Assembly: GCA_964057225.1 (NCBI GenBank)
Contig: OZ059898.1
Coordinates: 10,912,001-10,976,000 of the forward strand
Direction of reading: 5' to 3'
DNA length: 64,000 bases
Source: Auanema rhodensis
Lineage: Eukaryota > Animalia > Nematoda
Each line of letters starts with the position of its first letter. Positions within the stretch are counted from its first letter, which is position 1. Made by a program: the position numbers and the translations under genes. Below are positions 1-64,000 of this stretch, piece after piece. Below the pieces are notes generated by a model, which ran no database searches, was not told the DNA's origin, and worked only from the letters and a program-made list of their open reading frames with translations.

Positions 1-3000
1 AATAAACATTCTAAACAACTTCGAATTTATAAATTTTTTCATATTTTTTAGAATTTGAAGAAGCAATGCTGAATAGATATCTAAGAAAAAAAGTTTTTTT
101 TTGTATAATTGTAAAGTAAAGTCAATATAGTTTACAGTAACTTGTCAAAAGAATATAAACTTTGAGAATGAAAAACATTAAAGAAAGTGTATAATAAAAA
201 TATAATTTTTGAGTTTCAAAAGAAAAAAAAATGAATTAAATGGAAAATAAAGAAAAAAAATATTTCTCATCATAAGTGAACCTTTTCGACATGCATACAT
301 GGACATGTTAGTCCGGCTTTTGATACGTTGAATACCTGTATATACATATGTATATCTGCATATATGTCTGCATATATGTATGGAAAAATGTGTAGAGCGT
401 AATACAAAGAAATATACGGATAATATTCGTCTTTCTATTTCTACTTCGTATTCTTGAGATATTTTATAAGAGAGATTCTGATGGAAAAATAAATTGCGTT
501 AACGCAAGTGCTAAAGTACATGGATGAACAAGCAAGTGATGCTGAAAAACGTTAGTGAGCCTCAGATACATTCCATGTATCTATGTGGATGTATATATAC
601 ACACGTATATGGGATAGAGTAGGGAGTATAGTTCTTGAACAGAGGAACCAAAGAAATAGAGAAAGAGATAAAGGGAAAAGAAGAGAAAAAGGAGAGATAA
701 ACTAGGAAAAACTAGACACGAGATTGAGAAGAGTCGTCTCCTACAGGAGTAGCAAAACGAATAAGAAGCGAAAAAGAAAAAGAAGATGACGAAAAGCCAG
801 CTTCATGGATGGAATAGTCAAAAAAGGGAATATGCGTACGTGGATGTATATATGTATAAGTGAGTGAGAAGGTTATTTCCTAATTGAAATCTTGAATCAA
901 ATCTGAATATTCGTATTCCAAACCTCATGATTATCAAAAAAAGAAGAGAAGTTATTGTTGTTGTTGAATATATACATATATACATATATGTTTAAGTTCT
1001 ATATTTGTATAATATATAACAAACAAAATATATCTATAATTTCTTTTTCTTTTCGTTGAAAGAAAAAAACAGCTACAGATGAAGAAAAATAAAAAAAATC
1101 TTACATTACACTAGCTTTAGAATTATCATGCGTTAGGTCAGAAATCAACTGTATCATTAAACTTTCAAAAAACCATCGAAGCTAGTATGAGGCTTGACTT
1201 TGTTGTCATTTTGAATTAGGATGTTCTGACTGAAATTTTTCAAACAACTTTCAATTGTTTAACGACACAATTCAATCATATATCTGAGCGTTTATATAAT
1301 AAGACGAGATCTATATAACTTCCTCATTATAAGATTTCAGTTGTAAGGAAAAGTTCAAATTGAACATATATTACTGATTGATGACGTCGAACACTTAGCA
1401 GGAACATACGAAATCATAAAGATGTCTGAAAACGCCTACTGAGCTGTCTTTGCAATATGCTGCTGTTGATGAGGAGGATGATGATGATGAAACCATAGAA
1501 TTTAGCCAATTTCATATATTTTGAACCATTAGAACGTAGATATGTATGGCTATATGAGTAAAAGTCATATCACACAATAAGAAAGGAATACATTCATGAA
1601 CGAGTTGACCCGCAAATAAGATGAGGAAGTTTTTATAGCGATCAGAAGACAGTTTTTATTTTCAATTTGAAGAAAATAAAGTAGGATAATTCAAAAAAGA
1701 ATGAACACTTGAGCGTTGTGCATTTAAAAAGTAAAATTAACTGAAAAAACCGTGGAAAGATGAAATTATGGTCCAATGATGAAATAACAAGAACGATTTC
1801 TTGTTGGTGGTCGGAGAACACATTAGAATTTCGTTTAAGCAACTTAGGTCAATCGAAGATGAGTCTCATGGGATTACAAGCTCAAACCTATAGCAAACAG
1901 ATGACGATTTTGAAGAGCACTAAAATGGAATGAAGATGATTACTACTTTATTTGTAGTTAAGGTTTGTGAATGAATTCTTCCTCTTACTTCTTTTCTCTC
2001 TCTCTCTCTCTTCATTTTCTTTTTATCTAAGCGAAAAGGAAGTAGAAAACAATGAAATGACAAGCACGGAAGAACAGATAAAATGGTGAGGAATGAACAA
2101 AGAAAACATGGTGTTTTAAGGGAAACGGTGATTGGATATCATGTGTTAGTTGTGTAGAAACATCTACTTTGTTTCAAGACAACGCAAACAAAATGCCAAA
2201 CTTTCCCAACTTTCGCATGGATCAATACGGTATTTGGTGGCCTACAAGATTTTGTTTCAGAACCAACAGCATAAGTTATATGTTTAAAAGATCTAAGTTT
2301 TCCTCCTCTGCTGCATAGAATGAATAAAATTCATTTAAGAGTGAGTTGAATAAACAGGGCATAAATAGTAAATCGGTTATGAAAAAGAGAAGAAAGAAGG
2401 TAAGCGTATAAGGGAAAAAGATAGTCAGCGCTGTTGAGATCCAATTTTTCGGATCTTTCCGCTTCTCATGTGTTACAAACATGGTAATGTGTGATTGCCT
2501 GTCGACGGAAACAAGAAAAAGAAAAAAATTTAACAAAATAAGGAGTCAGAGAGTCAGAGAGAAGAAAAATTGAGAGAGAACAAGGAAAGCTATAAAAAGA
2601 AGGAGGAGGGGTGGAGATGAAGTGAGGATAGAAGATAGAGACCATGACGGGAGCTGTGGTCTCGGTGGTCCACAGGGAATCCCTCACTCTCTCTCTTTTC
2701 TAGATTCTTTTTTGTGTGTTCTTCTTATTCTCTGATAAAGCCTGCGGCTATTCCGAGCTCTCATCCTCTCTTCCTATCTTTCTGTCTATTACAAGATTCA
2801 TCTCTTCTCCTATCTCATAGTCTTCTGCATTTTTTCTTCCTCTCACTTTCTTTCGAACTATCTTTTCATTTGCCGACATTGAGCTTAAAAAGGAGAAAAG
2901 TAGTAAACTAACGAGACAAACTGACATAAAGACAGCAATATTCTCAGACTTTTTCGATAAATAGAACGTTTGTATAAGAATTATGATGAAGAGAAGGCTG

Positions 3001-4375
3001 TGAAGAAGTGTGAACAACTACCTCTTCCAGATGAATCTAAGATCATGCTCATTCATTTCTTTTTGAAAAAAAAAAAGTTTCCCTTCTAGGTGAGCACACA
3101 TTTTCATCAATTGAAATATATCATTCTGTTCTATTGTCCAAGACATACTATTCGTTTTCAATGAAAGAAATTTAATTTTTTCAAGAAGAAACAATGGTTT
3201 TAACAAAATTTAGAAAACGATTTAGAATGAAATAAGTATCTTATTGTTGTTAAACAAAGTTCAAATGAAAAACTTTGAACTCGACGGTGACATGTTCAGA
3301 ATGAAGTATATTGTTTAATTCATCTAGATTTGAAACTTTTTGAAACAGTTGTGAAGACAAAAAAAATGTTGAATATGGATCTGAAAATATTTGAAAATCA
3401 TGAAGAAAAACAACCAATAGAATGGAAAGGGCAGGTAAGCAAAGTTATCTAGTTTGCTATCATTTCTGCCTATTCTTTCAGATTTTGTGATCTTATTTAA
3501 AAAATATATCTATCAAAAAACTATTTAAAAAATGAAAAATAGATTTCTGATTTTAAAATTTAAGAAAAAAAAAGTAAAATAGAGGAAGTTGAATTAAGAT
3601 TTTGTGTAGAAATTGCAGCAAATGGTGTAAATTAAAATGAAACATTTTAATTGGACGACTGTTCGATTCTTCTAATTTTTTTAGAACAAAACTTGCGAAT
3701 TACTTCCTACTTTATCCATTTCACTGGTCATTATAATTGAAATAATAGCTGCAGGGTTGCAGCAACTGTATCAAAAGATTATTTAGTTTAAATATTTAAA
3801 AGTTTAATCAAATTAACAAAAAAAAATAAACGAAAAATTTGTTAAATGAAATAATTTCAAATGAACACGTCTTTTTTCAATTTCAATATATTTGAAACAT
3901 ATACATTTCATAGCTTGATTGCCAGAAGATTTAGTTGACACAATGAGATATCTATTATCCATTACATTACCCAAATAACACAAAGACATATTAGAATAAA
4001 TAAATAAGAAAGAATAATTTCTTCTTATTCAAATTTTTAATTTTTTCTTCATTTATTTCTTTTTTTTGTATATAAATTTATTTATTTTAATAACTTATTT
4101 TATATTTTCATCATTTATTAATTTACATTTATTGTTTAAATATGTTTTTTTTTCAAATATTTTTTTATCATAGTTTGTATGAATTTTAAATATATATCTC
4201 ATAAAAATAGTTCAATTGTACTTATCTCATACTTACAGATCATGTAGCGTCATTTGCCATGATTTATCTAACTAATGAAAATTCATCCTAATAGTTTTTC
4301 ATGCTAGATACTCACAATAAAAAAATAACACAAATTGTTGTAACATTTGTTTTAAAATACTGAAAATAAACTAAC

Positions 4376-4534
4376 CTTATCAATTTTTCCAGGCTGCCCA
4401 TAGCTTGTGGATTTTCTAATAATTCTCGTATAGTTTCCTGATCGAAATTATCGTGAAAATATCCAGTTGATGCTAAATCTACCACGTCTGAATTACTTAG
4501 TGACGATCCTGATGAAGAACTGTCCTCTTCGTCA
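4376..4534 (-). other. Possible isolated coding exon (DEEDSSSSGSSLSNSDVVDLASTGYFHDNFDQETIRELLENPQAMGSLEKLI), gene unknown
   Basis: Open, protein-like frame bounded by a TTTTTAG acceptor (4535-4541) and a GTTAGT donor (4375). No family recognised and neighbouring exons could not be linked in frame. Confidence 0.3.
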
Positions 4535-6034
4535 CTAAAAAATATCAAATCAAAAAATATCACGAAAATAATAAAAATAAATATAACAATCATGGTTAAT
4601 TATATAAAATATTATTTATAAGATATTTAGCAAATAAAAAACATTTTCTAGAAGAACAAGTTCAGCAGAATGAAACTAATATGCAACCTATGAGTGATAA
4701 AAATCATGATAAAATGATATTTTTGAGTTTTTTTTCTTTGCGTGCATTATGATGCACATTTTTCACGTAGACATAAACCAATTACACTCAATCAATTTAA
4801 TTAATTTCACGAGTTTAACTCTAAACTCTTCCGAACTTTCAGAAAAAAAAAGAAAGTCTCTCGGGATGTCATTTACCGTATACGAAATAGTTCAAGGAAA
4901 ATTGTTGAAGAACCTTAATTTACCAGAAAGTGAAAAACGTAATTTTAGAATGAGATACTTAAATAGATTTGAAAAGTAAACTTTTGTTCAGAAATTTGTA
5001 AGAAAAAAATAAAATAAAAGGGTAAAGCAATACATTTATAAAATTATATTATTATAATCTTTTTTCAAAATAAGTAGTTTAGAATATATAATTGAAAATG
5101 AAATATATATTATAAAGATATAGTTATTTTAAAAAAAAAAGATCAGAAAGAATGAGATAACTTGAATTGGAGAGATGACATGAGCTAGAATGATTGAAAG
5201 AAAAGAAAAGACAAAGTGAATGAAAAGGAAAGAGATGAAATTATCAAAACGATTGGTATATTGTTGATTGTCTAGAGTTCATGCAATATATCTTAAGCAT
5301 CTAAAATCAATTTTATCTTCAAAACTGAATGAGCTGTCAGATGACAACAAATTACAAAGTGAATGATTCAAATTATAAAGAAATAGCTCATTCAGCCTAA
5401 GGCTACGGAGGTAAGTAGACTTAAGCGATGTGACAAAAAGATTTTGAAGACGAAAAAATATGTTTTATGTTTAGAAAAAGTAATAAATTTAAAGATATAT
5501 TAGAAATAGATAAGATACTAGAGCTATGAAATAAGGAGAGGTAGTTTAATATGAGAATAGTTTAAAGGAAATTTGGTTAAGTAGCTTAATAACAAATTAA
5601 TTTATGATGTTTTGAAAAAAAGTAATAACTCGTAATCAATTTAAATTTTTTAAAAAATGCATTGCATAGTCAACTATATGAAATAAGCCCACTAAGTGTT
5701 AAAAGGAAAAAATAGCTAGTCGATTCTATAGATGAACACATGAATATAAACACAAAAATTAATAAAATGCATATACAATCAATAAACATATTTTGATTAT
5801 ATTATTATAATTAAAAAGAATAAATGATATAATTTAAAAATAAATGAATAAGAGATGTGTGAATGTTACATTAATTTATCAAAGAGATATTATGAGAAAA
5901 CAAAGAAAGATTAATGTAATTGGTATATCTTTATAATTAATTTGATAATGATTTTATTTGAAAATGAAGTAGATACAGATAAATTTAAAAAATAAATGAA
6001 ACAATGTGTAAAAGATTAGCAGAGAAAAATACAA

Positions 6035-6040
6035 AGAGAA

Positions 6041-6104
<64 letters not shown>
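6035..6104. repeat. (GA)n microsatellite
   Basis: Long near-perfect AG dinucleotide run. Similar GA/TC tracts at ~6290-6400, 13495-13635, 15475-15540 and 39375-39430. Confidence 0.9.
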
Positions 6105-6109
<5 letters not shown>

Positions 6110-6366
6110 AGTCATCCTTCTTCTATAGGTTGTTTGTGGAAGTGAAATAAGTCATCAGGCCAAATAAACAGCATATGCATGTATGTTGTTAGTTAAAGAA
6201 CTGAATGAAATAAGTTGAGATATAAAAAAATGAGAACAACATTTCTAATGAAGTGATATATAAATACGAGCTTACAGTGAAAAAAAAGAGAGAGAGAGAG
6301 ATAAGAGAGAGAGGAAAGAGAGATTGTGTGTGTGAAAAAGAGCAAAAAATAAATGTAAGAGAAGAC

Positions 6367-6405
<39 letters not shown>

Positions 6406-9400
6406 AAGAAAGAAAGAGAGGGAGATAAAGATTAAAAATAAGAAAAAAGGCAAGAGTGTATATGGGAAACAAAAAATAAAATAAAAACAGTGATATGAAT
6501 CTAAAAATTTCTTGAATTTTTACGAAGAATACTCGATGGGAATGATGAAAGACAAAGCGTTTTATAAATGTAAGTTGGTAACTGCATATGAGGTTAAGAG
6601 GCTTTTACTTATAGAAATAGAATAGGAGAAATAGCAAGTCACCACAAAGAGCTTAACGACGGGTAACAGATGCATCGGAAGTGCATGATGGTATAGTCTA
6701 ATGGATGAATAAGGTTGCAGCAAAGTATCTTAACCTTCTTTACCTTTTAAGCTTTAATCTCAATCTGCATCTCTCTCTCTTTTCTCTTTCTTGCTTTCTT
6801 CTCTCTTTCTTTTTCTCTAAATCATCTTTTTGCTCTTCACATAAGAAACTTTTCTTTATTTTCTATTTCTTTTAATTTTACTATTTCCCTCGCATTAAAA
6901 GTTTTCTTTCAGAATTTTTTTGTCAAATATACATATATATCTCTCTATAGTTGAACATAATTATTATGTTTTCTCTTTCTTTCTATCATAAAATTTTTTT
7001 CGGTTCACCATATTAATCTCATATTTATGTTTTAGCAACCAAGGAAGTGACATTATGTCACCATCTTCATCATTGTCATCTAGAACATCTCAGACTATGA
7101 AAAGCTTCATTATCAGTAACTACAAACTTGTTCTCAAAAGCATTTTTGCTTCCTCTTAATAATTTAATATCAATAAAATTTGAAAATTTTTTCAAACAAA
7201 TTATATTGCTTAATATTATAATTAAAAAATATTCATAGCAAATTAAATACGATTATAAATGCTATTACAAAATATAAACTTTAAAGCTAAATTGAGAAAA
7301 AAATTACGAAAGAAACAATTTCCATTATAGAAATCTCTGTTCTAAAAAAAGGCAGAGGATAAAAGTGGAAAATGACATAAGAAAAGCTGCAAGGTTTTCG
7401 CCTGATTGCTCATAACCTTACCAAAATAAAACGGAACGATTGTCAGTCATCGAATATTTTCAGAAACTAGCCAGTAGCGTGTTCATTTATTCAACAAAAA
7501 AATGAAAAAAAAATGTGAAATTATTTCTTTGAAGAAAAAAATTAGAAGAGAAAATCAGAAACTATAAAATATCGGTCAGAGAGATTGGGAATACTAGCTT
7601 CTCATCTGCTGCTACTGCTACTGACTACTTCTACGTTTCCAGCTTACGAAGAAAAAGAAATGACTATTGTGATTCTCAAAATAAGAAAAAAAAACCATTC
7701 AGATACCTTTAACTTTTTCAAGAAAAGAATAAACTAAATAAAGAGCAGAATACACGGATCAACAAGCTGGACGTCGGGCAGCTCTTCACAGCCAAATTTT
7801 ATTTTATTTTTCCTGTCATTGCCAACTCGACAGCTTTGCCAGCCTTGCACCTCACCAGCTTAACTTGTGATCTTTTTTCCTCTCACTTTCTCCTTTTCGT
7901 TTCGATAACTCTAACTCTCACTTCTGCGCTCTTTACTGGTTGAAAGAAGTAGAAGTTTATTTATCCTGTTTTCAAACCGATACTGGTCTAGTGACTTTGC
8001 ATATACATAGAAGGAAGAGAGAGAAGAGAGCAAAACTTGGTTTTATGAGCATAGTTAGAAAGAGAAGGGTTGAGGCAAAATTGAGAGAGAGGAAAAGAGA
8101 GCGAATACGAGAAAGAAAGAACACTAACTTATAACGAAAAAGGGATATTGCTTAATGTACTCACGTTATGTGGAAGTCAAATGACTACTATCATGATCTT
8201 TATATGAAGCTCTTTGCTTCCATTTCAAGTTGACAGGTAAATTAAAAATAAAACTTGACAGATGACGCTAAACAAGAAAGAAAATTGTCAAATAAACGTT
8301 TGAATGAAGCAGAGCCAAATAAGCACGAATTGTAGTCGCCGGACGATCATGGAAGATTACATTGAAAAGTAAAATTTCACAAACCAATGGATCTTTACCC
8401 TTCTCACCAAATTTCTTTTCATTTTCTCTCTTTCTCTTTCTCTCTCTTTCTTCTCTCCTAGTGAACGATTTCAGAAACTGTTAGATACGTTGAGAAATAG
8501 CAAAATTAGAATATGTAGAAATGATAAAGCAAGTGATTGCAACACGAGTCTGTTTTATTTTTATTTTTTTCTTATTTCGTTGAGGTAAAATAGAAGATTG
8601 ATGAAGATTAACAACTTAGATTATATCAGCATTTGTTTAACATTGATAGAAACAAATGTGTGAAAAGATAGACAATATGAACAGAGCGGGTGGCTGAGCA
8701 AGTGTGGCGAAGATGAATGAGTCAAATGTTTCGAAAACTCAAATCATTCTATCGAAAAGAAGGTAAAACCAATTGAACACAAGACAAAAACTTCAGAAAA
8801 CTATTGAAAAAAATATAATTATGCTGATGTTAAAGTGGATTAAATTCATATTAACTTCAAGAATAATAAAAATAAAAAAAGATTATTCAGTATAAAGTAC
8901 TACTAAAAGAAAAGACATCAAATTAATTTCAAATGAAATGGAAGACGAACAAGAGAAACATATTGAATATGAATGATGGTACATAGAGATCTTATGTGAG
9001 AATTATGATATATGAAGGTAAAACAAGGATTTCTGTGTTATATTAGTTTATAAAAAGAATTTTTTATAAAACATCTGGAGATAATATGAACAATTAAACG
9101 AAGCTTATAACGTTCGATTCGTCCAGATGAAGAGAGAAAGAGGAAGGGAGGGAGAGAGAAAAAACTCAGAAAAAGATTGATTTGACATCGAATGCGGTTG
9201 AGGTCTGGGAGAAATTTAGTGGAGGATGATGATGATGTAAATGATGATGATAAAGCAAAAATGATTTAAGCACTAACTAACCACATTATAAAGAGATTTA
9301 TAAGGAGAAGCATTAAAGTTCAAAAAAAAGGAAATTCTTCAATTATAACACACGTTGACAGCAAAGTCTATATGGTTAAGCTAATTCATATATTCCTTCT

Positions 9401-12400
9401 CTTTCCTGATTTTTAGCTCTCACAAACATATATTCGAAAAACAGGAAAAGGCTAATAGTGAATAAATTTTTTTTTTGGTGGCACGAGCCTAGAGAACTAA
9501 AAATTACCTAAATATGAACAAAGAACTTCATCACTTAGAAAGAAAAAGAGTATTAAGGAAGAGAAAAGGAAATGATGATTGTTGACAAAAAGTAAAAATT
9601 GAGGAAGAATGAAATGAAGAAAAATAAAGAGAAAAAGAAAAAATTGAAGTTTTTATATTTTTTAATCAAACATATTTTAGTTAATCGATAATTTGTTTTG
9701 TATTGTTCGAAGGAACAAAAATGAATACAGTATTTGAAGATTTCGAAAAAAAGATTTTATGTCAAAGAGAAAAAAGATTTAAAAAAAAAAATTTCTGATT
9801 GAATTGAACATTGGAGAGTAGTGCAGATGATGCCGTCATGTTCGATGAAAATTTTCAAATATGTTAGATGAAGAATTCAATTTTTGAAATATTGAAAAAG
9901 ATTTGACACGATTATCTGTTCAGTTTTAATATTTTTTTGCAAAGACAAAGACAAGGAGAAAACTTCCAAAAATTTCGGTGCAATTTACGCAGAGTTTTAA
10001 GCTCGGAGATTCAATAAAATATATAATTTAATTCACGCTTGAAGAAGAAAAAACGAGATAAAGAACATTGTTTTAGTGTTTCATTCAAAGTAAAAAGCTT
10101 GAGGAAAAAGCTCGTGATGGAAAGTCCCAAATGATTTCGTGAAGAGCATTGTATATGAAACATTGGGTTTTGAAAAAAAAGAAAAAAAATGAACTTGGAC
10201 TCAGTAGGTTGTTTGAGAGTTGTTGTATGTATCACAGACAAAAACTAAAGAAAATAATGGTGATAAAGAGGAAAGAATTAAAGGGGAAGAAAGAAGGAAA
10301 GTAGAAATGAAAAGGAAGGAAGTTATAATATAATAATATAGAAGAAATATATATATATATATATATATATTCGTTACCTAAGGTCAAAATTTTGAAATTT
10401 CGAAAAAAAACATCTAGAAAAGTGATATAAGAAAGGGGATATCACTGAAAATGAAGATGAGAAGGTTGTTACCTTCAGCCACAAGAGAACACCTAGTCCT
10501 TGTTCTTTTCTTGAAGAAGAAGAATATATCATAACTTAGATAATAGTAGATTGAGATGAACATGAAAGGTGACGCATAGCTGATGATTTCAAATGAAACA
10601 GATGTATATCAATAGGAATTTATGAATGATGCAGTTGTTCTCATAAAGATTTAGAAATTAATTTTCAAATTAAATTTTCATATTGATCGAAAACAGATAT
10701 AAGCAAAGCATTGTAGTTTGAAGAAACCGAATATAGACAGAACATAAAGTGACTGAAACAGATGTTGTATCAAGAAATGAGATCTTACAAATAGGAGAAT
10801 TCACGTTAAGCTATCTGTGGTTCAGAAGGCTGACATGCAAAAATCTGTAACCGGAGAAGACCAAGTGCTAGAAAGGGACCAGCTCTCATATAAATAGTAG
10901 AGAAATATAGAGAAAGAGTGAAACAGATAAAGAGAGAGAGGGAGGATGAGAGAAAAAAACTGGATGAAAGAGCAAGAGGATAGAAATAATGTCTGAACAA
11001 GGTTGCTTGAGAGAATGAATTCAAAAGTGAAAGAGAAAATGAGAGGAAAAAATGTAAAAGAGAAGCCTCTCTTTTTCATTTGCCCTCTATCTTTTCTCAT
11101 TTTTTCCTATCTTCTAACACAAAATATACACAGCAAGACCTATATATAACTTTGCTTTTAACTAGCCTCCGTTTTCTTCATATTCTACATTCACACCGAA
11201 CTTGTGATAAAACTTATAATCTTTCTTGCATAATTTTCATTTACTTGTTCATATTCTTGTTCAGTTTTATGTGAATAATGCTGTTTGTACTGCTTCATCA
11301 TTCAAATTAATGCTCCGAATTGTCTTAGCTACTGTTGTCAAGTCAAACGTCGATTGAGAACTATATATGCATGTCTTGTATGATATGTAGAAATAGACAC
11401 ATTAGCAGAATAGTCGTAAGGAAATTAGAGATTTCTATTGCCCGATTTCACAATTCAAGAATACATGCTCAAGATCAAGCTTCAATTGTCGGAAGGAATC
11501 AGAAAATACGACGACTTCAGGAAACTGTTCAGTTTTTTTATCCAATATGAGCATATAGCATCACTTTTTTCAGAAAAATTTCATTTTCTCTAAATCTTCC
11601 ATTGTTTTTCTATTAATCGCTGAAGTAAATGTTTTTAAAATATATTTTATATTGTTTATATGAATGTACAACCATTTTTTTCAAAGGGTATGATATGATT
11701 GAAAACTATTAAATTGGTTTGGAAATATATAAATAAAATTATAAAAATAAATTTGATTACTTATAGTATATACTATAATGATTAATATAAAATATTATAT
11801 ATTATATGATATATTTAACCTTAAAATATAACATATGTTTATATAGTAAAACAACATACATGCATATACATATATAGATGTTCTCAAAACTATAAAATAT
11901 TTGGAAGAAAACATTAGAAGATTCAAATCAAAATATAAAAAAGAAATTACAAACATGTATAGTATGTACATGAATGTAATAGGTATGTAGATAGATATGT
12001 TTGATATTTAAACATAATTATCAATATTTTGATTTTAATATCAATAATGAATTAGATCCTACAACCATTTATCTCTTTTTCATCTATATTCTCTCATTTT
12101 TCTTATAAATTGTTCAGAAAACAATTGTTGATTATTGCTCAAACAAAATAAAATTAATTTTACTAACTATGAAGAGTCTAATGGTGTCAACTTATACAAT
12201 GAGAGTAAACACGGCCCACACACATAGACCTTTTCGATTTTATTTCAAAATTTTCGCTCAATATTTCCAATATTATCAATAATGTTGATAATGAATTTTC
12301 TATAATTCAATAATATTGATGATGAAAATTAGTTTTGAGTTTAAGAATATTATGTATGTGTATATACATATATCTATCTATATATATATATATAACTCAT

Positions 12401-15400
12401 TTCAATATGGAAGACAAGTATTATAAATGCGAAACACACGTGTAGCTTATTGTCTTGTTTCTCGTTCAATGAAAATGAATAGGAGCAAACGAAAAAGTAG
12501 ATTTTTCCTTCTAACATTCGAATAAAATAAGCCAAGTTTTTCCAAGCTGTTGTTCATAAAAGGAAGTTATGAAGGAATAAAAGATGGACAAAAGAAAAAA
12601 TAATGTTGAATAATAAGAGAGCAAATGAAAAAGAGAGAGTGAGAGAGAAAAAGGGTGCGGAGTAGATAGAGAAAAGAAACTGAAACATAGGGAAGAGAAT
12701 TAGTAAATGAACTAAAGAAGAGAAAGAGGGAGAAAGAGGAATGTTAGAAGAGAAAAAGAAATAACGAAGGGAGGTAAATTAAAGAGAAGAAATGAACGAA
12801 GAAAGCCTTGTGGACCTCACATGATGTCATTATCCGTCCACTTTTCACTCTCCATTCTATTGTGGACGAATCTGTCGCCTATGCTTGGTATTGCCTCTAT
12901 TCCAAATAGGATTTCTAATCAAGTACCTAGTTTAAGGCGATGGGTTTCATGGACAATAACGATCAACTACGAGAGAATTCGAAGTTTGAGCAACATTATT
13001 GAATTATTATAATTTTGGTTGACACTCTTAGCTATTTCGGAAATCTGGAACAACAGAGAATGGAATGGATGATACTATCAAGAAAATAAAAATACAGACT
13101 GAAGAATTGAAAGAATATCAAAAATAGAGAGAAGATGTTGGTTTGGTCATTGTCGTTTAAAAAAAAACATGAATGAATAAAAACTTTTATAACATTATTC
13201 AGATGAGACTTTTTTCATAACCAGTTTCTATAATATTATAACTTTTTTGACCATTTTCAGAAATCAGTTAGCTTGTCGGGGTTTTCTTTGGGTAAAATAA
13301 GGTTTGATTCAAGTGGGAAAGAGACGCTTTGCTCGGAAACGGAAATTCGACTCTAATGAGACAAGAAAACAACAGATTCGAAAATGTCATCGCTGAAGTA
13401 ACGATGAAATCTTCAAAAGGTCTTCCCCGCTTCTGGGCTAAACTTGCTGGAATACGTATATGCAGACACTGTGATGACTTTATACGAAGAGCAAGAGAGA
13501 GGAGAGAAAGAGAGAGAGAAAAAAGAGAGTAAGAGAAAGAGAGAAAGAGATAGAAAAAGAGAGAAAAAAGAAAAGAGAGATAAAGGGATACAAACAGAAA
13601 GAGAGAGATAAAGAAAGAGAGAAAAGAGAAAGAGATAAAGAACCGTTTTGGCGACCCAGGCAAGTTGCACAGATTTATTTATTTTTTCGAAAATTATCCT
13701 GAAAAGATTTAAATTTTATTGGCTATTTTCTGGCATCTTTTTTCAAATCATTTTTGCGAGAATTAAACCATCGTGAAGTCGTAGTACAACAGATGGGACA
13801 TAAGGTGTTATTTATACTCAAAAGCATACTGAATAAAAAATTTAGATTTAAATAAAAAAACCGTGTAGAAATATTAGAAAAAAAGTGAAAAGAAAAAAGA
13901 TGTTGACGGCTTTAAGAGTTTCGTTCAAGGTGTGGTAATATGAGATTCAGAAATTACAACAACAAACCACAAGCTTGAAAATATAAGTGAACAATTTAAA
14001 GATAATCGTTAATGTAGTACATGTCACATGTGAATGAGTGTGAACATGATGAAAAAATATTTCTTTAATAAGATTAATACACAAAAATGATCAAATAAAA
14101 AGTATGAAGAAGAGTAAAATATGAATAGAAAAAGTTTTTTTAATCTTTTTTTTTTTCTGGTTAGTGAAATAGAATATAACATAAGTTTTAAGATTAATAA
14201 TCAATACAAATAAAATTCATTTCTTAATGAAAAAAACATGAAAGATATCTCTATATGCTGAGAAAATAAAAAAAAATAAAAAAGAAGATCTAACAAAGAC
14301 AATAAAAACGAAGTGTAAGTTTCATAGAAGCTTTATTAATTAATATTATAACTCGGTTGGATATTGGAAAAATAGTTATATGAAAGAAATACTAAGATAA
14401 TTACATTAGATCAAATTCTAGAAAAAAATTTCAAAAATCTTCTACATTTTCTTAGTTAACTGAAGCATTTTAAATATTTTTTTTTCCAGAAGAACAACGC
14501 TGATGATAAAATAAATGAAAACACTTTTTTTGGTTTGTTAAATGATAGAAACAACTTTCAGCTTGTAGTAGAAAAGCTGAATTTTATACTCTTGCAATCG
14601 AACACACACATACACACAGATACACATACACAGATGACATGAGAAGAAGCATAGAAGTCTGTCATTAAGTATGGATTTGATTCCAAAATTCTCCCGAAAG
14701 CAGCAAAGAGAGTGCGGAAGAATTTGGCTAACTTATAGATGACATAAGAGAGAGAGGGGATGACTAACGACAGAAAGCCAGAGAGAGAAGAAGTTGAATA
14801 AGAGAAAAATGTATCAAATATAAAAACTTTTTTTAGACTTGATGAACGCAGTTCAGTAGTACATAACAACATGTCGAAATAAGCATACTATGATGGTGAC
14901 GGTGTTGAAGTTTTAAGATAACAATAAGCTTGCTTATGTTTCAAGCTAACAGCATATCAGAGATCAAGTCGAAAAAAGAAAGAAGATGAAACAGAGGAAA
15001 AGTCTGTCTGATTGATGATTCTTTTAGTTCCTATCCTGGTAAACTTTTCGCTTATGCAAGCTGTTGCCAAGAACATCTAGAAATAGCTTCAAAACTGATG
15101 CAAATACTTAATGCCCAATTCAAATAGATTCAAAAAAATTATTTTTTATTTCTTTTTTCTTTTTTCATCAAAACTTTTGTAAATTTTTCAAATTTTATGC
15201 TCAACAAATTATTCTCTATACATCTTATATATATCTAAAGAATAGAAAAATGAGAAAAAGCTTACTACTTGTTCCATTAGAATAGTGTATAAGGAACAAG
15301 ACTGGTAAGATTCCTATGCTTTTGTTCTCAGGTCATTCCACCTCTCAAGGGACTTTCTTTGGTTAAAGAGTGAGAGGATAAGAAGGACAAACGTATGAAC

Positions 15401-18400
15401 AACATTATGAAGAAGAAATGAAATAGAGAATAAGAGAAAGAGATTAGAGTGTATGAGAGGTAGATACAAAGAAAAGAGAGAGATAGAGAGAGAGAAAGAG
15501 AGAGAGAGAGAAGTAGAGAGAGAGAGAGAGGGAGAGGGAAAATAGAAAGAGAAAGAAAAAGAAAGAATTTGAAGAAGGTACATTAAAAATTCGGTTTTGA
15601 TTGATACGTTTATCCCATTTACTCATGTCAATGTATCCATAGACTAACATGTATGCAATTCTCTGTTTCTCTTACTTTCTCTTTGTCATGACATTCGGCT
15701 TGTTGTGTTACGTGAACTATAATGAAATGACCCGAACTTCATCAAGTTCAAGCCAATGTCAGAGGAAAGAGATGGCTGATGATGACGATGGTCAGGATAT
15801 ATTAAAGCTAAAAAGAACAAGAGAGTGGAAACAAAAAGGAAGAATAGATAAATAGCAAAGGAAATAAACATGAACTGGGAGAGAATTTCACGGAGATATT
15901 AAGAGAGAGAAAGGAATAGAGCGCGAAAAGGAAGTAGCTGACTAACTTGTTGTGAGCAAAATTGGGCACATCGTCTCGTCTAGTTATCGAGAGCGTCGTT
16001 GGTTCTGAGCATTGCTCAAAGTGATGAACATATAGTGATTACTATGAACAGAAAACTCCCAACCGATTTTTATTTTAAAAAAGAAATAAGAACAAGAAAA
16101 GAAGACGAAGAAACACTAAAAGCGTTTAATTCTGAGCAGGAAACAACTGAGTGAGCACAAATAGTATGAATAGTGTTGATCATAGTAGTATTTCGTTTCA
16201 TTCTTGATGATCGCCATACTGAGAGCAAGCGTTTCGGTTAAACTTTAAAGATAGGACAAAAAAGAGAAAGAGAGATAAAATATAGATGAAGAAAAAAAGA
16301 GAGAGTTAGAGAGAAACAGGGAAAATTAGCGTTACACGGAAAAATGAAGGGGGACGGGTGTGAAAGCTTAGAAAAGCCATTGCTTCAGTTGATTTTTCAA
16401 CTTAGAATGCCCTTAAACCATTTAAAGATCGAGTTGTGTTTAGTGGTAATGGTTGTAACAATTGTAGTGTTCCGTTTAAATGACTAAAACCTTCTTTTCA
16501 ATAAAAAAAGAAAATCAAAATGCTATTCAACATTAGAGTTTTTATTAGAATTAAAGAAGAACAAAGCATTAATCAGATAAATAATGAAGTTGTGGAAGAT
16601 TCATTTGAAAATCAGATTTTAATTTTTTTTTTTTTGCAAAATTGAATAGAGTACTAGAGCTTCAGATCAAAAAACAAAATTAGTAGTGCTCATTTAGGTC
16701 TTGAAAATTTACCTGAGAAAAAAAAACAAAAAATGAAAATGAAATGAAATCTATATAAAAAAAATTGAAAGCTATTTTTATATTTTAAACGATAGTATGC
16801 TAGTGGAAATGTCGTGAATACAGATACGTTGATGGCAAACTTAGTTGAAATGAGAAGGATGTGAATGAGAACACAACTAGAAAATGCATTCTTCTCCCTT
16901 ATACCATGCTATTTCACGAAAACATTCGTGTTACTTCTCTTTATTTTAGACTGATGACAGCCTTGATACTTTGCTCTTCCTATACCTCAGCCTATTTTTT
17001 GTTTCGTTTGGTTCTATGTTTCTTTTTATATGTTTTATTCTTTTTCCCTCTCTTTCATTTTTTGTATTTCTCTTTCTCTCTGTTTTTCTCACAAGCTTTT
17101 GTATCTTTCTCATTTCTCTAAATCTCCCTCCATATTTAACGTTTAACTTGAATATATTGTGTTACAAATATCGTTGTATTTGTTAAAAAGAAGAACTTTT
17201 CAGAATAGATACATCGAATTGAGTAATTTACATATTTTCAAATTGGAGAAATAAACGTGGAAGATAAACGTGACATCTTGTTAGCATCGATGAGACGAAT
17301 GACGTGAGCACACGTAAAAAAACAAAAAAAACAGAAAAGAACGGTTGCAATTGGAAATTTAGAGTTAAGATTTTCAGAAATGTACGCAAGTATAAGCTGC
17401 AAGAAAGTTTTCCAAAAAAATTCCAAAAAAAAAATGAAAAAATACAAATTCAGTTGAAGTAGTGAACATGAAGTTTATATGAGAATAGGTGAAAATACTT
17501 CATAAAGTATTTGATAATTATCCATACACGTAGAAATATTTTATATCTCTCCGCCTTTAATATAAAAAGTTCTGACAAACTGCTGTCATCAATATTGAAC
17601 TTTTGCGAAAATGAAATGACAAGAGGAATTAATAATTATTATTTAATTTAATGTTTTAAAAGATAAAATAAAAATTATTAGAAAAAATGAATGATAAAGA
17701 CTTTTCAAGTTCAAAAAAAATGATTTGAAAAAAAAACTCACAGTGACTTATAAAGTAACCGAGATAGCAACCACGACGCCAGTGTGACAGTTTCTGTGAT
17801 GAAAGACGAACAAAAAAAATCTGAAAAAAAAAAATAATTTTGATAGTTATTTAGGTGAAAACCATTTCAAACAATTGGCTCAAGATAATATTACAGAAAC
17901 ACAAAACGTATAGAAATAAATAATAGAAGTGCTCTGGAGAAAAGATCATCATCATAGAGAAACTAAAACAATTTCATATGATCTTATGAATTTTCTTAAT
18001 AAAGTTGACAAACAGACAGAATCTGTCACATAGAAGATGAGCGGATGGTAGACGTTCCTGTCAGAACAACTCAAAATAGATTTCAGTATAACATGCTTGA
18101 GAATTATACCAGACAAAAGTGGATTGACCAGTTGACAGAAGATTTCACATTTGGAATGTCCCTTATGAGCCCAACTCGATTAGAGCTTTCAAACGTGCTA
18201 CTGAAGAAGAGGGAAGAACTTTTTTCTCTCCGGAAAATTATCGAAAAAAACTGAAACAACCGCAGCAAAATGTTTAAGAACCTTTTACGCTAGAGTTACA
18301 TGATGATGATTGTTATGAAAATTGTTGATGTAGCAAAGATAAAACGGAAAAAAGAAGGTTTAAAGTAAAAACACATGAAATACCTAAAGTGTGCATATTT

Positions 18401-20051
18401 AAGACTGTTTATACATATTATAATTATATATTCCTAAATATTTTAATATAAAGAGGGAGGGGACGTATGAAATATAATTGAAATAATAGAGAGAATGATA
18501 GACATAAAGATAAATAGAGCTCAAATTTGAATGAAAAGACTTGATACTCGTCCCTATGTTTCTATATCTCTTAACCAACCACTCACTCTTTTATCACATG
18601 TTGTATTGAAAAGAAAATAATTCAGTAATCGTATATGTTTTAAATTATTTCAAAATATTCAATTATAGCATGTCAATGTTTAGAAAAGTACTCAAACATG
18701 AAAAGATATAAGAATCAGAATTAATAATAAGCAACAGAAGATGATAGAATTAAAATTTTTTTTTATGAATTTAAAGCATCACTAAACTTAAAAAAAAACT
18801 TCAGAGAATGAGAATAATAAAAGCTAATCACTACTCCAAATGCAATGAAAATTGTTTTTAAAATCACTAGCCACATATCTTGAACAAAACTACAAATTAG
18901 TTAGATAAACATATATGCTATTTCAATAATTTACAATTATTTCATTTTTTAATTTTGAAAATTTTATCTTATATTACATTCGTATTAATGTCAAAAATTG
19001 AAACAAAAAATTATAGATCAGTATAAATATAAATAAATATATATTTATATACTATATATAAAAATATTTTAAAATATTAAAAAAAAATTGAAAATAGCTC
19101 TTTTCATATAATATAATATAACATATTCAGCATGGTTCAAAAATTAATTGTTTAAAAATAAAAGTAAAATTTGAAGAAAATACATTTGAGCAATCCTGTT
19201 TTCGGGCAAATTTATGAAAGAACACAAATCCTTGGATAGGAAAAATCTTTCTGGGTTTCTCTTATTTTCACTTTGTATTTCATGTCACATTCCTTTTTGT
19301 TAGCTCTCATCTTTGAAGAAAAAGAGAGAGAGACAGCATGAATTGACTGGTACACCTTGTGCCATCGTCGTCGTCTTCGTCGGACACATGGCTAGTGCAT
19401 CTGAATACTTGATGTCTTTTGTTTTGTGATGCAACCGAATTTCTGAGAGTTTTCAGAAAAACCAGGGGAACAGAATGGACAACATAAGAGATTGCTAGTG
19501 GCTTCTCAACAGACGAAATGAAAAAAAATGACAGCGGAGTCAAACTGAATACATTGATATGTTTGATGTCTGAAATATTTAAACCTTTTCCGGTAAATTT
19601 TATTTGGAATATTTGTAAAAATAATTAATTAAATAAAGTGAATATGAAGAAAAATTAATATTTTAACTACTCTTTTGGCTTAAATATCTCTATACTATGA
19701 AGCAATATTCAAACAAGTATTAAAAATCTTTTAGCACATGAATTGAAATTAAATAGAAAGTTCATCAAATAAAATCTTGAAAAACAAAAAAATTATCTGC
19801 ATATAGTCTGGTCAACTGAACTCGCTTTCTTTTTTCTCAAACTTTTCTTCTCCAAATACTATATATTGTATAATTAAATTTGGAAAAAGTAAAAAACGAA
19901 AAATTTTTGGTTGTTTTCAATGACGTTTGGAGCAAGTCCGAATAGAATGATATAGTTATATAGAAGATAACTTTTAGAAGAAGAAATAGTCATATAATAA
20001 TAATAAAGGTATATTCTTATTATAAGAATATTACAGTATTTTTTAAATTTA

Positions 20052-20082
<31 letters not shown>

Positions 20083-21200
20083 TATTATTATTATTATTTT
20101 TGTTTGATGAATATACAAATATGAGTAAAAACGTCATGTACTTTATCTGCTAGAAACGAGGATTAGTAAGTAAAATCTCTTTTTAATCCATGTATTTACA
20201 CTTAAAGTCAAAATAAAAACAAATATTGGTCTAAAAAAGACATCGAACCAATTTTTTTGTTTGAATTTGAATTTCTAAATAACGTCCGAACTTCTGATAT
20301 TCGTGGAATTGCACAACAAATAATCTGAACATGGAATAAAGAGTGATTGAAGCAGAGGGAAGAGGGAAAAAAAGTCTTTTAAGGATTATTGACCAGAAAT
20401 AGGGAAAGAGAGATAACAGGCAAATTTGTGGGAGAGAAGTAAGACGTTTCTCTCAAAAAGTGTCAGAAGATTTTCACGTCAAAATGACTTTTATGTAATC
20501 TACGTAGAGATTTTCTATGATCTTTTGAAACTAGTGATTGAGGCAATATAATAGTTTTCTATTACTTAAAATTTGAAGCAATATCTCATTCTATTAAAGA
20601 AACTATTTAAATTTTAAAAAAATAAATAATTTTTAATAATAATATACTGTACCATATGTATATAGTATATAATATACTGTTGTTATCAAAGATAATAGAA
20701 GAAAGTTGTGGTATTGGGAAGAACAACAAAGACAATTAAGACAAACTTGTCTCATTTAGTCAAGAAAAAAAGAAAATGAAAGAACATATGACATGGAAAG
20801 AAAAAGATTGCAATACGATATATACTCAGGGAAATAAGTTGTTCACACATCTAAGTAATGAAAGAAAAATGAAAGGTATAGCACGAAAAGCATAATATTG
20901 TTCTTGCAAATCAGACGTTAAACACGTTTATTGTCGGGACACTGTTATAATATTCTACTCACAAACAAAAAAAAACAGTTGAAGTAGATTATCTCAAGTA
21001 TATTGCATTCTTGTGACTAAAAAAGAACGTTTCAATAGGAGGTGTGAGAGAGAGCCCAAAAAAATAACGGAAAAAACCGAAATAAGAGAAGAAGAAGATA
21101 AAGTCCTAGGGAGGTAGACTATATGATCTTCTTAGATGGTGGAGTGTTTTCAAGAGAAAGACATCATCACTCTGTTTCTAGTCAACTAGACTTTTATGAC

Positions 21201-21358
21201 GGCAAGTTCAGTGAGTGAGAACTATCGAATTAGTAACGGAGCTGGGACTTTTTGCCCGACGATGGCGGTTCGACGTTTGCATTGTCGCCCCAGTCGCCTG
21301 GTGTAGATGCCCCCTCTAAGTCTAAAGGACCTCCGGTTATGTGCCTCACTGACTTCTT
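21201..21358. other. GC-rich island with nested complementary segments; candidate structured RNA or conserved non-coding element
   Basis: Pairings visible by eye: AAGT(T)CAGTGAG/CTCACTGACTT, TAAC-GGAG/CTCC(G)GTTA, CTGGG/CCCAG and GACGATG/CATTGTC. No convincing ORF. Confidence 0.25.
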
Positions 21359-22262
21359 CACAACGATGATGATGTTAAGGATAATGATGATGCTGATGAT
21401 GTTGATGATGATGATGATGATGATGCGGTAGATTTTGATGTTAATGATGATACAGCAAAAATACAAATCTAGGAATATAATTAATATAAAATTAACATAT
21501 ATATATAATATTTAAACATAAACAATATTATAAAAATAAAAAAATAAAAGAAAATATAGTTTTGTAGAGAATATAGTTTGATATTATAATAAAATTAGGA
21601 ATAATTAGAAAAATTAATGTAGTATATAGGTTAATAAACCTTAAGTTATGATAGTCCGACCGTTTGATCAATTTATGTCCTTAAAATTACAATATTTTTT
21701 ATAATTTCTTAAAAAGAGTGTTGGTATAACAATTTCAAAACGAATATCATATATGAAAGCTTAGTTTTGCTTACTTTGTTTCTCAAATAAGCGTTTGAAA
21801 TATTAAATTTTCATCTCATTTAGTTCTTTTATATGAAATTCAAATGATATTTTAAATTATCTTTCAAGAAATTGATCTTTTTTTGAAATATAACAAAAAA
21901 ATGTTATAACAAGCAATTTTTCCCAAATACAATTTACGATATGCTTATATTACCAGAATATACTTCGCTTTGTATTTAGTAATATTTCTTGAAATAAAAA
22001 CTTTTAAACAATCTGAGATAAGAAGAACAACGAAAGTATTAAGCCAGGATGTTTCAAAATTATCAAATAGCAATGCTTATATTACGTGAAAATGGTCCAG
22101 AGAAAAGAGCGTGAAGAGGGGGAGAAAGAATAATTCAAAATGTAAGCTCAAGGTGAGGATAACAATAGGTTGAGAAGTGTGAAAACGAAGATGCAAAGAC
22201 GAAAAAGATCAAAGAAGTTCTTTATCCTATATGCTGTTTCCATATTCTTTTTTCTTCTTATT

Positions 22263-22319
22263 TTCTTTCTCTCTCTCTCTTTCTATTACTCTTACTCTCT
22301 CTTTCTCTCTCTCTCTTTC

Positions 22320-22377
<58 letters not shown>
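22263..22377. repeat. (TC)n microsatellite
   Basis: Long TC dinucleotide run; it generates the spurious SLSL/ERER ORFs in the track. Confidence 0.9.
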
Positions 22378-22381
<4 letters not shown>

Positions 22382-24184
22382 TGTTTATCTATATTTGACG
22401 CTGTGTCATAAAGTCCGTTATAGAGATGTTCATTAGTTATACAGTGAATTTTTGGATAGGAACGAGAGTTGCTTAAGAGGTCAAGTATCAAGCTAATTCA
22501 GTATCTAAGTTTGATCATTTGTAAATATATATTATTGTTTCAATATAGTCAAGAACATGCTTTACACATCTAGTTGAGGCATCATGCTGTGCATGCAGTT
22601 GAGCTTTGAACATTTTGAACGCATATGTTTAGTTAAAAGTAAAAAGAACAAATTTTTATAAAATATGAAAGATTAAAATAATTTAAATTGACAATACTTA
22701 TTAATACTATCATAAAACAGTCATTAGATTGAATACGATCTGCACACATACATATATACTAGATGCTTTGTTCATTTGTAATGGACAGAGTTTGGTTATG
22801 TTGATTGACTTTTAGATATTTCTTCATCGTCTTCATGACAAAACAATGAAATCATGCTGCTGACCACCGAAAGACAATGTGTGGTTGAGTTACTCTGATT
22901 GCTTGATTCACATTGCATAATGACATCTGATGAGATTTATGAGGAGATTCCCCTGCTACTCATGCATTCTCTTTGTACTTACAAGGATATAATTAGAGAA
23001 GAAAGATACACTATGAAGCAAGGAAATTGAAATCATAGAAGAAGAAAAAGAAATAAAGAGAGAGAGAGAGAGAGAGAAAAGAAAAAAATAGAGAGGTAAA
23101 AATCAGATACGAAGATACATATATAAGAGAACATAAGTAAATACACATACGTTCCTAAATATCTAACTCAATTGAAATGAATGATGATCACTTTTAAACC
23201 AAATTATATAAAAAATAAATTAAAATAATGAATATTACTAATATTAAAAATAAATCTTTGCTTCTAAAATAGGAGATTAATTAGAATGAAAAAAGAAAAG
23301 AGAAGAAGAGCATTATGGGTCAAATGTTTGTAAACTATGATGATTGAAACGCTTTGATCTACATATTCTTGCTCCTAATCCTTTTAATCAACAAACAGAT
23401 GACCACAATTATTTTGTTTTCAGATCATTCATAAACAACTTATTTAATCAAATAAATATGAAATTAATTTACTTCAAATAAGATTTAAAAAAAAAGATGA
23501 AAAAGAAAAAGAGAAGAGCTATAAGAGAGCGAGGAAAAAAAAAGATAAAATTGGTGAGATGAGAAAAATTAGAAGAAGAGTAAGAGAAACAGAGAGAAGA
23601 AAAGATATATAGAGAGATTGTACTAGAGGTTGCAAAGAAGGAAGTTTGAGAGAATGGCTTCTGACTTAAAATAATGATCTCATGCTACTCATAATCCGTT
23701 CCTTTAAGAGTTTAAAAGAGAAAAACATCATCTTGGTCATTTATCATTGCATTTCATGAGATCGAAACTAAACTGCACTTTTTCAACTGATATATCATGA
23801 ACCGGCGATTATTTCAAACAAAAGTAAAGTTTATCTACAAATACTGAATCTAAAAATTTTGATTTATTATATAATAATAATATACAAAAGTAATATAATT
23901 TACATATCAGATACCCGTGAAAATGAAGAAGAAAGGACTTATTCATATATTTTGATCAATGAAGAATCTGATTTTAGTTCTTTCAATGACTTTTAGAATG
24001 CACTGAGAAGAACAACAAAATTGTAAAAAAATAAAAATAAATATTCGTTTGAAAAATGAAATATTTACTATATAAAGTATATATAGTTAACATTTCATTA
24101 TTGTAACTATTCCAATTGTCTTGTAGAAAGTTTTAAAAAATAAGACATTTAGTAGTTTCACAGTTGGTTTACGGATATGCTGGC

Positions 24185-27100
24185 TCAGGGACATTTTCGG
24201 TCCATAACAGAAGATTTCCTCCTCAAATACGCAACAGCTTGAACCAGATTCTCGCTATTCATAAGATCTCCAGAGTTGAAAGGTGGGCTAAAAATTAAAA
24301 TTATATATAAAATTTATAATATATATATATATATATATGAATTTAAAAAAGTTTGATTTCAGTATAAGAGATGAAACATCAGCATCATCATTATGCTCAG
24401 TATAGATGGCAGAGTTAATCTACAAGCTCTGAATCTTACTTCTACCCAACTATTCTTCATTTTAACTCCTATTTGTCGTTTTTTTTTTGTCGAACTTTGG
24501 CTTTTTTTTGGTTTTTTTTCAGAAAAAAACCAATTGTAACGTTTTTCTTCCCCTATTTCAGTAAAAATAATCAGAATCATGAAAATAAATTGACCTTTCT
24601 TTTCTTCTTTTCATATTTTCCATATGATTTATTGGAGGAACTCTAGAATAAGTATAATTATTTGAAGATATTGTGAACAGTTTCAAATTTGAAATAAAGA
24701 AATACCTCAAAAATGAAACTTTACGAGTTGTATTTGAGTTTTCTGCACATTCTTCCAAGTCTTTTTCATTCATTGTTTCAGGTGATTCTATTGTTGGTCG
24801 AACAATCTAAATGAAATTTCATAAGTTTTTGTTCCTTATTAGACAAATTATCATATAATTCTAAATAAATTGCTAATAACAAACTTCAAGTGTAGGGGTC
24901 AGAATATCATAAACCAATGATGGATCAGTATCTTTGCGTGTAATACTTGTCTTCTGTTGTGTAAGATGATCAGTTTCTGATCGAAGTTGTGTTTTTTCTA
25001 ATTCCCGACGAAGCTGTAAAAGAGAAGAAGAAATAGATTATTTATAATTTGTGTATGCATGGTGTGATGAAGCCGAAAGCATCATTCAAACATACATCTG
25101 ATAAAGCAACTACACCAATCAGACGACCACAGTCTGTTACATATGCTTTTGATAATTGTAACATTGAAAATATGGAGTGAATCTGAAAAATTAAAACTTG
25201 ATTATAGGTTTGTAAATGAAATTCTCTTCAAAACCTTATATAAACTAGTTCGTTTAACCAACTGAAATGGTGCTTGATCAATAGTATCATCATCTAGTAG
25301 AAATTCATCTTCTAATCTTTCTGCTTCCCACTCTTTTCTCTAAAATAAGGTTTGTTCACAAATAAATTCAAAAAAAACTTTCTAATGAATTTTTGTTAGA
25401 CAAACCTCTTCATCTTGCAAATCATAAAGGAAATGTGTTTTTTCATCCTTTTTTGTTTGTCCAATATGCATATTGAAAATATATCTTTTAGCTTGCTTGA
25501 AATAATCTGAATTGAAAAATGAAATTTAATTGAAATTCGAAAATAAACTTGCTTTTAACAACACTTTGATAATTATTTCCTTGAGCATGTATAGTTGATT
25601 GAGCTACACGTGAGCTGATGGAATGAATATCATCTTCTTCTGTCAATGAATGCACATGTGAAAGTTAATTCTGATGTGTATAAACCTGATGTCTTCACTA
25701 TTTGGGTAGCTTCTTGTAAACTACAAAAGGCATTTCTTCTACCTAATGAATTTCTACGCTCTGTTGATGGCTTTGCTGAAGGAATTGAGATGTTGATGCC
25801 CTCGTCATCTGATTCCGGCTGAGCTTTTTCTATTTTTGGCAAGGAGTCTGGTCTACTTAATGTGGGCACCACCAAGAATCTAAACGAAAAAAAAATAAGA
25901 AAAAAATGAACAGTGAATCAGAAGTTAAGGGATAGGCATTATCATGTTATAGCTTAGTTCTTTTACCTATTAAGTTTTCTTTCAATTTGTAATTCATGGC
26001 CAGTTGAAACCAATCGTGGTCTTGATATGGGAGTTTCAAACGACAATACAGTTGCTGATTTGCTTCGAGGCGGCGCTCGTCTTGATATCTAAAAGAATTA
26101 TACCATTTTATATGTATAATAATATTCTTTTTGACTTCAGATTCACTGTTTTTGAAATGTTGATCGATGGTTTGAATTGCTAATCGAACGCGATGTTCTG
26201 CTTCCATTTTACGAGCTGTATCTCCCACTTGAGCTTTAAGAACTTCCAAAAGAAATCGTCTTGATACTGTACCAATCATCATGTGGTTAACTTAACCAAT
26301 TATATATTTCAATGAAAAATGGGTTTTTCCAAACCTTCTGAATCAATTACGGGGAATATACGTATCGTACGATGTTCTAGAAGCATTTTTTTCAACACTC
26401 CGTATTTTGTTCGACGTGTAACGCTAACAACGTTTGATGTCATAATATCTTCAGCATAAGTTGAATGAACTCTGAATTATATAATATTATTCTAATAAAC
26501 AGCAAACATTTCAGAATTTTATTTTGAACTTAAAGCTTCAAGGTTTATATTTTACTTAATTTTCAAGAAATAGAATTAACTTACAAATGACTATTGGGTG
26601 GAATATCTGGTAAGAACGGCAAATGCTTTATCTTAATAATAACATCAAAGAATGATGGTTGAATGAAAGCACAAACAGCATTTGAGATAACGACTGAGAT
26701 CTAGGATATTTATATTTATAATTGATTTTATAATTATATTAAACCATAACAGGCAATATTAGATGTAATTGTCCGGTAATTTCTAAAATCATCATGGACA
26801 CCGAAACAGAATGCGTTACTGAAGCCGAAAAGCTGGCAGAACCTGAGATGAAAAGTTATGCTCTATATCCAAATGAATACCGTAACCATTACAAATTCAA
26901 AATAATACAAATGTATTTTGAAAGATAGTTGTTATAGTATATATATTTTTTTTTTTAAATAAAATCATATAATATATCAGTATATTACATAAAAGATTCA
27001 TTATTCATGATGATAACTAAAGCTATAAAGCATTATGTTTAAGATGTAAAGTTATCGAATAATAATGTCACACATGTTGACTGACAAAGTCAAACTTTTA

Positions 27101-30100
27101 ATCTTATAGTAAAATAAGAAAACATAGTTAATACTTGTTTGAAATTCATGAAAGTGTCAAAAAAAAGATAGAAATTGATCGACAAATATCTAGGCTACGA
27201 TTATTTTTCACAATGAATTGGAAATGTTTGGTTAATTTCTAAAGATTTCGATTCCTGCATTATATCAAAATTAATTTTGTAAAAGAGCAAGTTTGACAAG
27301 AAAACAACAATGTTATATTTGTTTTAATATTCTACTCACCGACAACAGCATAAACTCCTGGATATATCACTGATTTAAATCCGTTTGGAACAGATAATGA
27401 GATCATCTAGTTAATTAATATTTAATTTATACTGTATATCTTATTCTAACTTCTCCGTATAATCTGCCAACAGCTCCTCCTAACGTGAATACAGGACCAA
27501 ATACTCCAGATGGTATTGGTAGTGACATACTTAATATGGAAAATATAATCTAAAAATGGATAATTTAGAATAAAATTCAGTTATAAAGTACATTAACACT
27601 GATGAATGTAACTAGAAGACGTAAAGTATGATCAGCGTTTCCAATCCAATTAGCATTAATTCCAGGTCCACAATGAACAGGTGATTCAGATGTTGCTGTG
27701 AAAGTGCAATTACTGAAGAAATCTTTCAGATTCATCCCAAATTTCAGCTTAATTTATTTTTTGTTTTTTGAATGTTGAATAAACCTTATTTCTTACTCTT
27801 CCTGTTGTATATTGTCCTAATCCGTATGTATATGAAAGTATACCGTAAGCTAATGATACGCATATTGGAAAGTAATACCATCTGTAAAAATAATTTTCGT
27901 TGGAAATAATTTCTGAAATTCATTTTGTATATTTACTTTCTTTGAAAAATCTTTTTTGCATATGAATTAGTTCTCAACATCATTACAATTCGTTTGTACA
28001 GATTGATGTAGAATGCTCCCAATAGTCCACAAAGTAATCCTAATACAGCAAATGCAGGTAACTCGTGTACAGTGAAAGCATGTGGTGGAAAACTTGTCTG
28101 TTGAAATGCGTTCACATTCACTGTAATAATCAGTTGAAAATCAGCTACAAGCTATATGTATATGCAAAGCAGAAGCAGATATTGAAGTGGTGTTTGGATA
28201 TTTCCGGGTACGTCATGATGCTTGTTAAAGGGCTAGGCGTTAGAACCACTCAAGATCAAGTTGTAACTCAGGTACTGCTTAACTTAGAACATTAAAATAA
28301 ATAAAAACAGAATAATCTGATAATCATGCATAAGCAATATGGAAAAAAATGAAATGTCTCTGCTTACAAGTTTCGTCATCTGTAGCAGACATATAGCCTC
28401 GAAGCAATCGAATAGTTGTAGCACCACAGCAAGCCGCAAAGAATCCTCTCCAATACGATCGAACAGAAAAATACATAGTCGTAACTTCAATAGAGAAGAG
28501 AACACCTAGAAATACGAGATTAAAATGTTTTTTTCTTCTGAGAAAAGCAGCTTGTTTGTTCAAGTTTCACATTATCAATGTCATATGTACATGTCATGGT
28601 TTGATGCTTCAACCATGATCAAGTCTTGATTTTTTTATGTATTCTATTCGAAAATTAGTCAGTTGTAATCAGTAAATATCAAACTTTTTTTTGTATATTT
28701 AACAGATGATAAACTCAAATTTTATAAGAAAAACAGAAAATTTGATTTTTTCATTTCTTCAATATACTTGACTTCATGATAATGTTGATGAAATACAAAT
28801 AGTTTAGATAGTAAATGTATTTGCTTTTCTCGCTTGTACATAGAAAGGAAAGGGGGCTGTTTGATGTTTCTCGTTGAATTTTTATGAATAGAGTTCTCAT
28901 TCGATGATTTCATGAAACAGCCATAACATCAGTAGCAGCAGCAATGCTCATCTGAATATTTTCTTTTTTTTCTTTTTAGTTCTCTCTTTCTCTTTCAGTT
29001 TTACATTAGCTTTTCCCATAGATATATAAATTTTTCCTCTACTCATGCCATCATATATTCACATTTTTCTTCAAAACTGTAGTTTGAAATTTCAGATTAT
29101 GAACAGATATTTTTATGTTTTAATTGTAACAGCGCTAATTAATAAAGTAATTAGTCAAATATGTGAAGAAGATGGTCTAAGTGTATGCAATAATATACTC
29201 TTATTTCATGAATCATTGACAGAGTTTGCAGAATCTGATGAATAATCGCTACTATTGTGTTGAGGAACGCGGAAGATGTTATGCCTTTAACTATTGTGAT
29301 CCTAATAAACCTCGTATTGATCATTATTTTTCTGTATTAGCAGCTTGCCAACAGCAGTGTCAGCAGGGTTTGGTTTTGAAAAAATTGCCTTTTTTTCTAC
29401 AGGATTAACAAACAGGTCAAATAGTTGAAACAAGCCTATTTTCAGCAAATCCGAAAAAAAAAGACTCATTTACTGAAGCCACATGCCCCTTAATGTATGT
29501 ACAGCAACAGATTCGTGGACCCAAATATGCTTTAACCATCAGAGGATTAAGCTGTTCTCAATCATTCTGTGGGTACGGTTCGTGTTTCCAGAATCAGGAT
29601 GAAGCTGTATGCTGTGAATCGTTGATAAATAGAATTTTTAAACGTTAAGTATACAATATCTTAACATTTTTTTTGTGGCGGGAAAATAATTATTAGTCTT
29701 TGAATAGTATAATTATTCATATATAATATGATATAACTCACTGTCATTCGGTTTAATATGAATAGGAAAAACAAACTTTCATTCTTGTCTATAACATTGG
29801 ATATATCATGTATATTGATTTGTATAAATTATAGATTTTTTTTGTATTTTGAGATAAAAATTTAAATTGTCTAACCTCCAACAGGAGAACTAAAAGTACA
29901 AGCAACACCAACAGCACATGCTGCTGCTAAACACTCTGTTCGTCTCTGTTCATTGTTGAAACTTGGCTCAATCCAACCAGCAATTTTAGACATCTGGTTT
30001 GACACAACTGATGCTATATGAACAAACGGACCCTTTAACAACATTTAAATGAATTACATGAAAAAAAATCATAAATTTCTGACCATTTTTCCAATAGGAA

Positions 30101-31309
30101 CTCCTGATCCAAGTGATAGTGTTATCCCAATTACTTTTGAAATTAAGGTACGCACAGTTAGATAATCTTTGAGAACAACACCTCTCATAATCGTTTTCAT
30201 TTCTGGTACCCCAGATCCTAAAAAAATAATTTTGTTTTTCTCAAATATTTCCAAGCTAAATAGATTTCTTTTCAGATACCTATAGCTTGAGGTGATACGT
30301 AATGTACAAATGCTGCTGATGCCAAAATCATTCCAACAACAGAACCTAGAACATATAAAAATTAAAATTAAACATAATCAATAGGTCGTAAAAGCACAAC
30401 CGTATATCATCCATGAATAAATAAATCGAAAATCTATTTTCACGTGATGTTTCACGTGGGTTTTACAAAAAAACCTGAAGACAAACTTCCTTTTAAATTA
30501 TAAATCAATATTTGATAAAAAAATAATGAATAAAAATGTACTTAAATATGCTGTGTATGATGCTATCCAATGAAAATGAGATGGATCATTCCATCCATAA
30601 CATATATCTCGTATACTGAGTTGAACTGTAATAATTAATATAATAATTGATTATAATTTGAAAAAATGTTAATTATGTACTTACCACTATAGGTATATTT
30701 CAAAAATTCATCAACACATGTTGATAATAATCCAATAAAAATACCAAGAATAGCTAAAAACAACCAGTCTGTTAGAACCATTTTTGCTGTTGCTAGCTTT
30801 GGCTCTTTAAAAGTTTTTTTTTATGTAAAATATAAAAATTATTTAAAGGTATATAGTATATATTAATAATATCATAAACAAGTGAATAATATATAATATA
30901 TGCTATATGTTGTATATAAATATATAAATACCTGAGCAATTTCTTATCCGAGAGAGAATAGTTCGAATAAGTGGTGGTGGTTCTTTCTCATCAGAGAAAT
31001 ACATAGAGAGATTATCATGATCTTCGAATCGGACGGTTTTCTGTTGTCCTTCCTCAATACGACTTTGAGCTGAAGCTTTTCGGTAATTCGCGATTCTCTG
31101 TGAGAAATAATTGTGTTTTGTATTCTTTTAATGATTAAGATTATGAGAAAAATTGACTTACTATTGTTTCTTCATAGCTGTATTCTTGTTCCAACTTTTT
31201 TAATTCTTTTTTCAGTTCGCCATCCATTGAGTGCTCTCGTGTTATAGAGAGAAGAGGAGTTGTCGGATCACCGACGTTTCGTTCGTTAGTATAAAATGAA
31301 ATCTTATCT
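24185..31309 (-). CDS. clh-4: ClC-2-type voltage-gated chloride channel with C-terminal CBS domains (multi-exon; clh-1..4 group, tentatively clh-4); 5' end uncertain
   Basis: Spliced translation gives [21 protein letters not shown]|[16 protein letters not shown]|[60 protein letters not shown] and CBS-like [21 protein letters not shown]. Putative last exon ends ...[17 protein letters not shown] at 24185. The symbol is from recollection and needs a reciprocal BLAST. Confidence 0.9.
29099..29648 (+). CDS. Small secreted cysteine-rich protein (signal peptide + Kunitz-like + WR1/lustrin-like module), 3 exons, nested antisense in a ClC intron
   Basis: TTTCAG immediately before the ATG (possible trans-splice acceptor). 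Hydrophobic leader [25 protein letters not shown]. Exon 2 [18 protein letters not shown]...[12 protein letters not shown]; exon 3 TCPLMY...[25 protein letters not shown]...KR*. Confidence 0.75.
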
Positions 31310-32460
31310 CTATAATAATAATAATATTATAGAGAAAGAAAACAAATAAAGAGATGATTTTTAAAAAAAAAACAAGTAGCAAAAAAGGAAAAAAATTGAA
31401 TGATAAAGAAGTAAAAAAAGTAATTATCTTGTTTGAATCATCTTACTTGAAAGAGAAAAACTTTTTTTTACAAAAAAAATATATATTTATAGTATAAATC
31501 AATGATACAGTTCAAAAATGGACAATAACTTTAACATTCATGGGAAATGCGACAGGTGTAGCCGGAAACACAAGAATAACTAGGAATGTATTTGGATGAC
31601 ATGATGACATGTTGCAATTACTCAATTCATTCATGTTTTGGATGCTAAACCAATTAAGTTTTAAATACTTCCAAAAAAAAAAAGAATAAATGAAGTTTAA
31701 TAATTATTTTTTATCACATTAACGGTAAACAATGAGGTAAAAATACAATATGGAACTGCTAGACACACCCACAAGTGAGTGGCCTATGTTTCGTAGTACA
31801 TTTGTGCTTCTTCAACCTTATTTTCATCAAATCTATCTAGTTTTTCGTCTTTTCGGCGTCCTAAATTCATACATACATGTAACTGTTCTCTCTATCAGTT
31901 ATTCATATTTCAACCGTTTTTAGAATAATTTTTGCAAAAAATTGATAAACTAGCCTTCTTATTTGCATTATTATGTGCATCATCTACCTGATGACGTATA
32001 CGGTTTTTGTTCTTACCTCATACAATTTTAAAACAGAAAATAGACAGCTAGTAGAATATTCTTATTATTTGAAAAAAAAACTTAAAAGAGTTCAATCTTC
32101 TCGACGTATAACTCTTAACCGTTCTTTATTGGTGTCTGTCAAAGATTCACCACATATTACTCATCAATTCTTCTTCAATTTTCTATAAGTTCTATACAAG
32201 AACTTGAACATTATTTCAATATTAATTTCAAGAAATTCATTGAATATAACATATTTTTGAAAATTCTTTCTAATGTTTTTCATTTCTCTCATATAATATC
32301 CCAGAATAATTTCAAATTGTTTCTTTTATATGTATATATATATAAACATATATACTATTCTTATATTTTACTTTGTTTTTTTTATGATTATCATAATGTA
32401 TTAAAAACAATTTTTTTTTGAAAACTTCATTATAGATCATAATATTTAATAATTTTAGTT

Positions 32461-35400
32461 TTATAAGTACATAGGATCATCAAAAGCACTTATACTCAAT
32501 CGAATTTTAGCATCTCGTAATGTATCCGATTTCAGTTCAATTTCAAGATCTCTGAAATATATTATTAAAAAATGATTTTTTTAATTTATGTTCAAACCTA
32601 TTATCATTATCGATTTGAACTGGAAAAGTGATACTACCAAGTAACCTGTCTTTCGCCATCAAACGATCTTCATAAACTTCTACTGTGAATATATCGCATG
32701 TTTTAGTGCTGAAAAAATATTTTTTTATACAAATTAAGATATAATGATTATTATATTTTTTCAAAATTTACATATAGTTTCCTTAACTTAACTAACCTGT
32801 GGAAAACAAATTGATCATCAAACTTCGGTCGCGATGTTTGCTTTATCGTAACCGTTCGAACATTGCTCTTTTTATTTTTTAATATGCAATATGTATTCAA
32901 TTCTGAAAAAAGCCATATATATACTCACATATATGCTTATAATGTAATAATAATTAGATTTACCTTGATTTGTATTCAGTAGTACCTCTTGAATAGTAAT
33001 TCTAATAACTGAAGTGGCACTTTTGCAGCTACATAAGCCATAGGTAGGAGCATGCTTAAAGAAAAAAAAAATTTAAGAGCTTAATTTTTAAAATTAAAAT
33101 TAAATTATGCAATTAATTATCTATTCAAACATTTAATATAGAAATATTCATTAAATAGTTTTGATATTAGAAGCAAGTTTTGATTGAAGTTTCAGCATAT
33201 AAATATAAGTTAATTAACAATACAAATATATACTTTATATATTTGTTATAGTTAAACAAATATCTCAAATTTTTAATTTTTTTACAAAAACTTCTTTGCG
33301 TAAAATTATCGACATTTTATAATTTCGAATTTATCGAATTTGAAAACTATCGAAATCATACAAAAGCTTCTATCGATATTACTATGTTGATAGAATATTA
33401 TCGATTACCATTGCTCAATTATAATGTATATAAATCTCTTGATATGTTCCATATAGTAATCGAAATCCAAAACAAGTTTTATATTCATGAAGAAACAAAA
33501 AGAACGGCGATTTACCTTACTAAGCGGTTTTGCTTTGATGTCGTGGTCGGAATACATTCGTAACATGAAAAGTGCTTGTTCTCGAGGAGCAAACGTTGTA
33601 GGTAAAACAACATAACTGAATATAATAATAGAAAGAATTTAAAACGTGAATCAACTAACCTTCCTATAGATAAATTTCGTAATTGAAGAAAAACTGATCG
33701 AGCATTAGCATAATCAGAAGTTCCAGCTGGAGACATAGGCTGAAAATGTCTGAGTTTACTCATAATTCAAAAGAGTTTTAAGTATTTTCAAACTTAAACA
33801 AAAAATTACCTGATGAAGCCTATGCTTACGATTTGATTCCACATGCATGACATGCATTCCAATACTCACATAAGGATCTCTTCGTTTTTCGCCTTCACTT
33901 TGATCTCGCTGTGTAAGTGCGAACATAATATCTGATTCACTTTCAGAAACATGAAATAAATACTAAAAAAGTAGATTATTTGTTTAACAATATAGTTAAG
34001 CACCTGAGGATTATTACAAAATGTGGCAGGAAATTTCAAACATCCACCAGCTAGATCATCAGGAGCACCGCTTTTAACTCCATTAGTTGTCCATTCATTT
34101 ACGAATATTAGCTCATGATACCTAAAATATTGAAAAGATATAAAAAACAACCATTTCAAAAATAAGAGAACCAACCTTTTCGAAAGTGATAAAAAACTTG
34201 TATTTAATAATTTACATACAGAAATATCAGTAAAATATTGAATAAATGAATCCCATGGCATCCTATAATCATTATAAAAATTAATTAATTATTTAATAAA
34301 TTCATATATTTTTTACCAAAATTCTCCATCTTCATCAACTGTTATTCCAAGTGAATCTTTTTCCTTTTTACTAACCTTCAATAAATTAAAATAAAATTGA
34401 TTATAAATATAAATAAATATATACCTGCTCCCATTCTCGACTATTATCACTCCATGGTCCGTTCCACTCTTTTTCACCCCATGGATTTTGCAAGCGAATA
34501 AGCTGTTGTGAATCATGACTTCCGAATAAATAGTTTCTAAACAAAATGTTTTTGTCAGATTTAAATGAAAATCAAAAAATAAAAATCAACTTACGTAATA
34601 GAATTTGTTGATTTGTTATTCAATTCGACATATCTTATAGCTGTAACAGCATATGCATGTCCCTTTACTAAACCGCAATCCAAAGTTTGTTCAATTTCGT
34701 CCTTGGATTTAGCCTTTAAATGATTTAAACTACAATATATTAAAATAATTCATTTAATATAATAACTTACAGCGATAGCTGCAACAATAAGAGCTTGATC
34801 ATCAAAAGCATCACGTAATTGATTGAACAATAATGGTGACATTGTCTTATAATCCTACAAAAATATAAAAAATTAGAAAGATATTTATATTTAAATTTTA
34901 TATAAACAAGACAATAATAATCTATGTTATAACTTACAGTTTTCAGAAACTTTCCAACGTTAATGGTCTGTGCAACTCCACCGGAAACATCTTGTAAAGC
35001 ATCTGACAGATGACCCCCCACAAGATTTTCATAGCACCCGTATAATCTACAAATAAACAAATATATAGAAAAATAGTATAAATTAAAATGAAAGAGAAAA
35101 GAAGATACTCAAACTAACTTTGCAAATGCTTTTTCAAGCAATGCTGACCAAAATTCATTAGGAGTTTTAGAACGAGCAAAAAGCAGCTTTCCATTCCTTT
35201 AAAATAAAATAAAACTTCCTTAAAGGTTGGAAATAAACACACCTAGTTGGTAACAAATCATCAATAACAACTTCTACCCATTCACCAAATCTCCAGAATC
35301 GAAAGCGGAATATGCCACCATATGGTCGATCATCAGCCCATTCTTGTTCATCTGCATCTGGTATAACCTATACCAGAAATAGTTATATATCATATAAACA

Positions 35401-35837
35401 TATAGTAAACGATATATTAAAACAGATTAAAAAAAAACAAAAATTACCATATCCAACAAATGTTGATTGTGGGTTAAAGCTGAGCATGCAGAAACAAACC
35501 AGCAATTTCCAAGAATTCCTTGAGTTACATCATTAGATGATGCTCCTTCAACGAATAGATGTGGATCATCATGAAGCTCCTAGAAATAATAAGAGCATGC
35601 TGATTTACAATAGATAATATGTTAAAATTAAAGTTGAATTCACAAACAAAAAAAAACAGAAACATTAGAACTCACTTTAGGTCTTTTCCATTCAATATCA
35701 GAGCTTCTACCTTGTTCCAAAAATAAACTTGAATTAGTTGGTGGAAATGTTGTATCTACGAAAAATTGCTTTGATTTTATACAATTTTGGCGAATTTTTT
35801 CGTAGTTCTGGTCACGAAATCTTCGCTGATTCTTCAT
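32461..35837 (-). CDS. tra-3: Calpain-5 family protease (TRA-3/CLP-5): CysPc + domain III + C-terminal C2
   Basis: Motifs [24 protein letters not shown] (catalytic Cys), [35 protein letters not shown] (His), IRLQNPWG (Asn), [20 protein letters not shown] and a C-terminus ending DDPMYL*. Confidence 0.93.
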
Positions 35838-37470
35838 CAGCGGAAGCGAAAAGAGAATCTATAATTAATATATCTGTATTCATATTTCAGAAAATACAAA
35901 AAAAATCAAAAAATTAAGAGAGACTCAATTTCTAAGAAAAAAAACAAAGAAAAAATTTTTTTTTAAAGAAATAAACAATTCTAAATTGTTGAATTTTGGC
36001 TATTTGAAATAACCCGTTAAACTATATCAATATATAAATATATTTATTTATTTATTTTTATTTTTACTGTCGAATTTTGGAAAATAATTGACGAAATAAT
36101 AAAACAACCTCAACATCTAAAATCAATGAATATAGACTTGAATGAAAAGTTTGTTTCAATGTTTTTATATTTTTATTCTATTCCTTTCATCGTTTTATCT
36201 ATTTTTCTCACAAAAGTTTTCAACAACCTCATCATTACAATGATGAATCATGTAGAAAGATAGATGATTGACGAAAAAACTTGAAAGGTTTCCATTAAAG
36301 TTGTGAAATAGTTTGAAGAAAATAATGAGTAAAAGCAGTAAAAGTCGATAATTTAAAAAATATTTTCATATTATTAGAATTGTACATGAACATAGTAGTT
36401 GACGAACTGTTATCAATAGAAAAACATGGTGAAATTTCAGTGCGATTCAGATAAAATGTTCAAAAAAATTCAATTAAAATCAAAAAAAAAAGCAACAAAT
36501 CATGGCTATAAAACAGTTCCGAGAATATTTGAAAGAATATCAGTAAAGAACAGATGATTTATGAGATAACAAATTGTTTACATGAGTAATACTTAGCACG
36601 GAGATGAGAGAGAATTTAGTTGTTATGGTTAGAAAATCAACTAATTCTATAAATATAACTATATTATAATGAATAAATAAAATCAAAATCTCTATCTAAT
36701 CTTACAATACATACTTTGTTCAGTTAAACAAGAGAAAACTGATGAAAAACGCATGAATGTGTGCGACATATGCGCTAAATCGGGGACATGCAACGTGTGT
36801 GCTGCGTGAAGAACGAGAATAAATGAATCTTTCCAGTCATTTTCAAGGCGTTTAACATCGCTAACAATCAACTCTTTATCCATCCTTAAGCAATACACAA
36901 AGTTTTTTCAATAAGTATTGAGCTAGATGCTGATATGAGGTGAGAATAAAGGTTAAACATAAAAATATTAACAGATAATGTATGACGTTTTCAACTAAAT
37001 TTATGAATGAAAATTAAATCAAAAAATTATATTAATCATTATGATAAAATGAAATTTCAAAATTCAATATAATAAAGATGCCAATTTAATATAAACATAA
37101 GAGCCGGAAAACAATTATATTAAGGTAATGTCTCATAATACATTTGAATTTCTGATAACGAAATAAGAACAGTCAATGCTTTACAGAACCGAGAGAAAAA
37201 AAAGAAAAAAGGCCAGAAAATCAAATTATACATAGCTTAAAGTATAATCTAACCAAAAAAATTAAATACGTTGACCAGCTGTGACAGAACGCAACCTTAC
37301 GTGTGAGCTTCTCGGGTGGTAAAAAAAGTGAGAGAGAGATAGGAAGAGAGAAAGAGAGTATGGAAGAGATTGGTGACATATACGGAAGTACGGCGGCAGA
37401 CAAGGGCAAGTTCCCGTTCATTCCCTTCTTCTTCTCTTTCTATCTTTCAATTTTTCTTACTCTCTATCAC

Positions 37471-37501
<31 letters not shown>

Positions 37502-38838
37502 CCTATTTTAGTTCTTGTTCTCCTCCTTTCACCTGTATCATACCCCTCAAGAATATAATCTTCACGTGTTCTATCTACCTATCTCTGTCTCTTGAATATT
37601 CATATCTTTTCATTCGTCTGCATCTATTTCATCTCTTCTTTTCCTATTCTCCTTTTTCCAAACCTTTCTTGCTCTCAATTCAATCGTCGCTGGGGATGAT
37701 TGCTAGTTGCAGAGACAAGAAATGATTCTAATACTGTCTGATAGGCCGCGACGCGCAACGCTCCGCATCATTCTACTACAACCAGAATATCAAGACGATA
37801 TTCATGACATTACATCATCATATGCACTTGTATTTAAAATTAATACTAAATTTCAGAATTATCAAGTAAACAATCTGAATTGAAACAGTTGAAATGCAAT
37901 ATTCATTCATCAATAAGAATAATTATTATATATTTCTCTTAGAAAATAATCAAAATCAAAAACTACAAGTTGATGACCATCAGAAAGAAGGATTAAGATA
38001 ACCTAGGTGACGACATAAAAATGAACTATAAAATTGATTGAGTTCAGTTGAATGTGAATTGAAGTTTGGTTTTTGATTATTTTTTTCTATTTTTTTGGAG
38101 GTAAAAAATGAATTAAAACTAATGATCATATAAAGATTTCAAGGATTTGATTAACCATTTCTATAGTAGGAAAATAGAAATAATATAAGTTAAATTGATA
38201 TGTAAATGAATTGTCTTATAGAAGGAAACAAAATGATTTCTATACTGCTTTTTCAAATATTTACTTTGAATTTACAGGGGAAGCTCTATATTGACTATGA
38301 TCATGTTTAGCTCATGTTTGGTGACACCTTTCAATGTATTCATATCTGTGTTTTATAATATTCTGTGAACTCTAAATAAACAGTTTTAAAGAGAGAGAAA
38401 AGGAGAAAGAGAGAGAGAAGTGGGAGAAGAGGGGTGCATGAGAGAAAGGGGGGGGAGGGGTGCTGAAGAAAAAGAGATGAAAACGAGGAACGTGGAGAGA
38501 AAATGTATAAACTCATGTGATGAGAATGATAGCAAAGCTTTTTTTGATACAATAAATAACTGTTTCTATTGATTATTGATATTTTTTTAAAAAAAAAAAA
38601 ACATCTATATGGTTCTGATGTACTGCAATTTTTCCTGTTTTCAGCTGAAAAAAGCAGCAACATAAGGAAATACAGCATGCTATTGAAACATTCGTATATA
38701 TTTCTAACATGAATTGAACTTTATTTTTTTCTTTAAAAAATAAAAAATGTACATACATGTATACTTTATTTTCATGTATTTATATAAATAGTGTTGTTTA
38801 TTATTTATAATTTATAATCTTTTATTAAGGTTTTTATT

Positions 38839-39373
38839 TTATTTTTGCGAATCGAAGTTCAAGGCTCTGTGAAGATACACATCTGGAACTGGACGAGCTG
38901 TTCTGCCTGTGAGCAATGTCACAGTTGCTTCTCCTTTTTTCTGTTTTTCGAAGTCAATCATTTGTCTCCAGAAACCAAGATTTGGTGAAATAATAGGTCG
39001 TACCTGTAATGTTGTAATTAAAATCAAATACAATTTTATAATTTATTCTTGTAAGATCGACAAATTGTATTGTTTGTCTGTCAAACTGATTTTCTTCAAA
39101 ATATTTGTGAAATACATAAACCGGAAAGAAAAAATCCATTATGTCAATCACATTGCAAAATTTTTGTAAATTGAAAACAATAAATTTAAAATTTTACAAC
39201 TTATTTTCAGATTTTTTTCTGAGATGATCCTTATTCGTCAAATTAGTCATTTGACTTGTACTACTACAATATAATCACGTGAATACCGGTTTTGTTTGAT
39301 GAGATTGATGTTGCTACGAACAAACCTCTTTCTTTTCTTTCAACTAAACTATCTTCCTTTCAAGCTTTCTCCC

Positions 39374-39431
<58 letters not shown>

Positions 39432-40283
39432 TCTTTTTCTATTTCTTGCGCTCTCTCTCCTTTCTTTTTTTGAAAGTGTTAGCAGAATAAATAAGCGACA
39501 AATATAATTAAAACTGAAGTAAGATTAGAATCATAAACTGGGTGAGTAGAAATAACCTTTTTTCAGATTTAAACTCTTAATACATAGCTCAACATAAAGC
39601 AAAAAATATTATATTGATAAATTTATTATATACCTGATTAACCATATAATATGCTTCTTTCAAACTTTTATTTTCGCATTGTAGTAGATACATGAGAACC
39701 AGGGTAGCACTGCGGCTCACACCCGCAGCACAAAATACGATTGTCTTTCCACCCTATAATTTTCATTTGAAATAAAAAAAATCATTTACTTAGAAAAAAA
39801 GTTGAAAAATAACTGAAATTCTATATATTTTGAAGAAAATTGATTATTGATTTTTCATTCATAAATATATTTAAATGTTTGAGCTGATACTAAGTGGCGT
39901 AGTATTACCTGATTTTTAGCTTTCGTAATAAACTCAGCGACAGATTCAAAGTGAGGAGATATTTTTGAAATTACGTCATCGTTCACGTTAACTTTCATAT
40001 ATTCAATTCCATTAATTTCTTTGTTAGAAAGATTAGTAGCGTCAATAGCATGTGATATGCCATATTGACGAAGCTAAACAGTAATTGTAAAAATTTTAAA
40101 TATTTGAAATCAAACTAATCTGTAATTTTTAAAATAATACTGAATAAATAATTGAATTATACTAATTAATATATTTTTTAATACCTTCGATTCGGTTATA
40201 CATCCGTAACCAGCAAGATAAAGATGTGGTAAAACTTCACTGATAGAAAAAAGAATTTTATCTTTTGGATTATCTATTTTCAT
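38839..40283 (-). CDS. Atypical dual-specificity phosphatase (DUSP14/18/21-like), 4 exons
   Basis: MKIDNPKDKILFSISEVLPHLYLAG | ...VNDD...ISPHFESVAEFI | GGKTIVFCAAGVSRSATLVLMYL | VRPIISPNLGFWRQMIDFE; the CX5R active site is intact. Confidence 0.9.
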
Positions 40284-40892
40284 ATTTTGATACTAAAAAA
40301 GATTTTTTTAATTTATAAAATAAGAAACAGTTGAGGAAACAGTAATAAAATAATGAAAGTTTTGTTTTTCAAGGGAGGAGGTACACGTTGATGCAGCTGA
40401 TCAACGGAAAACAATGAGCTGTCGCGGTTTGAAGAGTCAACGAAAGAACAAAGTCGGCTCTCTCAAGAATCATTAGATAAGAGTACAAGTAAAACTTCAA
40501 TGAATTGTCTTTAATATTTAAGAATATGTTTACATTTATTAGAAAAATAAACCTATTTTCAATATAAAATAAGAATATAGTTTAGAAGATTTTCAGAAGT
40601 TATGTGCCACAAACATTTTCAAGTAACAGCTGCCGAAGAAGCTCAAATTGATTGAGATACTAGCATGTTTCACAAACGAACACGTGCACAACATTAAAGT
40701 TTACAACGTATTAAACATTCATATATTATTATTATTTTAATGAATTAATTAAGAAAAACATCTTAAAATTAAAAAAATAATAAACAAATATTCGAAGATA
40801 CTCTGAATATTATTGAGTTTATTAAAAGTTATACTGTCAATAAGCAAATGCCAATACACTTTTTGTGTACTTTTGCATCAATGCCGTTGTAA
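40226..40892 (+). repeat. 667-bp direct repeat, copy 1 (phosphatase exon-1 start + proximal promoter)
   Basis: Matches 49283-49949 from GTGGTAAAACTTC to GCCGTTGTAA; no differences seen by eye. Confidence 0.95.
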
Positions 40893-41287
40893 TAGTCACT
40901 TGTACCATTGGTTCAACTGTTCTCTCTCTCTCCGTTCTTTTCCCTCTATTTCTTGTTTTCTCCCTGGTTGTTTTCCTCTGTTTGTATCTTTCTCTGCTGT
41001 TGTATAATTCATCTTCAGTAATGCTTATTGTTATTATTGAAATGATATGAATTCTATGATTTATTTGAATCAAGATGGTTTTAAACTTCGGCGTGCTTTA
41101 TGAATGGGGTAGGAAGAACTGAAGAATGGTCTATCATATCAGAAAATATTTAGTATTGTCTAGTGATGATAGATGCTTAACCGTAGACTTATCAATTGCT
41201 TAGAGTTTTAGAAGACTCAGGGTACTTTTTCAAAAAATTAAATACAATTTTTGTTAATTTTTTTCTAACTTAATTAACTGAGTTCAA

Positions 41288-41680
41288 CGCCGAGGAAGAA
41301 CCGAGGACGAACCGAAAAGGAGCCGAGGAAGAACAGAGGACGAACCAAGGAGGAGCCGAGGACGAACCGAGGAGGAGTCGAGATGAAACCGAGGACGTAA
41401 AAAGCAGGAGCCAAGGATGAGTCGAGAACGAACCAAAACGGAGTCGAAGAGTCGAGAAGGAACCGATAAGGAGTCGAGGAGGAGTGGAGGAAGAACCGAA
41501 GAGTCGAGATGAAACCGAGCACGAACCGAGCAATAGTTGAAACAGCCATAGAGGATCTCAGGAGGAACAGAGGAGGAGCCGAGAAAGAGTCGAAGAGCCG
41601 AGGATGATCCATTGCCCAGAAAATCAATGGTGCCACGCTACCAAGTTCTGTTAATTTTAAGATTACAAATAGAATATAAT
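41288..41680. repeat. ~10-bp GAACCGAGGA/GAGTCGAAGA-type satellite block (purine strand on +) plus an inverted copy of 42500-42640
   Basis: Repeated CCGAGGA/GTCGA units. GAGGATGATCCATTGCCCAGAAAATCAATGGTGCCACG is the reverse complement of ~42535-42572. Confidence 0.85.
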
Positions 41681-42569
41681 TTGAAATTCTTAGCAAAACT
41701 CAGGAATACGTGGAGAAAGAAGGGTTTTGTCCAGCAGATCAGGTTGTATGACTTATTTAAAGAATTATTTGAATTAAGATGGTTTTAAACATATAAAGGA
41801 AACTTTTTATTTAATTTATAACATTTTTGTATTTATTATATTAAAATAATATGATTTTCTGTTAATTAGAATAATATGTATACTAATTTGAATATGTCGA
41901 TTTCTATTCAAATAAGAATAAATCAACTTGAAATAAATAAAAAAAATAAAAAATTATTAAATAATCTTTATTATATTAAAATATTTTATAATTTTAAACA
42001 ATATAATACATTAAAATATAAATTAAAACTTTTCTTTTATAAAATTTTATTCATTTCTTGTAATTTCCAAATCATGAACAGCCGATTTTTGTTTTTGAAA
42101 TTTTTAAAATTTCACGTAAACGTGGTTTACGTCGTCTGAGCGTCAAGGGGTATATAAGCAAATTGTTTTCAGTTGACAGTCATTCGTCCGACTGTAGCCG
42201 TCCGAATAGGTCGACAGCTCCTGGGCTTTTCAGACTCTGAAGTCTTTTGCCAGCTCTGAAGTACTGCGTGGAAAACAAAAGGTAATTTCTTATTTAGCTA
42301 AAACATTTGATATATAAGCTTGTTCAATCTTTTTGTAATCTTGAAATTTACAGAACTTGGAAATGTCTAACACGCAACGCGTCTTCAGCTCTTTTCCGCC
42401 ACGGATTGCGTGGACCATGGACTTTCCGAACTACGGATATCCAAAGTCCCTTCTCTCTCCATGCATTCCTGAATTTTGGTAAGAATTTGAAATCACAATC
42501 TATTTTTAATCTTGAAATTAACAGAACTTGGTAACGTGGCACCATTGATTTTCTGGGCAATGGATCATC

Positions 42570-43380
42570 CTCGGCTCTTCGATTCTTTCTCGGCTGTTCC
42601 TCCTGGGATCTTCTATGGCTGTTTCAAGTCCTGCTCGGTTCCGTCTCGACTCCTCCTCGGTTCTTCCTAAACACCTCCTCGGTTCTTCCTAAACACCTCC
42701 TCGATTCTTCGGTTCGTCCTCGGTTTTTTCTCAGCTCCATCTCGACTGCTCCTCGGTTCTTCTTGGTCTCTTCGACTCCTCATCGGTTCCTCCTCGGCTG
42801 TTCGACTCCTCTTCGACTTCTCCTTGGATCGTTCTCGATCCTTACTCGGTTCCTCGGTTCCTTCACGACTCTTCTGTTCTTCTTCTGTTCCTCTTCGGTT
42901 CTTCCTCAGCTCCTCCTTCTCGACTCCTTCTCGGTTCCTCTTCGACTCTTCGACTCCTTTTCGACTCCTCTTCGGTTCGTTCTCTGTTCTTCAGTTCCTT
43001 TACGAATCCTCGGTTCCTCCTCGGTTCCTCCTCGGTTCCTCCTCGGTTCCTTTTCAACTCTTCGGTTCGTTCTGTGTTCCTCCTCAGTTCCTTTGCGACT
43101 CTTCCACTCCTCGGTTCTTCCTCGGTTCTTCTTTACCTCCTCCTCGACTCCTTCTCGGTTCCTTCACGACTCTTCGGTTTGTTCTCGGTTCTTCCTCGGC
43201 TGCTCAGTTTCTTTTCGACTCTTCGACTCCTCCTCGGTTCCTCTTCGGTTCTTCCTCACCTCCTCCTCGACTCCTTCTCGACTCTTCGACTCCTCTTCGA
43301 CTCTTAGGTTTGTTCTCGGTTCTTCCTCGGCTTCTCGACTCTTCGGTTCGTTCTCGGTTCCTCCTCGGTTCGTCCTCGGT
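42570..43380. repeat. ~10-bp TCCTCGGTTC-type satellite; left inverted arm
   Basis: Tandem degenerate TCCTCGGTTC/TCTTCGACTC units, reverse-complementary to 47952-48491. Confidence 0.9.
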
Positions 43381-43870
43381 AGTAGTATATAAAAGGTTGA
43401 CGCTGGACGGTCATTTTGCCCAAATGATTTTTTTTTGCACTTTTTGAATATTTTAATGCTTATTTTTATGAAAAAAGTGTCTAAGCTCATCAAAAATCAG
43501 TCATTTTTGAAAAAAGTCACTTTTTGGGCTCGACGTAGAAGTGACCATTTTGCCCACTTTCAAATTTTCACTTATATTTATTGTTTTTATTGCTATTAAA
43601 TGAGCTTTTCCCAAAATCTTAAACCTCATACAAATTATGATCTCATTGAATTAGTAGACACATTATAGATCAAGAATTTCCGACACATTTTTTACGTGCA
43701 CCGTGGACTCAAACTACTACTGTAGTTTAATTCTATTTTTGTTACCTAAAATTGTAGCCATGGGAGAGGGGAGTAGACAAAAAGATTAACAACAAGTTTT
43801 CGAGCGGTAGCGAAAACAAGGGGGAGACGATATTGGAAGAGAAGTCGCACTCCATCCCTATCTATTCTAT

Positions 43871-44741
43871 GGTGTGTCAATTGAAACGTGGCTACCCGTG
43901 GGAATTTCGAAAAAATATGCTAATTTTTCAAATTTTTAAAAAATAATTACAAAATTTGAATATATTTAAATCTAATATTACAAAAAAAAATTTTTAAACT
44001 TTACTTTTTAACTTTTTACCTCTTTCAATTTTTTCTTTTTTCGTTATGGATGTAGCACATAAGCGCCATGTCCTACTTTGCACATGTAAGAAGTGGTTTG
44101 CCCGCTTCAAAAACGGCGAGATCGATCTTGCAGATCGTCAAAGACCCGGTGCCAGTCAGAAATTCAGTGATTCTGACCTACAGAATGTTCTCGATCAGAC
44201 TCCTGGAGCAACCCAACTCCAGATTGGGAAAAAACTGAAGGTCAGCAGAACTGCTGTTTCTCTCCGACTTAAAAAAATGGGGAAAATTCACAAAATTTCT
44301 CCGTTTTCCCACATGTCTTGTCTGAGAGCAATCTTAGAACAAGAGTAACTTTAGCTCAGGATCTTCTGATATTGAGCCAAAGAAGGGGGTTTTTTAAAGG
44401 GTTGGTGATTGGAGATGAGAAGTGGATTCTCTACTCCAACCCAACCAGGCCAAAGTTTTGGGTTAGCCCAGGTGAGGAGGTTCCCATGACTCTCAGAGCT
44501 AATCGAGAAACGGCCAAAAAAGCTCTTTTGTCCGTTTTCTGTAATGAAAACAGAGTTCTCTTCTATGAACTTTTACCTTACGGTAAAACCATAGATGGAG
44601 AGTACTATTCTGAACAACTCAGAAGGCTCAATGCTGCCATTGTACCCCGAGAGGAGTTCAGAAGCAGGCGCGTTGTTGCACGACAACGCGCGCCCTCACT
44701 GTTGTGACATACTATAGTCACGTTTCAATTGACACACCTAA
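43871..44741 (+). mobile_element. Non-autonomous mariner (Tc1/mariner) transposon, frameshifted and internally deleted
   Basis: 24-bp TIRs GGTGTGTCAATTGAAACGTGGCTA (43871-43894) and TAGTCACGTTTCAATTGACACACC (44715-44738). Motifs WFARFKNG..DL.D..RPG, GDEKWILYSN and LLHDNARPH (44673-44699); the third-Asp YSPDL region is missing. Confidence 0.92.
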
Positions 44742-44986
44742 TATTATTCCTTGTGGACAAAATCTATCTTTTTTCAATGGTCCCGCTCAATTAATATCAG
44801 TTAGTTTAGTTACATATTATAAAGACTTGTAAGTAGAAGGAACGTTAACCCTAACTATTTTTACTGTTTCATTTATCTTTGATTGAATTTCATATTTCAA
44901 AATGTTTTACTGTCTAGTCGCTTCAAAACAAATATTTCAATTGTATTTTTTGTTCATCTTTAATAACTACAATTTTTATTTCAGGA

Positions 44987-45539
44987 ATGTCGAAGAAGTT
45001 TCTCGTTAATGGTGTTGAGCTGATCTGCGTAGACGAGACGAAGTTCGACGATGTGCACAAACAGTGCAAGGAAAACGTTACCCTTGACGACTTGGAAAGT
45101 TGGGTATGATTTATTTTAATGTTTTTTAATGAATGCTAATAAGCTTTCTAAAAATAAAACTACAAGTTAACAACACTTTTTAAAAGTTATTTTGTTTTTC
45201 TGGAAGAAATGGAGAAGTACAACGCATCGACTTTCATCACGAAAGCCCGTCATTATTTATTTCTTTCTCCTCCGGACCTCATTCAGTCCGCTGAGAAGGA
45301 ATTATATGCTGCCGTATACGCAGCCAAGGAATTATATCTGACTTCTGGATGTATGGATCTGAAGTCGCATAATTCGTTGAAGAATTAATCTGAATGTTTG
45401 AGGTGTTGATCTGAAGTCTCACAACTCGCTCAAGTTTTTCGTACGATTTTCGATTAAACATGCCGAGTTATCCGACGACATCTTCTGGCATTTGCACGAC
45501 AGTTGGACCAAAGTACCGAACAATGGCAACATCGTTTGA
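44987..45539 (+). pseudogene. Decayed spliced cargo gene with PaREP1/HEPN-like helical motifs
   Basis: TTTCAG acceptor, then exon MSKKFLVNGVELICVDETKFDDVHKQCKENVTLDDLESW|GT, followed by ...PPDLIQSAEKELYAAVYAAKELYL..G.DLKSHNSLK(*/FFVRFSIKHAELSDDIFWHLHDSWTK). The family call is motif resemblance only. Confidence 0.4.
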
Positions 45540-46483
45540 GACCGATATCTCGAAAAAACTATAAAGAATATTTCTGAAGTTAATGTTTGGTCGTTGGGAG
45601 CCATCACGTCTTTTAACAAAAACGTGAAAACGAAAGAATGAAACAGCATAAAAATAAAAATCAAATTAAGTAATTTTAACCAAATAAGTCTTCTTTTGAG
45701 GCGGGAATGTTCTGATATAATCAGAAATTAAAGAGGATTCATGAAGCATATAACGAATCTTTACTATTATTGAATTTTTATTATAGAACACGTGGAATTT
45801 CGCGTGAAAGTCATTTTTCATTTTTTTGTTATTAACATTTTTCTTTGTTCAATCTAACACTTTTGATAATCCGTTGTTTCCGATTATTAATAATAAATAA
45901 TTCTAATTTATTTTGTGTTCTTTTTTTAAACAAGACATTGGTATTATGCACCATGATACCAAATCACTTATGATTTGAATAAATTACTGATTGCGCCTTT
46001 TAGGATTCTACGCAATAGTTTTAATTCAGTTCAGACAGGGGAAGCTAAAAAAAAATAGACGCATTTCATGATTCCCACTATATTATATCCTTGGGTTTCT
46101 GTTCATTATTTTGTCTGTTCTGTTTTGAATTGTATAAAATATGTTTTAAATAGTATCTTATTCTCTGTTGTTTGTAATTTGTTGTAGCTAAGTGCAGTCA
46201 ATAAATTGTTGTATCCTCATTGCTTTTATTTAATTGTCAATGGAGTTAATAGATCCACACTACATATCTCCAAGTTGTTGTAATGGATGATCGTATTCAC
46301 ATAAGACTAATTACTGATTTTCCGGTAAACAGTAATAACCACAGTGATGTGTTTCGAACTCTTGTATTTGAAATGTTGACAACAGTATTTTATCATTTTT
46401 TCTTTTGCGTAAGCAAGCTTCCTAGAAGTACATCTTTTTGAATATTCTTGAAGTTCTTAAGGTGTATAGAGTCCTAAGGAATC

Positions 46484-47554
46484 GGCTCTAGTGCAGTTCC
46501 CCCCCCCTGCCTAAGCCCCGCCCCTTTTGCCAAACGGTGCATACTTTTTGTCAACCTGTATAATTTATTATTCACGGTTATTAATATCATTCATAAAATC
46601 ATTAATTTCACATAACATATTTTCAAAAAGGTCTGAATTTATGTGTCTACGGCGCCACATAAATTCACACAAATAACCATCTAACATGTGAGTCTGTACT
46701 CCCCATAAACGCTTAAATTTGGCTTTCGTAATGTTTCAAACTCCCTCTATAGTATTAATATGCGCTGCGGTTTCGGGGTCAACAAAATTATATGTATGGT
46801 TAACCGTCCGATGGGTGTATTGTTTGTTTAAAGATTCTAACCCCATAAGCGCGCCAGCAGTCTGATATTATAGTACTTCCAGGATTTATTGAGAATTCAA
46901 TACATTCCTGGAGAGTAGCTCTACTTCTATCAGGTACTGCATACAAAAAACATTCCTTTGTCTCACGACATATCCCCCCAAACACCCATTGCTCTGGCTT
47001 AACCCTACCAACATTATATTTACGCTTAGATACTAGAGTCTTATCTATCTCTACAGTCATATTAGGGCCCCCTATTTTAACTGGATTTTTTAAAAGGGAG
47101 TGAGCACAGACTTCACGTAAAAAATTATTATAATCTACTACGGTATGATTGGATCCTATTCCGAGCTCATCTTTGCAAAATTGGACTGTTGTATACTCCT
47201 TTGTCCAACAGTAAATAAAGAGTATGAAGTTCGAATACGATAAGTGAGAGCCTATTTAATTTTAATTAGTTACATCTTAAAAGTAAAGCTATACCTTCTA
47301 AAAATGTTCTTTTTTTTAATTGCTGTTCTTTCCTACAGCTTTTTTTGGGGCATCTCCACCGTTCACGCTCTATTGAGAGCTTCCTTTCAGATTGGCAGAG
47401 GCTACAGATCATAGCATCTGGTAAAATCCCCTTTTCTTGCAAAAATCGAATTGCACTTTCTTTAGTTGCAACTTTATCTCTCAGAGCGAACATGATGTCA
47501 GATTGAGTTCGAGATTTCGATGGAAAAACTGCAAAAGGAAACTGCACTTGAGCC
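46484..47554 (-). mobile_element. Merlin (IS1595/ISXO2-like) DNA transposon
   Basis: 15-bp TIRs GGCTCTAGTGCAGTT / GGCTCAAGTGCAGTT. 9-bp TSD with one mismatch: TAAGGAATC (46475-46483) / AAAGGAATC (47555-47563). Confidence 0.92.
46568..47493 (-). pseudogene. Merlin transposase with a 43-nt intron (47252-47294), a frameshift and a premature stop
   Basis: Zn-ribbon CSLC...WRCPKKSC, then IGGPNMTVEIDKT, KRKYNVGR..WVFGGICR, PGSTIISDCWRAY, VNH..NFVDPETAAHINTIEGV* and YLCEFMWRR. Confidence 0.88.
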
Positions 47555-47951
47555 AAAGGAATCAAAGAAATAAATCTTTGAAATGAATCTAAGTTTACAA
47601 TACCTACTTCTTTTTCTAAAATTTTAGGTGGTAAAGTATCTCGCATGAAAACACCACGGAAATTCTTGATCTTTAATACTTCTACGAAAGCAAGGATATC
47701 TAGATTTGCTAAAGGCTTCAAATTGTTCTCTAGCTTCGCCTTTTATTCTCTTAAACTTGTTTGAAATGATCAAAAATTGTGAAAGTGGACACTTCTACGT
47801 CCAGCCCAAAAAGTGACGTGTTTCAAAAATGACTGATTTTCGATGAGCTTAGACACTTTTTTGATAAAAGTAAGCGTTAAAATATTCAAAAAGTGCAAAA
47901 AAAATCATTTGGGCAAAATGATCGTCCAGCGTCAACCTTTTATATACTACT

Positions 47952-48491
47952 ACCGAGGACGAACCGAGGAGGAACCGAGAACGAACCGAAGAGTCGAGAA
48001 GGAACTGAGGAGCCGAAGAAGAAACGAGAACAAACCGAAGAGTCGAAGAAGAATCTCGAGTCGAGAAGGAACCGAGAAGGAGTCGAAGAGGAGATGAGGA
48101 AGAACCGAAAAGGAACCGAGGAGGAGTCGAAGAGTCGAAAAGAAACTGAGGACGAACCGAGGAGGAGTCGAAGAGTCGAAAAGGAACTGAGTAGAACAGA
48201 GAACGAACCGAAGAGTCGAGAAGGAACCGAGAAGGAACCGAGAAGGAGTCGAGGAGGAGGTGAGGAAGAACCGAAGAGGAACCGAGGAAGAACCGAGGAA
48301 GAACCGAGGAGCAGTCGAGATGGAGCTGAGAAAGAACCGAGGACGAACCGAAGAATTAAGGAGGAGTTTAGGAGGGACCGAAGAGTCGAGGAAGAACCGA
48401 AGAGCAGTCGAGAACAAACCGAGGAGGAGTCGAGACAGAACCGAGCAGGACTGGAAACAGCCCTAGAAGATCCCAGGAGGAACAGAGGAGG
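47952..48491. repeat. ~10-bp satellite; right inverted arm (purine strand on +)
   Basis: Reverse complement of ~42590-43380, including the unique CTGTTCCTCCTGGGATCTTCTA segment. Confidence 0.9.
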
Positions 48492-49275
48492 TTTCGTTTC
48501 TTCCTCGGTTCTTCCTCGATTGTTTCTCGGATGTTCCTCGGCTCCTCCTCGGTTCTTCCTCGGTTCTTCCTCGGTTCTTTATCGGTTCTTCCTCGGTTCT
48601 TTATAGGTTCTTCCTCGGTTCTTTATCGGTTCTTCCTCAGCTCCTCCTCGGTTCCATCTCGACTCCTTCTCGGTTTCTTCTCGACTCTTCGACTCCTCTT
48701 CGACTCCTCCTCGTTTCGTTATCGATTCTTACTCGGTTCCTCGGTTCCTTCACGACTCTTCGGTTCGTTCTCTGTTCCTCTTCGGTTCGTCCTCGGTTCT
48801 TCTTCGGCTCCTCCTCGGTTCTTCCTCGGTTCCTCCTTAGTTCCTTTTCGACTCTTCGGTTCTTCCGTTTCTCATCTTGACTCCTCCTCGGTTACTCCTT
48901 GGTTCGTTCTTCTTTAACTACACCTAAGTCCTTCCTTGGATTTTCGGCTCCTCCTCGACTCCTTTTTTGTTTTTCTCAGCTCTTCATAGACTCTTCGATT
49001 CTTCCTCGGCTCCCAACTCTGCGGTTCCTCCTAAAATCTTCGCTTCTTTTTTGACTTTTCGGTTCGTCCTAGACTTTTTGGTTCTTTCTCGGCCACTTCT
49101 CGGTTTTTTTGGCTGTTCCTGACCTCTCACTTGGTTCTTCTTCGACTCCTTCTCGGCCTTTCCTCGTCTTCGATTCTTCTTTTTTTTGGCGGTTTCTCGG
49201 TTCTTCCTGGGCTTACATTTTCTTTTCCGTTATGCCTCGGCTGCTTTTCGACTTTTCGGTTCTCCCTCGATCCTT
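48492..49275. repeat. ~10-bp satellite (pyrimidine strand on +), increasingly degenerate
   Basis: Abrupt orientation switch at ~48491; TCCTCGGTTC units decay towards the junction at 49282. Confidence 0.85.
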
Positions 49276-49282
49276 TTGAGGA

Positions 49283-49949
49283 GTGGTAAAACTTCACTGA
49301 TAGAAAAAAGAATTTTATCTTTTGGATTATCTATTTTCATATTTTGATACTAAAAAAGATTTTTTTAATTTATAAAATAAGAAACAGTTGAGGAAACAGT
49401 AATAAAATAATGAAAGTTTTGTTTTTCAAGGGAGGAGGTACACGTTGATGCAGCTGATCAACGGAAAACAATGAGCTGTCGCGGTTTGAAGAGTCAACGA
49501 AAGAACAAAGTCGGCTCTCTCAAGAATCATTAGATAAGAGTACAAGTAAAACTTCAATGAATTGTCTTTAATATTTAAGAATATGTTTACATTTATTAGA
49601 AAAATAAACCTATTTTCAATATAAAATAAGAATATAGTTTAGAAGATTTTCAGAAGTTATGTGCCACAAACATTTTCAAGTAACAGCTGCCGAAGAAGCT
49701 CAAATTGATTGAGATACTAGCATGTTTCACAAACGAACACGTGCACAACATTAAAGTTTACAACGTATTAAACATTCATATATTATTATTATTTTAATGA
49801 ATTAATTAAGAAAAACATCTTAAAATTAAAAAAATAATAAACAAATATTCGAAGATACTCTGAATATTATTGAGTTTATTAAAAGTTATACTGTCAATAA
49901 GCAAATGCCAATACACTTTTTGTGTACTTTTGCATCAATGCCGTTGTAA
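49283..49949 (+). repeat. 667-bp direct repeat, copy 2 (truncated phosphatase 5' end with ATG at 49340 on the minus strand)
   Basis: Duplicate of 40226-40892. Confidence 0.95.
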
Positions 49950-52900
49950 GACTAACAAGAGCCCTTAATTTAACTATTAAATTTTATATAATTTAACGAA
50001 CTATTAAACAATTTCTCTTTTACATTCATATATGTAGTATATAATACATATATATAGAATTGAATTATTGCAAAGTTCACTATTTCTTCTATAAATCTAT
50101 ATTTTCAATGCAAAATAAATTAAAAATCCTATGTTTTACACAAAACTTTATTATATTTCCGTAGTAAATACACTTGTATATCTATCAAAGCACGGAGCTA
50201 AACTTATTATGTTTCAACCCATAATCAACTTATGGCTTTTCTTTATTTTGTTTCTTCTCTGCACCTTTATCTTTTCAGCACTCTTTCTATATTTCTCTTA
50301 ATATATCTCTTTCTCTTCTTCTCTTTTTCATCTCAACTTCTTTGCTCAAGTTTCTAATTTGTGTATGTGTAGACGTGCCGTTGTTTCCCTCACTTACTCA
50401 CTCCCATGGATGAAAAAACGAGAAACTAACATAGTTTCTAAACCATTTGTTATTTTTTACAACTAATACTTCTCATTTTTCTTATAAAAAATGTTGCATC
50501 ATATGTTACATATTCATATAATATTCAAGAGAATCAACTTAACCACAATATGTTTTGATGTTTGTCGTTTAATATGCTTATAGAATATTAGCAGCATTAA
50601 AAAACTGAAAATATTTGTATTTCAACATCATAACACAACTATTTTTATTTCTTTTTCAAACTCTTAAGAACATTGTATATATGTTTTGAATCATAAAACA
50701 TTATCAAATTATATGTATACTTATCATTATCTTGCTTCATCAGATAATATCCTTTTTTGATTTATATTCACTCCTTCGATATTCTTCATAAATGAAATTA
50801 TTATGAAATAATCTCTAGTAATATATTTATATAATTGAAATATGTTTCTATAATAATAAAATCTTTTAAAATAGTTAATATAGTTTATAATTATTCAAAA
50901 TATGTAGTTTGATCGTTAATGTACGTCAATTCATACACCTGCTTAGAAATAATTATAATATTATGTATAGAAGGATTAATTTACCTTATATATCATATAA
51001 TTATTTTTATATTCTTCTGCATTTATGCAGTTAGTAATAACCGAAGAAAATTTCAACAATTTAGTTTTATATTTTTCTTAGCTTCTCTAGAATATATTTC
51101 GAGAATTATTTTTTTTTCATCTTGTATGCTGTTCTCGTTATTGCATTTTACTAATTCATCTCTGAATTATGGGTATGTCATGTTACCATACTATGTCTGT
51201 TTTCATATCTCTATCTCTAACATCCTTTCCTCTGTGGACTTCATTCTAGCTCTCTATTTCATTCTTTGTTATATCTTTGTATATTATATTTTTCATTTTC
51301 AAACTTTTTCTTGTTTCAATTTTTTTTTCATTTCCTTCTAAACGACAAGAAATGTTATCTTATATTGAATGCTATTCAGCTGTTTAGAAGGAACGACAAA
51401 ATGTTTCTGTCAAAGCGTTTTGAAATTCTTTTTTGGAAGCTCAGTTGCAGCATTATTCAATATTAGTCATTAACTATTTAGCTTTAGTCTTTGAATGTCA
51501 GAATTATTTTTATGTTTTTCATTTATTTATTCATAATCCTTTAAAAAAGTTTGTATTTTTAATGAATAAATAGTCAAAAGATGTTTCTTTACATTTCTAT
51601 TTGTAGATATTTTTCTTTTGTTTTCACTAGAAGAATTCTTAATACAGAATAATATTTTCTGAAAAATAAATCTTTTAATATAGTCTGGAACAAGAAGATA
51701 CACAGTTATTGGATTATCAAAATGAAAAAGAGGAAAGAAAGAGAAAGAGATTAAGAGATAAAAAGGATAATCGAATAACTAGTATTTCAAATCAAATATA
51801 TATTGTATTCATCAAAGACCTGATTCATTTTATTCATCATCTATCTATAAGTTTTTCATATATTCTGTTATATTTGTATAAATTAGTCATAGTTTTCTTA
51901 TCTTTTGTTGTTGTCATATAAGCTCTGTAAAAAGATTGAATCGTTTACTAAAGATGGTACTAAGAAGTATTTATATTTGTTTAAAGATCGATGTTATTGA
52001 TGCTTCAAATATAGAATGATTATGTATAATGATTCATATAAAGATTTAGGTAAGCTAACATAATATTATTTTGTTTTTAAATGATTATTATCTTATTATG
52101 TGTCATTCACACCAATCTTCTTCTTTCACTTTTCTTGAAATATTCTTCTTTTTTTTTTGATTAATCATAGTATCCCTTTAATTTTATTTCAACTGTTTTT
52201 CTATTTCAATCTCAATTTTTCTATTGCTGTTTTTGATGTTGATTTTGCTATTACCAATATTGACGTGTTGATTCATCTTTATAAATTGTTATTTTTATAA
52301 AATTTTGCGTTTATGTTTCTGTGAAAAAAAAAAGAAAATGTCTTTTATATAGTTAACTTTCTCATCATTTCATATAGCAATCTGGTTCACCTGTACTATT
52401 TCAAGAATTTTCAACGATTCGTCTGCAGAAACTTTCAGAATATCTTTCATGACTGCAACCATATTTACTTTTCTGAAAAAAAAAAAATTTTTTTTTGATT
52501 ATCGCTCATCCACATTTGCTGGTATTCTCCTTTTCCTACCTTTTCCGTTTTTCAATTTATTTACTGTACTCCCGCAGTGTTAGATTTGTTCTTCTACTAT
52601 ACATAGTAAGAGTTACCCGGATTCTCCTTCTTCTTCTTCATTTTCAATGATTTGATTTGGCCATTACTCACTTTACGATATATGTACCTTTTCAGCCTCA
52701 TATTGAGCTTTTTCCTATTAGGTTACAAATTTCTCTCACATGATTCTCCACCACGTTTTGCTCATTATTTCATTTCTAACCAAATTCTTTCATCTTTCCT
52801 GTGTTTCAACACGTTTCATAACTACTTTCTCTCTCTTTTTATTTTTCTTCTGTACTCTCTTTCTAACTTATCTCTTTCTCTATTATTCTCTCACTACCTA

Positions 52901-53783
52901 CCACCATAGCAACCTGAGCTCTTAGCTACATATACGCACTTGTTCATATGCCCACCCATATGTGTATCAATATCTAAATTCATAATTTTATACATATAAC
53001 TATATATCTATTTTTGGATTTTGGAATATAATAAGTGACGTATCCTGTCTCCGTTCATGCGATCGTTTGGTACTACTACAACCATAGCCACCTCCCCCTC
53101 TCTTTCCAAATCCAACACACGGCTAGACAGCCCAATGTTACCCGCATTGCGTAGACAGAGGACAACGAGAAAAACCAAAAAGTAGTATCATAAAATCTAG
53201 AAGTGGAAAAGCTTTTTAACAGAAGGTTAACATGATTCATTCCTATTTTTTTTTATTTGAAATATATCTCTATGTGACTCACTAGCTGTTTTTGACACAT
53301 TTATTTTTTGTTCCCATTTAAATTGTCGTTTTAAATGTCTTTAATGGTGGGATATTTGATCAGGCATGTCTATATTGGTTTGTATACTATTTCTTCTATA
53401 GTCATTCACTATTCGTCAAACTACAGGGTTTCCCCAATCAGTCATTCTCTTTATCTATCTCATTTTCCTTTTTTCTATATCTCTCGATTGTTTCATTCAC
53501 AATCTCTTTAAACAATATCAAATATTTTATTTCCGCAGCAGAATATTAGATGTTTCAATCTGATTATTGATTATGCCGAAGCCATGCGAAATGCCCATGC
53601 TTAAGTGGCTTCTCTTCAGGCCTATATTTGATGTTCCATGTTCTGCGAACAGTACCTTTTGTAATGTTTTTGAACTTTCTCTCTGTATTTTTCATGTTTT
53701 TTTTCGTTGATTGCTTATTTGACTATTTTGTATTTGTGATTACGATTCATATAACTATTTATTTTCAGATATAACAATCAAAT

Positions 53784-54090
53784 ATGCCCTTGACCTGTTC
53801 TGATATCCCCAAATTTTTGTGTGCTGTACTCCTTCCAGTAAGTTTCAAAAATACTTTATTCTATAACATTTAAAAGTTTTCATGAACAGTTTCAAAAAAA
53901 AAATAAAATCAATTTCAAAAGTTTATATATACTGTATTAAATTGATTTTGTATTATTTTTAAAATTTCAGCCTTTGGGAGTATTTTTCGAGAAAGGATGT
54001 TCAATTCATGTCCTTATATGCATTTTGCTGACAATTCTTGGATACATTCCCGGAATCATCTATGCTTGCATTATTATTATTTACTATTAA
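53784..54090 (+). CDS. Pmp3/UPF0057 plasma-membrane proteolipid, 57 aa, 2 exons (intron 53838-53970)
   Basis: MPLTCSDIPKFLCAVLLP|PLGVFFEKGCSIHVLICILLTILGYIPGIIYACIIIIYY* with canonical GTAAGT/TTTCAG splice sites; missed by the ORF track. Confidence 0.92.
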
Positions 54091-54481
54091 ACTACAACAA
54101 CTACAATAACTACAATACACTTTTTTCTTAATTTTTAATGATAATGTTACTCAAAACATAAGGCATATTTCTCTTTTTGCATGAATACAATAAATCTTTC
54201 CATTACTTTTTCTCGCAACAGCATTATTTTATAATTAAGTTTTATGGTCATGCTTGTAATTCTTTAATGTTTCAAAGATAATTTTTGTCCTTGTTTGATT
54301 ATTTTATTATTATGATCAATAGTCTTATGAATAAATTTTGTTTTGTATCTATTGATGTCAACACGGTTCTTTCTGATCTGATCAAATAGTAATTGATAAA
54401 CAATGATTTTATTTTTTTCAAAAAAAATGCTCTTCCTTTCAAATAATCGACATTGACTGGGTGGACAGTCTACTTCATAAT

Positions 54482-57203
54482 TCATTGTTTTTTCATTGAT
54501 TTTTTAATTAATGCGTTGAACTGAGGAAACTTTTCGGATGCTTTCTGTAATCTTGCTAGTCGTATTTCAGGGTTGTAGGCATGAAGCCAATATGCTTCCA
54601 TCATAGTTTTTGACTGAAAGTAACTGAAATGAAAGACAAACACAAGGTAAAGCGTACAGCTAGTTGAATTTCTCCGCGTCTCTGCATCTCATATCCACCA
54701 CACTTGCTCAAAAGGGAATATGTGTCAGCTGATAATTGAATTTTTAGAGCTAAAATAATATGAATAAGCAAATAGACATTGATTGATTAATGGTTTTTTG
54801 ATATTTTAAAATTGTTGAACAATTGTTTTTAGCAGTATTCTTTGTTATCACTATGTTATGCCAACTGATTACAACAAACCTTCTCCTGAACTTTCCATAT
54901 TACTTGCTGTTATGACGGTATCACCAAATAAACAATATCGTGGCATTTTCACTCCCACAACACCTGTGACGACCGGACCTGAATGCAATCCAATACGGAT
55001 ACGTAGACGTTCCTCAGGAGCATGACGTACTTTAAAAGTCTAAAATTATTTTTACTTGTAGGATTATATTGAATTTTGTTGAAAAGTAATCATACATCCA
55101 TATTCTGAAGTAGTTCCCAACTAGCAGATGCCACTTCTCCAGCATGATGTATACCATTTGTTGTGGGCAAACCGGACACATACATATATGCATCTCCAAT
55201 AGTTTCAATTTTATAGCAATCAAAATGATCAATAATTTGATCAAAATCAGTATAAAGATCATTTAACATGTTTACAATCTGGAAAAAGATATGATTGCAC
55301 AATGTTCCTTCAGTTCAGTTCGGTTGTTTGTTTGTTCTGATTATGAGAAAAAAGTTTGAGCATTTACCTGCATGGGTGTACTTCTGCTGCTCAATGCTGT
55401 GAATCCAACAATATCAGAAAAATAAATCGTGATACTATCGAAAAATTCAGCTTCTACTGGACGACCATTTTTCAAGCTATCAGCCACTGAGCTATAGCAT
55501 TGAGTCAAAGATTGTTGAAATACGTAACTGGGGGAAAAAACCTTGGAAGAAGCTGAAGCAATAAGCGTTCATTACGACGACGTTCTTCTTCCAGCTCATC
55601 CGTTCGTTCTTTGATCACATCCTCTAAATTATATCGATATCTATCCAATAATTCCATGATATTATCAGCTATATTTCCTTTCCTATAATTGTTTTTTACG
55701 ATAATATTCAATGTCAGAACAATAGATCGAACAATCCTCTAGATAATGGTTTTAATTTATCCCGCACTTTCCGAATATTTGGTCGTTCCAGCGGATTTTC
55801 TTTCCAACACCTTTAGTAAATAGTTTCAATTGAAAAATATTTTTGTTCTTATACACTCACCATTCTACCATTTCAATAAGAATTGGGGGAGATTTTCGAA
55901 TCAACTCAATATCGGGACGTAGTATATGTTCAGCATTTGTATTTTTCAATTGTTGAACAATTTCTAAACCAGTTTACCATACATGTACATGTATTGTTAA
56001 ATGAAAATATATAGCATACCAGATGAATCAAGTAAATCATCACCATATGGTCCTTCTCTTCCATAAACTTCATATAAAATAATTGCAAGTGAGTACATGT
56101 CAGCTCTAGCAATTTCCTCCTTTGTGAGTGTATCTTTTTGACAATCCAAACGTAAAAGTTCTGGGGCAGACCATAGCATATCTGTGAAAGAAATATGATT
56201 TTCAATACATATTCTCAATTTTAACCATCTGGACGTGGTGGTGGTTCATCGATTCGAATCTTTTCCATTCCAAAGTTACTTAATTTTACCCTCCAATAAG
56301 CATCAACAACACAATTACTGCTCTTTAAATTTCCATGATACCCAATTTTGCACTTATCATGAAGATATCGTAATCCCTATAAAATTGTATCATAAAAATT
56401 TCATAAGATGAAATCAGAATTTCAAACCTTAGTAATATCTTCGATAAAAGACACTTTGAACATTCGATCCAGACGTAAGTCAGGATTGCGGACCAAATCC
56501 TGAAAATTTCATATTTAGTCTCTAAGATATTTATCTAGACTACAGAAAGTATTATAAGAAATGATGACATATTGCAACTTACACATAAACTTTTTCTTAA
56601 TCCATATGAATGAACGGTGAATATGAGAGCCGGTTCTATAATAATACCATGGAACTTATTAAGATTTTCATGAACAGCATTCATCAACTGAAAAAAATTT
56701 TTTTTTTCAATTCAAGAACATAAATTCTAAATACCAAATCTATTTCACGTTTCATATCTCGGGTCAGTTTCAAATTGTCTTTATATATTCGTCTAACTGT
56801 AACTAGAGAGTTATCCAACTTCGCCAATTGCCAATCTTCAATATTGTTCCAAGCATCGATATTAATCTCATTTTTCTATATTTGAAAAATAACTTCAAAT
56901 TTATAAAAAACCAGTACATCAGATTTAACATTTCTTCGTTTATAAGCTCGACGAATGTTATTTGAATAGAACTCCATTGTTCCAGGCATAGGGCCGTCTT
57001 CGTTGTTGAGTGAATGCAGAGACTTTTATTATTAAAACACATAGATTTTTAATAAAATACACAATCTTACTTTGACACTCATCATCGAAGCCATTAAACT
57101 ACCTGCTCTGCTCGATCCGAAACTGTTTAAATCTTGTAAAGTAATATCTCTTCGTGAAAGCAAATAGTATGACGATTCTAAGCGACGCTCGTATGCAATC
57201 CAT
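54482..57203 (-). CDS. Receptor-type guanylyl cyclase, intracellular part (juxtamembrane, kinase-homology, coiled coil, cyclase); 5' exons lie beyond the tRNA array
   Basis: [60 protein letters not shown] and [11 protein letters not shown]. The first visible exon starts [11 protein letters not shown] after a TTTTCAG acceptor at 57204. Confidence 0.92.
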
Positions 57204-57403
57204 CTGAAAATATTATTTTGTGTGAAAGAACTCTCTTCGCAGGAGGCATATTTGAGCTTCAGTGGTCTAAGGCACTGCGTTCAGCTCGAGCTACAAATAG
57301 TACGTTTTGGAGAAACATCGAACAACTTTTTAGATTTTGAACAATTTCAAACCAGCGCCTTAAATTTTTGGCTCAAAATATAGCTACTAACTGGTGTTAT
57401 CAT

Positions 57404-57487
57404 GTCATTCTAGCCGAGTGGTCTAAGGCGCTGCGTTCAGGTCGCAGTCCTCTCCGGAGGGCGCAGGTTCGAATCCTGCGGATGACA
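57404..57487 (+). tRNA. tRNA-Leu(CAG) copy 1
   Basis: Acceptor GTCATTC/GGATGAC, anticodon stem-loop CTGCG-TTCAGGT-CGCAG, long variable arm, GGTTCGAATCC B-box, T5 terminator. Has A instead of G at position 9. Confidence 0.93.
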
Positions 57488-57578
57488 GTATCTTTTTGGA
57501 AACCAAATCACTTTTCTAATTTCAAACCAGCGCCTTAAAGTTTTGGCGGAAACTGAAGCTCACAACTGTTTTTGCCAT

Positions 57579-57622
57579 GTCATTCTGAACTAGTGAACTG
57601 AGGCGCTGCGCCCGTTCGCAGT
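57579..57622 (+). pseudogene. Truncated pseudo-tRNA-Leu (first of the alternating B subunits)
   Basis: GTCATTCTGAACTAGTGAACTGAGGCGCTGCG..CGCAGT aligns to the tRNA 5' half; the variable arm, T arm/B-box and 3' acceptor strand are deleted. Confidence 0.85.
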
Positions 57623-57720
57623 ATTATCAGTATTGCTTTGAAAACCGAATCATTTTTCTAATTTCAAACCAGCGCCTTAAATTTTTGGCTCAAAATATAG
57701 CTAATAACTGTTGTTATCAT

Positions 57721-57804
57721 GTCATTCTGGCCGAGTGGTCTAAGGCGCTGCGTTCAGGTCGCAGTCCTCTCCGGAGGGCGCAGGTTCGAATCCTGCGGAT
57801 GACA
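57721..57804 (+). tRNA. tRNA-Leu(CAG) copy 2
   Basis: Consensus 84-nt copy. Confidence 0.95.
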
Positions 57805-58037
57805 GTATCTTTTTGGAAACCAAATCACTTTTTTAATTTCAAACAAGCGCCTTAAAGTTTCAGCGATAACTGAAGCTCACAACTGTTTTTGCCATGTCAT
57901 TCTGAACTAGTGAACTGAGGCGCTGCGCCCGTTCGCAGTATTATCAGTATTGCTGTGAAAACTGAATCATTTTTCTAATTTCAAACCAGCGCCTTAAATT
58001 TTTGGCTCAAAATATAGCTAATAACTGTTGTTATCAT

Positions 58038-58121
58038 GTCATTCTGGCCGAGTGGTCTAAGGCGCTGCGTTCAGGTCGCAGTCCTCTCCGGAGGGCGCAG
58101 GTTCGAATCCTGCGGATGACA
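58038..58121 (+). tRNA. tRNA-Leu(CAG) copy 3
   Basis: Consensus copy. Confidence 0.95.
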
Positions 58122-58354
58122 GTATCTTTTTGGAAACCAAATCACTTTTTTAATTTCAAACCAGCGCCTTAAAGTTTTGGCGGAAACTGAAGCTCACAAC
58201 TGTGTTTGCCATGTCATTCTGATCTAGTGAACTGAGGCGCTGCGCCCGTTCGCAGTATTATCAGTATTGCTTTGAAAACCGAATCATTTTTCTAATTTCA
58301 AACCAGCGCCTTGAATTTTTGGCTCAAAATATAGCTAATAACTGTTGTTATCAT

Positions 58355-58438
58355 GTCATTCTGGCCGAGTGGTCTAAGGCGCTGCGTTCAGGTCGCAGTC
58401 CTCTCCGGAGGGCGCAGGTTCGAATCCTGCGGATGACA
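58355..58438 (+). tRNA. tRNA-Leu(CAG) copy 4
   Basis: Consensus copy. Confidence 0.95.
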
Positions 58439-58671
58439 GTATCTTTTTGGAAACCAAATCACTTTTTTAATTTCAAACCAGCGCCTTAAAGTTTTGGCGG
58501 AAACTGAAGCTCACAACTGTGTTTGCCATGTCATTCTGATCTAGTGAACTGAGGCGCTGCGCCCGTTCGCAGTATTATCAGTATTGCTTTGAAAACCGAA
58601 TCATTTTTCTAATTTCAAACCAGCGCCTTAAATTTTTGGCTCAAAATATAGCTAATAACTGTTGTTATCAT

Positions 58672-58755
58672 GTCATTCTGGCCGAGTGGTCTAAGGCGCT
58701 GCGTTCAGGTCGCAGTCCTCTCCGGAGGGCGCAGGTTCGAATCCTGCGGATGACA
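58672..58755 (+). tRNA. tRNA-Leu(CAG) copy 5
   Basis: Consensus copy. Confidence 0.95.
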
Positions 58756-58989
58756 GTATCTTTTTGGAAACCAAATCACTTTTTTAATTTCAAACCAGCG
58801 CCTCAAAGTTTTGGCGGAAACTGAAGCTCGCAACTGTGTTTGCCATGTCATTCTGATCTAGTGAACTGAGGCGCTGCGGCCAGTTCGCAGTATTATCAGT
58901 ATTGCTGTGAAAACTGAATCATTTTTCTAATTTCAAACCAGCGCCTTAAATTTTTGGCTCAAAATATAGCTAATAACTGTTGTTATCAT

Positions 58990-59073
58990 GTCATTCTGGC
59001 CGAGTGGTCTAAGGCGCTGCGTTCAGGTCGCAGTCCTCTCCGGAGGGCGCAGGTTCGAATCCTGCGGATGACA
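58990..59073 (+). tRNA. tRNA-Leu(CAG) copy 6
   Basis: Consensus copy. Confidence 0.95.
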
Positions 59074-59307
59074 GTATCTTTTTGGAAACCAAATCACTTT
59101 TTTAATTTCAAACCAGCGCCTTAAAGTTTTGGCGGAAACTGAAGCTCACAACTGTTTTTGCCATGTCATTCTGATCTAGTGAACTGAGGCGCTGCGGCCA
59201 GTTCGCAGTATTATCAGTATTGCTTTGAAAACCGAATCATCTTTCTAATTTCAAACCAGCGCCTTAAATGTTTGGCTCAAAATAAAGCTAATAACTGTTG
59301 TTATCAT

Positions 59308-59391
59308 GTCATTCTGGCCGAGTGGTCTAAGGCGCTGCGTTCAGGTCGCAGTCCTCTCCGGAGGGCGCAGGTTCGAATCCTGCGGATGACA
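59308..59391 (+). tRNA. tRNA-Leu(CAG) copy 7
   Basis: Consensus copy. Confidence 0.95.
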
Positions 59392-59624
59392 GTATCTTTT
59401 TGGAAACCGAATCACTTTTTTAATTTCAAACAAGCGCCTTAAAGTTTCAGCGATAACTGAAGCTCACAACTGTTTTTGCCATGTCATTCTGAACTAGTGA
59501 ACTGAGGCGCTGCGCCCGTTCGCAGTATTATCAGTATTGCTGTGAAAACTGAATCATTTTTCTAATTTCAAACCAGCGCCTTAAATTTTTGGCTCAAAAT
59601 ATAGCTAATAACTGTTGTTATCAT

Positions 59625-59708
59625 GTCATTCTGGCCGAGTGGTCTAAGGCGCTGCGTTCAGGTCGCAGTCCTCTCCGGAGGGCGCAGGTTCGAATCCTGC
59701 GGATGACA
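59625..59708 (+). tRNA. tRNA-Leu(CAG) copy 8
   Basis: Consensus copy. Confidence 0.95.
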
Positions 59709-59942
59709 GTATCTTTTTGGAAACCAAATCACTTTTTTAATTTCAAACCAGCGCCTTAAAGTTTTGGCGGAAACTGAAGCTCACAACTGTGTTTGCCATG
59801 TCATTCTGATCTAGTGAACTGAGGCGCTGCGGCCAGTTCGCAGTATTATCAGTATTGCTGTGAAAACTGAATCATTTTTCTAATTTCAAACCAGCGCCTT
59901 AAATTTTTGGCTCAAAATATAGCTAATAACTGTTGTTATCAT

Positions 59943-60026
59943 GTCATTCTGGCCGAGTGGTCTAAGGCGCTGCGTTCAGGTCGCAGTCCTCTCCGGAGGG
60001 CGCAGGTTCGAATCCTGCGGATGACA
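59943..60026 (+). tRNA. tRNA-Leu(CAG) copy 9
   Basis: Consensus copy. Confidence 0.95.
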
Positions 60027-60259
60027 GTATCTTTTTGGAAACCAAATCACTTTTTTAATTTCAAACCAGCGCCTTAAAGTTTCAGCGATAACTGAAGCTC
60101 ACAACTGTTTTTGCCATGTCATTCTGAACTAGTGAACTGAGGCGCTGCGCCCGTTCGCAGTATTATCAGTATTGCTTTGAAAACCGAATCATTTTTCTAA
60201 TTTCAAACCAGCGCCTTAAATTTTTGGCTCAAAATATAGCTAATAACTGTTGTTATCAT

Positions 60260-60343
60260 GTCATTCTGGCCGAGTGGTTTAAGGCGCTGCGTTCAGGTCG
60301 CAGTCCTCTCCGGAGGGCGCAGGTTCGAATCCTGCGGATGACA
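60260..60343 (+). tRNA. tRNA-Leu(CAG) copy 10
   Basis: One C>T change in the D-loop (GGTTTAA). Confidence 0.9.
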
Positions 60344-60577
60344 GTATCTTTTTGGAAACCAAATCACTTTTTTAATTTCAAACAAACGCCTTAAAGTTTC
60401 AGCGATAACTGAAGCTCACAACTGTTTTTGCCATGTCATTCTGATCTAGTGAACTGAGGCGCTGCGGCCAGTTCGCAGTATTATCAGTATTGCTGTGAAA
60501 ACTGAATCATTTTTCTAATTTCAAACCAGCGCCTTAAATTTTTGGCTCAAAATATAGCTAATAACTGTTGTTATCAT

Positions 60578-60661
60578 GTCATTCTGGCCGAGTGGTCTAA
60601 GGCGCTGCGTTCAGGTCGCAGTCCTCTCCGGAGGGCGCAGCTTCGAATCCTGCGGATGACA
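60578..60661 (+). tRNA. tRNA-Leu(CAG) copy 11, B-box mutant (possible pseudogene)
   Basis: G>C at 60641 (GCTTCGAATCC) breaks the invariant G53-C61 pair. Confidence 0.7.
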
Positions 60662-60895
60662 GTATATTTTTGGAAACCAAATCACTTTTTTAATTTCAAA
60701 CCAGCGCCTTAAAGTTTTGGCGGAAACTGAAGCTCACAACTGTGTTTGCCATGTCAATCTGATCTAGTGAACTGAGGCGCTGCGGCCAGTTCGCAGTATT
60801 ATCAGTATTGCTGTGAAAACTGAATCATTTTTCTAATTTCAAACCAGCGCCTTAAATTTTTGGCTCAAAATATAGCTAATAACTGTTGTTATCAT

Positions 60896-60979
60896 GTCAT
60901 TCTGGCCGAGTGGTCTAAGGCGCTGCGTTCAGGTCGCAGTCCTCTCCGGAGGGCGCAGGTTCGAATCCTGCGGATGACA
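60896..60979 (+). tRNA. tRNA-Leu(CAG) copy 12
   Basis: Consensus copy. Confidence 0.95.
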
Positions 60980-61213
60980 GTACCTTTTTGGAAACCAAAT
61001 AACTTTTTTAATTCCAAACCAGCGCCCTAAAGTTTTGGCGGAAACTGAAGCTCACAACTGTGTTTGCCATGTCATTCTGATCTAGTGAACTGAGGCGCTG
61101 CGGCCAGTTCGCAGTATTATCAGTATTGCTGTGAAAACTGAATCATTTTTCTAATTTCAAACCAGCGCCTTGAATTTTTGGCTCAAAATATAGCTAATAA
61201 CTGTTGTTATTAT

Positions 61214-61297
61214 GTCATTCTGGCCGAGTGGTCTAAGGCGCTGCGTTCAGGTCGCAGTCCTCTCCGGAGGGCGCAGGTTCGAATCCTGCGGATGACA
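61214..61297 (+). tRNA. tRNA-Leu(CAG) copy 13
   Basis: Consensus copy. Confidence 0.95.
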
Positions 61298-61530
61298 GTA
61301 TCTTTTTGGAAACCAAATCACTTTTTTAATTTCAAACAAGCGCCTTAAAGTTTCAGCGATAACTGAAGCTCACAACTGTGTTTGCCATGTCATTCTGATC
61401 TAGTGAACTGAGGCGCTGCGCCCGTTTGCAGTATTATCCGTATTGCTTTGAAAACTGAATCATTTTTCTAATTTCAAACCAGCGCCTTGAATTTTTGGCT
61501 CAAAATATAGCTAATAACTGTTGTTATCAT

Positions 61531-61614
61531 GTCATTCTGGCCGAGTGGTCTAAGGCGCTGCGTTCAGGTCGCAGTCCTCTCAGGAGGGCGCAGGTTCGAA
61601 TCCTGCGGATGACA
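61531..61614 (+). tRNA. tRNA-Leu(CAG) copy 14
   Basis: C>A change in the variable-arm loop. Confidence 0.93.
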
Positions 61615-61848
61615 GTATCTTTTTGGAAACCAAATCACTTTTTTAATTTCAAACCAGCGCCTCAAAGTTTTGGCGGAAACTGAAGCTCACAACTGTGTTT
61701 GCCATGTCATTCTGATCTAGTGAACTGAGGCGCTGCGGCCAGTTCGCAGTATTATCAGTATTGCTGTGAAAACTGAATCATTTTTCTAATTTCAAACCAG
61801 CGCCTTAAATTTTTGGCTCAAAATATAGCTAATAACTGTTGTTATCAT

Positions 61849-61931
61849 GTCATTCTGGCCGAGTGTCTAAGGCGCTGCGTTCAGGTCGCAGTCCTCTCCG
61901 GAGGGCGCAGGTTCGAATCCTGCGGATGACA
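61849..61931 (+). tRNA. tRNA-Leu(CAG) copy 15, D-loop GG>G deletion (possible pseudogene or sequencing error)
   Basis: GAGTGTCTAA instead of GAGTGGTCTAA. Confidence 0.7.
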
Positions 61932-62165
61932 GTATCTTTTTGGAAACCAAATCACTTTTTTAATTTCAAACAAGCGCCTTAAAGTTTCAGCGATAACTGA
62001 AGCTCACAACTGTTTTTGCCATGTCATTCTGATCTAGTGAACTGAGGCGCTGCGGCCAGTTCGCAGTATTATCAGTATTGCTGTGAAAACTGAATCATTT
62101 TTCTAATTTCAAACCAGCGCCTTAAATTTTTGGCTCAAAATATAGCTAATAACTGTTGTTATCAT

Positions 62166-62249
62166 GTCATTCTGGCCGAGTGGTCTAAGGCGCTGCGTTC
62201 AGGTCGCAGTCCTCTCCGGAGGGCGCAGGTTCGAATCCTGCGGATGACA
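62166..62249 (+). tRNA. tRNA-Leu(CAG) copy 16
   Basis: Consensus copy. Confidence 0.95.
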
Positions 62250-62483
62250 GTACCTTTTTGGAAACCAAATAACTTTTTTAATTTCAAACCAGCGCCCTAA
62301 AGTTTTGGCGGAAACTGAAGCTCACAACTGTGTTTGCCATGTCATTCTGATCTAGTGAACTGAGGCGCTGCGGCCAGTTCGCAGTATTATCAGTATTGCT
62401 GTGAAAACTGAATCATTTTTCTAATTTCAAACCAGCGCCTTGAATTTTTGGCTCAAAATATAGCTAATAACTGTTGTTATCAT

Positions 62484-62567
62484 GTCATTCTGGCCGAGTG
62501 GTCTAAGGCGCTGCGTTCAGGTCGCAGTCCTCTCCGGAGGGCGCAGGTTCGAATCCTGCGGATGACA
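62484..62567 (+). tRNA. tRNA-Leu(CAG) copy 17
   Basis: Consensus copy. Confidence 0.95.
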
Positions 62568-62800
62568 GTATCTTTTTGGAAACCAAAACACTTTTTTAAT
62601 TTCAAACCAGCGCCTTAAAGTTTCAGCGATAACTGAAGCTCACAACTGTGTTTGCCATGTCATTCTGATCTAGTGAACTGAGGCGCTGCGCCCGTTTGCA
62701 GTATTATCCGTATTGCTTTGAAAACTGAATCATTTTTCTAATTTCAAACCAGCGCCTTGAATTTTTGGCTCAAAATATAGCTAATAACTGTTGTTATCAT

Positions 62801-62884
62801 GTCATTCTGGCCGAGTGGTCTAAGGCGCTGCGTTCAGGTCGCAGTCCTCTCCGGAGGGCGCAGGTTCGAATCCTGCGGATGACA
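62801..62884 (+). tRNA. tRNA-Leu(CAG) copy 18
   Basis: Consensus copy. Confidence 0.95.
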
Positions 62885-63117
62885 GTATCTTTTTGGAAAC
62901 CAAATCACTTTTTTAATTTCAAACAAGCGCTTTAAAGTTTCAGCGATAACTGAAGCTCACAACTGTTTTTGCCATGTCATTCTGAACTAGTGAACTGAGG
63001 CGCTGCGCCCGTTCGCAGTATTATCAGTATTGCTTTGAAAACCGAATCATTTTTCTAATTTCAAACCAGCGCCTTAAATTTTTGGCTCAAAATATAGCTA
63101 ATAACTGTTGTTATCAT

Positions 63118-63201
63118 GTCATTCTGGCCGAGTGGTCTAAGGCGCTGCGTTCAGGTCGCAGTCCTCTCCGGAGGGCGCAGGTTCGAATCCTGCGGATGAC
63201 A
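63118..63201 (+). tRNA. tRNA-Leu(CAG) copy 19
   Basis: Consensus copy. Confidence 0.95.
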
Positions 63202-63434
63202 GTATCTTTTTGGAAACCAAATCACTTTTTTAATTTCAAACCAGCGCCTTAAAGTTTTGGCGGAAACTGAAGCTCACAACTGTGTTTGCCATGTCATTCT
63301 GATCTAGTGAACTGAGGCGCTGCGCCTGTTCGCAGTATTATCAGTATTGCTTTGAAAACCGAATCATTTTTCTAATTTCAAACCAGCGCCTTAAATTTTT
63401 GGCTCAAAATATAGCTAATAACTGTTGTTATCAT

Positions 63435-63518
63435 GTCATTCTGGCCGAGCGGTCTAAGGCGCTGCGTTCAGGTCGCAGTCCTCTCCGGAGGGCGCAGGTT
63501 CGAATCCTGCGGATGACA
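63435..63518 (+). tRNA. tRNA-Leu(CAG) copy 20
   Basis: T>C change in the D-loop (GAGCGG). Confidence 0.93.
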
Positions 63519-63752
63519 GTATCTTTTTGGAAACCAAATCACTTTTTTAATTTCAAACCAGCGCCTTAAAGTTTTGGCGGAAACTGAAGCTCACAACTGT
63601 GTTTGCCATGTCATTCTGATCTAGTGAACTGAGGCGCTGCGGCCAGTTCGCAGTATTATCAGTATTGCTGTGAAAACTGAATCATTTTTCTAATTTCAAA
63701 CCAGCGCCTTAAATTTTTGGCTCAAAATATAGCTAATAACTGTTGTTATCAT

Positions 63753-63836
63753 GTCATTCTGGCCGAGTGGTCTAAGGCGCTGCGTTCAGGTCGTAGTCCT
63801 CTCCGGAGGGCGCAGGTTCGAATCCTGCGGATGACA
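63753..63836 (+). tRNA. tRNA-Leu(CAG) copy 21
   Basis: C>T change in the anticodon stem gives a G-U pair. Confidence 0.88.
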
Positions 63837-64000
63837 GTACCTTTTTGGAAACCAAATCACTTTTTTAATTTCAAACCAGCGCCCTAAAGTTTTGGCGGAA
63901 ACTGAAGCTCACAACTGTGTTTGCCATGTCATTCTGATCTAGTGAACTGAGGCGCTGCGGCCAGTTCGCAGTATTATCAGTATTGCTTTGAAAACCGAAT

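Follow-up and report, generated by a model that had tools for sequence, protein, structure and literature searches.

The window analysed here, a stretch of 64,000 nucleotides of the nematode A. rhodense (contig OZ059898.1, positions 10,912,001 to 10,976,000), ends within a tandem array of tRNA-Leu(CAG) genes, and the complete array comprises 140 of them, lying antisense in an intron of a receptor guanylyl cyclase gene. We put at about 70% the probability that it is a genuine intronic array of Pol III genes, grown by amplification of a DNA unit, with the tRNA body under selection. The contig carrying the array is called C6 below, and C1, C3 and C7 are other contigs of the genome.

Structure of the array and its repeat unit

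ARAGORN detected 21 tRNA-Leu(CAG) genes of 84 nt each in the window, all on the + strand between 57403 and 63837, and all 21 matched Rfam RF00005 at 46.5-55.2 bits (gathering score 29). Each has an A box, a B box, a discriminator A and a T5 terminator 5 nt downstream. TRF reported the region 57343-64000 (+) as a single array with a period of 317, 21.0 copies and 97% matches. The preliminary description had counted at least 21 copies; the array proved real, but the number was a large underestimate, as following it beyond the window yielded 140 tRNA-Leu(CAG) genes over 52.4 kb, every copy on the + strand (ARAGORN), of which the window holds 21 units. The far end of the array, which the preliminary description had proposed to look for in the adjoining DNA, is located at C6:11021633. 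At the near end, the regular array starts 139 bp from the splice acceptor of the host gene, in agreement with the earlier estimate of about 140 bp, and sequence and alignment place a degenerate edge copy of the tRNA 5′ half, with a readable CAG loop, between the acceptor and the regular array (57253-57290, +).

The 317-bp unit consists of one intact tRNA gene, with A box, B box and T5, and one truncated relic without a B box. The relics, exemplified by that at 57577-57625 (+), were recognized from the TRF sub-period of 142-143 and from the alignment of sub-units; they keep the 5′ half up to the anticodon stem, with a mutated anticodon loop, and lack the variable arm, the T arm (B box) and the 3′ acceptor strand. 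No B box was found in any of the 135 truncated halves in the array. In the intact genes, the A-box pattern is present in 138 of the 140 copies, the exact B box GGTTCGANYCC in 133 and a T5 run within 25 nt downstream in 138, and folding at minimum energy gives a cloverleaf with a long variable arm, which bears out the earlier remark that most copies keep intact boxes, cloverleaf and terminator. The anticodon CAG, the long variable arm and the discriminator A73 agree with Leu identity.

Ninety-five of the 140 tRNAs have exactly the consensus sequence, and in a further 14 the sole difference is G78A, which converts a U.G pair into U-A, so that 109 copies have the consensus or one pair-preserving change; about 31 copies carry changes, mostly damaging. 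G78A is found in 18 array copies and in neither of the dispersed tRNA-Leu(CAG) genes. There are two of the latter (C1 and C7), 100% identical to the array consensus and with unrelated flanks, and the array accounts for 140 of the 142 tRNA-Leu(CAG) genes detectable in the genome.

The spacing from tRNA to tRNA is 316-318 bp, except for a gap containing a retroelement and a single 461-bp unit. The latter holds a chimeric sub-unit, with a 5′ end of the intact type and a 3′ end of the truncated type, which is a direct trace of out-of-register exchange. Multi-unit duplications are visible in the haplotype strings of the array units, and two copies of a 16-unit segment (5,077 bp) are 99.90% identical, compared with 96.1% out of register. 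When the units are typed at the common variant sites, 67 different haplotypes can be told apart among the 140. The earlier phrase "tRNA gene turned satellite" is thus apt: head-to-tail 317-bp units of constant period and high identity, with higher-order duplications, occupy a single locus.

A spacer 20-mer gave 261 matches in the genome, all on C6, all forward and confined to the array locus, indicating that the 317-bp unit is not dispersed. Apart from the tRNA-like sequence itself, nothing favors the idea that the repeats are a tRNA-derived SINE or retroposed tRNA; the period is constant and head-to-tail, the upstream flanks were co-amplified, and neither A-rich tails nor target-site duplications of individual copies were seen. 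This origin is extremely improbable, and we rejected it.

The gap is occupied by an LTR retroelement of 7,755 bp, which splits the array into two blocks of 108 and 32 tRNA genes. It is inserted 3 nt upstream of tRNA position +1, is flanked by the target-site duplication GTTAT, and has LTRs of 416 bp that are 100% identical. Host exons hidden in this 8-kb gap were considered and discarded, the gap being the retroelement with its target-site duplication. Several transposon relics are also present in the neighbourhood of the locus.

The duplicated 16-unit segment is the one with the retroelement insertion site, and its second copy follows immediately, without the retroelement. This arrangement mimics two alleles joined in series, and the length of the array might therefore be an artefact of assembly, either by over-expansion or by stitching of two haplotypes in tandem. 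However, the assembly was made from HiFi reads of an inbred line, the 67 haplotypes are enough to anchor long reads, 124 copies remain without the suspect segment, and on either side the array is bordered by unique exons belonging to one gene. We consider an artefact very unlikely.

The host gene and its giant intron

The array lies in an intron of a receptor guanylyl cyclase gene, with tRNAs on the + strand and exons on the - strand, as the preliminary description had proposed. The intron is 52,462 nt long. Its acceptor AG (57204-57205, -; context TTTTCAG) precedes the juxtamembrane exon (57071-57203, -), and its donor GTAAGT is at C6:11021660-11021665 (-). A transmembrane exon, 32 bp past the far array end, joins the juxtamembrane exon in frame through these canonical splice sites, with a junction codon AA/A for Lys. 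The array would not have been intronic if the upstream exons of the gene did not exist, as had been pointed out earlier; the transmembrane exon and further upstream exons were found beyond the array, joined in frame.

The protein evidence on the host gene was obtained exon by exon. The other intracellular exons (54482-57070, -) encode the kinase-homology region, the dimerisation segment and the cyclase catalytic domain, as judged by Pfam and by tblastx to a paralogue on another chromosome (C3). Three exons matched Guanylate_cyc PF00211 (E 4e-17, 3e-13 and 1e-6). The Pkinase match, on one exon, was weak (17.7 bits, below the cut-off of 31.7), and the kinase-homology region aligns to the C3 paralogue by tblastx. 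The transmembrane exon of 88 nt encodes a stretch of 28 hydrophobic residues followed by K, W and two R residues, according to our reading of the sequence rather than a predictor. The corresponding intron of the C3 paralogue, which agrees with the giant intron in position and phase, measures about 60 nt.

Indirect support for an extracellular ligand-binding domain of the ANF_receptor type comes from the motif CGFDNEYC, which lies just before the transmembrane exon; in the C3 paralogue, CGYDNSKC follows immediately on the ANF_receptor matches. Searches with the upstream extracellular exons were negative: the exon pieces had no Pfam match at E up to 10, a genome-wide profile search with PF01094 gave no match at the host locus, no paralogue was found with two of the exons, and neither the ESM Atlas nor PDB sequences contained a match. 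Comparison with the C3 paralogue by tblastx and tblastn revealed no homology, and a phmmer search of one upstream exon against 1.84 billion representatives returned a single match, an unrelated repetitive DUF5970 protein. The host gene presumably still functions. It could also be decaying, since a GC-AG intron or a weak donor is needed to connect the extracellular part with the transmembrane exon.

Probable selection on the tRNA body, possible activity and codon use

The tRNA body had a per-site diversity of 0.0099, five times lower than that of the spacers and relics (0.050). Common variants occupied 1 of 84 tRNA-body columns, compared with 31 of 234 spacer and relic columns (Fisher p = 0.0006), and the sole common variant of the body preserves pairing. 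These diversity patterns suggest that purifying selection has kept the tRNA body intact while the spacers drift, which in turn suggests that many of the array copies are transcribed, now or recently, and feed the supply of tRNA-Leu(CAG). Selection on any single copy must be weak, given 140 copies.

The main competing explanation is a neutral or selfish satellite on a tRNA base, in which the copies are silenced, translation depends on the two dispersed genes, and the conservation of the body results from recent amplification and homogenisation. Several observations fit it. Half of all sub-units are dead relics amplified alongside the live genes; among rare stem variants 14 of 16 break a pair, as expected if individual copies decay freely; and many tRNAs, as well as other satellites, are massively amplified in this genome. 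The copy number, too, is far above the need. CTG accounts for about 6% of Leu codons (4/64) in the exons sampled, a small sample that includes one mis-framed piece, and to the extent that this sample is representative, 140 tRNA-Leu(CAG) genes far exceed any obvious demand from a rare codon. Moreover, clustered tRNA genes of Arabidopsis with conserved Pol III elements and intact promoters are silent (PMC7544208), and by this analogy intact A and B boxes do not prove Pol III activity.

Homogenisation, however, acts on whole units, and therefore cannot account for a tRNA body five-fold less diverse than the spacers belonging to the same units, nor for the fact that the only common tRNA variant is one that preserves pairing. 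The usual GC-to-AT mutation bias should make the GC-rich body (62% GC, compared with 37%) more mutable, not less. For these reasons we regard the neutral satellite as unlikely, although it carries more weight than the other alternatives, and prefer an array under selection for its tRNA body. The notion that a CUG decoder was a special choice for amplification did not hold up, because the genome amplifies many tRNAs massively and codon demand need not drive this process.

Another possibility is that the locus is germline-restricted and eliminated from the soma, which would limit the action of the array to the germline and early embryo and make the receptor gene copy a germline-only relic. A satellite block occupies the centre of the chromosome, as samples of C6 at 9.75-10.5 Mb are 97-100% tandem repeat, and the locus, itself close to mid-chromosome, is 0.2-0.5 Mb away from this block; the transposon relics in the neighbourhood point in the same direction. 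On the other hand, the preprint on this genome puts autosomal break sites where repeat-rich DNA passes into DNA rich in genes (10.64898/2026.08.27.747507), and all samples from 10.75 to 12.66 Mb, as well as the window outside the array, are low in tandem repeat, which would place the locus on the retained side. A search of C6 with three patterns of the break-site motif yielded the outer sites at 3.83 and 16.50 Mb and a probable chance palindrome at 12.66 Mb, but no inner break site. The match at C6:16502166-79 coincides with a published break site, chromosome 5 at 16,502,174, whereas the sole match in the 10.75-12.66 Mb stretch (C6:12660531) has no AT-rich flanks and no adjoining satellite. 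We consider elimination of the locus unlikely.

Origin and meaning of the array

The array most likely goes back to one tRNA gene that lay antisense in a short intron of the receptor guanylyl cyclase gene. An early monomer of 175 bp was duplicated and one copy lost 33 bp including the B box, and the resulting 317-bp dimer, one live gene and one dead relic, was then amplified. Retroposition played no part in this growth; the DNA unit itself multiplied through repeated rounds of unequal recombination or replication slippage, and later through multi-unit segmental duplications, expanding an ancestral intron of about 60 nt to 52.5 kb. In C. elegans, 44% of the 609 tRNA genes reside in introns of protein-coding genes, on either strand (PMC4999229), and by analogy a single intronic tRNA gene is likely to have been the ancestral state of this locus. 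The C. elegans intronic tRNAs are single genes in ordinary introns, in contrast to the 52-kb array described here.

Amplification of tRNA genes as such is not new. In the available text of the preprint, the 180.9-Mb assembly of A. rhodense is reported to contain 19,554 tRNA genes, of which only 215 are pseudogenes, and tRNA tandem blocks are mentioned; that text does not describe the Leu(CAG) array, its 317-bp dimeric unit or the antisense filling of an intron (10.64898/2026.08.27.747507). The array alone is therefore an added instance of, and some mechanism for, a phenomenon already reported in outline. Its private traits are the 317-bp dimeric unit, the antisense orientation, the filling of an intron almost from splice site to splice site, and the gathering of essentially all copies of an isoacceptor.

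According to the accessible part of the report on Entamoeba, almost all tRNA genes are in tandem arrays that form a sizeable part of the genome and whose units evolve in concert; those units carry up to five different tRNA genes and short tandem repeats, and the arrays are not intronic (PMC2652664). The Leu(CAG) array, in contrast, contains one isoacceptor and coexists with dispersed copies. The clusters on chromosome 1 of Arabidopsis likewise share tandem tRNA units, local duplication and conserved Pol III elements with the present array (PMC2886086, PMC7544208), but the Arabidopsis array of PMC2886086 has 27 triplet units, and DNA methylation keeps the clusters silent. The nematode array has 140 units. 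To our knowledge, nematodes of this group lack cytosine methylation.

The position of the retroelement, 3 nt upstream of a tRNA, fits occupancy of the site by Pol III factors in the germline. Ty3 of yeast and TRE/DGLT-A of Dictyostelium are retrotransposons that target Pol III genes, and the element in the array resembles them in its insertion a few bases upstream of where the tRNA starts and in its target-site duplication of 5 bp. From the one insertion seen in this array, targeting of tRNA genes is a suggestion.

As 140 of the 142 tRNA-Leu(CAG) genes lie antisense in the intron of a sensory-neuron receptor gene that is possibly still spliced, the array and its host might be functionally coupled, the array being a regulatory structure and not a passive satellite. 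We think such coupling improbable. If it were true, the promoter or chromatin state of the host would gate the Pol III array, as has been shown for single intronic tRNAs of C. elegans, or the receptor gene would be split, or its output held down, by 140 Pol III units running head-on against it.

The locus shows how a tRNA satellite can arise from an ordinary intronic tRNA gene, in that an intron of about 60 nt, as judged by the length in the paralogue, has grown roughly 900-fold without visible destruction of the flanking exons. The dead half-copy in each unit is a built-in control by which selection on the tRNA can be told apart from homogenisation of the repeat, and G78A could serve as a natural tag for the use of array copies. 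Together with the other tRNA arrays of A. rhodense, the locus should be useful for asking why this genome has about 19,500 tRNA genes, whether Pol II is able to pass across long Pol III arrays, and whether tRNA arrays attract retroelements.

Extent of the array and the host intron

Within the window, which covers C6:10912001-10976000, ARAGORN detected 21 tRNA-Leu(CAG) genes on the + strand at 57403-63837, the number that a preliminary description had given as a minimum, and 21 of 21 scored 46.5-55.2 bits with Rfam RF00005 (gathering score 29). TRF found a single array there (57343-64000, period 317, 21.0 copies, 97% matches), and the GC content was 0.43-0.44 in the array against mostly about 0.30 across the remaining window. 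The fold predicted for the 84-nt tRNA is a cloverleaf whose variable arm is long. Past the window, there were 32, 31 and 24 further copies, a start-to-start gap of 8,077 bp, and then 15 and 17 copies, the last of which ends at L007:5507 (L003-L007 are the stretches that continue contig C6). The end of the array, which the same description had proposed to seek there, was thus reached at C6:11021633. In all, ARAGORN counted 140 genes, every one on the + strand and divided between a block of 108 and a block of 32, and the array spans C6:10969250-11021633 (52.4 kb), of which the tRNA repeat occupies 44.6 kb.

The gap is filled by an LTR retroelement of 7,755 bp (C6:11003675-11011429; L005:7675 to L006:5429) with a 5-bp target-site duplication (GTTAT), two 416-bp LTRs that are 100% identical to one another and a 406-aa open frame on its minus strand. 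Therefore, the array was one continuous block before the insertion. Only 3 nt separate the insertion point from the tRNA start downstream of it, the putative Pol III start of that copy.

When the whole genome assembly (180,911,798 bp) was searched, a 20-nt spacer motif gave 261 matches, on C6 only and in forward orientation only, and an exact 38-mer of the tRNA matched 125 times, of which 123 fell within the array and 2 outside it. The restriction of the spacer matches to the array locus indicates that the unit is not a dispersed element, and a SINE was rejected, these matches all lying at one locus and on one strand. Of the 142 detectable tRNA-Leu(CAG) genes of the genome, 140 belong to the array.

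On the minus strand, the intracellular exons of a receptor guanylyl cyclase gene occupy 54482-57203. Three of its exons matched Guanylate_cyc (E 4e-17 to 1e-6), one was weakly kinase-like, and the region aligned to a paralogue on contig C3 (C3:6363600-6372300, L014-L015, minus strand), which served as reference for the ancestral intron. At its far end the array is followed, after 32 bases, by an 88-nt transmembrane exon (L007:5666-5753, minus strand), which codes for a 28-residue hydrophobic helix and has TTCTAG and GTAAGT at its borders. A Lys codon spans the junction of this exon with the one at 57203, the former giving two bases and the latter one, and from there the reading frame continues into WIAYERRLE. 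The transmembrane exon is predicted to join in frame across the array, in agreement with the antisense, intronic position in a guanylyl cyclase gene proposed earlier. The predicted intron (C6:10969204-11021665) measures 52,462 nt, of which only about 46 nt next to the acceptor and 32 nt next to the donor are neither array nor retroelement. The C3 paralogue has a same-phase intron of about 60 nt right after the transmembrane helix, and the remaining introns of the host gene are about 43-47 nt, indicating that the array grew inside an ancestral short intron.

Farther upstream there are candidate exons; one begins with what resembles a signal peptide, and a CGFDNEYC motif is encoded shortly ahead of the helix. 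The C3 paralogue has a transmembrane exon, introns of about 60-77 nt and Pfam-detectable ANF_receptor exons, immediately after which the counterpart CGYDNSKC is found. Searches with Pfam, the paralogue, phmmer, the ESM Atlas and PDB gave no statistically supported homology for the upstream exons. Thus, of the exons expected past the array, the transmembrane one was found, while the extracellular ones are plausible candidates. At the junction of the motif exon (ending CGFDNEYCQDK) with the helix exon (L007:5754-5797, C6:11021754-11021797, minus strand), a 44-nt GC-AG intron would keep the motif, a weak 77-nt GT-AG intron would lose it, and the obvious GT donor leads to the wrong frame. This junction may use an unusual splice site or may mark an early gene lesion, and the host gene may be intact or its decay may have begun.

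Unit structure, signs of selection and growth

The start-to-start spacing of the tRNA copies was 317 bp in 79 cases, 318 bp in 55 and 316 bp in 3. Every unit is a dimer of a 175-bp part, in which a T5 terminator follows the intact tRNA gene at a distance of 5 nt, and a 142-bp part, whose upstream flank resembles that of the former and whose tRNA ends after the anticodon stem, leaving it without variable arm, T arm (B box) or 3′ acceptor strand. A B box was found in none of the 135 half-copies detected across the array. Among the 140 full copies, the A box is kept in 138, the exact B box in 133 and the T5 terminator in 138, and these counts, together with the fold, bear out the earlier statement that most copies have these elements and the cloverleaf intact. 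One unit of 461 bp (L007:2736-3196) contains an extra sub-unit with an intact-type 5′ end and a truncated-type 3′ end, which from its sequence is a recombinant of both sub-repeats, left behind when they recombined out of register. An older, degenerate half-copy forms the left boundary of the array; at its right boundary the array stops with a truncated sub-unit.

The consensus tRNA sequence was present in 95 of the 140 copies; 14 more had G78A alone, and 31 had other changes. G78A, which converts an acceptor-stem U.G pair to U-A, was carried by 18 array copies and is absent from both tRNA-Leu(CAG) genes outside the array, which are dispersed, one on C1 and one on C7. The bodies of these two genes equal the array consensus and their flanks are unrelated, and therefore the consensus is the working sequence of the organism. 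Per-site diversity was 0.0099 for the tRNA body, against 0.049 for the dead half-copy and 0.050 for the other spacer, and variants found in at least 7 copies occupied 1 of 84 tRNA columns versus 31 of 234 other columns (Fisher p = 0.0006). The sole common tRNA variant keeps pairing; 14 of 16 rare stem variants break the pair. Rare variants were mildly scarcer in the tRNA body (0.30 vs 0.42 per site, p = 0.05). Homogenisation is not the source of this contrast within units because whole units are copied together. The simplest reading is that single copies are freely damaged but that damaged tRNA versions fail to spread. At the sequence level, the locus shows all the features expected of Pol III tRNA genes and of a satellite-like array of genes, as the preliminary description anticipated in calling it a tRNA gene turned satellite.

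The 33 common variant sites defined 67 unit haplotypes, and haplotype strings reappear as multi-unit blocks along the array. A 16-unit segment of 5,077 bp across the retroelement site is repeated directly after, without the retroelement, at 99.90% identity (array units 101-132, approximately C6:11000837-11016750), against 96.1% when compared out of register. Either the segment was duplicated very recently, or the assembler joined two alleles in series; in the latter case 124 copies would be left.

Genomic and chromosomal setting

The A. rhodense preprint (10.64898/2026.08.27.747507) describes an inbred line assembled from HiFi reads to 180.9 Mb, with 19,554 annotated tRNAs, 215 of them pseudogenes, and with tRNA loci in tandem blocks. 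The short-read assembly of 2019 had only about 500 tRNA loci (PMC6469403), so arrays were collapsed there. Our rough Rfam tRNA scan of the whole genome yielded 28,079 first-look candidates, and its top scorers belong to a large set in both orientations (C4:18565922-18939185), spaced at about 377 bp or multiples over hundreds of kb. CTG was a rare Leu codon (4 of 64) in the exons sampled, a small set that includes one mis-framed piece. A CUG decoder had been regarded as an unexpected tRNA to amplify, but in a genome with other large tRNA arrays, such as that on C4, this is no peculiarity.

According to the same preprint, about 61% of the genome is somatically eliminated at palindromic break sites, one being on chromosome 5 around 16,502,174, and autosomal break sites lie at transitions between repeat-rich and gene-rich DNA. 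A break-site-like motif derived from a C6 site matched at C6:16502166-16502179, at the published site, and therefore C6 is very probably the preprint's chromosome 5. Exact matches to GTTYAGGCTNAGCC were found at C1:5565621, 10908628, 13336187 and 18003658, C6:3832630 and 16502166, C7:4740343, C4:6191300, C3:8877550, C5:5339168 and 10148030, and C8:10706796, several as inverted doublets; the reversed control had no exact match in the genome. These matches look like the published break sites, and the four on C1 would mark the limits of two retained arms. The inner break site of C6 was not located by motif pattern searches. A perfect 13-nt palindrome, TAGGCTCAGCCTA, at C6:12660531-12660543 (L038:3531-3543) in non-repetitive DNA lacks the AT-rich flanks typical of true break sites, and is probably a chance match because the reversed control pattern matched about as often. 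Tandem repeat accounted for 97-100% of C6 samples at 9.75-10.5 Mb and for 0-9% at 7.0-9.5 and 10.75-12.66 Mb; the longest arrays in the central satellite had periods of 1733, 1963, 863 and 231 bp at 9.75, 10.0, 10.25 and 10.5 Mb (L026-L029). Since break sites follow such repeat-rich to gene-rich transitions, the array locus (10.97-11.02 Mb) probably lies on the retained side, 0.2-0.5 Mb inside the right arm.

In C. elegans, 44% of 609 tRNA genes are single and intronic, and the host promoter has an influence (PMC4999229). The nearest counterparts of the present array are the other tRNA arrays of this genome, and after them come the Entamoeba tRNA arrays (PMC2652664) and the tRNA clusters of Arabidopsis (PMC2886086), shown to be silent there (PMC7544208). 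The present array is instructive in that an intron is filled nearly from splice site to splice site, each unit pairs a live gene with a dead relic, the diversity within units shows signs of selection on the tRNA body, a retroelement has inserted at the putative Pol III start of one copy, and nearly all genes of one isoacceptor (140/142) are gathered in one array.
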